Assembly: GCF_018350175.1 (NCBI RefSeq)
Contig: NC_058379.1
Coordinates: 89,156,001 to 89,220,000, forward strand
DNA length: 64,000 bases
Direction of reading: 5' to 3'
DNA from: Felis catus
Lineage: Eukaryota
How positions within the stretch are numbered: the stretch's first letter is position 1; each line of letters starts with the position of its first letter. A model generated the notes under the pieces. The model saw only the letters and a list, made by a program, of their open reading frames with translations. It was not told where the DNA came from and ran no database searches. Made by a program: the position numbers and the translations under genes. Shown piece after piece: positions 1-64,000 of this stretch.

Positions 1-1364
1 ACATTTAACTGAAGCACGGACATTTATAACAGATCTACAATCTGTCAATCGCAGAGAATTACAGCAAACTGAGCCAAAGACAATGAAAGGAAATGATCTT
101 CAGAACATCTTGTCCCTGGACTTTTTCCTCACTCACACAACCACTTCAAGAGAACAGCACTGACTCATTTTGGATGAGCCCCACCCTGAAAGACCCTGAG
201 TTCACTCCAAGTCTCCCGTAGGAAAGCAAGCTGAAGAGGGGGAAGCAGAATACATCCCAAAGAAGCAGTGGCCGAATGATGAGTCGAAAATTGCATTTCT
301 ATCCTCTCCTAACACTTCTCGGCACCTCATATTGTGCTGTGTCATCTTTGATAAAGTGTCCCCACTCTGAGGAAAGAGCTCACCAATGTTCTTTTCCGCA
401 GTCAGCGCCTACAAAATAGGACATTGATTTGGCCGCAGGACGACACCTCAACAGCCATCATATTCCCCCGTTCTGTTAAGAACAATACATCACTTATGAT
501 AATATTGATAATGGCTCCAAATGTACCTCGCTTTTCAGACATACGGCGAGACCAAGAGTTTTATACCATTTTCTTTTTAAGAAGTCAATGTGATAAGGTG
601 CGCTTCATGTGACACAATTCTCAAAGTTTTGAAATGTATTCTTTCAACTCAGGGAGATGATCTTTAAGAACATCTACAGATACGTTTCAAGTTTTTATAG
701 CCCTGACACAGGCAAAAACAAAAACAAAAATAGGTGTTCTCAAAGGAGTGGGAGGTTAGGAAGATGGTTTTACCAAAATTTTACTATTCATTTAAATTGC
801 AAATTAGCCTAGCGTAACTAACATCGGAAAGGATGGTGACAAAGGCACGGCTTTCTGGAAAAGATAGGTTGAGGTGATTGTAAGCTGATTAATGGGATTT
901 GTAGGAAGCTCATTGGTATCAATGGAAGCATGTTGATCAAAGTGGATGGCCAACCTGGCAATAAATGGTCCTTCAGTGTATTCACTATTAGGAGAAATTG
1001 AGGAGATCCTCACAGTTTAAATAGCGCCAAAAGAGTTTAAAGACTGCCACCCAAATTATGCCCTGGTTGTTGCTGGCTTCCCTCTGGGCTGGAGGACTTT
1101 CTAGTTAAGCTGACCATCGGTCTCAGGTTCACCACACTGTAATGACCAGTACTGAATTTTTTCTTGAGTCGCCAGGATATTCCAAAGCCTTTCAGGCAAC
1201 AGTCACAGAGAAAGAGACTTACCCTGAGCATAAAATGAAAAAAATGCAAGGCGGCTGTGGGCAGACACCGGGAGAGCCAGTTTTAGAACTTTGTCTGGTT
1301 TCACTGGAGAATGACAGACTGGGGTGCATAACACCTTTTAAGAAAGAAGGACAATACTCATGCC

Positions 1365-1567
1365 ATTCTGCAGGTATTTCAAATCCTAATGCTTAATGTG
1401 ATGGTATCGGGAGGTGGATCCTTTGGGAAGTGATTAGGTGATAAAGGAAGAGCCATCATGAATATAAGGGGATTCATACCCTTATAACAGCAACCCCAGA
1501 GACATAGCTTGCTCCTTCTGCCATATGAGTTTATGTGGAGAAGCTGGCTGTCTCTGAACCAGGAAAG
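1365..1567 (+). mobile_element. MaLR LTR fragment (MLT1A-like)
   Basis: AAATCCTAA…AATGTGATGGTAT…GGAGGTGG…TTTGGGAAGTGATTAGG…GCTCCTTCTGCCATATGAG…GAACCAGGAAAG matches the MLT1A layout; boundaries approximate. Confidence 0.65.
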
Positions 1568-1574
1568 ACGATAT

Positions 1575-2675
1575 CAAGAGAATGAGAACATAAGCCATAG
1601 ACGGGGAGCAAGTATTTGCAAAAGACACGGCTTACTAAGAACTGTTATCCGGAATATAAAAAGAACTCTTAAAACTCAACAATAAGAAGATAAACAACCT
1701 GACTGAAAAATGAGCCAAAAATTAACAAGCATCACACCAAGGAAGATAGACAGATGGCAAACAGCTTATGAAAAGATGCTCCACATAATATGGCCTTAGA
1801 GAAATGCAGATTGAAACAACAACCACATACCACCACACACCTATTAGAATGTTCGAAATCTGGAACACTGACAACATCAAATCCTGATGAGTAGCAGCAG
1901 AAATTCTCATCCGTTGCTGGTAGGGGGATGCAAAATGGTGCGGCCACTTTGGAAGGCAGTTTGATGGTTTCTTACAAAACTAAGCATACTCTTTTATGAC
2001 CTACCAGTCAGGCTTCATGGTATTTACCTAAGGAGTTGAAAATTTACCTCCACATAAAAACCTGTCTATTTTGTTGACACCAAAACAGAGAACAACAAGG
2101 ACAGCCAGCAATAGGTGGATGGCTAAATAAACTATCATACATATTGACGATGGACTATTATTCAGTGCTAAAAAGAAATGAGCTGTTAAGCCATTAGATA
2201 CATGTAAGAATCTTTAAATGCATATTTGTAAGGGCGAGAAGCCACTTTGTAAAGGCTACGTAATGTATCATCTCAGGCGAATGACATTCTCCAAAAGGCA
2301 AAACTATGGAGACAATAAAAAGAACAGAATTGTCCCAGGATGTGGTATCAGAGAGGGATGACTAGGCAGAGAACAGAGAATTTTTAGGGTGGAAAAATCC
2401 CTTTTTATGTTATCAGGACGTTTGCACGTCATTATACATTCTGTCCAAACCCGTAGAATATACAACACCGAAAGTGAACCCCCTAAGGTAAGTTACAGAT
2501 TTAGGGTGATCCTAATGTGTCATTGTAAGTTCAATCCATTATAGAAAATTTCCCATCTGGTGAAGGATGTTGATCATGGGGAGGCTGTGCATGTGTTGGG
2601 ACAGGAGGTATATGGGATGTCTCTATACCTTCCTCTCGATTGTTCTGTAAACCCTGAAACTGCTCTAAAAAAACG
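1575..2675 (+). mobile_element. Old L1 3' end (ORF2 C-terminus remnant plus 3' UTR, L1MC-like)
   Basis: GAACTCTTAAAACTCAACAATAAGAA, GGAACACTGACAACATCAAAT, TGCAAAATGGTGCGGCCACTTTGGAA, and the L1MC-type end GGGAGGCTGTGCATGTG…CCTGAAACTGCTCTAAAAAAA. Confidence 0.85.
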
Positions 2676-3224
2676 AAAGCCTTGAAAAATGCAGTCTTCA
2701 CGTAATTTCGCCCTGTTACTCTCTAACATTCCACGACTAATTTCACGAAACCCTGAATGAAGGTAAATGTGAGGCAAGAAACACTGTGTCACGTTCCTTG
2801 TAATGTACTAACAGGCAGTAAAAGTCAATATGTGCTTTACATGCTGGAGCTGTCCTGCTGCTGACAAGTTTAACTCTACTGGGTGCTTTCCTCATCTTGT
2901 TATTTGCCCGGCAACACTTGCCTTTTCCAAGCGAGTGCCCCCCACAGAATTTGAGCAGACCTACGAGGGTATGAACTTCTTAATTTAAGGAATAAAATGA
3001 ACTCTGCTCTGTGTGGAGTGACACTTCCCCACCTCACTACGATGTGTTTATGGACTCAATGAAACAGGTGAAGATTCATTAAATGCTACAAAGGGACAAA
3101 TAAATATGAAGCATGATGTCAATTTCTTGGTTATATTTCCTATTTCTGGGCTGGTAAATAAAACTATTCACACCAAAATAAAGGTTGAGGACATCTTCTT
3201 GTGTTTGGATCTATGCAGATGTTT

Positions 3225-3437
3225 TCAAAAATAAAAAAGGTTCACATTTATTTATTTTTGAGAGAGAGAGAGAGAGACAGAGCATGAGAGGGGAAGGGGA
3301 AGACACGGAATCTGAAGCAGGCTCCAGGCTCTGAGCCATCAGCACAGAGCCGGTTGTGGGGCTCGAATCCACCAACTGTGAGATCATGACCAGAGCCGAA
3401 GTCCGGTGCTCAACCCGCTGAGCCACCCAGGCGCCCC
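3225..3437 (-). mobile_element. CanSINE (SINEC, feliform type)
   Basis: Reverse complement begins GGGGCGCCTGGGTGGCTCAG; (CT)n and A-rich tail; imperfect TSD GATC(T/C)ATGCAGAT at about 3208 and 3439. Confidence 0.95.
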
Positions 3438-4019
3438 TGATCCATGCAGATTTTTAACATGAATCAGGCCCGTAGGGATATTAGCCTGTTGGTGAAAATC
3501 ACCTATCATGTACCCATTTGCCCTCACACTCAGTAGAGAGAAACACATTACAAACTTGATGAAAAATGTGTACAAGCAAATGTCCTTTTTATTAAATATT
3601 TGACCAAGCACGGTAAAACCATCAGAAGTAATGGGTGGCAAACATACCCATTCACCACAGGCTGTAGGAAGAGGCATTGAATGTGGCACCATGGCAGGAT
3701 GCAACACAGAGCTTCCAGAAAACGTGCACAGCGCGGCTCATGATGTTTACACGGAGACTTATATTTTGCTATCCTCTTCGCCAGTTACTTGGTTCTCCTT
3801 GTTGTTGAGAAGGGGGAAAGATAGGGGAAAGATAGAGTCCCTGCTGCAGTTTAGGGAAAACAATCATAGAAAGATAGAATTCCCAATGTACCCACAGCAG
3901 TCACGTCAGGGCAATGCAACATTTTGCCACCAATGTCACATACCCAACACAAGGTTGAATGTAGGGTAAGAACTGGTTGGACTTACAACTGAGGACTCCA
4001 GAATTTGGCGTGTCTCAGG

Positions 4020-4190
4020 TAAGGTGGCCAGATGGGGCAAATACAAGCATGTGACCTCTAGTTCATTAGAATTGCAGGTTAATTTTTCACAGAAGTGTGA
4101 CAAAATATTGTGAGGATCATAGTTCTACCAAAAAATGATTCATATGTAATTCTGAAATTGAGAGTTAACTGGGCCTCCTTTGTTCTATCT
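4020..4190. mobile_element. Small hAT DNA transposon relic (MER53-like)
   Basis: CAAATACAAG…AGTT…GAATT…CAG and CTGAAATT…AGTTAACTGGGCCTCC pseudo-palindromic ends. Confidence 0.45.
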
Positions 4191-4939
4191 TAGAAGTTCT
4201 AGGAAGAAACAGATAGACCATTGAAGGAGGAACATTTGGAAGACTGGATCAAATGATCACACGAGAAAGAAGCAAAATCATACATAAAATTAAGTATACA
4301 TGGACACATATGAGCACAGTTTTAGGAGAGCACATTGCAGTCAGACATTTAAGCTTTATATTCTGTGTTCCACCACTGACTATACAGATAATGCAGACCA
4401 CTTACATAAACTGTCTTGGTCTGTTAGGTCTTTAATGTGGGAATAAAAATAATAATAACGGTAACATTTTGTCTTTGTTGTTACCATAAAATTACCCAAA
4501 GAAAATTGGTATGATGCAAATTATTGTTACACTTCTTTGCATTTTGGTGAGGACTGAGATGCCCTGGTGATTCCAAAATGTATGCCTCTATTGTTAAATT
4601 GTATTTAAATATGTTCCATTAGAACACTTATTGGCTGTAACAGCTTTGGTCCTTTTGAGAATGGAAGTAGGTAACCTGATAACTCTTGAAGTTGTCTACA
4701 TCTTAGAGGAGGAAAAGCCCAGAAGGTGTTTCAGTCAGTCCTGGAAGAAGTCATAATTTTACTAAAATCTTAGGCAAAAGGAGGGGCAGACAGACAGGTG
4801 AGACATGAGAAAAACGAGCTTGGATTATCTTTCAATTTCTACCCAGTCCAGTCTTTCTGTGACTATTGATCTGCGTATATAGATAGCAAAGTGACTTCAT
4901 AGCATAATTTTATTCTGTAAGAGACCTGAAATAACCCAT

Positions 4940-4957
4940 TTTTAATATTTATTTATT

Positions 4958-4989
<32 letters not shown>

Positions 4990-5149
4990 CAGGGGAAGGA
5001 GCAGAGAGAGGGAGACACAGAATTCAAAGCAAGCTCCAGGCTCCCAGCTGTCAGCACAGAGCCTGATGCAGGGCTCGAACTCATGAGCTATGACATCATG
5101 ACTTAAGCTGAAGTCAGATGCTTAATGGACTGAGCCACGCAGGCACCCC
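4940..5149 (-). mobile_element. CanSINE
   Basis: Reverse complement begins GGGGTGCCTGCGTGGCTCAGTC; (GA)n tract; TSD AAATAACCCAT at 4929-4939 and 5152-5162. Confidence 0.95.
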
Positions 5150-5505
5150 TAAAATAACCCATCTGAAGCCAGAAATAAATCAAGAGGTTCACTTCGGTCT
5201 AGCCAAGGCAAGGGTCTTGAGTTCTGAAACCATGTTAGCGGGGCAAACCTGTGCCATTATGTCAATCTAGAGCAACCTAAGATTTCATTCAGTTTTACCA
5301 GAACTTTACATGATCCTGGAGCTGGACATCTAGCAGAGTTTGCAGGATTTGTTGTACATGAGCCTGCTGAGGAGCTTTCATAGACAAAAATTAGGAAAAG
5401 AAAATATTTTACAAAATGAAGGTGTGGGTTATAAAATGGCTCACCTTTAATATTCTTTTGAGAGGTAAATACAATATTGTCATTCCTTTTTTAAAAATAT
5501 TTTCA

Positions 5506-5728
5506 GGGGCGCCTGGGTGGCGCAGTCGGTTAAGCGTCCAACTTCAGCCAGGTCACGATCTCGCGGTCGGTGGGTTCGAGCCCCGCGTCAGGCTCTGGGC
5601 TGATGGCTCAGAGCCTGGAGCCTGTTTCCGATTCTGTGTCTCCCTCTCTCTCTGCCCCTCCCCCGTTCATGCTCTGTCTCTCTCTGTCCCAAAAATAAAT
5701 AAAAACGTTGAAAAAAAAAATTTTTTTT
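5506..5728 (+). mobile_element. Young felid CanSINE (SINEC_Fc-like)
   Basis: GGGGCGCCTGGGTGGCGCAGTCGGTTAAGCG…GGTTCGAGCCC (Pol III A and B boxes); CpGs intact; TSD TAAAAATATTTTCAG at 5492-5506 and 5729-5743. Confidence 0.97.
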
Positions 5729-5751
5729 TAAAAATATTTTCAGTTTCTGAA

Positions 5752-5787
5752 GTGCGTGCGTGTGTGTGTGTGTGTGCGCGCGTGCGT
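5752..5787. repeat. (TG)n/(CG)n alternating purine-pyrimidine microsatellite
   Basis: GTGCGTGCGTGTGTGTGTGTGTGTGCGCGCGTGCGT read directly. Confidence 0.9.
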
Positions 5788-6309
5788 TAATGGAATTCTT
5801 GAAGCTAGAGGTCCCAAGTACACATCAGAGTCACATCTGAAAGTTCCATTCCTGCAACATCAAAGGATCCCACTCAGAGAGCCAAAGTAACCAGAAGTAG
5901 AGAAGAAAGGAAAAGCAAGGGCGTGTTAATTTTGTTTTCCTAAAGCCTGAAGAATCTATAAGAATCTAAAATGTGGTGTTTTATAGTTACAATAATGAAC
6001 ACAATTTTTACGTCTCAATCTTTAAGATGTATGAGTTTTCAAAATGTTTGCTAACCAATATTCATCTGCATATGAATTTGGAGAAAACATATTGACATAT
6101 GTATTTTCTATGTACAAGCTTTCTTGTTTTGAGCGTTTTAATACCGGCATCATTATTGTCAAAGAGTGTGGAAATGAATTGCCACAAATATAATTGAGGG
6201 TAGAAAAAAAGGTTAAACAGAAATAGTCATCTGGTCACAAAGTCATTTATTAGTTTTTCACCATGGATACATCCTCTGGCAGGCACTAGGGTAAAGTATG
6301 AGAACATTT

Positions 6310-7385
6310 TTTGAATTGCAAGCAAATATATTGGGACTTTTATTAAATAAAACGAATAGACATTTCACCAAAGAAGATATAGATAGTCAACAGGTATATT
6401 AAAAAGTTCTCAACATTACTAATCATCTAGAAAACGCAAATCAAAACCAAAGTGAGATATCATCTCACACCTGTTAGAATGGCTAGGACCAGAAAGACAA
6501 AAGATAACAAGAATATGGAGAAAGGAACCCTTGTGCATTGTTGGTGGGGATGCAAATTGGTGCAGCCTCTACAGAAAACAGTACAGAAGTTTCTCAAAAA
6601 ATTAAAAACAGAACTACCATACAAGCCAGCAATGCTACTTCTGGGTATATATCCAAAGGAAATGAAATCAAGATCTTGATGAGATATCTGCACTGTCTTG
6701 TTCATTGCAGTGTTATTCACTATGGAATATATATGGAAACAACCTAAATGTCCATAGATAGATGGTTGGATAAAGAAAATGTATATATAGTGGAATATTC
6801 TTCAACCTTTGAAAAAAGAGGAAATCCTGCCATTGGTAACAGATGAACCTAGAGAATATGAGCCAAGTGATAAGTCAGAGAGATAAATGATGTACAATCG
6901 CACTTGTATGTGGATCTAAAGTAGTCAAATTCAGGGAAGTAGAGAGTAGAATGGTGGTTGCCAGGAACAAGGGAGTGGGGGAAATAGGGAGGTGTTGATT
7001 AAGGGGATACAACATTTCAGTTATGCAACATAAATGAATTCTGGAGGGCTAAAATCTACCCTGGCAACAAGTTAATGATACTGTATTATATATTCGAAAT
7101 TTGCTAAATGGGTAGATATGAAGTGTCCTCATCCTGGAAGGAAGGAAGGAAGGAAGGAAGGAAGGAAGGAAGGAAGGAAAAGGAAGGAAGGAAGAAGAAG
7201 GAAGGAAAGAAAGAGAGGAGGGAGAAGGGAGTGAGAAAATAAAAGTTGTGTGAAGTGATGGATATGTTAATTAGCTTGATGATGATGGTTATTTCAAATG
7301 CATACATGTTTCAAAACATTATGTTATACAACTTAAATATATGTAATTTTTGTCAATTACATTTCAATAAAGCTGGAAAAAATAA
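6310..7385 (+). mobile_element. L1 3' end (L1MA-like) with an internal (GGAA)n expansion
   Basis: ORF2 C-terminal remnant (ORF 6452-6679, [11 protein letters not shown]…[15 protein letters not shown]…KTELPYKPA); L1MA 3' UTR ending TTTCAATAAAGCTGGAAAAA. Confidence 0.92.
7136..7230 (+). repeat. (GGAA)n purine microsatellite
   Basis: Read directly. Confidence 0.95.
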
Positions 7386-9732
7386 ATGTACTGATTTTTA
7401 AAGTGCAATTTGAATTTAAATAAATTCAATAACATTAAATGTTGGGATGACAGCACTTTGTCATAAATGTATTACTAAGTATGAAACTATATTTTGTTAC
7501 ACTGGTATATACATATATTATATATTATGCATATAATACATAATCTGTTGTCATCTTATTTATTCTAATTAAACTGTAGAACCACAGAGGACAGGACACT
7601 TCATGCACTCCTGCGTTCACAGTGAGATACTTATGAGCTATTTAATCTTTGGATAATTATTCCTTTGACTTTTGAAGTAACTGCTTAGGTAAATTTTTAG
7701 CAACATACAACTTTTCATTTTACTGGCAAACAATTATGAATTCCAACTGGGAATTCCACTTTAAAATAAATTGTGTCTACAAAATAACTTGAATGCATAT
7801 TGTATGAGGTAGAAAATACTTAGCATATTTATGGAAAAATACCTGTAGCATACATCCAATTATTCTTTTATGAAAAAAGATGTTCTTTATGTCTTAAAAA
7901 CAGCGAGCTAATGAAAGGCGAATATTCTTTACTAGGGAGTATGATTTTTAAAATCTCATATAAATAGGGGACATCACTTCCTATCCAGTGGGGGAGTCGG
8001 CATTGCAATTGAAGGATTTTGTCCCTTTCCATGAGAAATAACACAGCTAGTAAATTTTGTCTGAACTCATCCTTTTCATTCAGAGCATCAAGTTCAACAT
8101 TTGAACTTGTTGCAAACTGAAATTTGCAGCAAGGCTGGAAAGTGGGCACCTTTTGATTAACAACAATTCCTGCTGGATTTCTGTTTGCTTCCCATTTTTA
8201 AAGAAGAGTGGTATTGTCTTTTTTTCCCCTTTCCCATCGCATTGTGACCAATTTATTACTAGATTCTTTCTGAGAAATTCAATTTCTTCCCCTTTTTTAT
8301 CAGCTTATCACAGCCTTGGTTAGTAGGATTAAATAAAAACTATTTCTTTTTTATTTTTTTCTTATTTCCACAGAAAAGGGCTCTGCTTTAGTAGATTACA
8401 TGGCAACTGACGACTCACGTCAATGGGAAGGATTTAACTATATACCGTGGTAGCAGTTTGCAATAAACTTCACAGCAAAAAAATCCATTCAGAAGTATAG
8501 TATGGTAACCTCTTGACTGCTTCCTTTTTTTTTCCTTCCTTTTTTTCACTTTTTTCAAGAACTTTTTCGTTGTTGTTTTAAATTTGAGAAAGTTATTTAT
8601 GTGTGATATGCCACCTTTCAATGAAATCGACCATGGGCTTTCTGTTGAGCTAGGATTTCGTGTGCCCCACCACACTCCCTGAGGATATGGCATCTCAAAA
8701 TAGGACATAAGAGAGTAGAACTAACTTTTCCTCATGATGGTAATGCTGCCTTAGATGCCTGGGCGGAGGCTGTGATTGAGAAATGCAGTTTTATACAAAT
8801 ATGCATCAAACTCAGAATTAATTAGGGTTTTTCAGCACCTTACACGTTGTCACACAATAGACAGCATCTATGAATGATGAATGGGTAGCTTAACAAATAT
8901 GACAAAAGATTAACGCCCTTAAGTTTTGCGTGAAAAATTCAGGGCGTCATCTTATTAATGCATTCACTGGATGAACTTGGGTTGAATTCCAACTTTATAC
9001 AAGGCTCTGCTTTGGGAGTTCAGACAAAGCACTGTCCTTGGCAGCAAGGCGTTTATATGTCCTTAAGTAACATCCGTGGCTTCAGAAACTGTGGCCCCCG
9101 GACTCACTTATTTCCCCCATAACAGCTTCCAATTTATTGCTTTTGGTGTGAGTTAGTAAAACTGCTAATAAATGAGATTAAATGATTTTACTGTGAGTGG
9201 CTTGGAATTGCCAATTTTTCTTCCACTTTCTACTCTAGGCCCTGCTAATTGGGCATTACTAATGTAAAGGTCAGAGGACGTATTTGATTCGATTACAGTG
9301 AAATTAGCAGTTTTGAGCAGGAACAGCCATTTTTTCCTGCTATGGGCCCCATAGTTGCTCGCTAATTTTGTAAAGAGGGGAGAAGGGAAGAATGAGTTAG
9401 CCATTAGGAGGAGACATGAAGGAGCCCGTCGTTAATGCCATAAAACATCATCACTTATGTAAACTTTCTCTTATCCCCAGATTATAGTTAGAATGTGTAC
9501 TTACCACAAGGTTAAAATTGTCATCATCATTTTTCCAATAAAACCGAGGTAAAACCTGGAAAGAATAGTTCTTTGAAAGAAAAAAAATATATTCATGAAG
9601 CTACTCTTCAACAGAAATGGGAAACGATAGTTATGTTTATTTACATAGCTGTTAGGGTTGTGTTTTAATAGTTGGTGATTATGCCATAATCATGCTTCCA
9701 TCTTTTTGTTCATAATGATGTCACTTAATTCC

Positions 9733-9954
9733 TTTTTTAAAAAATTTTTTAAGGTGTATCTATATTTGAGACAGAGAGAGACAGAGCATGAATGGGGGGA
9801 GGGTCAGAGAGAGAGGGAGACACAGAATCCAAAACAGGATCCAGGCTCTGAGCTGTCAGCACAGAGCCCGATGCGGGGCTCAAACTCACGGACCGCAAGA
9901 TCATGACCTGAGCTGAAGTCAGACGCTTAACTGACTGAGCCACCCAGGCGCTCC
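9733..9954 (-). mobile_element. CanSINE
   Basis: Reverse complement begins GGAGCGCCTGGGTGGCTCAGTCAGTTAAGCG; TSD TGTCAC(C)TTAATTC at 9719-9731 and 9957-9970. Confidence 0.95.
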
Positions 9955-10699
9955 TGTGTCACCTTAATTCTGAACTTCATAAATCCTAATGTATAGTTTA
10001 ATGAAGTGTGAAATGTATTTTGTATCTTGTAGATACTTAAGAAGAAATGGGCATATAAAGCAGATAAAGATATTTAAAGGTCAAAAATAAGAAGACACAA
10101 ATTTTAATATAATAATGTATCTATCTTCCTCAGCTAACCAGGTCGAAATTTATTTCTACTGTGAGACACAAATCTTAGGAGTAAATATTTTAAGCTCAGA
10201 CCTGGGTGATTTATTGCCACATTGTTTGGTTATCACTTAGGCGGGTCTGTGGACGAAACATGCGATGGAGAGCCAACAAACTTGGGGTGTATGGATAAAC
10301 TTATTTGGTTTTTTTTAAAGTAAAAGTACTTATTTTTACTTTACTTCTTACTTACTTCTTAGTTTTAAGAAGGATTTTGTCTATGTCACCCATCTATCTT
10401 AGTGTTTTTCATTTATTCTCATTAACATAGCACACAAAATTCTCAATCTAAAGTTTGTCAACTCCATCCTTAAGATCCATGGATTGGGAAAAGCTTGGAA
10501 AATGACAGAGTTTGACAATATTTGCCCGATGTTTGGCTCTTTCAAATACAAAGCCTTGAGATTCTCTTTCTGCTAAAGACACACGAAGACAGGGGGAGCA
10601 TCTCTCTTACCCTGATGATAAGAAATCTTAATTGTTCTTGTTCCTATTAGAAGGTTGAGGTAGAGGAACCAAGTAGCCCGGAATTCAAGAGAAGACAGA

Positions 10700-12340
10700 T
10701 CCCCATGAAGACAGATAGGATCCTGGCACTGGTTCACGCAAAGGTCAGTGCTTGGGAGGAAGCAGTCGTCACCACACGAGTGGAAAAAAACGCACCTAAA
10801 TTTTGGACAAACTGCTATAGGCTGAGTGTGAACTAGAGTAACACCTTCGGAAACATGGAAACTCCAGACCCTGGGGGAATCCCACCTGCCGTCCACGGAC
10901 CCTCGGGGGAATCAGTGTGGGCAGGGCAGCCAAATGGAAAGGGGCAGGGATTGGCCTCGCCGTGGGAAAGGCACATGGCTGCTTTCCCTGGCTATTCTTT
11001 CCCCTCTTAGGAAGCAAAAGAGTCAAGATGCTGAGGGGGGGGTGGGGGTGGGGAGGAGGATCAAACCCCAGGGTTCCAAGTTTAGCAGCAGGAGGGAGTA
11101 GAGCCCCGCCAACCTGCTAAGCTGCTCTTGTATCAAAGAAAGAGAGAAAGCCTCTTGACCAGAGATCACTAGTAAAACGGTCTGGCTGGATGAAGAACGC
11201 GTTTGTCTACACCTGGGGAGAAGCAGGAAAGGATCCTGAGCCATTGTGGGACGTAAGGGGAAAAAAACCCTCCAACCTCCTACTCGCAGGAGGATCAGAA
11301 ACACTCCGGGGCCCAGGATTCCACAGCAATGCAGTGCGGGGAGGGACGGCCCTGAGCAGGAACCCACCGAGCGAACCCAAGGGGAGGAGAAGCCGCAGTG
11401 TAGGAACACGGAGGAAACAAACCTCCCAGGAGTGCAGATGCGCAGGAAATGCTGACAGTTGTGGTGGAAACACTTAGAAACGCCCTCAGGGCCACAGCCA
11501 GTACCCTCGGCACCGCAAAGTGTGAGCCCCGTGTTGCAGAACCTGGACACGCACAACCGCAGTGGCCTTAAACCCCATGTCTAGCCCAGATCCTGACCGC
11601 CTGAAAGCCCCAGCCTTGAAAATGAAGAAGCACGCTCACTTCTGGGCATTTCTGTTTACTTTAGTCCCTGATGTTCTTTACGTGACTTTCAATATTCAGT
11701 CAAAAATTATGAGACATACACACACACAAAAAAAAAAAAGGCAAGGAAAAACAACTGATTGTCAAAACAAAACAGTGAACAGACCCAGCTGTGGAAATGA
11801 CCCTAGATGTTGAAAGTCTCAGACTGGGAAGTATGAATATTGTAAGTGTATTAAATAATCTAGTGGAACCAGAGGGACAACATATAGGAACCGATGAAGG
11901 ATATCAGCAGCGAAGTCGAAATTATAAGAAAATGTGGAATGAAATCCTAGAGATGAAGAGTTTCCTTGACAGTTTCGTCAGTAGACTTGACCCAGCTGAA
12001 ACAAAAATCAGTAAACTTAAAACTAAATCAAGAAAAATACCCAAACCAAGATGCAAAGAGGAGAAAAAAAATAGCACAACAAACACTAGAGAAACCAAGA
12101 GTGTTGCAAAAATACCAAAAGGTCTAACATATAAGTAAATTTACGTCCCAGAAGGAGAAGAGAAAGAGAATGTACAGGAAACATATTGAAAAGATAATGG
12201 CACAGAAATTTCAAATATAATGAAAAATGTCAAGCCACAAATCCAAAGTAGCTCAGAGATCTGCTCCAGGAGGATAAACCCCACACAAATAAGTCAATAA
12301 AAACTAAGAACCGAAGATTAAAAAAAAATGGTAAAGAAAA
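10700..12340 (+). mobile_element. Ancient L1 5' region: GC-rich 5' UTR-like part plus degenerate ORF1
   Basis: 11690-12340 has old-L1 ORF1 hallmarks (AAAATTATGAGACAT, CAGTAGACTTGAC-CAGCTGAA, GTCCCAGAAGGAGAAGAGAAAGAGAATG; ORF 11791-12138 SRLDPAETKISKLK coiled-coil remnant). Assigning the upstream GC-rich part to the 5' UTR is inference. Confidence 0.7.
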
Positions 12341-12569
12341 AATCTTTTGGCTCCGTTTTGCAGGGGAAACCCTGCAACCCTTAAATTAGAAACAATTCAA
12401 GTCTCAAAGCATGTTTTTGGGAATGATCAGAAAGTATCAAGCAAACACCGCGGCCCTGGGGTATGTATGCATTCGATGTGTGAATCTGTATAGAAGAAGT
12501 GATATTAATCTCAGCTCACCAGATGCAGAATATCATGGCGGATGGCACGAACTCTACAGACATATTTAT

Positions 12570-12770
12570 GCATTCAGATCACATCTCTGACATACCGCCT
12601 GTGTGACCCTGAACAAGTTTCCTGATTTACCTGCACCTCATTCTCTTCTATAAAATGGGATAACCTGAGAACTCATTTCATGTGGTCATTATGTTAAATG
12701 AGTTCAAATATAAAGCCCTTCACATAGTGCCTGGCACATGGAAAGCACTACAACTCCGTAGCTAGATATT
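12570..12770 (+). mobile_element. MIR
   Basis: TGTGTGACCCTGAACAAGTT…CCTCATTCTCTTCTATAAAATGGGATAA…CACATAGTGCCTGGCACAT core. Confidence 0.8.
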
Positions 12771-13199
12771 AGGAGCATTTATTATGAGATTTGCTTGGTA
12801 GGGACCTTTGACCTACCTTTTTCTCTATTCGAATACATTTACCGAACATAGCAGATTTCCAGGGATTATTATATAATGTTTGATCCATACTGTCTAGTAA
12901 GTTAAAAAAAAAAAAAAAAGAAAGAAAAGAAAAAGAAATGATGCTCCAGTTCGTGGGAGAAGAATACACATCTAGAAGATAAACCCTCGGTAAGAGTACT
13001 TGTGTCTTCCTGCAAGTAGTTTACTGGTCCATAATGCCATTTGGGCACAAAGTAATCAATGTGAATCCCACACTCTCTTCCCATTTTTTAGTTTTGGTTG
13101 GTTTGGTTTGTTGACTTCAGAGGTAATTACTTTCAACCATTGTCTAATTTTATTTCATCTCACCAAAGTCCTCTAGAGTCATTTTAAAACTGCATACAA

Positions 13200-13418
13200 G
13201 GGGCGCCTGGGTGGCACAGTTGGTTAAGCGTCCGACTTCAGCCAGGTCACGATCTTGCGGTCCGTGAGTTCGAGCCCTGTGTCGGGCTCTGGGCTGATGG
13301 CTCAGAGCCTGGAGCCTGTTTCCGATTCTGTGTCTCCCTCTCTCTCTGCCCCTCCCCCGTTCATGCTCTGTCTCTCTCTGTCCCAAAAATAAATAAACGT
13401 TGAAAAAAAATTAAAAAA
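13200..13418 (+). mobile_element. Young felid CanSINE (SINEC_Fc-like)
   Basis: Full-length body; TSD AAAACTGCATACAA at 13186-13199 and 13419-13432. Confidence 0.97.
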
Positions 13419-13486
13419 AAAACTGCATACAATTCCAGTTATTCAGTACTGAGAAGTATACTCGCATCTTAAGAAATGACCATGTC

Positions 13487-13703
13487 GGGGCGCCTGGGTG
13501 GCTCAGTTGGTTAAGCGTCTGACTTCAGCTCAGGTCATGATCTCACAGTCCGTGAGTTCGAGCCCCACGTCGGGCTCTGTGCTGACAGCTCAGAGCCTGG
13601 AGCCTGCTTCAAATTCTTTGTCTCCCTCTCTCTCTGCCCCTCCCCTGCTCATGCTCTGTCTCTCTCTGTCTCAAAAATAAATAAAAATATTAAAAAAAAA
13701 AAA
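13487..13703 (+). mobile_element. CanSINE
   Basis: Full-length body; perfect TSD AAGAAATGACCATGTC at 13471-13486 and 13704-13719. Confidence 0.97.
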
Positions 13704-15099
13704 AAGAAATGACCATGTCCTTTAAAGGGCACACATTTATGATTACAAATATACAATGCAAAGAGGTTCTTCAAGGAATAATTCTACAGAGATTATAAAC
13801 TAAGAAATGATGCACTAGAAAAAGTCCTGGGTACCTTCAGAAACTGACATTTAGACCTGGATCTCATGTATCTATGTACCTGTCCTTATACATAGGAGTT
13901 TATTCTCTTCCTTCCCACATTCTGATATATAACATGCCTGTACTAATATTTGCAAATTAATATTTTCAAAAATCTTGTGAGGAGCAAAAGCCCATAAGGA
14001 CATTCAACAACATATAAATCATGATTCAAGGATAATATATTATTTTGAATCACTCTATAAAACGACAAAACATTTATTGTTAATGTGGTTTAGGCTTATG
14101 TGACAGCAGAGAAGACCAGATTGTGTAGCCCTCTTTAAGCAAAGTACTGAGCATTAGTTTTAAAGCTTCACAGAATGTCAAGTTTAGACATTATTTCATT
14201 AAAGTAGAAGTTCTAGGAGGGCCCGTTCTGAAGTTCTTACTTTGTCTTCATAAAGAAAACTGATGGGTTTAGCCCCAACTGTAATATGAAAAGTTCTACA
14301 TTCATTTATTTTTGCCAGTAAGTGGTGCTTTCATTTCGGGAAGTTCCCGAAGTACTTTACATGCACTTGTCGGTCTTGTTGCTGGATGCATTCTCTGGTT
14401 TAGATCCCCAACCATCATTTGTTCTGTGGTGGATAATAGATAGGGAGAGAGACTGATTACAAAGTTGTAATTCAATCTGTACATCGTGATGGTGTTTATG
14501 ACATTATCAGTATCTTGAGATTAAATTAACAGCTTGCAATCCATTTTCCCCATCTTTGCCCATTTGTTTTCCTAATATACAAGAAAAAAAAACCCAAAGT
14601 TTCATAAGCACATACTAAAATATAAAGAAAGAAATACATTCGAAACTTTCTGAAGTGATGCAGTGTTGTTATGGGTAATTAAGCCACTTTTTTCTTTAAG
14701 GAAACAAACTGATAAATGAGTGGAACACACACATAAAAACACTAGAACAGTCATTAGGGAGATTTACTCTCATTAAATTTTTAAGCTCTATTGGACAGTA
14801 CTAAGACATATACCAGTAATAACTTTAACAACTCAGCGTAGCTTTCTCTGCACAGGAGTGAAACCGGTGGTCACCAGTCCTTTGGAGTTTCTGCAAATGT
14901 GTGGCCCCACATTTGCACCCTGAGCATCTAGAATCATGGAGGCACCATACATCTCCCCTTGGTCCTTCAGTGCTCATTTGCATCTGAGGAGGCTGAGGCC
15001 AAGAACAGTTGAGGAAATTGTACAAGATTCTCTTATATCTTCTAGTCATTCTGTTACTGTGTGTAGACTAACCTGGCTGATGTCAATAGTCTTTGGTAG

Positions 15100-15250
15100 A
15101 ACAGCATTCCTCAAAATTTAATGTGCATGAGAATGATCACAGGTCTTTTTTCAACATAGATCCCACTTCCAGAGAGGGGCTCAGGACTCTGTATATTTAA
15201 CAAGCACATTAGCCAGTGATTCCAACCTGCTGTGGTTTGAAAAACCTGAC
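15100..15250. mobile_element. hAT-Charlie relic (MER5A-like)
   Basis: CTCAAAATTTAATGTGCATGAGAAT…GGGCTCAGGA-TCTGTATATTTAACAAGC…GTGATTC…TTTGAAAA. Confidence 0.6.
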
Positions 15251-16847
15251 TCTGGAAGTAGAGCACTTAATCTCAGTATCACACCGGAAGGGTTGAGTTA
15301 GTTCTGAAGCCTCTCCCCATTAGCAACTGAAAAAGTATGATACAGGGTGATGTTTAAAACATACCTGTCTTCCGAATCTAAGTATTGTTTTTTGAAGTGT
15401 TCAATGCTGTTTCTAAAGATGAAAAATTGTTTCTCTTTTGCTGAATCAAATACATTTAAATAACTGACTTATTTTGCCTACTCTTTGGAAATGTGTCTTC
15501 AGGTTCACGTTTGATGTTACAACTATGTTCATATCTGGCTTTGCTTGAATTTCTTTTTATCATTTGAAATTAAAAAATGGAATCATCTTTTTATCTTTGT
15601 ATTTAAATTATATCTTTTTATTTGCTGCTAATAGAGTCTGGCTGCATTTAAAACTCCTTGTCCATTGGCAGTTTTCTATCAGGGTAAGTTTATTAGACTG
15701 ATTTCTAAGTGAAATCTCTCACAAGTAGGTACATTGAATGCTGATTATGTTCTCATTCTGTGTTACATTCTCAGGGTGAGCCCCAAAAGATATGTAAAAA
15801 TATGTACCCGACCTTGCCTCAATTATCTAGAAATGAAGGAACAACAGGGTAAGCTCTAGAATGCCCTGACAGAACAAGTACAAGAACAAGAGGCAGAAAA
15901 AAATGGGACTTAACAGTAATCAAAATACAGGCTAAGATGAAGTGGCCATCAGAATGTTGTCAGCAGTGGAAACTGAGCACTGCTTCCGTTATTAAGAAGG
16001 AAAACAGAGAGGAAGGCAACAGGACCAGGGATATGTTCCCGTACAGAGGGAAAAGTTATTCGAATCTCCATGCCCCAAAAGAAATAAATAAATTTCAAAA
16101 CACAAGAGTCTATGACCAAGCAATAGAGACGTTTAAAACGTAGCAAAAGAGATCTGTTCCCAACTTACCAGCACACCCATCCCTCAAAGTCTTCTACTCT
16201 TCTAAGAGAGGAATTACAAATGTTTTCATTAAAAGCAGTGCGTGGGAGTTCTCTTTCCTAATAGGTTTATGCGACAGTCATTACCAACAAAGAGCTAACA
16301 TCTTAAGAAATCTGTAGGTTAACATCTTCCAGTTAGGATTCCTTTAGTTACTTGCGACAGAATATAGCTGAAGCTAAAATGGACACCAAATCAAAGGGGG
16401 TATTGCAAGAAGATAGAAGAAGCGTTTCACTGAACCCCAAGGTAGGAAAGCTGCTGGGATTCAGGAAGAAGCCAGAAACAGATTCTCAGTTCCTCATCTC
16501 ATCTCCACATTGTCCCTCTACCCACTTACGCTGGCTGCCCTCATGTATCTAGCTTCCATGATGGGAAGGATGGCTCCCTAGCCCTCCTGAATTTACATAT
16601 TGCAAGTCCAAGTTCCTGGAGAGATGTATTCCAGGGAGGTATTTCTAACTCGTTCTAAATATCCAGGGAGGTATTTCTAACTGGCCCAGCATTGATCCAA
16701 TCTGCTCATAGACCCAATCCAATATAGAAAGGAGATCTTGCTATTATAGTAATATACCTCTGAGACCATGTAAATGAAGGGTGGGAAAGTTCCCCCAAAA
16801 TCTGGACTTTGGGGAAACAGTTATCAGAAAACCCCATTTTCCCCCTA

Positions 16848-16850
<3 letters not shown>

Positions 16851-16906
<56 letters not shown>
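16851..16906. repeat. Compound (TC)n(CA)n microsatellite
   Basis: Read directly. Confidence 0.95.
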
Positions 16907-16907
<1 letters not shown>

Positions 16908-17835
16908 TTGTCCCAAATATTGCTTCCATATAATTATTACCCAAACACACATAGCTTCAAAGAGAGGCAATACAAAAGCATATTTGATTGGTTTATCTGC
17001 AGGGAATATGACTTCAAAATCCCCAGGTGTATCTCCATTGAGGTGAGATTCTTTACGTTCTTATACTCTATAGAATAAATGATGCTGTAACCACTTCAAA
17101 CACACATGGTAAATAATGGTAGGAGGAAAGTGGTATAAATGTAATAAAATTTCCAACATAAAGAAAGGGGGAAAGGAAAGCACCATATATTGTTTTCCAG
17201 ATCATAGTATATTGGGTTCTGTGCTAAACAAGCTAATCTCATGCACATTTATTTATTAACTTCCTTGATGTCTTGGTTATCCAATCCGCCGACTCCAGGT
17301 GGTAAACTTGAGAAAGATTTTTCATGTTCAATTACATTCAGAGTGACCCTTAGGAGAGGCAGTATGATCACGCCTTAGTCTGTTTCTTTTGGAAGAAGCT
17401 ACTTGGCAATAGGGCCTCCAGTAGAGTCCAAGAAATCAGGGGACATTGTTCCAGAGCCTTGAAGATTTTCTGAGAAAACAACTCCTTAGTTTGGCTGTTT
17501 GTTAACAGCATCTGTGAGGACTCTAAGTATTACCACTAATGAAAGAAGTCTTATTAAAACATTCTTGGAGCACAGTCCTAGCTATGGTGCTGGTTTCCTA
17601 GCAAATTCTTCCTTTCTTCTTGCTTTCCACTTGAAAACCTTGGTCTCAGGAAATGGATGGAAACAATGTTAGACATGGTCAGGTTTTCTAGCAAGAGGAG
17701 TATAGTGACACCTGTGGTGTGGAGGCAATGGCCCCAAGATTTCTCTAGTTACTGCTAATAACATTTGCTCCATGTCTTAGATTCTTATATTTCTTAATCT
17801 TAAAGCAAATTTTGTTTTAAGAATGGAGGGCTCCA

Positions 17836-18118
17836 GGGGCGCCTGGGTGGCACAGTCGGTTAAGCGTCCGACTTCAGCCAGGTCACGATCTCGCGGTCCG
17901 TGAGTTCGAGCCCCGCGTCAGGCTCTGGGCTGATGGCTCAGAGCCTGGAGCCTGTTTCCGATTCTGTGTCTCCCTCTCTCTCTGCCCCTCCCCCGTTCAT
18001 GCTCTGTCTCTCTCTGTCCCCAAAATAAAAATAAACGTTGAAAAAAAAAATAAATTGTCAGAAAATAATTTTGCCATCTCTGAGCCTTTCTGTTTACATT
18101 AAAAAAAAAAAAAAAAAA
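17836..18118 (+). mobile_element. Young felid CanSINE with 50 bp of extra 3' sequence and a second poly(A)
   Basis: Body 17836-18040, A10 at 18041-18050, unique sequence 18051-18100, A20 at 18101-18120; TSD AAGAATGGAGGGCTCCAG at 17819-17836 and 18119-18136. Confidence 0.95.
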
Positions 18119-19359
18119 AAGAATGGAGGGCTCCAGAAAATCCATATTCTGCAGATAAACAAGATGCATGATTGTACATAACCAAATTGCCCAAGGACCC
18201 TCATGTTCGGGAGAATAGGCAAAATTCCCTTAATTGATTAACAATTTATTCGGCATCTTGGATTGGATTTTGTCTGTCATTAATAACACCTTACCAAGTG
18301 ATGTAAGCTGCAGCCAACACACTGATATTTTCACATTTTAGTTTTTAGTTGACCATGGCTTCAGTTTGTGTAGATTTGTAATCTGCCTAAAGAGAATAGG
18401 AAAGAAATGAATCAACCTTTTCACCACATACTAACACGCTCCACCCTCCCATCTTAGGATGGCAAGATGTTTTTTTTTATCATAACCTACCCCAACTTGA
18501 ATTAATCAGAGCCACATTTGTCGAAGGAGCTAATCTTTCAACCCAGAGCAGGATATGGATGATAATGCCAGATGACAAGTGGGAACTCCAGCTCTACCTT
18601 TTCATCTTGGGCAGATAACCTACCTATGCACAGTCACCTCCTTGGTAAACTCTAGATAATAATAATATCTGCTTGTACTATTGTCATGAGAATTAATGTA
18701 GTTAATGTACATAGAGTCCCTGCTGTATAGTAATTGCTATAAGATTTAGCCTCTACCCCCTGACTGAGATTCTGGTACAGTGGTAGCATGAAGGACAATC
18801 TCACCTCTTCTGTGTGACCTCCCTTCATGTTTGGAGACTGCTGTCATGTAACCCGCCCCCCCCCCCCCCCCGCCGAGTCTTTTCTTCTGCAAGCACAGCA
18901 CCCATGGTCTTCCAACGGATCCTCAAGTGGCATGGCCCTGAGACCTAATCTGAGTTAGTCTGTTGCTGCTCATGTCTGTACTTTGTAAATCAACTTTGAA
19001 GTACAGCTTGATGCAATGTGAAAATTACAGAGCTGGATAAAATCATTAGCTTACCACTTCATCTTAAAATGCTATTGCATAACTATGTATTTCATAAGTT
19101 GAAATGGAAATACTCTAGAGAATTAGTTGAGGAAATGTTGGCTAGTGGCGAAGGCAGAGAACTGGGTCCGGACTCAGCCTTTTAAATTCAGACACTGAAT
19201 TTACCAGGTGTATGACCTTGGGCAATTTGCTCATGTAGAAAATGAGAGGACGATAAACTCCATTGTTACTTCAAAAATGTAAATAGGGAAAATACCATCT
19301 TTCCTTCACAATTGCTGAAAAGATTCAAGGCAGCATACCTCTCTTCCTTAACTCATCAC

Positions 19360-19570
19360 AAGACACTCTATATAACACTCTATTTTCTCAATAATATTCA
19401 TCACCATATGATTTTACTGAATTCAATTATTTGTCTCATTAAATGATTATTCCTCCACCCCACTAGAGATCATTTTTCTCCAGAAGGACAAGGACCTCAT
19501 CGATCTTTATCACCACTAAATTTCCAACGCCCGACACGCAGTAGGTGCCCAATAAATGTGTGTTGACCAC
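19360..19570 (+). mobile_element. L2 3' end
   Basis: CCCCACTAGA…CTCCAGAAGGACAAGGACC…CACCACT…GCCCGACACGCAGTAGGTGCCCAATAAATGTGTGTTGA. Confidence 0.75.
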
Positions 19571-19789
19571 AGGAATATTTGGCACATGATAGACACACAA
19601 TAAATGGTAAGTCTTTTTTGGATGAGGTTATGGAAGCACAGAAAATATCTGTTAAAAATGTCTCATAGGAATTAATCAAAAGTTCTACAGAAAATTACGC
19701 AGACATTGCAAATGTGTAAGATAGATATGCTTAAGCGCTTGGTAGCTAAGGTTTTGCAGAGGGTGATTTCGAATGCTAATTATTCCACA

Positions 19790-20160
19790 AAATCTGTTCT
19801 TTATTTCTCTCTCTTAGGGAGTGAGTCCTGATGTTTAGCTGAACACAGGACTTCAAAATAAACCCTCTATTTTCTAGCTCCCTTTGCAGCTCTATGTACA
19901 GGGCCACATGATGCAGTTCTGACTGATGGGATGTAATGAGGAAAGTGATGTGTAGGAATTCTTGGATGTGTGGCCTTGTCGGTACCCTTTTTTTCTCGAT
20001 GAAAACTGGAATGGGGGCATGTGATGAGCCATCCTGAGTCATGTGGATAAGAGTGACACACGAGGGTGGAACAGCAAGAGACAAACAGCTTAGACTCCCA
20101 ACTCCTGACAGCTTCGTAGAGCTGAGCCACCACACCAGCTTGAGAAATAACCATCTTTCT
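19790..20160 (+). mobile_element. Old MaLR LTR (MLT1J-like)
   Basis: TATTTTCTAGCTCCCTTTGCAGCT…GGCCACATGA…AGTTCTG…GGGATGTAA…GGAAAGTGATGTG…AGCCATCCTGAGTCATG. Confidence 0.6.
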
Positions 20161-20414
20161 TTCTCTTCAAAATAATTATTTGTGGTCTCCATCATATTCA
20201 GAGAAATGTACATCCTGAATATAAATGCACACCATCAGTGCTTTAAATATAGATCGTTGCCCTTTGGCTTATAATTACAGCTTCTAAAAACAGGGTTGAT
20301 GGTAAATTGTTTGTCAACCTTATATGACTACTTTCTCTTTCTGTTAAATATACCCTGATTATCTTCTGTGAAGACAGGAATTAGAGGATTTTTCTTAAGA
20401 GTGGATATATAGTG

Positions 20415-20622
20415 GGGGCACCTGGGTGGCTCATTGGGTTGGGCATCCGACTTAGGCTCAGGTTTGATCTCCCCATTTGTGAGTTCAAGTCCCACGTCAT
20501 ACTCTGTGCTGACAGCTCAGAGCCTGGAGCCCACTTCAGATTCTGTCTCCCTCTCTCTCTGCCCCTCCTGCACTCACTCTCTCTCTCTCTCTCTCTCTCA
20601 AAAGTAAATAAACATTAAAAAG
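20415..20622 (+). mobile_element. CanSINE inserted at the 5' edge of an MLT1 LTR
   Basis: Diverged body; TSD AAGAGTGGATATATAGTGGG at 20397-20416 and 20623-20642. Confidence 0.93.
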
Positions 20623-20633
20623 AAGAGTGGATA

Positions 20634-21080
20634 TATAGTGGGTTCAATAGTATTCCCCAAAATTCACATCCACTCAGAACCTCAGAATGTAACGTTATTT
20701 GGAAATAGGGTCTTTGCAAGTATAATTAGTTAAAGATCTCACAATGAAATCAACCTGGATTTAGGGCAGGTACTAAATCCAAAGACTAATGTCCTTCTTA
20801 GAGACAGGAGAAGGAGATGTACCCACACAGATACACTGGAAAGAAAGGCCATGTGAAGACAGAGGCAAAGATTGGAAGGATGCTGCCATGAGTTAAGGAG
20901 CCACCAGAAGCTGGAAGAAGCCAGGGGGCGTTTTCCCCTAGATCCTTCAGAAGAAGGATGGCCTGCCACCACCTTGATTGTGGACTTCTGATTTCCAGAA
21001 CTAGGAAAGAATAAATATATGTTGTTTTAAGTCACCAAACTTGGGATTCTTTATTATGGTATACCCAGGAAACTTAATAG
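20634..21080 (+). mobile_element. MaLR solo LTR (MLT1C-like)
   Basis: CCCCAAAATTCACATCCAC…GAACCTCAGAATGT…TTATTTGGAAATAGGGTCTTTGCA…GGCCATGTGAAGACAGAGGCA…GAATAAAT…TGTTTTAAGTCACCA. Confidence 0.9.
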
Positions 21081-22519
21081 AAGTTACACTAGATTTTTGA
21101 TGGCCTCTTTAGCCCTAGACCTCCAGCTCGCCAGTGGGCCCCAGCAAAGAAAAAAAAAATGAATGGCACACTCAAAGGGTTTAACTGAAAGAAGTTAAGA
21201 TTAGGAGAATGAGCAAGGGCCCGTGACGCACTGGCAACAGAGAAACCATGCCACCCCTAAGATTGGAGACGTAGGGACCATGTGCATTTCTGGAGGAACC
21301 GTCAAAGAGTTAATGTAGCAGTCAGCCTCTGGAGACACAGAGCAGGACAGTCAGGGGCAGAGAACGTTATCTGGGCATGGTTGCAAACAGACAATAAGAG
21401 GCAGAGCTCCCATGACTCGATTTGGCAAAACATGCAGCCATTCAAGAGGATAAACTGGATAGTGAACCCCTCGAGGGAGAAGATATTTAGTCATCTTTGC
21501 AACCCCAGGTTTTACCATGAAGCTTGCCAAACAAGAGGCATCGTGAATCTACTTACACAGACGATCCAGCTCTAGTTGTAACACTATCGATGCCAATTAT
21601 AATTTCTCGAAGTCGGAATTTATGTCATCTCAAATTTTGTAGACTCAACAGTAGGTTATTAGGCACACAGTGTACGAAATGTGACGGCCAAGTAAATAGA
21701 TTTATTATCCGCGTGAGGAATACTTGATAGTCCCGGTGTGTGCAGTAGGTAAAACTGAATGCATGGCTGAATAAATAGAGATTTCCCAGAGTTGTGCTAC
21801 AATCTCCTGCAGGTGCTACCAAGACACCAAGTCCAGCATGCCTGTGGCCAAGCTGATCTGCTTGAAGAATGCTCTGTATTTTCCTAAAAGAACTGTTTTC
21901 AAAGCACAGAGATACATTATGCATGCACAATTTTAGTGACCCAGACTATGAATTTTTCAACAAAATATGATGAAATGGGCACGAGCCCTGCCAAAGGGGA
22001 AATCCCTTATCATGCTATACCTTGCACCTGAGAAATAATTTAGCTCTGTTTTCAAGCGACTTCTCCTTCCAGATGGTCAGTGGAGCGATACGTGCTCTGT
22101 AGGTTTAGATGGAGAGAATACTAATAGAATGTATCACACATAGAATTTGAGTGGAAAATAACCCGTGAAGAGAAATTTAGGGGGAAATGAATTAGAAAAT
22201 TGGTCAAACGTTGAAAGGAAGAAAGAGCACATCACTCATTTCATAAGATTGTTAAAGAATAAAAATCAAAGTCATCAGATGGATTCAGACGTGTCTCCTT
22301 AAGCCCTCATGTTCTAGACAATGAGGAAATAATGGCAATATTTAAAAGTAGCTTCTCCTTGCTCCCCCGGGCAGTTCATCATAATGGGCCCAGGACAATT
22401 AGAGCAGAACGGTTAGCAAAAACCCCTACAGCTCAATAGCTTACTGAGAAGCTCTGTGGTTGCGAAAGAATACTGAATTTGAGGAGGCCTCTGACTAATT
22501 CCTACGATCAGGTCGTTCT

Positions 22520-23230
22520 TTGAGTCAGCAAACATTTACTGGGTATCCACTTGGATGCTAAGCACGGTGACAAGTGGAGAGGGTGAAATCGAATGCACAG
22601 TTCCTGCATTCCTGTGGAAGATCTCTAGTGTGAATGAAAAGGATAAATGAGAACATGTATTAAATGCAGTTTACATGTTATAACAACATCTTCAGGGTGA
22701 TATATAAATAGAGAAGCTTAACTCAGCTTCAGGAAACTTAGCTATGCTTCCAAGAAGAGGTGACACCGAACGTGGATGCATAGATTTGTGGAGGTTGAGC
22801 AGATTGCTGCGGGAAGGAGGATACATCTGGTGAGGGAATTAGCATGAATAAGGAGGAGGAGGCAAGAAAGGGCATGGTGCGTAAAGGCAGCTCCGACAGG
22901 TGTATTAGGCTGTGGTGAGAGGGCGTGGCCGTGGTAAGGGGCGTGGCCATAGTCTGGGGCGTGGTTGTGGCGAGGGGCGTGGCTGTGGCCACGGGGTGTC
23001 ATAGTAGTCAAAGGTATCCCTTGATGAAGGGCAGGGAGGTGATGAGGGGGCTTGGCTGAGGTGAGGGCATGACTGAAGTTAGGATGCAGCTGTGGTAAGA
23101 GGTGTGGCCTTAGTTGAAGATATGGTTTGAGGGGCGTGGCTGTGGTTGTGGGCGTGGCTTGAGGGAGGATGGCTGGGCTGAGGGGCGTGGTTATAGTGAG
23201 TCGGTGAGGCTACTAAGTGAAAAGGCTGTT
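22520..23230 (-). mobile_element. L2 relic interrupted by a G-rich minisatellite
   Basis: TCAGCAAACATTTACTGGG (L2 3' end, reverse strand)…GCTTCCAAGAAGAGGTGACA…GAGGGAATTAGCATGAATAA. Confidence 0.6.
22910..23192 (+). repeat. Degenerate 18-bp minisatellite with a GGGCGTGG core
   Basis: GGGCGTGG starts at 22921, 22939, 22957, 22975, 23132, 23150 and 23183. Confidence 0.9.
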
Positions 23231-26200
23231 CCTAGAGGGTGAAAGAACCCGAGGCTAACAGTGGATGGCATCTGAAATATGTAATGGAATGTCTGAAATA
23301 GATGAAATCTAACCAAAGAGGGGAAAGCCCTCCGAGGGCGGTGGAGTGAGCCTGGAACTTTGTAGGTTGGCAGAATCTCTCCAGCCACAGCGTAACACAC
23401 GAATTGAAACAGAAGGATGGGAGGGAAAGGAAAGAAATTGGGACGCTAGTGAATGATCCAGGAAAGGGACGGAACAGCTGGAACTAAAACAGGAACAGCA
23501 GGGATGCAAGGGAGATGATAGGTCACCTAACATCATCCAAGCCTGGCCTGCCTCCACTGCCTCAGGAACCCCTCCCAGGGCCAACATGTGCTTCTTTTTC
23601 ATGTCTCAAGAGTCCCACTTCTGGAATACTTAGCCCCATTACACTGCACTTGCATAAATTATGAATCCTCAAAATCTCTCCCATTACATCTCTCGTTTGA
23701 CTTTGTCAAGACTACCTCTTTGCCTGTCTCCAGATCCCTTTCTCTGGGGTTCCTGTCACTGTGCCCCCAGGGCTGCCATGGTGCACCTTCAGTGCCCTCC
23801 TAGCAACCTCTCAGCATGAGGCCCCACATCAGCCCAGGGGACTCACCTTCTCCCATCAAACACCAAAGGGGATGTGTCCCGTTGGAGAAAGCCATCGTTA
23901 AACCTGTCTCCTGACTTCCAAGGCCTGCATAGACACCTACCTCCTGAGACCTCCACCTCCAATCCACTGTACCCCAATATTAGTTCAATAGCTCCATCAA
24001 CACCCCTCCCAAAGCTTCATCTTGGTGAGTAGTCACCCAAGTCAGGAGGCCAGGGACCAAGCTCAAGTCTTTCCTTCCTCTTGCTTCCTATATTGGCTTG
24101 GTTATTAAGTCTTGTTGAAGACTGAAGATTAAAGGAATTGGTGCTTTATTTTTTCATTAGTTTGTCTGTGAAAGTAGGTTTTCAATATCAACTTCTAGGA
24201 GAAAAGGAGCAGGCGTTAGCGTAATTGGGAAGTTCATTTAAATTCAAAAGGTCATTCTTTAGCTATAAAACAAGAAGATGGAAGTAAAATGATCTCTAAG
24301 ATTCTCTTCAGTTTAGATATATTATAATTAATGATCCCTGTGTGCAATCATTTCAAAACATATATTTTCAGGTATATTTTTTCTAAAAATACATCTCTTC
24401 AAGGTTTTACACCACAGATGCCTCATTATCCAAATCTCTCCACACTTAAAATTCAATCCCACATTCTGTCATAAAGAAATTATGTTTGATTAAGTTTTCT
24501 GAATCCATAAATATATGTTAAAAAATACAGAAGAGGGTAAAAATATAAACCTGAACTTCCAAGCTAAAATATGCCCAAATAAAAAGTACTTAGCAATAGG
24601 AATAAGACAAAGCAAAAATAAACTGACTGAATTAAGACAGATGTATGGGAATTACCACATTTGTGTGAAATAAAATACGATAATGAAAAATATTCTGAAA
24701 GTTGTTTTTTTTTAACTTAGGTTAAATGAAACCCATAATTTCTTGCACAATGACTTTCTCATGACTAAATTGTATTGAGTGGTGACTCATAGGTAGGACT
24801 GAAAAGTTAATCAAAAAGCCTTAAGTTATATTCTACACAACGACTTCCGGAATGTGATTATTTGCTCATTAGGTAATGTCCTTTTCAGCAATGATGTCCA
24901 CATGCGCATAGTTTACATAAAGAAGAGCCATGTTTTCGAAGGCAGAATACAATTTGCATCGTAAGTTAGATGTGTGTACATAGACTTAAAAATCACTTCA
25001 TGAATTTCAAGCTCTCCAATACATTTCTATTTTTCCTTAACGCTGCTCACATAGATTTATTCCCAATTTTCAGGTTGGCTGTAATCAGAAACTCAAAGTG
25101 CGGAATCCCGTGGCTCCTGAATCATGGACCGCTCCTCTGTGAAAATGTGATGCCGATACTTATCCCTTAGAGTTATTCTGAATTCTCAGGATTACTCTGA
25201 AGACTAAACAATACAGTGGGTGCAAAGTTCTCACCACTGGCCTGGAGTAGAAAACTAATTCAAGCAACTGTAGCTATGACAGTGGGGAGGTGGTGTCATG
25301 CAACCAGATGGTGACAGGCAGGACAATAAAGCAGGGAATGGAGGGGGAGTGGAGGAAGAGGGGGAGGAAGGCCAGGAAGGGAGGAGGGGAGGAGGAGAAG
25401 GGAGAAAAGAGGGAGGGAGAGAGTCTCATTTACCGCTAGATTAGCGAGCTAGCTGTTCCCTAGAGCCATGAATCCCTAGAGGAATCCAGGGTGTAGTGAA
25501 AATAACCAAGTTTGTAAGTGAAGGGAAAACACTGATATTAATATAAATGAAAAGTGTGACTTGTCGACAAAAAGAAAAAAATGCTTCATCAAGTGAAATC
25601 GTCCTGAGACTAATCGATCAGTTAATCTTCTGAGTCGCAAGACAAAACATACACAAGCTATTATTTCAGGCTCTTTAGAAAGCTAAGCCGTAGGTACTTG
25701 TTATTAAGACACACGGCTGGTCAAAGGAACAAATAATATATGTGTGCCCTTGGAGGCTTAAAAATAGCTGCAGCCCGAGCAAAGCCCTTGGATGACAGGA
25801 AGAAAATGAAGTTACATTTTTCACACCTTCTGATTAACTTTCAATGCCTCCCGAGCAGCAATGACTAGAAACCAAGAATGCCGCATTGAGCTAAATATTT
25901 ATAAATAAAAACTAATCATTGTGAGAGGACACATATCAAAGCCAGCTATGAAAAGGGTTTCTGTATCCCTGCTACAGCCTAACGCAGTACATTCAACAAA
26001 AGATTAGACAGTAATAATGGGAACGAATTCTTTTTAAGATATCACTCCTGTAGACAAGAACGACTCCTTAGTTTGGTGCTTGCGCTGTGCGTGTGTGGGA
26101 CTGTGTGGTATGTGTGGAGTGGGGGGGGGGTGAGTATCTGGAGTGTAACTTCAATGTCACAATACTAAGCGTCAGATTGTTTGGATTCAAACCCCGTAAT

Positions 26201-26442
26201 TCCGTAGCTGGAGAGCTGTGAAAATCAACTCCTTTGAACTCAAGTGACTTTTAGTCCAATTGGGATAGCAATAAAGCCTACCTGACAAAAATTTTAGGCA
26301 TGTCTGCCATATATTAGGCATTCCACAAATGATAATTTTAAGATTATTTGTACTTACACCTGTTTAATAAAGACACACTCTTAACTCATGAATTATATCA
26401 TAAATGTTCGACTCAACAGAAGAAAATGCAAGAAGAGAATAA

Positions 26443-26446
<4 letters not shown>

Positions 26447-26475
<29 letters not shown>
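26447..26475. repeat. (CA)n microsatellite
   Basis: Read directly. Confidence 0.95.
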
Positions 26476-26478
<3 letters not shown>

Positions 26479-27042
26479 TTTAAAATATACAAACATAAAT
26501 ACATACGTATATAATACATTCACTTCTATAAAATGTAAATGTAAACATATAGACGTGGAGTAAATATCCTTGGGATTATAGATAATCCCTGCAATCCATA
26601 AATCTCCTCCAAATTGCAGAACACGCCCAACGATGTCACACACTTGGTGACAGACCAGCGTTCCTGTTCTCTGATGCACACTGTGGAACGGGTTACCACG
26701 CACGAGAACACATCCAAAACCGCCCTACATTCGCAATGGATCAGAAGCTCATCTTTGTCTATTTCATGGAGAACTAGGCTTGCACTAGGAACGCCCTTGT
26801 GTGTAGGACAGGGCGTCACAGGGTGCAGTCGACAGACCCAGGTCTTTAGCACCTGTTTGGATGATGGGATCCTAAGGCCCTGGTGTGGGGCAGGCAGGAA
26901 GGGTCTGGTCCAGCCCTCACACACTGGCCGCGCTGCTAAGAGCATCAGCATCAATGTGAGATACTGACATTTCCCTCTCTTGGTTTCTAATCCAGTGCTA
27001 CTGACTCACACTGCCACTAATCTCTTGGAAATCAACCTTTGT

Positions 27043-27044
<2 letters not shown>

Positions 27045-27082
<38 letters not shown>

Positions 27083-27106
27083 TGTGTGTGTGTGTTTGGG
27101 TGTGTG
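27045..27106. repeat. (TG)n microsatellite
   Basis: Read directly. Confidence 0.95.
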
Positions 27107-27948
27107 TATTTTAAGCAACTGAGTGTTAAAGACAAGGGTATATCTTCCTCGTTGTCTGTCATGTTATTGCCAGAATTTCTGATGGGATTGGACAGTGCTA
27201 ATACCACGTGGCTGTTGACATGCATTTACATTTAAGAAGGTCATACCAAATTACGGTACATTTAATTATAGAAACAGATCCTCAGAAGACTTCATCTCTT
27301 TCCAAATTTCACATTGAGACCTGTATTAAGGAAGGGTTGGTTATTCCAATTAAGTGTATATTGCAGAGGGAATAACTAAAGAGCAGAATATCAGTGCCTA
27401 TATCTCTAGACCTTCATGAATACCTATGTCTGTTTTCTATTTATCCATTTGTCTTCATAATAAAACTGCTTCTTTGGTCGTTCTCAGCGTATTGTTTTGT
27501 GTGAGAAAAACACAAACCCAGGTCTAAAAAGTTTAGAAAACAAACTTAACTTGTTAAAGTTTGTCAATGAAATGCGAAGCAAGGGTCTGCATTCATCAAA
27601 ACACAGCCTCTGAAATCAAACTCTCCAAGGTCTTACCCTGCTCTGTCACCGGCGCACCTAACTCTCTGTGCGGTAGTTTCCTGACTGTACAGCGGGGATC
27701 ATAAAGGGTCCTGCCTCGTCACTCACTGTGCTAAGTGAGCGAGGTTGAAACTGTCCTGGCATGTGGACTGTACTGGGGACAGACTACACTTTGGTCAGAA
27801 TGTGTGGAACTGTGCACATAAAGCCGTGGCTTTACTGCACATAAATGATACCTTAGTAACCCTGACTTTAAAAGCTGTTCCTGACACACTATAATAACTA
27901 TGTACATTCAGATTACTATCATCATCCTTACACAATTCAGAAGTCTTC

Positions 27949-28681
27949 TGCTATGGACTCCATTCTTGTGTCCCCCTAGGTTTACACGTTGAAACCTAAC
28001 CTCCAAGGTGATCATTTTAGGAGGTGGGGTTTGGGGGAGGTGACTAGGATTAGACAGGGTCAACTGGAGCCTCTACGAATAGGATTAGTGCCCTTGTAAG
28101 TGTCTGGAGAGTTCTTCCTAACCCCCTCCCTGCCTCCCCCTTTCTGCTCCTCCCTCTCCCTCTCTCTCACTTCCCCCTTACTGCCTCCCTCTTCCCTTCC
28201 CGCCCATCCCTTTCCCTCTCCCCCTACCTTTCCTCCCCTTCCCCCTACTCCCTTCCACTCCCCTCCCCTCCCCCTCCCAGTCCCCTCTCCCTCAGCCTCC
28301 CCCTGCCTCTGTCTCCTGCTCCCCCTCCCCTCTCTCACCACGTCTCCCTACCCCCTCTCCCTGCCCTCTCTCTTCACCTCCCCTTTCCCCCCTCCTCCTC
28401 CCTTTTCTCCCCTCTCACTTCCTCCTACCTCCTCCTCCCTCTCTCTCCCCTTCCTCCCTGCCTCCCTCCCCCTTCTTCCCACTCTGCCCTCTACCATTTG
28501 AACACATAACATAAAGACACCATCTGCAACCAGAAAAAGAGCTCTCTCCGGAACCCAACCATGATGGCACCCTGAACTCTGACTCCCAGCCTCCAGAACC
28601 ATGAGAAAATGAATGCTTGTTGTTCAAGCCTTCCAGTTCCTGGTGCACTTTGTTGTGGCAGCCCTGACTGACTTTAAGGCA
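27949..28681 (+). mobile_element. MaLR solo LTR (MLT1A-like) split by a polypyrimidine expansion
   Basis: 5' half TGCTATGGACT…GTTGAAACCTAA…GGATTAGTGCCCTTGTAAG; 3' half CATCTGCAACCAG…GGCACCCTGA-CTCTGACT-CCAGCCTCCAGAAC…GCAGCCCTGACTGACT. Confidence 0.88.
28112..28492. repeat. C/T-rich low-complexity tract (~380 bp)
   Basis: Almost purely pyrimidine on the + strand. Confidence 0.95.
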
Positions 28682-29019
28682 GTTTCCTGAAAGTTCTGTG
28701 TGCATTCCTCTTACCGAATTTGCATTGCATATCTTAGGGCCTCAACTGCTCTCTTCCTTCTCTTCTGACTCCAAGTCCTTCTTCTCTCTTTACCCTCTTC
28801 TTCCTGGGGTGTTTCTGTCCTTCATCCTTCCCCTCCTTCCTCACTCCCACTTTCTTCAACCTCTTCTACTTTTCCTCATCCCCTTCCTTTTATGCTGGAT
28901 TATTTTTCATGATTAGTTCCTTCACAAAAATCTACCCACAGAACAAGCCTGTAGACCAATATACTCTTGATCCTTATGTGATCACAATGTCAGCCATGTT
29001 TTTTTAAACATAGTTAATA

Positions 29020-29190
29020 TGCTACTCAGGCATAAAAAAGAATGAAATCTTTCCATTTGCAACAACATGGAAGGACCTAGAGAGCATGATGCTAAATGAA
29101 ATAAATCAGACAGAGAAAGAGAAATACCATGATTTCACTGATCTGGAACTTAAGAAACAAAATAGATGAATAAACAAATTAAAAAAAGAG
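29020..29190 (+). mobile_element. L1 3' fragment (carnivore L1-like)
   Basis: CATAAAAAAGAATGAAATCTTTCCATTTGCAACAACATGG…GCTAAATGAAATAAATCAGACAGAGAAAGA. Confidence 0.85.
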
Positions 29191-29572
29191 ATAAGACATG
29201 GTCTTTCTTCAGTTTCTAGGGAATAATGAGATGGTGTTTAAGGCTCCCTGTAGGGCTTTCTCCTTACTTCCTTTCTCATTACTGCACTGTTTTTTGTAAC
29301 CTTGGAGATACAATACATGTCAATAATTGCCAAATGCCAGACCTCTCTTAGAAATAATATTTCTTGAAAAATATAATTTCACATGAAACGCTTAACGAGA
29401 ATAAACACAAATGAAAAATCAAGGTTAGTAGTTGAGAAGTTGCGATTATATATTCCTTCTCAGAGAACAATTGTGATCGGGGCATATTAATGACTTGTAT
29501 TAGAAATAGCAGTAGTTAACCTATAGCATGTGGGGTGCAACTCTCACAACTCTGCATAAACCCCTTGTCCAT

Positions 29573-29872
29573 GGGGCGCCTGGGTGGTTCAGTCGGTTGA
29601 GCATCAAAATCTGGATATTGGCTCAGGTCATGATCCCAGGGTCATGGGATCAAGCCCCATATCAGGGTCCATACTGAGCATGGAGCCTCCTTGGGTTTCT
29701 TTCTCTCTCTCCCTCTTCTCCCCTCCCCTGTTATCTCTTTCTCAACTAAAAAAAACTCGGGGGTACCCGGGTGGCTCAGTCAGTTGAGCATCTGACTCTT
29801 GGTTTCAGCTCAGGTCATGATCTCAGGGTTTGTGAGTTCGAGCCCTGCACTGGGGTCTGCAGATACAGTGCA
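29573..29872 (+). mobile_element. Two head-to-tail CanSINEs; the second is cut by an assembly gap
   Basis: GGGGCGCCTGGGTGG at 29573; second head GGGGTACCCGGGTGGCTCAG at about 29760; N-run starts at 29873. Confidence 0.9.
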
Positions 29873-30001
29873 NNNNNNNNNNNNNNNNNNNNNNNNNNNN
29901 NNNNNNNNNNNNNNNNNNNNNNNNNNNNNNNNNNNNNNNNNNNNNNNNNNNNNNNNNNNNNNNNNNNNNNNNNNNNNNNNNNNNNNNNNNNNNNNNNNNN
30001 N
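29873..30001. other. Assembly gap (N run)
   Basis: 129 N. Confidence 1.
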
Positions 30002-31646
30002 AGCCCAAAAAACCCTCTTGTCCACTGTTTTACTTGCCGTCAGAAGAAATAAATACAATAGAGACCAATAAGTTAATCACAAAGCTACAATAAACAAGAA
30101 AGCATCTTATTCAATAGCGAAGTCTGTAGGAAGAAGGACAATCAAATGAGAACATAAAATTTCTCAGTAGGGAGGCACTGAAAATAACCACCACCTCATC
30201 ACAATAAATTACCAGTGCTCATTTTTCACAAAACCTCATTGGAAAAAGTGTTCCTTTGTCCACTTCTAAATGTGCAGGTGCAAATACAGAGATAGATCAA
30301 GTCCAGTTTCTACCAGGGAAGTTAGTCCCAAGAAGTGATTTTTTTTCTCTCCTTTCTTTTCAGCTATTCCTTCCCAGCTATCACTTTTCAGTCTAAAAAC
30401 ACACTCAACCTCACCCCAAAACCAAAAGTCCTCCCTTACCCCACACTTCCTTTGATCTCTTGCTTATTCATTCATCCAGCCATTCAAGAAGTGTCTACTG
30501 AGCACCTTCTCTGTTCCAGTCACTGTTTTAACACAGAAGAGTGTCTGCAACCCTGTGGGACTGACACAAGTCCCTGACACGACTGAACTCACGTTCTGTT
30601 CTCTTGTCACTCAAAAACCAATCTTCGCACCTCCCCTTTCCATTTGAAATAATCTCATTAATATCTGGCATATGACCCTTATTTATTTTTTTGTAACAGC
30701 TTTATTGAATTGTAGTTTACAAACTACGCTTCACCCAATTAAAGTGTACAACTATATTTTTAATATACTGACAGATTGTGCAATCATCAGCACAGTTCAT
30801 TTTAGAGCACACATCACTATAGCTTACAGAGAACACATTAGAGTGCAGACCCAGCCTGGACATGGGAAAACCAGTTATGAGGCCGGACCACAGGAACAAT
30901 GATGGTATGCACATGAGAGTGTCAAAGGGACTGCAGAGAAGTGTCCAAGAGTTGAGAGAATTAGGAGGTGGAATGAATAGTTTAGTATCAAATCCAATGG
31001 GCTTTCCTGGAGTGTTAACATTATTAATCTCCTCTTCCTTGTAATACCCTCCTCTCCCTGTGCTTTGGGGTTGTTCTATTCCAGTGGCTGTCTCCTGTCT
31101 CCCACAGCACTTCTCTCCATGGACTCTTCACCAGGTAGACTCTGTCTTCAACCCATTCCTTCTCTCACTTTATATCAGACACTTCCAGAAAATCTGACAC
31201 CTAATCATCCCAGATGCTAATGACTATTAAGTTTATATCTCCATATATATTGCAAGAGAAGGGTGGTTTCTTGGATAGAAACAAGAAAGGTTTATGGGCT
31301 CGGGATTTCTCTGTCTCTCCAAGGCTCTCATCTCATGACTTAGCTGCCATCCCTTTCCAACCAGTGCACAAGAGATCTGATGGGGTTGAGTACATTTTTG
31401 CCTTGCAACCCTTTGACACTCAAAAACTGTCCTCAGATTTAATCCTCAGCCATGTAGGACCCGTGATTACAGGAAATAACACATTCTACTAGTCATCAAA
31501 GAGGCTTTTTGATTCATCACCCAGGCATTGAGGCAGGAGCTCCAGGTTGTCAATTTGTCTTCATTGGTTCATTGAAACATGTAGATTTTCATGAACAATC
31601 AGGAAAGGCCAGCTATTTCAAAATCATTGTCATCACTATTGCTACC

Positions 31647-32190
31647 TGTGATGGTGTAAAATACGTCCACACTTGTTCTTCACATTGTCTTTAAAAGGTA
31701 GGATCTAATTTCCTTCTTGTTGTGTGTAGGCTGAACTCAGTGATTTCTAATGGATAGAATTAGGTAGGAGCGATGGTTTGTAGCTTCCACACCACACAAT
31801 TCCACAAAAAGGCATATGGCTCCCTCTTTGCCCTCTCTCTTGCATCACTCACTCAGGGAGGAGCCATTTACATGCCATCATTCAGACAATCGGTATGAAA
31901 AGGCCTGCATAATAAGGAATTAAGCCTTCCTACCAATAACCAGCAAGAACAAGAGGTCTCTTACCAAAACTCATCTAAGTGAGGTATCTTACATGCAGAT
32001 TCCCTAGCCTCAGCAACTCCAATAGATATCTTGATGGCTATCTCCTTATGGTTTCTGAGTTATTAGAACCACCTAGCTAAGACTGCACTGATTTCCTGAC
32101 CCACAGAAATTGTGAAATAGTTAGTGTCTCTTGTTTTAAGCCACTACATTTTTGGGATTATTTGTTATGCAGCAATGGACAACTAATACA
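31647..32190 (+). mobile_element. MaLR solo LTR (MLT1F/G-like)
   Basis: TGTGATGG start; end TTCCTGACCCACAGAAATTGTGA…TGTTTTAAGCCACTA…TTTGTTATGCAGCAATGGACAACTAATACA. Confidence 0.85.
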
Positions 32191-32399
32191 CCTCTATGGT
32201 GACCAAGTACCACAGTATATTGATCGCTGAAATGTCTCATCCTTCCTTCCATCCCATGTCAGCATCCACAGAAATTTAAGTAATCTGGATATTATTCTGT
32301 GAACTCATCACACATGTGAGCAACATAATCCCAGAATCTCATTCTGGAACCCGGTTTCCTAGGTCCTCTCTTGGCATCTAATTTTGCATCATATTTGGG

Positions 32400-32411
32400 A
32401 AAGAAAGAAAT

Positions 32412-32455
<44 letters not shown>

Positions 32456-32480
32456 AGAAAAAAGAAGAGAAAAGAAAAAA
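32400..32480 (+). repeat. (GAAA)n microsatellite
   Basis: Read directly. Confidence 0.95.
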
Positions 32481-35041
32481 TAAATGGCTAACTTGGGGAG
32501 GGGCAATTAACTAAACAAGAGATTATTTGCAGAGTTGTAAAAGGATTAAAGGAATGGAGGAGAAATAGTGAATTATTTAGGGACTACCAGCAATAGGAAA
32601 CCATTATTTCTGAAGAACCCAAAGAAAATTATAGCCATGATTCAAAACGATCTGTGGCCACAAGGAGGGAATAAGTGGGAAGAATGAATACTCTTACATC
32701 TTTCTCTTTCCACCTTCTCAAATTCTTCTCCTACTTGCCATTGGCCAAACACAACTTGGAGCCAGATGGTAAAGGGTCTCAGTGGTATAAACAAGATGAC
32801 GCCATCTCAGGCCATAGAGCAGGCAAGAAGACTGAACAATGGATCTGGAGGCACAAATGTAAAATAACAAGCACACAGTTTAGGCTACTAACCAAACTTC
32901 CATAGGCAGTGAATGCTTATAAACCGTGCTATAACAGAGATTGCCATTTTCTTATTTGATGTAAGACAGTCAATGTTCTCATTTCTCAATGATGACAACA
33001 AACTGAAAACAAAACAAAAGAAAACAAAAAAGCCACTTGACCTCCCTCATCGAGCTTTTCAGATGGAAGTTATAGCTCTAAATTTCAGATGGGGCAAAGG
33101 GATAACAGAAAGCAGGGTATTTATTGTTGCTGGTCAATTTGTGCTCTTAATTCCCCACTGAGTGCAGAGGAAAAATGGCAAGCTTTAAAACAATAAGAAA
33201 ATTAATATCCAGAAAAAGATATTCCTCAGAATTGTATTATTATTTATGAGTTCTTCCTAACAGTTAGGAACATTACCTAAGCCATCCAGATACCCAGAGT
33301 TAAACCCTTGAAATCGATCATTTCTCAATTTTATTGGAAGTGGGGGAATTACACTTCATTTCTCATAAGACATTTTTGTTCTCTTCTGTGGTACCCTGAA
33401 GATTTGCATCCTCTGTAAAAGATGGGGAAGTGTCTAAATTATGTCTTCTGCAGAACCAGCAACAGGTGTGTCCGGACCTTTGTTCTCTTTCCTCCAGCCA
33501 CCCAGAGCCCTACCCCATGTATCAACCATTATGGAATCACCCCAAGAGAGACATGAGGCTCACTCTGAACATCAAAAAGCCCTTTTGATCTGGAAAATGC
33601 TTTTGTAGCATGATGCGCAACATGTTTAATCGCCTGAAGGAAGGAGAGGAAAGCAATGACTAAGCAGAATGACTTAAAATGCTCATATTCTAGTTAAAGG
33701 AATGTTAGATTGCAATTTCTTCTTTTCCTGTGCTAAAACCAGATGGCAAGCTGAAGCGTTCAGAATATCTAAAATCTACAGAAAACCGAGGAATCATCGT
33801 ATAAATTTTGGCTGACGACAGAAGCGTTTAATAGGAGGGCTGGCCCCAGGCAAAATCAAGACGGCCAATTTTGGTTTTGGTTTCTTTACTGTTTTCAGAA
33901 TCCCATCCTTTTCAGCACTGACCCTCCAGAAATTCATACCTTTTTCACTCACACAAATATCTGGATCTCTCTGTTGCCTTTGGATCGTCACAAGATTCTC
34001 AACCTTAAACCCATTCGAAATTCCAACCTTGAGACCTGTTTCCTGTGGGGAATTGTTTTTGCTGCAGCCCCTGACACAAGAAGAAAGGCAGACAATAAAC
34101 AACGAAAAAACAATGGGATAAGAAAAGTAAAAGCTATGTAGGCAGAACATTAAGTATACAGAAGAGGAGGAAACAGGAAACACAAAATAAGTGATACATG
34201 AATAGGGTTTGAAAATTAAAAAAAAAAAATAGCCATATCTGCACTATTTTTTTTTTGAGTAACCAGTTACCTCTGAATTCATTTAATATACATGAACATT
34301 TGTTTCTCACAGCACCGCTGTGTGGTTGGTGTCAATGTATTTATTTTATAGATGAAGAAATAGAGGTTCAAAGAAGTCCCACTAAGCATCCTGCTGAAGG
34401 TGGAAAAACTCTGGTTTAGAGTTGAGGAGCCATGCTGAGGGGGGATGGGTTTTAAAGAAACACACAGAAGGAAGGGAGTGTGATGACAGAGGGGGTCCTG
34501 GAAAGAGAACTCTGTATGCTCCCTGGACCGTCAACTGAGTTATGAAGAAAGAGAAGTAAATCTGGGCTCAGAGCTCTGCTGAATTTTCAGCAAGTCTAAG
34601 TTGCCCTTGAGGACCATGACTGCTGGGATGTATGATCTTGTAAGGCATGGAGACAGGGGATGCGCTTTTCCTTGGCAATCCTGGAACCGTACCTTGGGGG
34701 TCCTCCTGGAGTTCTCATTCGAAGAAAGACATGTATCGAGCTCTCCATGTATTTCGGGCACTGGCCCAGGTACTGAACAGAAAGGTGACGCCACGATGGA
34801 GAACAAAGATGTTGCCCCAGTTTGTGCAGAATTCGACGCGTTCGTTAGACCCCCATCTCCTCCCCTCTCTGATGCACAGACCTTCAGGCTTCAACCGGCC
34901 ACAGGAGTGACCTTAATGACAAGAATCAAAGCTCAGGTGAGGACTACAGTGGCCTCACCACTTAAAGGGTATTCAAGGCAGCGGAGGCCAGCCCGTGCCC
35001 TTAGCTCAGTGGCTGATGCACTTCCCTGGTTATTGCTCAGG

Positions 35042-35500
35042 ATATTGGTTTCCTGGGACTGTTGTAATAAAGTGCCACCAAATAGGTGACCGAAAAACAA
35101 CAGAAATCTATTGTCTCACAGTTTTGGAGGTTAGAAGTCCAAATCGAGGTGTGGCAGGGCCGAGCTCTCTCTCCAAATGCTCTAGGGGAGCCTCCTTCCT
35201 TGCCTCTTCCGGTTTCTCCTGGGTCCTGGCAATTCCAGGCGTTTCTTGACTTGTGGGTGGACCACTCCAGTGTCTGACTCTGTGGTCACACAGCCTTGTC
35301 TCCGTGGGCCCCCTGTCTTCCCAGGGCCATCTTCTTACGAGAGCACCAATCATGTCTGATGAGGGGCCTGCCCCAATCCTAATCGAATATAAGGGGCCAC
35401 ACTCTTTCAATGTGGCCTCATCTTGGCTAACTATACCTACGTCATCTCTATTTCTAAATAAGATCCCAGTGTGAGTCTTGGGGTCTAGGATTTCAACATA
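35042..35500 (-). mobile_element. MaLR solo LTR (MLT1C/D-like)
   Basis: AAACAACAGAAATCTATTGTCTCACAGTTTTGGAGGTTAGAAGTCCAAATCGAGGTG…CTATTTCTAAATAAG…AGGATTTCAACATA. Confidence 0.85.
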
Positions 35501-36281
35501 CCAGCATTCACGGGTTACTTGATAAATGTGTGTTAACTGACTAAATGTGATGAGCTATTATCATCAGTATCCTTGAGAAGAGAAAGTGTTCTTTTTTTTT
35601 TTACCTTAATACTTTTCTAGTTGAAATTCAAATATCCCTATTTCATATTTGGTATAGTAATTACAACGATTAATATTGTTTTAAGACACAGAGAGATTAC
35701 TATAAATAATTAGGCACAAATAATTTGGAAGCATTTTCTTCTGCCACTTTGAATGAGTTGTACATTGTCTTTCTTGGCTTGCAAAATCTATTATTAAATG
35801 TAAATGAAATCTGTATTACAACACCAAATACGAGAAGTTAAATAGCAGGGGAAGGATGTAGAAAAAAATTCTCTGTACTAAGTATCTACATAGACTGATA
35901 CAAAAATGATGATTTGCACATTTGCCTTTATTCTTTTTATAGATATGTGTACTCTACTTCTCTTTTATATGAAGTTACAGTCAGGAAGCAAACACAAAGT
36001 AAACAAATTTGGATGAAATTTGGCTTTCAATTGCCTTCTGGAGTATTATTTCTCTTTGTTCTATCCCTTTGGTCAAATGCAATGTATAGATTATATTGGT
36101 TGGTAAAATCAATAATCCTATGTCGGGGGTATAAAGGGCAATATGTTGATGCTGAATATAGGGCTTTTTACTAACATGTTAAATCAAACATAAAAGTTTA
36201 ATGAGAGTAAGAGATAAAAGGTAACATTTTCAATCTCAGAAACTGTGTATCCCTTTCAGAATTCCAATTAAAATTAATTCA

Positions 36282-36505
36282 GGGGCACCTGGGTGGCTCA
36301 GTAGGTTAAGCATCTGACCTCAGCCTGGGTCATGATCTCGAGGTCCATGAGTTCGAGCCCCACGTCGGGCTCTGTGCTGATAGGCCTGGAGCCTGTTTCA
36401 GATTCTGTGTCTCCCTCTCCATCCCTGTGGCCCCTCCCCCACTCATACTCAATCTCTCTCTCTCTCTCTCTATCTCAAAAATAAGTAAACATTTAAAAAT
36501 TTTTA
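36282..36505 (+). mobile_element. CanSINE
   Basis: GGGGCACCTGGGTGGCTCAG…GAGTTCGAGCCC; TSD AAAATTAATT(C/T)AG. Confidence 0.95.
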
Positions 36506-38172
36506 AAAATTAATTTAGCAGTCCAATAAAGGGGAAAAGTTATAAAACTACAGCTGGGAATATATATGAGAATTTTTCAAAATAAATGATGATGCTCACA
36601 CAGCTTTGTGGCACTGAAAAGAGAATAACAAGTGAACAAGTGAACAAGTGAACAAGAGAATAACAAATGTGTACTATGTGAAGGGGCTTCTTGAACTGAC
36701 AGCATTGGTGTGCTGCACATTTTCGATCAACTCAAACTGCTCTACTCTTACACCTTCCGTTAATTAAAATAGGAAAAACGTTAAAAGTTCTAAGAGTCCA
36801 GATCGTGTTTAACATGTTATGATCCTTAGCGAAACTCTGAAACCAATACAATCAGTGTAATAAGGTAAGTGATCTAAAACTGTGGCCAAAGCAAATAAAG
36901 GTTAAAATGTCACCTCCGGGGTCAATCCTCTAAAAAACGCACAGCGGTGGAAAGACCTGGAGATTGGATTGTTTGAGAAATTGCTGATAGAAGCGTTGCT
37001 GCCAATATAATAATTGCAGGAAAGGACCGATTTTGCTTATAGGAGCTATTGCTTCATTACTGAATGGACAGTGATGTGATTATCAAATTGAATCGGTGTC
37101 AGTTACAGTGATATTTTCAAATTTACCGACTTTTTCCAACCTGGCGTGCTTTTGTCTACGGCCCCATCCGAGCCTATCTAAACAATTTTGAAAGTCATCT
37201 ACTTCATGTTCGTGTTTATAAAACGCTTTTAGTTTGGTAACATCTTCGTGAACCTAGCAGGGCTGAGGAATGGGATGTCCAGCTAATGGATTCTTTCCTT
37301 CCGAATACGACATCACCTTCTGTATCACATGGTCAGAGTCTCACTGGTAGGTCTCTCAGTTACTTACTGGTAAGATAATTAGCAGCTTCACCATAGCAAA
37401 TTTCTGATCTAGAAGCCAATTATTAACAAAATATTAAAATTTGAAGAGGCTTATCAAGTGACAAGGGTAACTTTTTTAAAAAATAAACATATAGGAAAAG
37501 CCTATGAAGCACTTATAACCTAATTCAGTACTCTGCTCTGGACAGTCTGTGTTGCAAAAAGAATACTGATTTCTCGATGTCATTTTTTTTTTCTAGTTCT
37601 TCAACTGCAGGCTTCACGTGTTGCATTAGGTGCTGACTGTATAGTCATAATCTGCTGGGAAGTATCTGAGGTTCATGGTAGAATTGTACCTAGAATCAGA
37701 CATCATCCTGTATCTGATTTAAGTGAAAATAACCCTTGCTAGGATTCATGCATTCTGGATTTGTGTGAATAAATAATATTTCTTTCCAGTGAGCCCCTTC
37801 TTATTTATCAGGTAGCAGGCTAGGCTGAAAAGGTGCCAGGGCTCCAGGACTCCAGCTGACACATCAATCTCTTTATTCACACGTGGAGAGGAAATCAAGT
37901 AGACTGCTTTCAACAGTCAATGTCAGAACTTGATCTGTTCTGCCTCCAGCTGAACTCTCAATATCAGATAAGTCATATCACTGAATGTTTATATTAGAAG
38001 AGGTTATCTGAACAAATAAATAAGTGCTAGAACTAGTAAAGATGTACATATTGTATCTGGAAGGGGAAAATGCAGGGCTCATTTTTATTTCAAACAGAGA
38101 ATATTTTGATTCCTTGGGGTTGTTTGGGATTGAAAGCTTCCTGAAGAGAACTGCGTTCTAAATTCCTATGTT

Positions 38173-38688
38173 CGTGGTGGATTAAAAATGACAACAAATT
38201 CTTTTCATCTCCTCCTGCGAAGAAGTGAGGTCTGTCTCTTCCTCTATCCCTTAGATGGGGGCTGGCCCCGTGACATGCTTTGAGGAAGAGAATGTGGCAC
38301 CGGTGACGTTGTGTGAGTTCAGGCATTGGCCTCAGCTCATGTTCTCACCCTCTTGTAACCCTGCCTGCCCCCCTGTGGCAAGTCTGGGCTGGTCTCAGTG
38401 AGGATGACGCACCAAGTGGAGAGAAAGACCTTCCAGGAGAGAGGTCCAGCAGCCCCGACCACCCCACATGTCAACGACGTTAGGCCCCCGTAACATCCTC
38501 TGAGACGAGCGTTATACCCTAACCGACTGCAAATGCATGCATGGGTCTGCTCAACGCCACAGGGAGCAGGAAACACACCCCGCTGACCCCAGACCACGTT
38601 TGTCCGCTCAGGGTCATGATTGACAAAATGATGGTGGTTTTAAGTCAGGTTTTGGAGTAGTCTGTCCCATCGATGTAGATAACTACTA
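38173..38688 (+). mobile_element. MaLR solo LTR (MLT1G/H-like)
   Basis: TGGTGGATTAAAAATG…CAAATTCTT…GTGACATGCTTTG…AGAATGTGGCA…GTGACGTTGTG; end GTTTTAAGTCA…GTTTTGGAGTAGT…TAGATAAC. Confidence 0.7.
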
Positions 38689-38789
38689 TGATATATTTCA
38701 CAATATCAGTGCGAAAGTGTTTGTAAAATGTTTCAAACATCCAGAAGACTGTTTGTGATCTTAAATGAAACTTGACCAAACCAATTATT

Positions 38790-38845
38790 ACACACACACA
38801 CACACACACACAGCACCACCAGCAGCAGCAGCAGCAACAGCAATA
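38790..38845 (+). repeat. (CA)n running into an imperfect (CAG)n
   Basis: CACACA…CAGCACCACCAGCAGCAGCAGCAGCAACAGCAA. Confidence 0.9.
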
Positions 38846-39054
38846 ACCTGGAATTTACCAGTGATTCATCCTCCTAATGAGTAAGCAGCATCCCTTAGTT
38901 CAGACTCGAAACTTAGGAACTCAGGTATCAGAACTGTATAGCTACAAGCAATAAGCTTAGAAAAAAAACCATCCAGGTTGTGGTAAAATTATCTTTAAAA
39001 TGAATCAAATATTTTCAAAGCAGATATGTTAAAGGGAATAAGCTGGTGTAATGA

Positions 39055-39260
39055 AAAGTCTCAGGCTTTGAGGTTAGTCTAGCTTCAACTCCAGCATTAC
39101 CATTTGCTGGCTCTGAGAGCTTGCTTCTTCTAGGTTTGCAACTTAATATCTCTGCCCCCTCGTCTGCAAAAATGAAGATAAATATACCTACTTCCAAGAG
39201 TTAAAATGAGATCTGACGATGCGGTCTATAGAATGTGCTGGCATTGTATCACCCCCACGG
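39055..39260 (+). mobile_element. MIR
   Basis: GGCTTTGAGGTTAG…CAACTCCAGC…TCTGCAAAAATGAAGATAAATATACCTACTTC. Confidence 0.7.
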
Positions 39261-40139
39261 CAAACAGTAGTCGCCTTTCCTGGCCCAGCTGTTCATTGGC
39301 AGTGCTGAATACGGAATCCCTCTCTGTGCACTCCATTATAAGTACACCCTTCAAAGATGAAGTAAGAAGGTGAAAAATATGTAAAATTTATAAAATGAAT
39401 ATGTAACATAACATAAAAGTATATAAAATGTGCATACGTGAAAAACAAACGTATAAACATAAAAATCCATGGCGTAATATAGATTGCACGTTTGTAGCAG
39501 TGCCACAGGAAACATAAAAATGTTATAATAATAAAACTTTTTTAGGTTAACAATAGCTCAGGAGCGTCAGCTGGGATCGCTACAGTTTGATGTTCCCAGA
39601 ACTGGCCAAGCCACCGTGGGAATTGGGCAACCTGATCTCATCTTCCCTTTGAGCAGCACAAGACGAAAGGGAGAGAGGTACAAAAGTCCCACAGAACAAG
39701 CAGAAGGTTCTAGACCACCTGATAGATCAACGCTGCTGATTTGTGTTCTTACAGTTACTTCCTGCCGCATCTCAAGGATTCCTTAGGTATCTCCTTATGA
39801 AAAATACACGAGCCCCTGTGTTGAAGATGAGCTCTTCAGAGCAAACACCAAGCCCTCAGGAAGCAGGTGCCCCTCAAGTCGGAATAATGCAAAGCTGCTT
39901 CCTTGACAGCCTGCTCTCTGTATGCCCAGACAGGGTGTCACCCAGTATGTCAAACATCTTGCACTCATTTTCAAATCTAGAAATTTTGCAGAGAAAAGCA
40001 AATGGGAAGGTCTGGCTTTGTTAGGTTGTCTTACATGGGACCAGAATTCTAGAGGCATGCCCAGCGTATGATTTCACACAAGAGCCAAAATTGTGGAGAT
40101 TTTCCAGTTTTATTTTGCGATCGGTTTCTCGGCATTGTT

Positions 40140-40260
40140 AATAAACACCATTAATAATTTGCAAATAACTGCAGTCCAAAGTTTATTGAACACGCATTAT
40201 TTATACAATAGAGTTTTATTTATGGAAATGATATATTTACAAATATTAAACAGTCTTTCA
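40140..40260 (-). terminator. Candidate mRNA-type cleavage/polyadenylation region on the minus strand
   Basis: On the minus strand: TGTAAATA (40241-40234), AATAAA (40220-40215), TGTATAAATA (40207-40198), AATAAA (40187-40182), then the G/U-rich GGTGTTTATT downstream. Confidence 0.5.
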
Positions 40261-42636
40261 TACCTCACCCTAAACTCTGCAAGTTATTCTTTGCTTTCAA
40301 AGCATTTTCATATCCAGCCTAGACATATAGTCAGATATTCATGCTAATTTATGCCTATTGTGGAAAGGCAAAAAAACCTAATTAGCATGAAAATTGCCAT
40401 GCACGGAGATGGGAATATATTTTATACCAGGATTTAGATGTATCACCAGTTGATAAATGTGTTACCTATTTAAACATCCCATTTGAGTGCAGAGAGGCAC
40501 GCGTCTGTATTGCACGATTTTAAAACAGCTTATCTACCCAAAAGATTGGTTTGTACTTTATAAATTATCCTTTACAAAGGAAGCATATCTCTTTCCCTGC
40601 TGTGTTATCAACATATACACACTAAATACCGTAAAGGCGGTCAGATGGTTATTTATTTCACCTTAACCATTAAGACACTCTTTCTTACTATTTTTTGTGT
40701 CTTTGTCACCAGAGGGAAACTTAAATATAACTTACTACGCTTTTCTTATGGGGATATTATATTCTAGGATCTGCTCATTGTTTGAGCAACTAGATGACAG
40801 CGATTGGAGCAGCCAGCAGTTGTGGGATTGTCTGTCCTGTTCTTTTGAAAATAGCTTTTGCCCACTTAATGTAAAGTATGTACAACATTTGAGACATACC
40901 TAAATTAAAAATTGGTTTGACTGATACAGTTTTCCTGTCTCCAAAGCATGGTGGTCTCCACAGTGTAGAGGTTATGTATAGGAGTTCAGGGAGAGCCCAG
41001 AGTGACCCACAGAGGGACAGGAGGGAAATGGGGAGCCTCTACTGGTATGGTGTCGTCTGAAAGAGGAGGCATACATTGGGCTTTGCTACTGCAGGATGCA
41101 CAGGTGGGCACCAGTATATTCACCTGGTTGAAGCCCAGGCTGGGCTTCTACACTCAGGACGCAAGTTGTCTCAAGGGAAGAACGTGAGCACCCAGGATGG
41201 GTGACGGAGGGGGGCTGACCATTGGCTTTTCTTAAAGTTTACAGTTTTAGGTACAATCACTTAGGAAGGTTGAAGAGGTTGTGTGACCTGATTGTAACTG
41301 AACCGATCCCTACAAAGCAATGTTTAGTTATGGAAGATCCTTGAAAAGAAGCCATGGAAGAAAGGCTAAATGGGAAAGCCAGGGCAAAGCTGAGGCTTCA
41401 CAGAAAAACACACAATTTTTGCACTCGTCTGGCATCCACTCCAAAAAGTTAGGCATTGGGCGACTGATTATTAGAGATGATATAGCATGAAAAAGGCAAA
41501 GCCTGATGCACCACGTTTCACGAGAACCTTCATCAGCTCCACGGCAAGATTAAACTAAGGGACAATCTATGACCTGATACAAACCCATCAAAAAATTATT
41601 ATCCCTCTAGAAACATGGGTTTACATGCAAGATGATTAGCAGTGATAGAGCCCTGTGTGTATATTATGCCATGAGGTATCCTCACTTTATGATTGCATGA
41701 GCCACACAATCAGCGCATGGACCATAAAGACAAACCTCTACAATTGTTTCAGCAATGTTAACAAAATTGTGTGAACCTTAATGTGAAATGTTTGCAAGTG
41801 CTTTTTTTTAACATATTTTTATAGCCCTACATGCAAATCGTTGCTAAACATCAAAAGGAACAGATAATAATGCTTAGAGGCGCTGTCCTGTACCAATGAC
41901 TGTCACATTTTTGTGTGACAAAGGCGAGTGCTGAAACTAAACGTTCCTGACCTACTCTTAGAAAATTCTAGTGCAAATCATCAGAAGATCCCACCCTGAG
42001 AAGATTTTTCCTTGAAAAAACTACTGCGTGGTCCCCGCACAGCATGTTTGTTTGTAAAACACTAGATGTGTTTCTATTGCCATTTTTTCTACCGGAAGTC
42101 CTAAAAGTGGAATAGAGTACATTTCAAGCAAGGTGAAGAAAGGTGTCCTGACTGGGGTCTAACCAGGGTGACTGTAATGTGAGAAACCACCCAAACAAGA
42201 TTCATCATGAACACAAGCAGCTGACCTTTCCGGAGATTCCAACCGCTCTGTGGTCTATTTACAAATATTGGTTAAAGATATCCCATGGGTAGGTAAGGGG
42301 CCATTTTCAAATGATAGAGAGCCATCATATACATGAGCATATAAAACAATCCAAGATCATGTTCGGCTTTGGCTGCTTTCCATTGGAAGAGGTTTTGAAA
42401 ATAATTGCTTCTTTTTCATGTGCATTAGAAAATACTTAAATCCCACGTATAGCTTTTAAAGACAAAACTGATTTGCAAAAATTTCATTGAGAGACATTAC
42501 TGAGGGACCTAAGATTTCTAGCCCATTGGCCCCCTGCCTCAGCCAAAATGGAAATAGGTTTGGACTGTGATGTGAAACCATAGGTTTTCAAGTTGAAGTT
42601 GGAAAGTAACTTACAAATTAAAAATATATTTATGAC

Positions 42637-42839
42637 CCGACTTCAGCTCAGGTCATGATCTTGCGGTTCGTGGGTTCGAGCCCCGCGTCGGGCTCTGTGT
42701 TGACAGCTCAGAGCCTGGAACCTGCTTCGGATTTTGTGTCTCCCTCTCTCTCTGCCCCTCCCCCGCTCATGCTCGCTCTCTCTCTCTCTCTCTCTTTCTG
42801 TCAAAAATAAATAAACATTAAAACATTTTTTAATTAAAA
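42637..42839 (+). mobile_element. 5'-truncated CanSINE (A box missing)
   Basis: Starts at CCGACTTCAGCTCAGG; perfect TSD TAAAAATATATTTATG at 42619-42634 and 42840-42855. Confidence 0.95.
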
Positions 42840-43820
42840 TAAAAATATATTTATGGCCATCAGTCTAATTAGAAAAACTAAATTTAGGATCAGTTGCACA
42901 GACAATTTAAACAATACAGAATTATAAAAATGTGGCTATTACGATAGGTTAATGTCTGTACGTCTCATGAAGATTAATGTCTATGTCTCTCAGCTGCATT
43001 GTATAATTATTTTTCTGCATCTGGGCTTCTAAAAGGTTGCATGAGTTTGGCAAGCCACTGGGCCTTGGTTTGCTTATGTTTATGTGAGAATAACAATGGC
43101 ACCCAAGCCACAAAATTTTTGTGAAGATAAAATGAGGTTATGTTTATAAAAATATTCTCAAATACACACATACATAAAGCCTTACAGAAATATTACATGC
43201 ACATAAAATTTTACATATGCATAAAAGGATCAATTATTTGTGATATTTTTTGAAATAATTTTGGATACTAGAGGTCGATCATAGATCTATTCTCAAGCTC
43301 ATTTGGCTTGAAGTCAGAAAGCTTGAGTATTATTCCCCAACATGCCTTGTGCTAATCACGGAACACTGCATAATGAATATTCTTACAGTTTTCATGTTTA
43401 ACTATCTGTCTCCTAACTTACAAACATATAAATAAGTAGTAAGCCTTATAAATTCTTCATTTCTTGAGTTTCTCTAACACTGTACTATTTTTAAAACTAT
43501 TCTTTGTATATTACCATGTTGCAATATTATTATTGCATTAAGAAGCTTTGCCCTGAAAACTTGCATGGATTGAAGATAATGAAAACACACGGTCTGACCG
43601 AAAACATTATTGTAACAGGTGATAACTATGTGCCAGGAAGACAAAGTTCTTCAATTTCTCAGTGCCCAGAACAATGAAGCTTTATTGTGTCGTGGCAAAA
43701 ATTGCAAATTTTTCGACCGAACCAATTGTACATCCTCTAATACGCTAGCACAAATTTTATATCGAAATCACATCTACGTCTAAATCACCACAAGTCTTGT
43801 GTGCACGTTTCTGGGCTCAC

Positions 43821-44002
43821 CTGTTCCCTGGCAGTAATTCCATACACGATCTTCCCAGGGTTACCGTGGCGTTCACAGTGTAAAGTCCAAGTGCTGATCT
43901 CCCTACAATAATTGTCGCACACAATAGGCACCCGGCCCAAATGGGGAGAAGGACCCTGTCGTCTTTACCAACTCTGTTGCCAAAGGGTTTTGTCACTGTT
44001 CA
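43821..44002 (-). other. Candidate internal exon (182 nt)
   Basis: Acceptor TTCTCTTTTCTTTTTCAG| and donor GAACAG|GTGAGC on the minus strand; each frame contains a stop. Confidence 0.45.
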
Positions 44003-44623
44003 CTGAAAAAGAAAAGAGAATCTCTGATACCAAGTCATTTGTCTGGAGTCTAAAAAGGAGGCTGCTACCAATGAGTATTAGAATTTAAACCACCTACTTG
44101 TCGCATTGATTTCTCTTCTTTTAAAAGAAAAAAAAATCGTGGTTGAATTCGTGCATTTTTAGACAGTTCAGTTTATTTGGCGAATAGCTAACTGATGCTT
44201 GCATGTCAGATCTGTGTGTCTTGTTTTTAGCAATGGAATTTGTCTGCTAAAATAGTTGTCTCTTGTTAAGCATATTTTATTTATGGTTAAGGAAAGCCTC
44301 TTGATGAGTCGTAGAGGTATCTTTCACAAATTGCATTAACATTAGTTCGAAAAGAGAACTGCTATTTCAGAGGCCAATATTCTGTGATGATGCTAAAAGT
44401 GGTTTGTATCATTCTGGGTCAAAAAAAAATGTGGTGAAACATCCTTATATCATAAATAACACCCATTACCATCAGCTCACTATACACAAGCCGGTGGAGA
44501 CAGAAGTCAGGGTGTTGGTGCCACAAGGGGCCCCACAGGAATGAGAAGGAAATACATCTTTAATTAAAGTCGCATTACGGTTAGTAACTCCTCTGTGGAC
44601 CAATAACTGGAGAATGAAGGGAA

Positions 44624-44624
<1 letters not shown>

Positions 44625-44657
<33 letters not shown>

Positions 44658-44668
44658 GCACACACACA
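44625..44668. repeat. (CA)n microsatellite
   Basis: Read directly. Confidence 0.95.
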
Positions 44669-44899
44669 ATTGAGTGGGACCTAATGACCCATCGAGTCAG
44701 CAGCTACGGTGCCCTCCCAGCGGACAACACCTCATCGCTTCGTCTCTGCGACCAGTGATTCTTTGTGTGCAAGACTCATGTGCATTGACTGTCAGACGCT
44801 TAGCAACACCTTCCAGTAATTAACAAAAAATACGTGTAAAACTCAAGTTGCTACTCTAAAGGAAACCATTGTTGTGGGCCCAAGAGTAGTTGACTATTC

Positions 44900-45500
44900 T
44901 CCTCTTCACTCCAATTACTCTGCGTCCGTTTCCCCCAGCCGGGAACACCACCGGTCTGGGTAGCTTAGGTTTCGCTAAATGAGTGGCCCAGCTCTTGCTC
45001 CGCCAGGAAAGCTGAACTGTGAGGCACGTCGGGTGCCCCTGCTGCGTCCCCACCGCCTAGGCCAGATGTTGAGCTGGGCTGCGGCAAGCGGGGGCTCCGG
45101 AGCGCCCTCCCCTATAAATCTCCCCAGGATGCTCTTTCTCTCTGCCCCTCCGTGTCCCCGCGACGCACGCCTACACGTATCGGCCCGAAACCGCGCTGCA
45201 AACCACCGCTGCCGCCTTTGTAGCAGGTGCACAGCATTGACCTCTCCGCTTCTAGTGTTCACATCTCCACTTGGGGCGATACCCAGACCTCACCCTGCCC
45301 CGCTGTCGTTTCTCGTCTTCCTTCGCCTGCACATCCCAAACTAGCTGTGCTGCTCCGACCGACCGTGAGGCATTTGGGAACTAAAACGTGTTCGTGGTTC
45401 TGTCTCCTGTTTCCTTAACAGTTTCTCTGCGCTTTTCTCTGCAGCCCCCGCTGCCTTCCCTCTTTATTACCACCTCAGTCGGGCACCTGCTGGGCACATC
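44900..45500. promoter_or_regulatory. CpG-rich segment with a TATA-like motif; candidate promoter or enhancer
   Basis: Densest non-SINE CpG cluster in the window (e.g. CCCGCGACGCACGCC, CGGCCCGAAACCGCGC); TATAAAT at 45113-45119 on the + strand. Confidence 0.45.
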
Positions 45501-45553
45501 ACAGCTTTCAATGCTGTCCCTGCCAGGGATGCGGGTCAGAAAGTCCCCAGGTA

Positions 45554-45774
45554 GGGCCACCTGGGGGGCTCAGTCCCTTGAGCTTGTGACTCTTGATTTC
45601 TGCTCAGGTCATGAGCTCACAGGTTGCTGAGTTGGAGCCCCACATGGGGCTCCGCGCTGACGGTGTGGAGCCTGCTTGGGATTCTCTCTCTCCCTCTCTC
45701 TCTCTGCCATGCCCCTGCTCACTGTCTCACTCTATCAATCAATCAACTTAAAAATAAAAGATAATAATAATAAA
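45554..45774 (+). mobile_element. Older CanSINE
   Basis: Diverged body (…GGAGCCTGCTTGGGATTCTCTCTC…); imperfect TSD AGAAAGTCCCCAGGTA / AGAAAGTTCCTGGGTA. Confidence 0.9.
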
Positions 45775-46549
45775 AGAAAGTTCCTGGGTATCATTCCAAT
45801 ACTTCAATGATTCATGCCACCACAAGGGTGCTTTTAAAGTTTTTTTCTCTGTGAGATGTATCCACAAGTAGACGAAAATTCCTCCAACTCTTCCTGAATA
45901 ATCGTGCCCACTGAGTTCTTGTCGGTGTTTTGTTGTCTTAACCTCCGGGGGTTCAAGCATATGGGAGAAGCATGTGCGGTGTGCAGATATTATCACCACG
46001 CTTATTTATTACACGATGGAGGCAGGCATTTGCCCAGAGCCTGAGAAGCAGTTGCAAACAGGTGACAGGACCTCGGGTCCTGACACGCATCGGGTATCTT
46101 GATGCACAGTCGCCACCCCGACCGCTCCCAGGATATGCTCTGTTTGTGTTCACAAAAGACACATGTTACTCCGTCACTTCCTGAATGATACATACAAGTT
46201 GTGGTTCTTTCCCTGAAACGACCTTCTTGGCGACTTGATTCAAGTCACCGCTGAACCTCAGCACACTCTTCGGTACAAGAAGCAAGTGAGTCCTAGGTTG
46301 GCTCAAGGGTCCTTTCTGTAAACAGGGTATCACCGTATAGGTGGTTGTTGCTTTGGGTTTGGCTGGGCCCCCACAGTGCAGATGGTCAGGGGCCAGGGCG
46401 TGAACGGCCAAGGCGCAAGAGTGAAGCCGGTGGGTTGTAGGGAAGAAACGCCAGGTGGTAGGCAGCTCCGACTGACCGTGGAAAGGGGCACGTGCAAAAG
46501 TCAAGGTGAAATTCACTCAGGGCGTTCTTGCCACACGTACCTCTCAAAT

Positions 46550-46735
46550 TCTCTTTTTAAAACTCGTATTCTCTTGTGGAAAGACCATGACATGAGATTT
46601 GCCCTCTTACTAAATGTTTCCGTGTGCAACACGGTATTGTTGACCGTTGACCGTGGACACGGCGTTGCCCTGCACAACTCCCGAGCTTTCTCCTCTTGTG
46701 TGTCGGAAACTCTACACTCGTTGATTAGTATTTCT
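46550..46735 (-). mobile_element. L1MA-like 3' end fragment
   Basis: CATGAGATTTGCCCTCTTA…GTGTGCAACACGGTATTGTT…GAAACTCTACACTCGTTGA resembles the reverse L1MA 3' UTR end. Confidence 0.65.
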
Positions 46736-48261
46736 TTACCAAAGGAAGAGGATGGCGTTTTTTAGTCAACGTCTTTGTGTTAGAGCTGAAGAAAATGAGA
46801 CTGAAAAAGGAGAAGTAATTTGCCAAAACCATTTAGTGGCAGAAATGTTACTAATACACCAGTACAAATCCCCACCCTTGTTCAATACCCTCCCCAAGAC
46901 ACAGTATGAGGTGATCTGGGCCCACATGTAACAGAAGAACTTTCTCGTAAGTGGGGGAAGTTATGTTTTATTCCAAATGACTTAATCAGCTCTGGTGGGT
47001 GTGCCTTCCAAGTTCTGTTAGAAAATTGTTATTATTTAGGAAAAAACATGTGTGATGTTTTAATGCTAACAACAAACCCAATGTAAATCATATGGTACTT
47101 TTGTAAACCTCTGTTTTGATGTAGGGGAAAGAAACACAGTTTCCCTCCTTTGCATACGTTTTGTGCATATATATATAAATAAGATACGTATATGTTCAAA
47201 ATGGCGTTTGATATTTTCTTTAGATGGATCCATGGAAAAAATCAGTATAATGTCTGGTAATCAAATAACATAAAAAAAGGAACGTTGTGACTTTCTTTTT
47301 ATTTAGCCTTATATAACTTCCAGTTTCAGAGCTGATCACTGTTTTTAAAAAATCTCATTTTAAACCAGAGAAAACACTTCCTTTTTTTTTTTTTCAGCAT
47401 AACGTATCAATCTGTTTCCGCCACAAGGTGTTGCAAAATAGCTGACTATATGAGCAAACATCGAAACCCGGTAACATCACCCCAGTTCCTGTAGAAATGC
47501 AGCAACCAGATTGATTACTCTTATTTCTACCACCCTCTGCTAACTCTGACACTTAGCGCTCAACCCAGGGGCACCGGGAAAGAGCAGATTTATGGCCAGG
47601 TCGTCTCCTTTCCCACAAGAGTCTTCCTTTTAACTAGGCCACAAGGTGTCACCTCTGGATGCAGATAGAGGGTCCTCCTTTTCAACAGAATTCTGTTGAT
47701 CTTCTGAGCAAGTGAGCAGGGAACAACACTGAATGCGCCTAAATATTTAGATTTAAGATTTAGAAAAAGGTGTCATCAGAAATACGGTGTGCAAGAGAGA
47801 TGTGACACGAGTTTTGAAAAACAAACACCGAATAAGCCCTCATGCATGAAGAATTATGTAAATACAACAACTTCAAATACACTCAGCTTCATTTAAACTG
47901 TCGTTGAAACGGCTGGTTTTAAAACATCCCAGGGGATGAGACACGCAGAATGCTGTCTACTTGGCAAAACCTGAATTTGCAACAGCTCCTCAAAGACAGG
48001 GTCTAGAAGGTTAACAGTGTGTATATTGGTAGGTCGGCTCTCACTGTGGGATCAGCCAAGGTCTTCTGGTATTTTGAACACATCGGCTTAACATGGAAGC
48101 AAGGGTATGTATGCACTTTCTCTAAGGGATTTTGTTGTAGGTTTAGCATGTAGAGTCTATGTTCAATTAAGTCCACCAATGGAAATAGGGATATAGTGGA
48201 GGCATATAATCTTCAGGATGTTATTAAAGTCAGTATTTTATATTAATAATAATATTTTCCT

Positions 48262-48464
48262 GGGGCGCCTGGGTGGCTCAGTCGGTTGAGTGTCTGACTT
48301 TGGCTCAGGTCATGATCTTGCAGTTGTGAGTTCCAGCCCCGCATCGGGCTCTGTGCTGACAGCTCAGAAGCCTGGAGCCTGCTTCGGATTCTGTGTCCCT
48401 CCCCCACTCATGCTCTTTCTCTCTCTCAAGAAGAAATAAAACATTTAAAATTTGTTTAAAAAAG
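48262..48464 (+). mobile_element. CanSINE
   Basis: Full head; TSD AATAATATTTTCC at 48248-48260 and 48465-48477. Confidence 0.95.
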
Positions 48465-48777
48465 AATAATATTTTCCAAGTTATAATAACGTTCTAAGGC
48501 ATCACTTATTCATTCAGCGTGTAATTATTGAGCGACTTCCCTATGTCATACACGGCCTGGTGAATGGCATGCAGAGATGAGTAAGATGTGGCCACTTGCC
48601 CTCAGGGAACAGAATTTAGCCGCATAACAGACACTGAGTGATACCACAGCTGTGATAGAATCCAAGTGTCACAGAACTCAGAGAAGAGAGCTGTTTATAT
48701 GGGAGATTTAAGAAATATATATAAATATATATTTATGTAAGAAATATATGATATATATATTTAATCTAAAATTTTTA

Positions 48778-48991
48778 TGTTTTTAATGTTTATGTTAATA
48801 TTGAGAGAGAGAAAGAGAGACAGGGTGTGATCAGGGGAGGGGCAGAGAAAGAGGGAGACACAGATTCCAAATAGGCTCCAGGCTCTGAGCTGTCAGCACA
48901 GAGCCCGATATGGGGCTCGAACTCATGAACCATGAGATGATGACCTGAACCGAAGTTGGATGCTTAACCGGCTGAGCCACACAGGAGCCCC
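48778..48991 (-). mobile_element. CanSINE
   Basis: Reverse complement begins GGGGCTCCTGTGTGGCTCAGCCGGTTAAGC; imperfect TSD TAAA(A/G)TTTTTA. Confidence 0.93.
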
Positions 48992-49017
48992 GTAAAGTTT
49001 TTAATATAGGACAAAAC

Positions 49018-49165
49018 ATGCAATTTCTCACTTCATCCTTCTTTTCTTTCCATCTTGGACTGAATTCCGCCATATTTTTTTTCCTTATTATGCACCTATG
49101 GGAGAGCTGTTGTTCAGTGACAGCTATACAGTACATGCTGTTGCACTCCAATCCCAGTGGTGTAT
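49018..49165 (+). repeat. Local duplication, copy 1 (partner 51708-51856)
   Basis: 49083-49165 versus 51774-51856 differ at 5 of 83 positions. Confidence 0.92.
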
Positions 49166-49689
49166 GATACTTATTCCCTTAGAATTTTGTCAGTCACTGA
49201 AAGGAAAGTGAGGGTGGCCTCCTAAGAATCAGGAGATTCAAGAAGAACCTTGGGGGTGGAGTAGCTCAGCATAGTTCCAGACAGAGAAGTAAGTAAAGGA
49301 CAGGAACCTGCATGCATAAAAGAAAGGGCAGTGATTGCTGAAGTGATGTCCCGGAGAAGAATGGGCAAGATGAGAACAAGGGAATGCATGAGGAATACAT
49401 AAATGTACATCATACAGGAATCCAGAAGCTCGCAGAGAGAGAGGAGGGGAGGGGAGGGAGTTTATGCTGTTCTTTTCTATGTCTTCTGAGAAGAGGGCAT
49501 TGAGAACAGTCACGGGGGAGGGAAGTGGTTGGAAGCAGGAGACTAGTAGAAGGAATAAATGTACAGAAAGTGACTCTGGGAGCAGCTGAAAAAGGCAAAT
49601 CCATTTGATATGAGGTAACTGAGAAGTCCTGGGAGGTCACCTCATGTTAGAGAATAAAATGTGAAACCAGACTACTCAAAGGAAGGTAT

Positions 49690-50845
49690 CAGAGATGCCC
49701 ACTTTGCTCTATCCAATGGATATGTTTCAATCCCTTTCTTACCGGTAGCATTCAACATTGCTAACTGCTCCTTCTTTTTTGAAATTCATCTTTTTTCCAT
49801 GAAACCGTGCTCTCTTATCTCACTGTCCACTCCTTCTCAATGTGCTACTCCATGCACAACCTCCAAAATGTCAAAGTTCCTTAGAATGTGGTACTGGAAG
49901 CTTTTTAAATCCACTCTTGTCCCCATAAGATTCCATGCGCTGCAGCAGCTTTCTATTCCGCCCAAATGCTGATGACCCCAAATGTGTTTCTCCCTGGAAC
50001 TCTAGACCCACTTATCCAATGACCTAGTGACATCTCCCTTGGGAGTGCTCACAAGGGTCTCAAATAATACGTGCGCCCTTGATATCTTTTCTCACAACTG
50101 ATTCTCTCCCCATCTTCTGTATCTCTGTCCATTTTAATTCCATCTTGTTGGTAAATGTTAAAAAGCTCATAGTTACCCTTGACTTCCTTATCTCCTTCCC
50201 TTCCCAGTCAATTCAGATATTATCTATCTGCATTTCAAAACATATCATTACTCATCCATTTCGTCCATTTCTACAGCTACCACCCTACTCCTCCTGCAAT
50301 TCTCTGGAAGCTACAGTTTGATGAAAACCTTTCTGAATGGTCTTCCTGACTTGTCTCATTCTAATCAAACCATGTTGCTCCTCTGCTAGATGGGAAACAA
50401 ACATACTTGGCTTTCCAGTAAGTATAAAATCCCAAATCATTTAGTCACCCCGCATCATCCTGCATCTCTGCCAACACCACCTTCCCAGCCTCATCTCACA
50501 GAAATAGCCACCATCCCCACTATTGTTTGTCCACATGGGTCTGTACCCTTATATTTGCCACCTCGGAGCCTTTATACACCTGACCCTTCTGCCAGAGAGT
50601 CTCTTCTCTCTGCTTGCCTGGCTCACTCCTGTGTAAGCTGCAGCTCTCAGCTCAAGTTTTCCTCCTCAACAGTTGTCCTTTATAACATGGATTATTTCAA
50701 CGAGATCCTTCCTTTATTCTTTCTCTTATTATCTCCCATCTGTGTGATTACGTGTTTGTCTCTCCTATTGGACTATCAGGATTTCATGTGTTTTGCTCAC
50801 ATCCCAGCACACTGTTCCTGGTACACAGTGCCCAGGAATATTTTA
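49690..50845 (+). mobile_element. L2 relic
   Basis: ATGCTGATGACCCCAAATG…CTCTAGACCCACTTATCCAA…GACATCTCC…; 3' end CACATCCCAGCAC…CCTGGTACACAGTGCCCAGGAATATTT. Confidence 0.8.
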
Positions 50846-51707
50846 GGAGTAGAAGAGAAGAAGGAAAATAAGAAGAGAAAGAGAGGAGGGAGAAGGAAAG
50901 ATGAAAAGCAAGAACCAGACAAATATTTTAGGTCATATACGAAGTTTGGTTCCAATCAAATAAGAGGAGAGACTAGGTAGCCCTCATGAGTCAAAGCTGG
51001 AAGGAAGCTGACATATGTAAAAGGAAGGATGGGGAGTGTACAGGGGCAAGAGCTAATGTCTCTCATAGACTAGAGGTCCTTCATTATTCATTAGCCCTGA
51101 TTATTCCTTGATCTTCTAGAATACCAGGGGAACCGGTTGAAGATAAGTGACCATAGTGAGAATGTTGGAGTAAAATAAAATAACATGCATCATTCATTTC
51201 TTCTTGTTTACAGGAATTACAGGAAGCTGGATCATTTTTGTTTTATGTTTCATGGGGGAGGTATTGTTAATCCACCATCAGTTGGCATGGTGTGATTGCA
51301 GAAACAGAAACAGAGCATGCATGTTCACAACCAGTGAGGTATGGAGCCCAGAAAGAAGGACAGTTTATTTGACTAAGACTCTTCTGATGCCATGAATTAT
51401 AGACACAGGTTGATCGTTACATCCTGTAATCCATGCTGAACATAGACAGTGTTACCTCTTGGAATAATTCTCTAAGCTCATCTGCCTTCTGATCTGACAG
51501 GTTGTTAGCAATGGAATTCCAAAGACTTCAACTGATCTGAAGACATGAGGAAGGAAGAACAAACAAGTGGGAGTGTGGAGGGCCAATTAAAGGCTTTAAC
51601 TCTGTCTAATGTCTGCTCCACCATGAAAACAGCTAAAAAGTAAGAAGTGACACACTGTGAATAAAGACAGTTGGTCGTATTTAGACTAAAGTTTTTGATG
51701 TTAGAAA

Positions 51708-51856
51708 TGCAATTTCTCGCTTTATCTTTCTTTTCTTTCCATCATGGACTAGATTATCTGACCGAGTTTTTTCCCTTATTATGCACCTATGGGAGAGCTG
51801 TTGTTCAGTGACAGCCATACAGTACACGCTGTTACGCTCTAATCCCAGTGGTGTAT
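51708..51856 (+). repeat. Local duplication, copy 2
   Basis: Aligns with 49018-49165. Confidence 0.92.
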
Positions 51857-52489
51857 TAACATTTAGCTATTATTAATACAGTCACATCTATTTTCTCCCT
51901 CCACCTTAAAGGAAGTCTGAGTTTCAGGTAAAGGCTCACATTTCAGGCAGATGTGTTGCCCAAAATAAAACCCAGTTCTCTGACAGTCAAATTATTCGGT
52001 CAGGTTTGTTAGGGCCATTCTGTTACCATGAGTGAGGGGAATTCAAAGGGGAATCTGTCAACATTTCATGGAATTTCTTCTCAGATTGGAAATTTTGGAT
52101 CAGGAGGCTCCTGTCATTTTAAATAGGAAATATCTTCAAGTCAAAAATAAATACAAAATAAAACAGCAGAGAAAATAAAAACTGAATTTTGGAATCAAGC
52201 TTTTCTTCACATTTTTAATAAGCCTTTAAACTCTCTGGCACACCACAGTTTACACCCACTGACATGTCACTGCCCACATTTCTTTGCATTTTTATCTTAA
52301 AAACATATTTAAGAACCCACATCTTTCAAAAGTAGCAACTAAAAGGTTTTTTTTATTTATTGAATTCTATATCAGAGATAAATAAACCTTTAAGACTAAT
52401 AATTTTAAATAAATTATTAGAAAAATAGAAACTTAGAATCAACATATATAGGTATAAGATAGTTCAGGCATGGTTTTGCCTGAGTTTGT

Positions 52490-52503
52490 CTGTGTGTATG
52501 TGA

Positions 52504-52554
<51 letters not shown>

Positions 52555-52578
52555 CAGAGACAGAGTCAGAGATAGAGA
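52490..52578. repeat. Compound (TG)n(GA)n(GAGACA)n microsatellite
   Basis: Read directly. Confidence 0.93.
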
Positions 52579-53207
52579 TTAGATGGACTTTCACAAATGA
52601 TCCCAAAACTCTGCTTACAGATTAGTTCTTAAAGTAGGTAGTGCTGGCATGATTTTTCCAGAATATTATTGTCTTATTTAAAAAGATATATTTCGTGTTT
52701 TCAAAAAAAAAATCATTCTTTAGTAATCTAGAAAAAGTACTTTTCTTGATGAGCTTTTCTTTGCTCACTTGTTTATTCATTTAGTACATGTGAGTTCTTA
52801 CCAGTTATATACACTTCGCTAAGTTCCAGGGATGAAAATACGCACAAACTATTCTGATCCATCAGTGCCAACTGGGGAGCAGAGAGATGAGCCCCATTGA
52901 GGATAACTGGGGGTGGGGGGGGAATGTAACCGCCCAAGAAGCAGTGACCCAGGACGTCTGAAGAACTTAAGGTTCGTAGGAAAAGGACCTTGAGTTGGTT
53001 CTTGAACGATGAATAGGAGTTTTTCAGGGAGGTGAGAAGAGGTGTGTTCTATTCGGGAACCCGATATCGGGAAAGGGCGAGAGTGGAGATGGGCACAGCC
53101 CTCTGAGAGAAGGGGGATCCCAGCCTAGAAAGCAACGGAGTCAAGGGCAGATGAAGAGGCCAAAGAGACGTAACTGCCTCCAATTTCTCATTGAGAAAAC
53201 AGGTTCC

Positions 53208-53530
53208 AAACAAACAAGTAAAAAGTAGAATCAGACCCGTAAATACAGAGAACAAATTGATGGTGGCCAGGGGGAAAGGGGGTGGGGAAAGGAGCAAAAT
53301 GAGTGATGGGGAGCGGGAGGCACAGGCTTCCAGTCACGGGATGGCCAGGTCACAAGGATAAAGGGCACAGCAGAGGGAATGCCGTCGATAATACTGTCAC
53401 AGCGATTTACGGTGGCGGACAGGAGTTGCACTGTAGTGAGCACAGTGTAACAGACGGAGACGTCGAGTCACTATGCTGTGCACCTGAAACTAGTAGCATT
53501 GAGTGTCAGCTCCACTCAAAGAAAAGGATA
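53208..53530 (+). mobile_element. Carnivore L1 3' UTR fragment
   Basis: AGAATCAGACCCGTAAATACAGAGAACAAATTGATGGTGGCCAG…ACAGGCTTCCAGT…TCACTATGCTGTGCACCTGAAACTA. Confidence 0.85.
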
Positions 53531-54911
53531 ATAAATAGAACTGAGTTTATCTGAAATTCAAAAAGAAAGAAAAGCAATTCAAGAGCAATTAAGAAAATGG
53601 AACCGGAGTGGGAAAAAGATGGACTCTAAGAAATTTAAAAAACACACAGATTTTTAAGCCAAATGGAAACAGTCTGCCCTCCCTAATCCTGACAAAATAG
53701 CAAAAAAAAAATATATAAAAATTCAAATAAATATATAATAACACTGGAAATCCTGCAGCATAGGATTTAATTCCTGAAGATATCAAGTACGATGCTTATG
53801 GCAAAATACAAACCTAAGATCCACTGCCGATTTTCGCCTAATAATATATCCCTGATTTGTTTGTGAAGCTATACGATTTCCCCTGGGCAGGATACTTGCT
53901 TTCCCATTCCCTCACGCTGCTGAGGGTAGGCATGGATATGTAAGCAAATGTACCTTTCAAGGTACTTCTGAAAGAATTCTTGTCTTCTGAACAAACGCTA
54001 TACCTATGTGGTTGGCCCTTTCTTCCTACTGGAATGAGAATGTGATGGTAGATATGCAGCAGCCATCTTGCAGTCATAAGGAAAGACCAACACAATCACA
54101 GAGATGTTCAGTCTGGCATCATTGACCTATTATTTAACCACTATCAGGAGATTAACTTCAGTAAGAAATAAGCTCATGTTTGATTAAAACCCTCTAGTTA
54201 AGTTTTCTCTTACTTGAAGACAAAAGCACCCCTGACTTATGTATACAGTGAATGGGAACAGAGTAAAAGCTCACCAAGTATGAGAAGTGTAATCCCATAG
54301 AGAGTTTTTCATAATAAGGGAATTACAATCGCCAAGAGCAACAAAAAATTTTAAAGCCCACAGTTTTAGCTCTCAGCCAAACTGTCACCCAAGTATGTAG
54401 GAGTCTAATGAAGCTTTATGTTAAAGCTAAGGGGAGGGGAGCTGAAGGTTGGTAACAGGGGAACAAAAGAAGAAACCCAACATGATTTAATAAAATTAGA
54501 GAGAAGGGGGTGGAGAGAAAGGAGCAAGAAATGCATAGCAATAGAAAGTATAAAACACAGTGTAAAATAAAATCTTTGTTACTTATAATAAGTATGTTAA
54601 CTATGCATAATATACTTATTAATATTTAAATAATATAATTAATTTAAATAAAGGAAGAAAACTGTCAAGGTGATAAATACACACAAGCACACACACCCAC
54701 AGACAAACACAAAAGTGTGGCAGAGACTGCTAATATTCATTTTCCTTCTTCCTCAGACACGCAGATTTGATTCTGGGGTGGCAACGTGCTCACCCCAAAA
54801 GCTAGATTTCCACTGGGCTTTTTATGTACCGCAAATAAATGCTTTTCTAGTTAAAGGAGATGTATTAGTCTGGATGCAGACTAATTTTCCTAATAAGGAA
54901 AATGTAGCACA

Positions 54912-55078
54912 NNNNNNNNNNNNNNNNNNNNNNNNNNNNNNNNNNNNNNNNNNNNNNNNNNNNNNNNNNNNNNNNNNNNNNNNNNNNNNNNNNNNNNNNN
55001 NNNNNNNNNNNNNNNNNNNNNNNNNNNNNNNNNNNNNNNNNNNNNNNNNNNNNNNNNNNNNNNNNNNNNNNNNNNNNN
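54912..55078. other. Assembly gap (N run)
   Basis: 167 N. Confidence 1.
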
Positions 55079-55079
55079 T

Positions 55080-56600
55080 ATAATTCATACTTAACAATGC
55101 AAAATTGTAACAAACACCCTCAACTAGAAAATTGCAACTAGAAAAAATAGGGAAAAACATAAAGGCTTGAATAAACTACCTTGCTTTAGTAAATACATTC
55201 ACAAAACTATCCACGCTAAACTGAAAGCACCCATGGTTTTTGAATATTCATGAAATTTCAAATATTCATGGCATGAAAAAATTATTAAATTCCAAATAGT
55301 AGAAATTAAATCAATCATATTCATAGTTCATATTCTGTGATTGCTATGTGGAATAGAGGTGAAATTTTAAAACACCTTTTGAAATAATTCTTGAATTAAA
55401 ATAAAAATGGAAATATCCATCTATTTAGAAATAAATAACAATGATGACAAAATTTACGTTCTGCATTCAGAGCAGGATTTAGAAGATTATAACTTTGAGT
55501 TCGATTTTATCTGAAAACAAGAAACATTGAAAGTAATATTATCAGGCATTTATTCCTGGATTTCTTTTATTAAAAGAACCAAAAATAATCAGTTATAAAG
55601 AAGGGTGGAGTTAGGAAAGATTATGATATAAAATAATGGCAATTTTGGAAACATCACTGTTTATTGAAAACTGGTCTTTGAAGCCAACAATTAACAAGAT
55701 TTGTTAATTCTGATTAGAGGAAGGTAAGAACAAAAATAAGAAGGATGAAAAGAAACCAGAACTGAAAATGCAGAGGAGTTTCTTAAAGAAAAAAAAACCC
55801 TTTCATTAAAAAATTCCCAAGAAGGTTGATGGTTTTCTAGAAGAGTATACATTACAAAAATTGCTTTAAGTTGGAAAACTCGATTAGACCAATTTTCATA
55901 AAATAAATTTAAAACATAATTTTTAATTTTTACAAATTTCCCTTAAAAACATGACAAAGTCTTTTTCTTTTCCTTGCAGGTCTGCCAAACCTTTCAGGAA
56001 AAAAATAATTCCTATGTTACCTAAATATTCAATATCATTAGTAATTTGCTCTGCTCAGGCTGCCGTGACAAATACCATGGACTGGGTGGTTGAAACAACA
56101 GAAGGTTATTTTCTCAGAGTTATGGAGGCTGGGAAGTTGGAGGTCAAGGTGCCTGCCAGCTGATTTGATTTCTGGTAAAGTTGTTCTTCCTGGCTTCTCA
56201 TTATGTTCTCACGTGGCCTTCCGAAACTAAATGCTTGTGAAAGCACACACACACACACACACAGGGAGAGAGAGAAACAGAGGCAGGACACTAATCCTAT
56301 TGGATGAAGGCACCACCTTTATGACCTCTGTGACCCTTCATTACTTCCATAAGGGACCCACCTCCAAATGCAGCCTCACTGGGGCATTAGGGCTCCAACA
56401 TATGAATTCTAGGGAGACACAAACATTCAGTCCATAACATGTTTAAAGAAAGAGCCAATTTTCCCAATTCATTACGAGCTAACTTAGAAACTCAGAAGCA
56501 AAAATCATCCAATTAAATATTTGCAAATTAATTCCAGAATTACAATAAAAGATCAACGCAAGTAGGATTTATCTCAGGATTGTTCACCCTTAAGACATTT
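55080..56600 (+). mobile_element. Very old L1 ORF2 relic (L1ME-like) interrupted by an MLT1 LTR
   Basis: A-rich degenerate ORF2 motifs (GAATATTCATGAAA, GAAATAATTCTTGAATTAAA, GGTTTTCTAGAAGA-TATAC-ATTACAAAAATTG, AAGTAGGATTTATCTCAGGA). Confidence 0.55.
56038..56439 (-). mobile_element. MaLR solo LTR (MLT1A-like)
   Basis: GCTCAGGCTGCCGTGACAAATACCATGGACTGGGTGGTTGAAACAACAGAA…GGAGACACAAACATTCAGTCCATAACA. Confidence 0.9.
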
Positions 56601-57420
56601 ATAATTCTAGACCGTGCTGAAATTATGCCTTGTATTTCCCCAAAATAGAAAGTTTCTTAATCTTTAGACAATCACAGGGAGGAGAATTTGTAGATAAATG
56701 AGAGAAGAAGGCTTTCACCCCTCTGAGGAGTGCACGGCACGTTTGCCTTTGAGTTCACACGGTTGTTGAAGGTGAGTGTCTTAGGTAATTCTCGTTTCAC
56801 TGCAGGGTTTCGTCCCCTCAGTCAAGACGTTTCATTTCTGCTGACGCTACTTATGGGCAAATGCTTTAATCTGTTATCAGCACTTGGCGGATATTGTTCC
56901 CCTTAAATGCTTAAATTGCACTTATTCTGTACAAGTGATGGATTTTGAATGTTGGCATATTGGCTATTAAGCAAGAATCTATAATTTCTAACAAAAGAAG
57001 GTAAAGGCCAGTTAATTGCAGACTACATAACCCAGCAACAACTTCCTTTACACGGAGTTGAGATTTCAGAGTTTAAATGGAATTTAGTATTCTATGGAAA
57101 GTGGCATTCTCAAGGTGACTGGAATTTTCTCTATACATACAATCCCTCTCTATTTTTTTCTATTACAGATCAAAGATCATGATGGATTCTTTGTCCCTGA
57201 AGGCACATCCCCGGTCCAGACATTAGCCATCCTAACCCCGGATCACATCAGCACCTTCTGTGCTACAAATCACCCCCTCACTTCCGTGGTTTTTATCACT
57301 GCGAAGTCCCGCCTCTTTAGTTTTGCAGTTGAACATGTCACTCGACTTTAAAACCGATGACCCATTTCCGTGACAAATCTTATCTAAACCTACTTAGATT
57401 TTGTTCACACCAATGCCATT

Positions 57421-57643
57421 TTTTTTTAATTTTTTTTTCAACGTTTATTTATTTTTTTGCGACAGAGAGAGACAGAGCATGAACGAGGGAGGGGCAGAGA
57501 GAGAGGGAGACACAGAATCGGAAACAGGCTCCAGGCTCTGAGCCATCAGCCCAGAGCCTGACGTGGGGCTCGAACTCCCGGACCGCGAGATCGTGACCTG
57601 GCTGAAGTCGGACGCTTAACCGACTGCGCCACCCAGGCGCCCC
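57421..57643 (-). mobile_element. Young felid CanSINE (SINEC_Fc-like)
   Basis: Near-identical to the copies at 5506, 13200 and 17836; TSD CCAATG(C/T)CATTTT. Confidence 0.97.
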
Positions 57644-58959
57644 CCAATGTCATTTTTGTAAAAAAAAAAAAAAAATGAGCAAGAACTTTAATAAAAATTT
57701 AAATTTTTCTTCCATTACTTCCTTTTCACCCCAGATAGAATAGCACTGGGAAACCAGAGAAATAGAGTGTGGAAAAAAATCATTTAGTTTTTTTTTTTTT
57801 TACTAAAACTCCCAGAAGAGTTTTGAATTTTCTTTGCAAAATTGGGGAAAAAAAATCAACCTGTAGGAAGTTAAACTGACCTCTGAACAAAGAAGAGATC
57901 GAAGCTTGGAAAAGTGAGTGTACCAACCGTAGTATACGATAGAAAAACACTTAAAAAATCTCACTGTAAAGGAATATATTGAATACAATGCACAGATTCA
58001 TTTGAACTAAGGAGGTTTGGAGCACAATAGCGATACATGTTGAGTTCGGAGGGTGCTGGCTTTGCTGATACTTAGCTGTGCTCCTCTGCACTCTCTCTCC
58101 TGCAAAGCCAAGGCACATAAGCCGGCTCTACCTGTCCCACGATCCCCCTGCTGACGGGAGAGGACAGGGAAGCAAGTGGACATTTATGTATATTTTCCAT
58201 ATGCTAACCGTGAGTTATATCATCCCTTCCTTTTAGGTGTCCTCTGGGGCACTGCCTCCCCAGGAGGCAGCTCAAAACGTTTGGCATTCCTGTGCTTCCA
58301 GAACATGGGACTTTTTCACTGTGACACATGGACCAGGCTGAGTTGTGTGAGAAATATGCTTTTCAAAATACTGAACTCTACCCAGCTGCACTTGGAAGGA
58401 GATGATAGGTTTTGATGGTTTGAGGAAGAAAACAAAACAAAACAAAACCCTATGGGAGCCTGTAATGAAGAGCGAACGTTTTATTATGTGAGATGACAGA
58501 AATTTGCTAGGGACTATTTTAGAAGAAATGTAGAATATGTCTAGAGTAGCATTTTAAACACTGCAACTTCTGTCGCAAATCTAACGATCAGAGAAGAAGA
58601 TGGAGAGGCATGGTGCTACCACAATATGTCAGCTGCGTGTCGTTGGCTTGCCATAATGAAGCCAAAACGTGTTTCGCTGACAAAAGACATGGACGTGGGG
58701 TTCAACGGACTCAGTCATCTGTCTGTGAATTCACTCAATACAACTTTATCGAGAGCCCACTCTGCTTCTGGCCCCGTGCTCTAGGAAATTCAGGTAGAAT
58801 ACTGAACGAGGCAGGCACCAACTTGTTCTCGCTATATGCACAGTCTACTGGGGAAGAGCCACACTTCACAAACGATTGCAAGTGTATAGAGTGTGTAAGC
58901 GAAAATGTTGTGGGTACCACGGGAGAATATTATGGTCAGACATAACCTTATTTAAGGGC

Positions 58960-59390
58960 TCCAAGAATCTCACTTTTGTGACCTAACTCACATGACTTGG
59001 GGTGAATTATTTACAATTTCTGACGTTTAATTTCCTAATCAATAAGTGAGAGTAATACCTTACAGTGTCCTTTTGAGACAGAAATCACGTATCATGTGAA
59101 ATCACCTCATAGCACCTGACACATGATGATATTCATAACTGACATTTATGAAATGAGCATTATATGCCTGGCATAATTTGACACACATTGAGTCATTTAA
59201 TCCTCAGAACAATCTATGAGTTTGGGTTAGGTGTTATCCTTTTTTACTCTCTATAAATCTACAAATTCATAGATGAGTGATGAGTAACCAGAGAGCTAAG
59301 GGGTTTGTTATGTTCTTGGGTTTAGAAAGCAAAGGATCTGGGAATCACGGAGAGGCAGGCTGACTCCTAATCTAAGCTCATTACCTACTC
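58960..59390. mobile_element. Two MIR fragments in opposite orientations
   Basis: ATGACTTGGGGTGAATTATTT…TTTCCTAATC (+) and CATTTAATCCTCAGAACAATCTATGAG (-). Confidence 0.65.
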
Positions 59391-60039
59391 TGCAACTTAA
59401 CCCTGGGGAAAGCTGAGAGCATCACCCGAGGAAATGGAGAAACTCAGTGTCACTCAAGGTCAACATGGAGTCTCAGGGGTCCAGGTATTTACTAGCCAAC
59501 AACGAGGTGATTTGGTTCCTATCTTTTCAAAAGATGCTCTGATACTGAACTTTCGAGTCTTGATCTTCTAATTACTGGTAGCTGAGAAAGTATGTTTATT
59601 ACTTTTTTAAAATGTTTTCAATGTTTGTTTCCCATTTGTTACCATTGTTGCCCTAACTGGGGAAATAAGAATTGCTCGGGTTGTACACATCTTTTAGTTT
59701 GGGGAGTGATGTTCAGGACGGTGTTGAAATGATACAAAGGCAAATATTGCAGCCTGAGGCGTTGTTTGTAATGTATGGAGAAGGGGTTCATTGCCTGTCT
59801 CCCAGCTGTGAGCATGGGGAGGAAAACTGGCAACACCCGTGCTTAGGAATGCAGGTCTTGGCTAGTGGATGTGAAAACTTTAATGGGAAGAGTAAAAGCT
59901 TATAAATGGCATCTTCTTATGGTGGAATGACTGGATCCACAGGACTTAGACCGGTTTGTGGACATAGATGATAGGGTCTAAGGGATGAGCACCTCTGACC
60001 CGTCTCTACAGTGAGATATGCCGAGGGGGTGCAAATGCT

Positions 60040-60205
60040 CTCTGTCTGTGCTGACTAATGGTGTCACCATGCATCAGATGCGGCTCTTGAGCCCTTAAAA
60101 TATAGCAAGTGTAATTAAGGAACCTATTATTTAAATTTTATTTAAGTTCATAAATTTAACTTTAGACATTATGGCAAATGACTACTATATTTGCAACAGA
60201 GTTCT
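60040..60205. mobile_element. hAT-Charlie relic (MER3-like)
   Basis: TGTGCTGACTAATGG…ATGCGGCTCTTGAGC-CTTAAAAT…AAGTGTAATTAAGGAAC…TTTAAATTTTATTTAA. Confidence 0.6.
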
Positions 60206-60639
60206 GGACCAGCAGTTTTCACGGTTTCAAACTTTTATTGCTGAGGGATAAGAAGAGAAAGGGATGAGGAAGAACATCGAAGCCCTGACACCTGGAACCC
60301 AGTATCTGGAAACCAAAAGGTCTCAAACTTGCTCATTCATAGTGTCCCTAGTGTCCCAGTTGGGTTTTTTTCCCTATAGTGCCCTTAAGCCAAGAGAACT
60401 ACCAAACGGTTGCATACATTGCGTTCTTGGGTACAAACAATATGGTAGTGCTCATGGGATACTCAGTAGATGTCCTTGGACTTCCCTCAGAAGTTTAAAC
60501 TATGCTAGCGTGCCCTTCAAAGTGTGTCGTGATGCCTCGGGACACCTCTGCACACTGTCTGGGAACCATGAAGCTAGGTCATGAGGTTTCCTACCACATG
60601 CTAACAGTTTCATAGAATAACGATATCAGATGCCATCAT

Positions 60640-61880
60640 TCCATGGCCATGTTGGAACAAAACTAAAACAACGACACCATGCTCCCACCAAAGTGACTGA
60701 CCATCTCTTATCCTGGCCCGTGTGAGCACTACTGATCACACCTCAAGCCCCAGTGCCTTGCTCTTCTTCTGCCATAACAAGTGTTAAGATGCTCAGTCAT
60801 CCAACCACCCCTGCTTCCTGCCAGCATCCAATCCAAAGTTAAATTTATTTCCTTACATTCTCCCCCTATATCCAAAGCCCAAACTGTATGACAAGCCCAC
60901 CCAACACTCTTACAGAGACACCTCATGATTGCCCACGGCATGCATCTCTCCCCCCCCCCCCCGCCCCGCAGTAAGGTGACATACTTCATTTTCTTTGGTT
61001 TTCTTTTGGTTTCTTTGGTTTGTGTTCCTAGTGCTCTGTGGGCACTGGGATTTTTTTAGCGTGGATTCTAAAACTTCACGTGACAGTTTATAAAGAATGT
61101 GTTTACCAGTGGGATGTCTCCCTTTGCTATTTCCCTTCTTGGGAGACACACGTCTTTGTGTGAATCCAAACCATGGCTTGAGCTTTGTGCAACAATCTAG
61201 AATAACGCCAGACTGGAAGTAAAAATTCTCACTGGTGGTTCTCTGTGCTAACAAATACTGTCTTTAATAAAACTGTTTTTTGATTACCTCCTCCTGTGGA
61301 TTCCTACAAAAGACTGAATATACAAACAGACAGTGGCCAGACCAGGTATAAAAATGGAATCTTGGGGCACCTGGGTGGCTTAGTCAGTTGAGCTTCCAAC
61401 TCTTGATTTCAGCCCAGGTCATGATCCCAAGGTTGTGGGATCAAGCCCTGTGTCAGGTTCTCTTTTGAGCAAGGAGCCTGCCTGGGAATTCTCTCTCTCT
61501 CCTTCTGCCCTCCCCCTTGTTCACTCCCACACATTCTCTCTCAAATAAAATAAAATAAAATAAAATAAAATAAAGATTCTCTATCTTTCTCTCCCTCTGC
61601 TCTTCCCCTTCTCCAAAAAAAAAATAATAAAATAAAATAAAAATAAAAAAATAAAAATGGAATCTGACCCACAGTCCGAAGCAACCATCTCAGAGAAACA
61701 ACCCATTAGCCGCTACAACTATCCGGGGAAGCCAGACTACAGGTGTCAAGTCAGATTTGTAGGAAGTAAAACCGCTTTATATGGTTTCAACCAACTAGTT
61801 AAAACTTCTCGTCTTCCAGATTCTGCTGCTCTTCTGTGATCTGCATCATTTTTATCTATGTGCACCAGGTGTGTTTCAGG
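60640..61880 (+). mobile_element. Cluster of ERV1-type LTR fragments (MER34/MER39-like) interrupted by a SINE
   Basis: CAACACTCTTACAGAGACACCTCATG…, AATAAA at about 61266, and CCAGACCAGGTATAAAAATGGAATCT|GACCCACA…GCAACC, which is continuous once the SINE is removed. Confidence 0.55.
61364..61651 (+). mobile_element. CanSINE with a doubled (CT-rich plus A-rich) tail
   Basis: TSD TAAAAATGGAATCT at 61349-61362 and 61652-61665; a second GATTCTCT…CTCTGC…A-tail module follows the (TAAAA)n. Confidence 0.92.
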
Positions 61881-61896
61881 ACCACCGATGGGATTC

Positions 61897-62133
61897 TTTT
61901 TTTTTTAATGATTATGCCGTTATTTGTTTATTTTAATGTTGATTTATTTTTGAGAGACAGAGACAGGGCACGAGCGGGGGAGGGGCAGACAGAGAGGGAG
62001 ACACAGAATCTGAAGGAGGCTCCAGGCTCCGAGCCTCGGCACAGAGCCCGACACGGGGCTCGAACCCACGAACCGTGAGATCATGACCTGAGCCGAAGAC
62101 GATGCTCAACCAACTGAGCCCCCCAGGCGCCCC
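61897..62133 (-). mobile_element. CanSINE
   Basis: Reverse complement begins GGGGCGCCTGGGGGGCTCAGTTGG; B box GGTTCGAGCCC. Confidence 0.95.
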
Positions 62134-63318
62134 GGGTTCTTGATACTAGTAAAAAGATTAAACCACAAACACAAAATGTCAGATCTTACCCTTTTGGTCT
62201 TATTTGAAGCAATAAATCCCTTTTTCTCTGGTTTGCTTCCCCGTCTCCCCTTGGAGAAGATCCCCAGGCCTTTTCAATGCCACATTTTTATATATGTTAT
62301 GGAGATATTCTGGGTCTTCTTTCTGTAAGGCCAGACCCCTTTTCACAAGAAGAAAATCGTAGCGAGACTATTGCCCCCAAGGAAACAAATGGCACCGTCA
62401 ACCTGGCTTATTAAAATGCATGATCCACCATGTAAATGGGCAGCAGGGAAAGCCATCTAGGCATGGGTACTGATAAAGCACATAGTTACAAAGAAAGGAA
62501 AGTGATGTTTGTGTGCATTTGTATGCTGCAGGCTCAAATGGATTGGCTCTATCTCGTCAAGGAGGTGAACTGAACAAATCAATAAATTATGGGTAGGATT
62601 GATTAAAACGGCATCATAATTAGGGCACAGTATGTTACAGAAGCTTAAAGTGCTTGGCTTCACAACGGATCTGTCAGCAGGATCCTGGATCATGGTTTTG
62701 CTTATTGTTCTTTCTGGGCCCGGGAGTCTTGATAAGCAGTATCAGAAAGGGAGAGAATTCGGCTAAGGCTACTGAGAAGTTAACTTACTGTCACTTCCAT
62801 TTAGGCATAACTAGATTAGTTAGCAAATACATAGTTTTCAGATTTGTAATAATGTAAACCATGAAAACAAGAGAAAATATGTGCTTAGCTAAATGTATAG
62901 ATTCATTATATACACTCATTGAAAGTGATCTCTGTCGCGGACTCTGACATTTTCAAAAGCAATACGCTGAAGAAGACATAGGCTGATTCTACCTTTTTTT
63001 TTTTTTTTTTTTTTTGCGACAATAGTCACTCTTTCTATTTGCAATTTGCTTTGAGCAAATAAATGTTTCCTAAATTTAGAAAAGTTAACTTTGTTGAAAT
63101 GTTCTGAAAAGGCTTAAAGAATCACACGGCCATCGTTAGAAACTAATTCAAAGGACATAATGGCTAATTAAGAGAATGTGGTTCTCCCAACATTCTGGAA
63201 ATGCCCCGTGGATCCAAGCAGGACAATATGGTTTGTTGGATCTCAGAAGAGAAGAAGGGTGAAAATAAATGTAATTTGTACTAACGTTATTTATTCGGGA
63301 GAACGGAACCTAGATAAA

Positions 63319-63428
63319 GCACAAACTAAGTAAACTATTTGAAAGAAATCTTCTCACAACGTTACTAAAACAGGCACAAACTAAGTAAACTATTTGAAAG
63401 AAATCTTCTCACAACGTTACTAAAACAG
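63319..63428 (+). repeat. Perfect 55-bp tandem duplication
   Basis: GCACAAACTAAGTAAACTATTTGAAAGAAATCTTCTCACAACGTTACTAAAACAG at 63319-63373 and 63374-63428. Confidence 0.97.
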
Positions 63429-64000
63429 GCTGGTCGAAGAAAAATCCCACACACTGCCCAAAACAAGCCAAAAAATGATTCAGCAACTTCGATGCCAAGA
63501 CTGTAAATGACTTTACATAATTTAATGAAATTTAAATACAATGAAAGTGTAAAGTGTTGTTACTCAAATTCCTATTTCCACATTTTGAACTACTGAGCGA
63601 GGAGGGGGGAGAAAGTCCACAGTGACCTTGCTTGGATAATAGGAGTTTCCTATTAAAATACTTGGTGACTGATTTATTTGTGTTGTTAACACAAACCCCA
63701 CTTCAGAAGGTATCTGGCATAGTAGTACTTTCCTCAGTGAATGTAATGAAAAATATCATATAATTAAAGGAGTTACTGATTCTCCCTAATTTGAATATCA
63801 CCTTCTATTCTCATCTCTCCTTTTCCTTTCTCATATGTTACTAATGAAGTAGTCAATGAGTTGTGTTCTTGTAACACAAGAGCGATAGACACACCACAGT
63901 GTCATGAATTTGCTCCATTAATTTGCTGGTGACTGTCATTAGGAGGGAAATGGAGGACAGGGTAGAAGAAATGGATGAGGTTTTCCATATAAAGATGTTG

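Follow-up and report, generated by a model that had tools for sequence, protein, structure and literature searches.

Transduction of 3′ flanking sequence is standard for LINE-1 and SVA elements. In the window, by which we mean the whole 64,000-nucleotide stretch of cat DNA analysed here, a young CanSINE is followed by 50 nt that are foreign to the SINE, and the locus raises the question of whether a tRNA-derived SINE has carried its own downstream flank to a new site and, if so, from which parent and by what route.

Architecture of the tagged SINE

The first-pass annotation had described a CanSINE, an A10 run, a foreign 50-mer (hereafter, the tag) and an A20 run enclosed by one 18-bp target-site duplication (TSD), and all of these parts were recovered exactly where it had placed them. 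The unit consists of the following features:

17819..17836, + strand: 5′ copy of the TSD, 18 bp; an exact 18-mer at a TTTT/AA L1-endonuclease-type site
17836..18040, + strand: CanSINE body, full-length, young, felid; from sequence comparison and diagnostic motifs
17848..17859, + strand: Pol III A box; from comparison with the consensus
17902..17912, + strand: Pol III B box; likewise from comparison with the consensus
17963..18021, + strand: TC-rich polypyrimidine tract, seen in the sequence; polyadenylation-helper role from PMC9599045
18022..18040, + strand: tail variant with a pair of AATAAA signals (18024-18029 and 18030-18035); from alignment of three copies
18041..18050, + strand: A10 without an internal T-run terminator, copied from the genomic A-tail of the parent, which is also A10
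18051..18066, + strand: tag part 1, 16 nt, the parent's own 3′ TSD copy; from alignment to contig C2
18067..18100, + strand: tag part 2, 34 nt of unique parental flank; from alignment to contig C2
18101..18120, + strand: terminal poly(A), A20; untemplated at the parent, where TGCCAG continues
18119..18136, + strand: 3′ copy of the TSD, 18 bp; exact 18-mer

The TSD 18-mer occurs exactly twice in the window (17819-17836 and 18119-18136); the last G of its 5′ copy doubles as the first G of the SINE, and its 3′ copy begins with two As that also close the A20. A single TSD encloses the SINE, the 50-nt foreign segment and the terminal poly(A), which is the arrangement by which 3′ transduction is recognised. 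As had been noted, the tag is missing from the three closest sister copies in the window, which are 96-97% identical to the tagged copy. These sisters (5507-5740, 57410-57642 and 13201-13430) have T2, T2 and T9 runs, respectively, in their A-tails, a signature known from T+ amplification of Can SINEs in dog and seen here in a felid subfamily. In the tagged SINE, AATAAA signals and a polypyrimidine helper tract are both present, as is characteristic of T+ SINEs. The AATAAA to which the annotation had drawn attention (18049-18054) exists, but it is not the only one, the SINE already having the pair listed above. The T4 run reported within the 50-mer was confirmed at 18069-18072; it is part of tag part 2 and the point at which a second daughter, described below, ends, while the last base of tag part 2 itself is the second T in a T3 of the parent.

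By its sequence, the window SINE fits subfamily II, subtype IIB/SINEC_Fc1-like. Subtype IIB has been defined by a GGCTCGG motif, a T>G change in the A box and a one-base indel near position 51 (PMC4084570). The A-box G is present, and the indel near position 51 is matched loosely, other copies having an extra T after 17878; the GGCTCGG motif is found in the parent and the second daughter and as a CpG-type variant in the window copy. The A box of the window copy has one CpG-type change relative to the parent, at body position 17. A tRNA-Lys origin has been described for the Can SINE (PMC9599045); an Rfam search of our sequence returned no match at E≤1, and the A and B boxes are visible in the sequence. 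Two stretches of N in the window (29873-30001 and 54912-55078) lie far off and have no bearing on the element.

The parental locus and a second daughter

A 60-nt tag query was searched against the window's own 2.43-Gb genome and gave two matches, the window itself and one with E=1.1e-19. The latter (G000:C2:33905327-33905381, minus strand) is identical over the tag at 50 of 50 positions and is not a chance match. There the tag stands directly behind the A10 of a SINE (L003; G000:C2:33905377-33905591, minus strand) that differs from the window SINE at 4 positions in 215 nt, two of the differences being CpG transitions. The first 16 nt of the tag are this SINE's own 16-bp TSD, the same 16-mer being found directly upstream of it, the other 34 nt belong to ordinary flanking DNA, with no terminal poly(A) following. 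The annotation had named such a locus, with the 50-mer directly 3′ of a SINE A-tail and continuing as ordinary flank, as the observation that would support transduction. A match to an mRNA or L1 3′ end with no adjacent SINE, which it had set against its proposal, did not occur. A template-switch chimera with an mRNA or L1 3′ end was rejected, since a SINE precedes the tag, whose first bases are the TSD of that SINE.

Similarity between the window and C2 ends at SINE +1 and at tag position 50, beyond which the flanks are unrelated, and the pair is therefore not a segmental duplication. The nested TSDs give the direction from C2 to the window, because the parental TSD lies inside the daughter and is followed by a new poly(A) and a new TSD; likewise, the C2 copy is taken as the parent because it has its own 16-bp TSD and lacks a terminal poly(A). 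Judged from these sequence relationships, the window element almost certainly arose from the C2 locus by retrotransposition. About 30 bases upstream of the parent is an older CanSINE in head-to-head orientation (L002, about 1785-1950, G000:C2), and the surrounding region is dense in SINEs, with 14 SINE matches in 10 kb.

Additionally, a 24-nt pattern with up to one mismatch was scanned over the genome and yielded three matches, namely the parent, the window and C21:13802192, while the reversed-pattern control yielded 0. The further daughter that the annotation had envisaged is thus in place, with part of the same tag: the C21 copy (L004) has the same SINE, an A-run, the first 20 nt of the tag, an A22 and a 10-bp TSD, with two extra T at its 5′ junction. 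In a paralogue of its L1-like host repeat, the repeat is continuous across the insertion with a 9-nt overlap, so that the paralogous L1 represents the empty site. The 3′ tail variant is common to the parent and both daughters and was found in 0 of 48 random young copies. The window copy has three private sites, and at all of them the C21 copy agrees with the parent; from these sequences it is more simply a sister of the window copy, and descent as a granddaughter via the window copy is disfavoured by the same three sites.

Two body positions depart from a simple pattern. At position 105, the state of the window copy is the common one (37/48) and that of the parent and the C21 copy is rarer (10/48), which fits CpG decay but also conversion or template switching. 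At position 140, both daughters have the common base and the parent a near-private one (1/48), which implies that the parental allele changed later or that the sequenced allele differs from that of the donor. Two daughters is a minimum count, as those with a tag shorter than 18 nt or primed within the A10 escape detection.

The insertion was also examined among 24 sequencing runs, all from one species, by comparison of contig sets from two different studies. In both sets, single contigs span from 17300 through the 5′ junction to 17858. No empty allele was seen in the two sets among the 15 of 413 joints listed, with 18091-18132 excluded as repeat. Given that an empty allele would be expected to break contigs at 17836, the insertion is probably homozygous in both samples. 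Raw reads of runs X20 and X24 cover the flanks at ~1x. The annotation had spoken of an identifiable, active source element; the source is indeed identifiable in the C2 parent, but the description as active was not borne out, with copies 4-5 substitutions apart and no empty allele in two samples. Because of these parent-daughter substitutions and the lack of an empty allele in the two other samples, the retroposition events are probably not brand new.

Route from the parent to the tagged copies

The 5′ ends of the two daughters coincide with SINE +1. Their 3′ ends fall on the second T of a parental T-run, the C21 copy ending in the T4 at tag positions 19-22 and the window copy in the T3 at tag positions 49-51. 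The parental T-runs are shortened in the daughters from T4 to T2 (C21) and from T3 to T2 (window), and the terminal A-runs that follow (A22 and A20, respectively) are untemplated by the parent. Positions within runs of at least three T account for 12 of the first 70 flank positions, and the chance that both ends fall at such positions is ~0.03-0.06 by a post hoc hand calculation. The C21 end lies 16 nt past an AATAAA and the window end 46 nt past the last AATAAA. The terminator at the 3′ end of the C21 copy is a T4, while that of the window daughter is a T3, a minor terminator; the window daughter passed the T4 and two other T3 runs, and its end falls 12-15 nt short of the next T4.

These ends can be set beside published work on related SINEs. 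In B2 constructs, a T4 stops ~65% of transcripts, mostly at the second to fourth T, and a T3 is a minor terminator (PMC8466645). Read-through Pol III transcripts of mouse B2 are polyadenylated up to ~60 nt from the signal, the spacing in mRNA being 10-40 nt, with an efficiency that drops with distance (PMC12101331); the 46 nt of the window end thus exceed the mRNA range and fall inside that of B2. For dog Can, AATAAA and the TC tract are reported to direct polyadenylation of the transcripts, retrotransposition is said to need a tail exceeding A20, and terminators within the TSD have been proposed to seed new Can copies (PMC9599045).

Based on the end positions, we consider it likely that the full route ran from Pol III read-through to polyadenylation and L1-mediated insertion. 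Pol III would read through the terminator-less A10 tail of the parent and stop in a T-run downstream; after termination, the read-through RNA would acquire its poly(A) through an AAUAAA-dependent reaction, and the re-tailed RNA would be inserted by L1 ORF2p through target priming. The T4 would be leaky, with some RNAs released there, as for the C21 daughter, and others passing it, as for the window daughter, although 3′ trimming or another route to the T3 end of the latter is possible. The A10 of the parent would probably be too short for priming, leaving re-tailed read-through RNAs as the productive substrate, and we propose that this is why the parent's offspring carry tags. The family has the T+ signature, a run of at least two T being present inside the A-tail of 27/43 young TSD-bearing copies, and the parent has none.

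It is unlikely that the transduction, though real, arose instead from a Pol II transcript (of a host gene or lncRNA, or read-through from an upstream L1) that was cleaved close to the AATAAA of the SINE and 5′-truncated in reverse transcription to give an orphan-type or processed fragment. The 16-nt distance between AATAAA and the C21 end is normal Pol II spacing, the parent lies in a SINE-dense region, and a 73-bp fragment that resembles an L1 3′ end is found ~8.5 kb upstream on the same strand. However, both daughters begin at SINE +1 without upstream flank (apart from the two extra T of C21), which random truncation would rarely produce twice, both ends lie in T-runs, and the last AATAAA lies 46 nt before the window end. 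Nor was a long L1 found within 10 kb upstream of the parent, where only SINEs and the 73-bp fragment occur, or a Pfam-recognisable exon nearby: a Pfam search, which is insensitive to host exons, gave nothing above curated cut-offs over 194 ORFs in 20 kb. Three weak Pfam matches, all below these cut-offs, were rejected as chance. The parent may be intronic, and a source L1 may be missing from the assembly.

Accepting Pol III read-through, the tail could have come from surveillance trimming and oligoadenylation, or from a template switch of the reverse transcriptase to a poly(A) RNA, and we regard either as very unlikely. The position of the window end, in a weak T3 with a T4 not far downstream, would suit such an origin, as would the fall of polyadenylation efficiency with distance (PMC12101331), but the family has the AATAAA and TC tract that drive polyadenylation of dog Can (PMC9599045), and the C21 end is exactly at the expected T4 termination site. 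At the DNA level, ectopic gene conversion or repair synthesis might have transferred 50 nt of the C2 locus to the tail of a SINE already in place. Both tags end in ATT, a possible microhomology with the common A-TT-A tail, and at positions 105 and 140 the base of the window copy is the common one; against this, two independent events from the same donor would be needed among very many near-identical copies, and the tail variant is shared by all three copies while missing from the 48 others, which makes this explanation most improbable. An assembly artefact that joined two SINE loci via a repeat has a negligible probability. While the 3′ junction region (18091-18132) was masked as repeat in the contig comparison, the unit is bounded by a perfect TSD, the parent lacks the poly(A), the second daughter is independent and has a different end, and contigs from two studies are unbroken across the 5′ junction.

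Frequency of tags and relation to known systems

The frequency of tags was surveyed in 138 evenly spaced 10-kb stretches (1.38 Mb) from contigs C2, C21 and C27. In these, 97 copies are close to full length with an identity of at least 85%; after removal of 2 that lay at edges, 48 count as young (at least 94%), of which 43 have a TSD. Long tags are uncommon: a complex one was found in 0/43 young TSD-bearing copies in the 1.38 Mb, which gives an upper bound of ~7%. Four young tails with at least two G/C were, by eye, end duplications or A-tail variants. A short-tag pattern with TT before the A-run had 155 matches, and the same pattern with two G/C bases had 23. Under a strict rule, the tag was inside the TSD at 10 of the first 30 TT loci versus 5/23 G/C loci, which extrapolates to roughly 50 TT versus 5 G/C cases, the TT figure being inflated by mutated ordinary A-TT-A tails. 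A looser rule gave 19/50 loci, 20 of the 50 having been hand-picked for complexity.

A search for the parents of four short tags found a plausible parent for one (L066), so that the case for generality is weak. The 11-nt tag of this locus (L066/L198, G000:C1:7330374) equals the TSD of another SINE (L199, G000:C13:95311984) plus one T, and although the two bodies have ~7 differences, the sequences make a second parent-daughter pair possible. The tag of L183 has 7 matches, none a convincing parent, and those of L176 and L180 match only themselves in the genome. In two pairs of distant young SINEs, L071 (C1:121411637) with L085 (C2:140015863) and L073 (C1:133441885) with L191 (C18:108591159), an identical 8-nt tag separates the A-run from the terminal poly(A), and the partners possibly are siblings from unlocated parents. 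Other tails had different structures. At nine loci (L070, L078, L081, L091, L093, L177, L178, L192 and L193), young SINEs lie inside the AATAAA/A-tail of older SINEs. Loci L081, L082 and L087-L089 seem to show a single insertion of this kind, multiplied either by segmental duplication or through redundancy in the assembly. At L010:2190, L142:3991, L144:1414, L181 and L215, the A-run contains a second copy of part of the 3′ end of the SINE itself, which suggests slippage or re-priming during reverse transcription.

The trio resembles LINE-1 and SVA transduction in that an element, its downstream flank and a new poly(A) are enclosed in one TSD, and in that the tag identifies the parent, one parent having several tagged daughters. 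In contrast with those systems, the flank was carried by a tRNA-derived SINE of the Pol III type, the ends coincide with T-runs and not with a Pol II cleavage site, and the tags are only 20-50 nt long. The phrase "SINE-mediated transduction" is reportedly used in one preprint (10.1101/150482). Closest to our case are the dog Can T+ SINEs (Kosushkin et al. 2022, PMC9599045), which belong to the same SINE family; there, too, a copy that lacks a terminator makes use of a T-run where it ends, and daughters have a shorter T-run and a longer A-tail than the parent. In that study, however, parents are inferred from body identity and capture ends within the TSD, whereas here capture extends 4 and 34 nt past the TSD into unique flank and a single parent is unambiguous; the word "transduction" is absent from its main text, and its supplementary tribe alignments could hold similar copies. 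Mouse B2 transcripts of category C (Borodulina et al. 2025, PMC12101331), which make up 12-15% of reads in samples, similarly read through to a flank terminator up to ~60 nt away and are polyadenylated, and so are just the kind of RNA that our model requires, but at the RNA level only: the main text describes no genomic daughter and contains 0 occurrences of "daughter" or "transduc".

The same question has been asked of a Pol III SINE in a survey of AluY (Halabian et al., bioRxiv 10.1101/2024.04.29.591526), in which 0 transductions were confirmed among 118,489 copies with a filter of >70 nt, and which cites as earlier cases an Alu monomer with a short transduction and AluSx-WaluSat. By virtue of this filter, the survey would miss both tags described here. 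As a T-minus SINE, Alu relies on its genomic A-tail for priming, and the trio suggests why Alu has almost no transductions while T+ SINEs might. The transduction screens described in dog studies are for LINE-1 (PMC12458276, PMC13103737, PMC13756887). The trio also suggests that existing screens, restricted to >70 nt or to LINE-1, would miss such tags. A parent-resolved 3′ transduction by a tRNA-derived SINE was not found in the literature searched (including PMC6466679 and PMC11240701), which comprised main texts without supplements and few subscription journals. Within these searches, the genomic parent-daughter set appears new, while the prediction of the T+ model and the RNA-level intermediate in mouse were known.

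Which of many near-identical SINE copies act as sources is a long-standing question, as bodies alone cannot assign parents. The window copy is separated from the nearest random copy by 3 differences and from its true parent by 4; it is the flank tag that settles parentage. We claim no effect of the element on host gene function. The trio is a genomic record of the T+ model, with a terminator-less A10 parent and daughters that have 20-22 As after different flank T-runs. More generally, we put forward, tentatively and with slightly less than even confidence, that T+ SINEs transduce short 3′ flanks regularly as a by-product of Pol III read-through, unlike Alu, and that the trio is the first fully resolved example. 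If this is true, cat genomes would contain tens to hundreds of flank-tagged copies that map SINE sources locus by locus, and the tags would record the Pol III termination sites used in the germ line.
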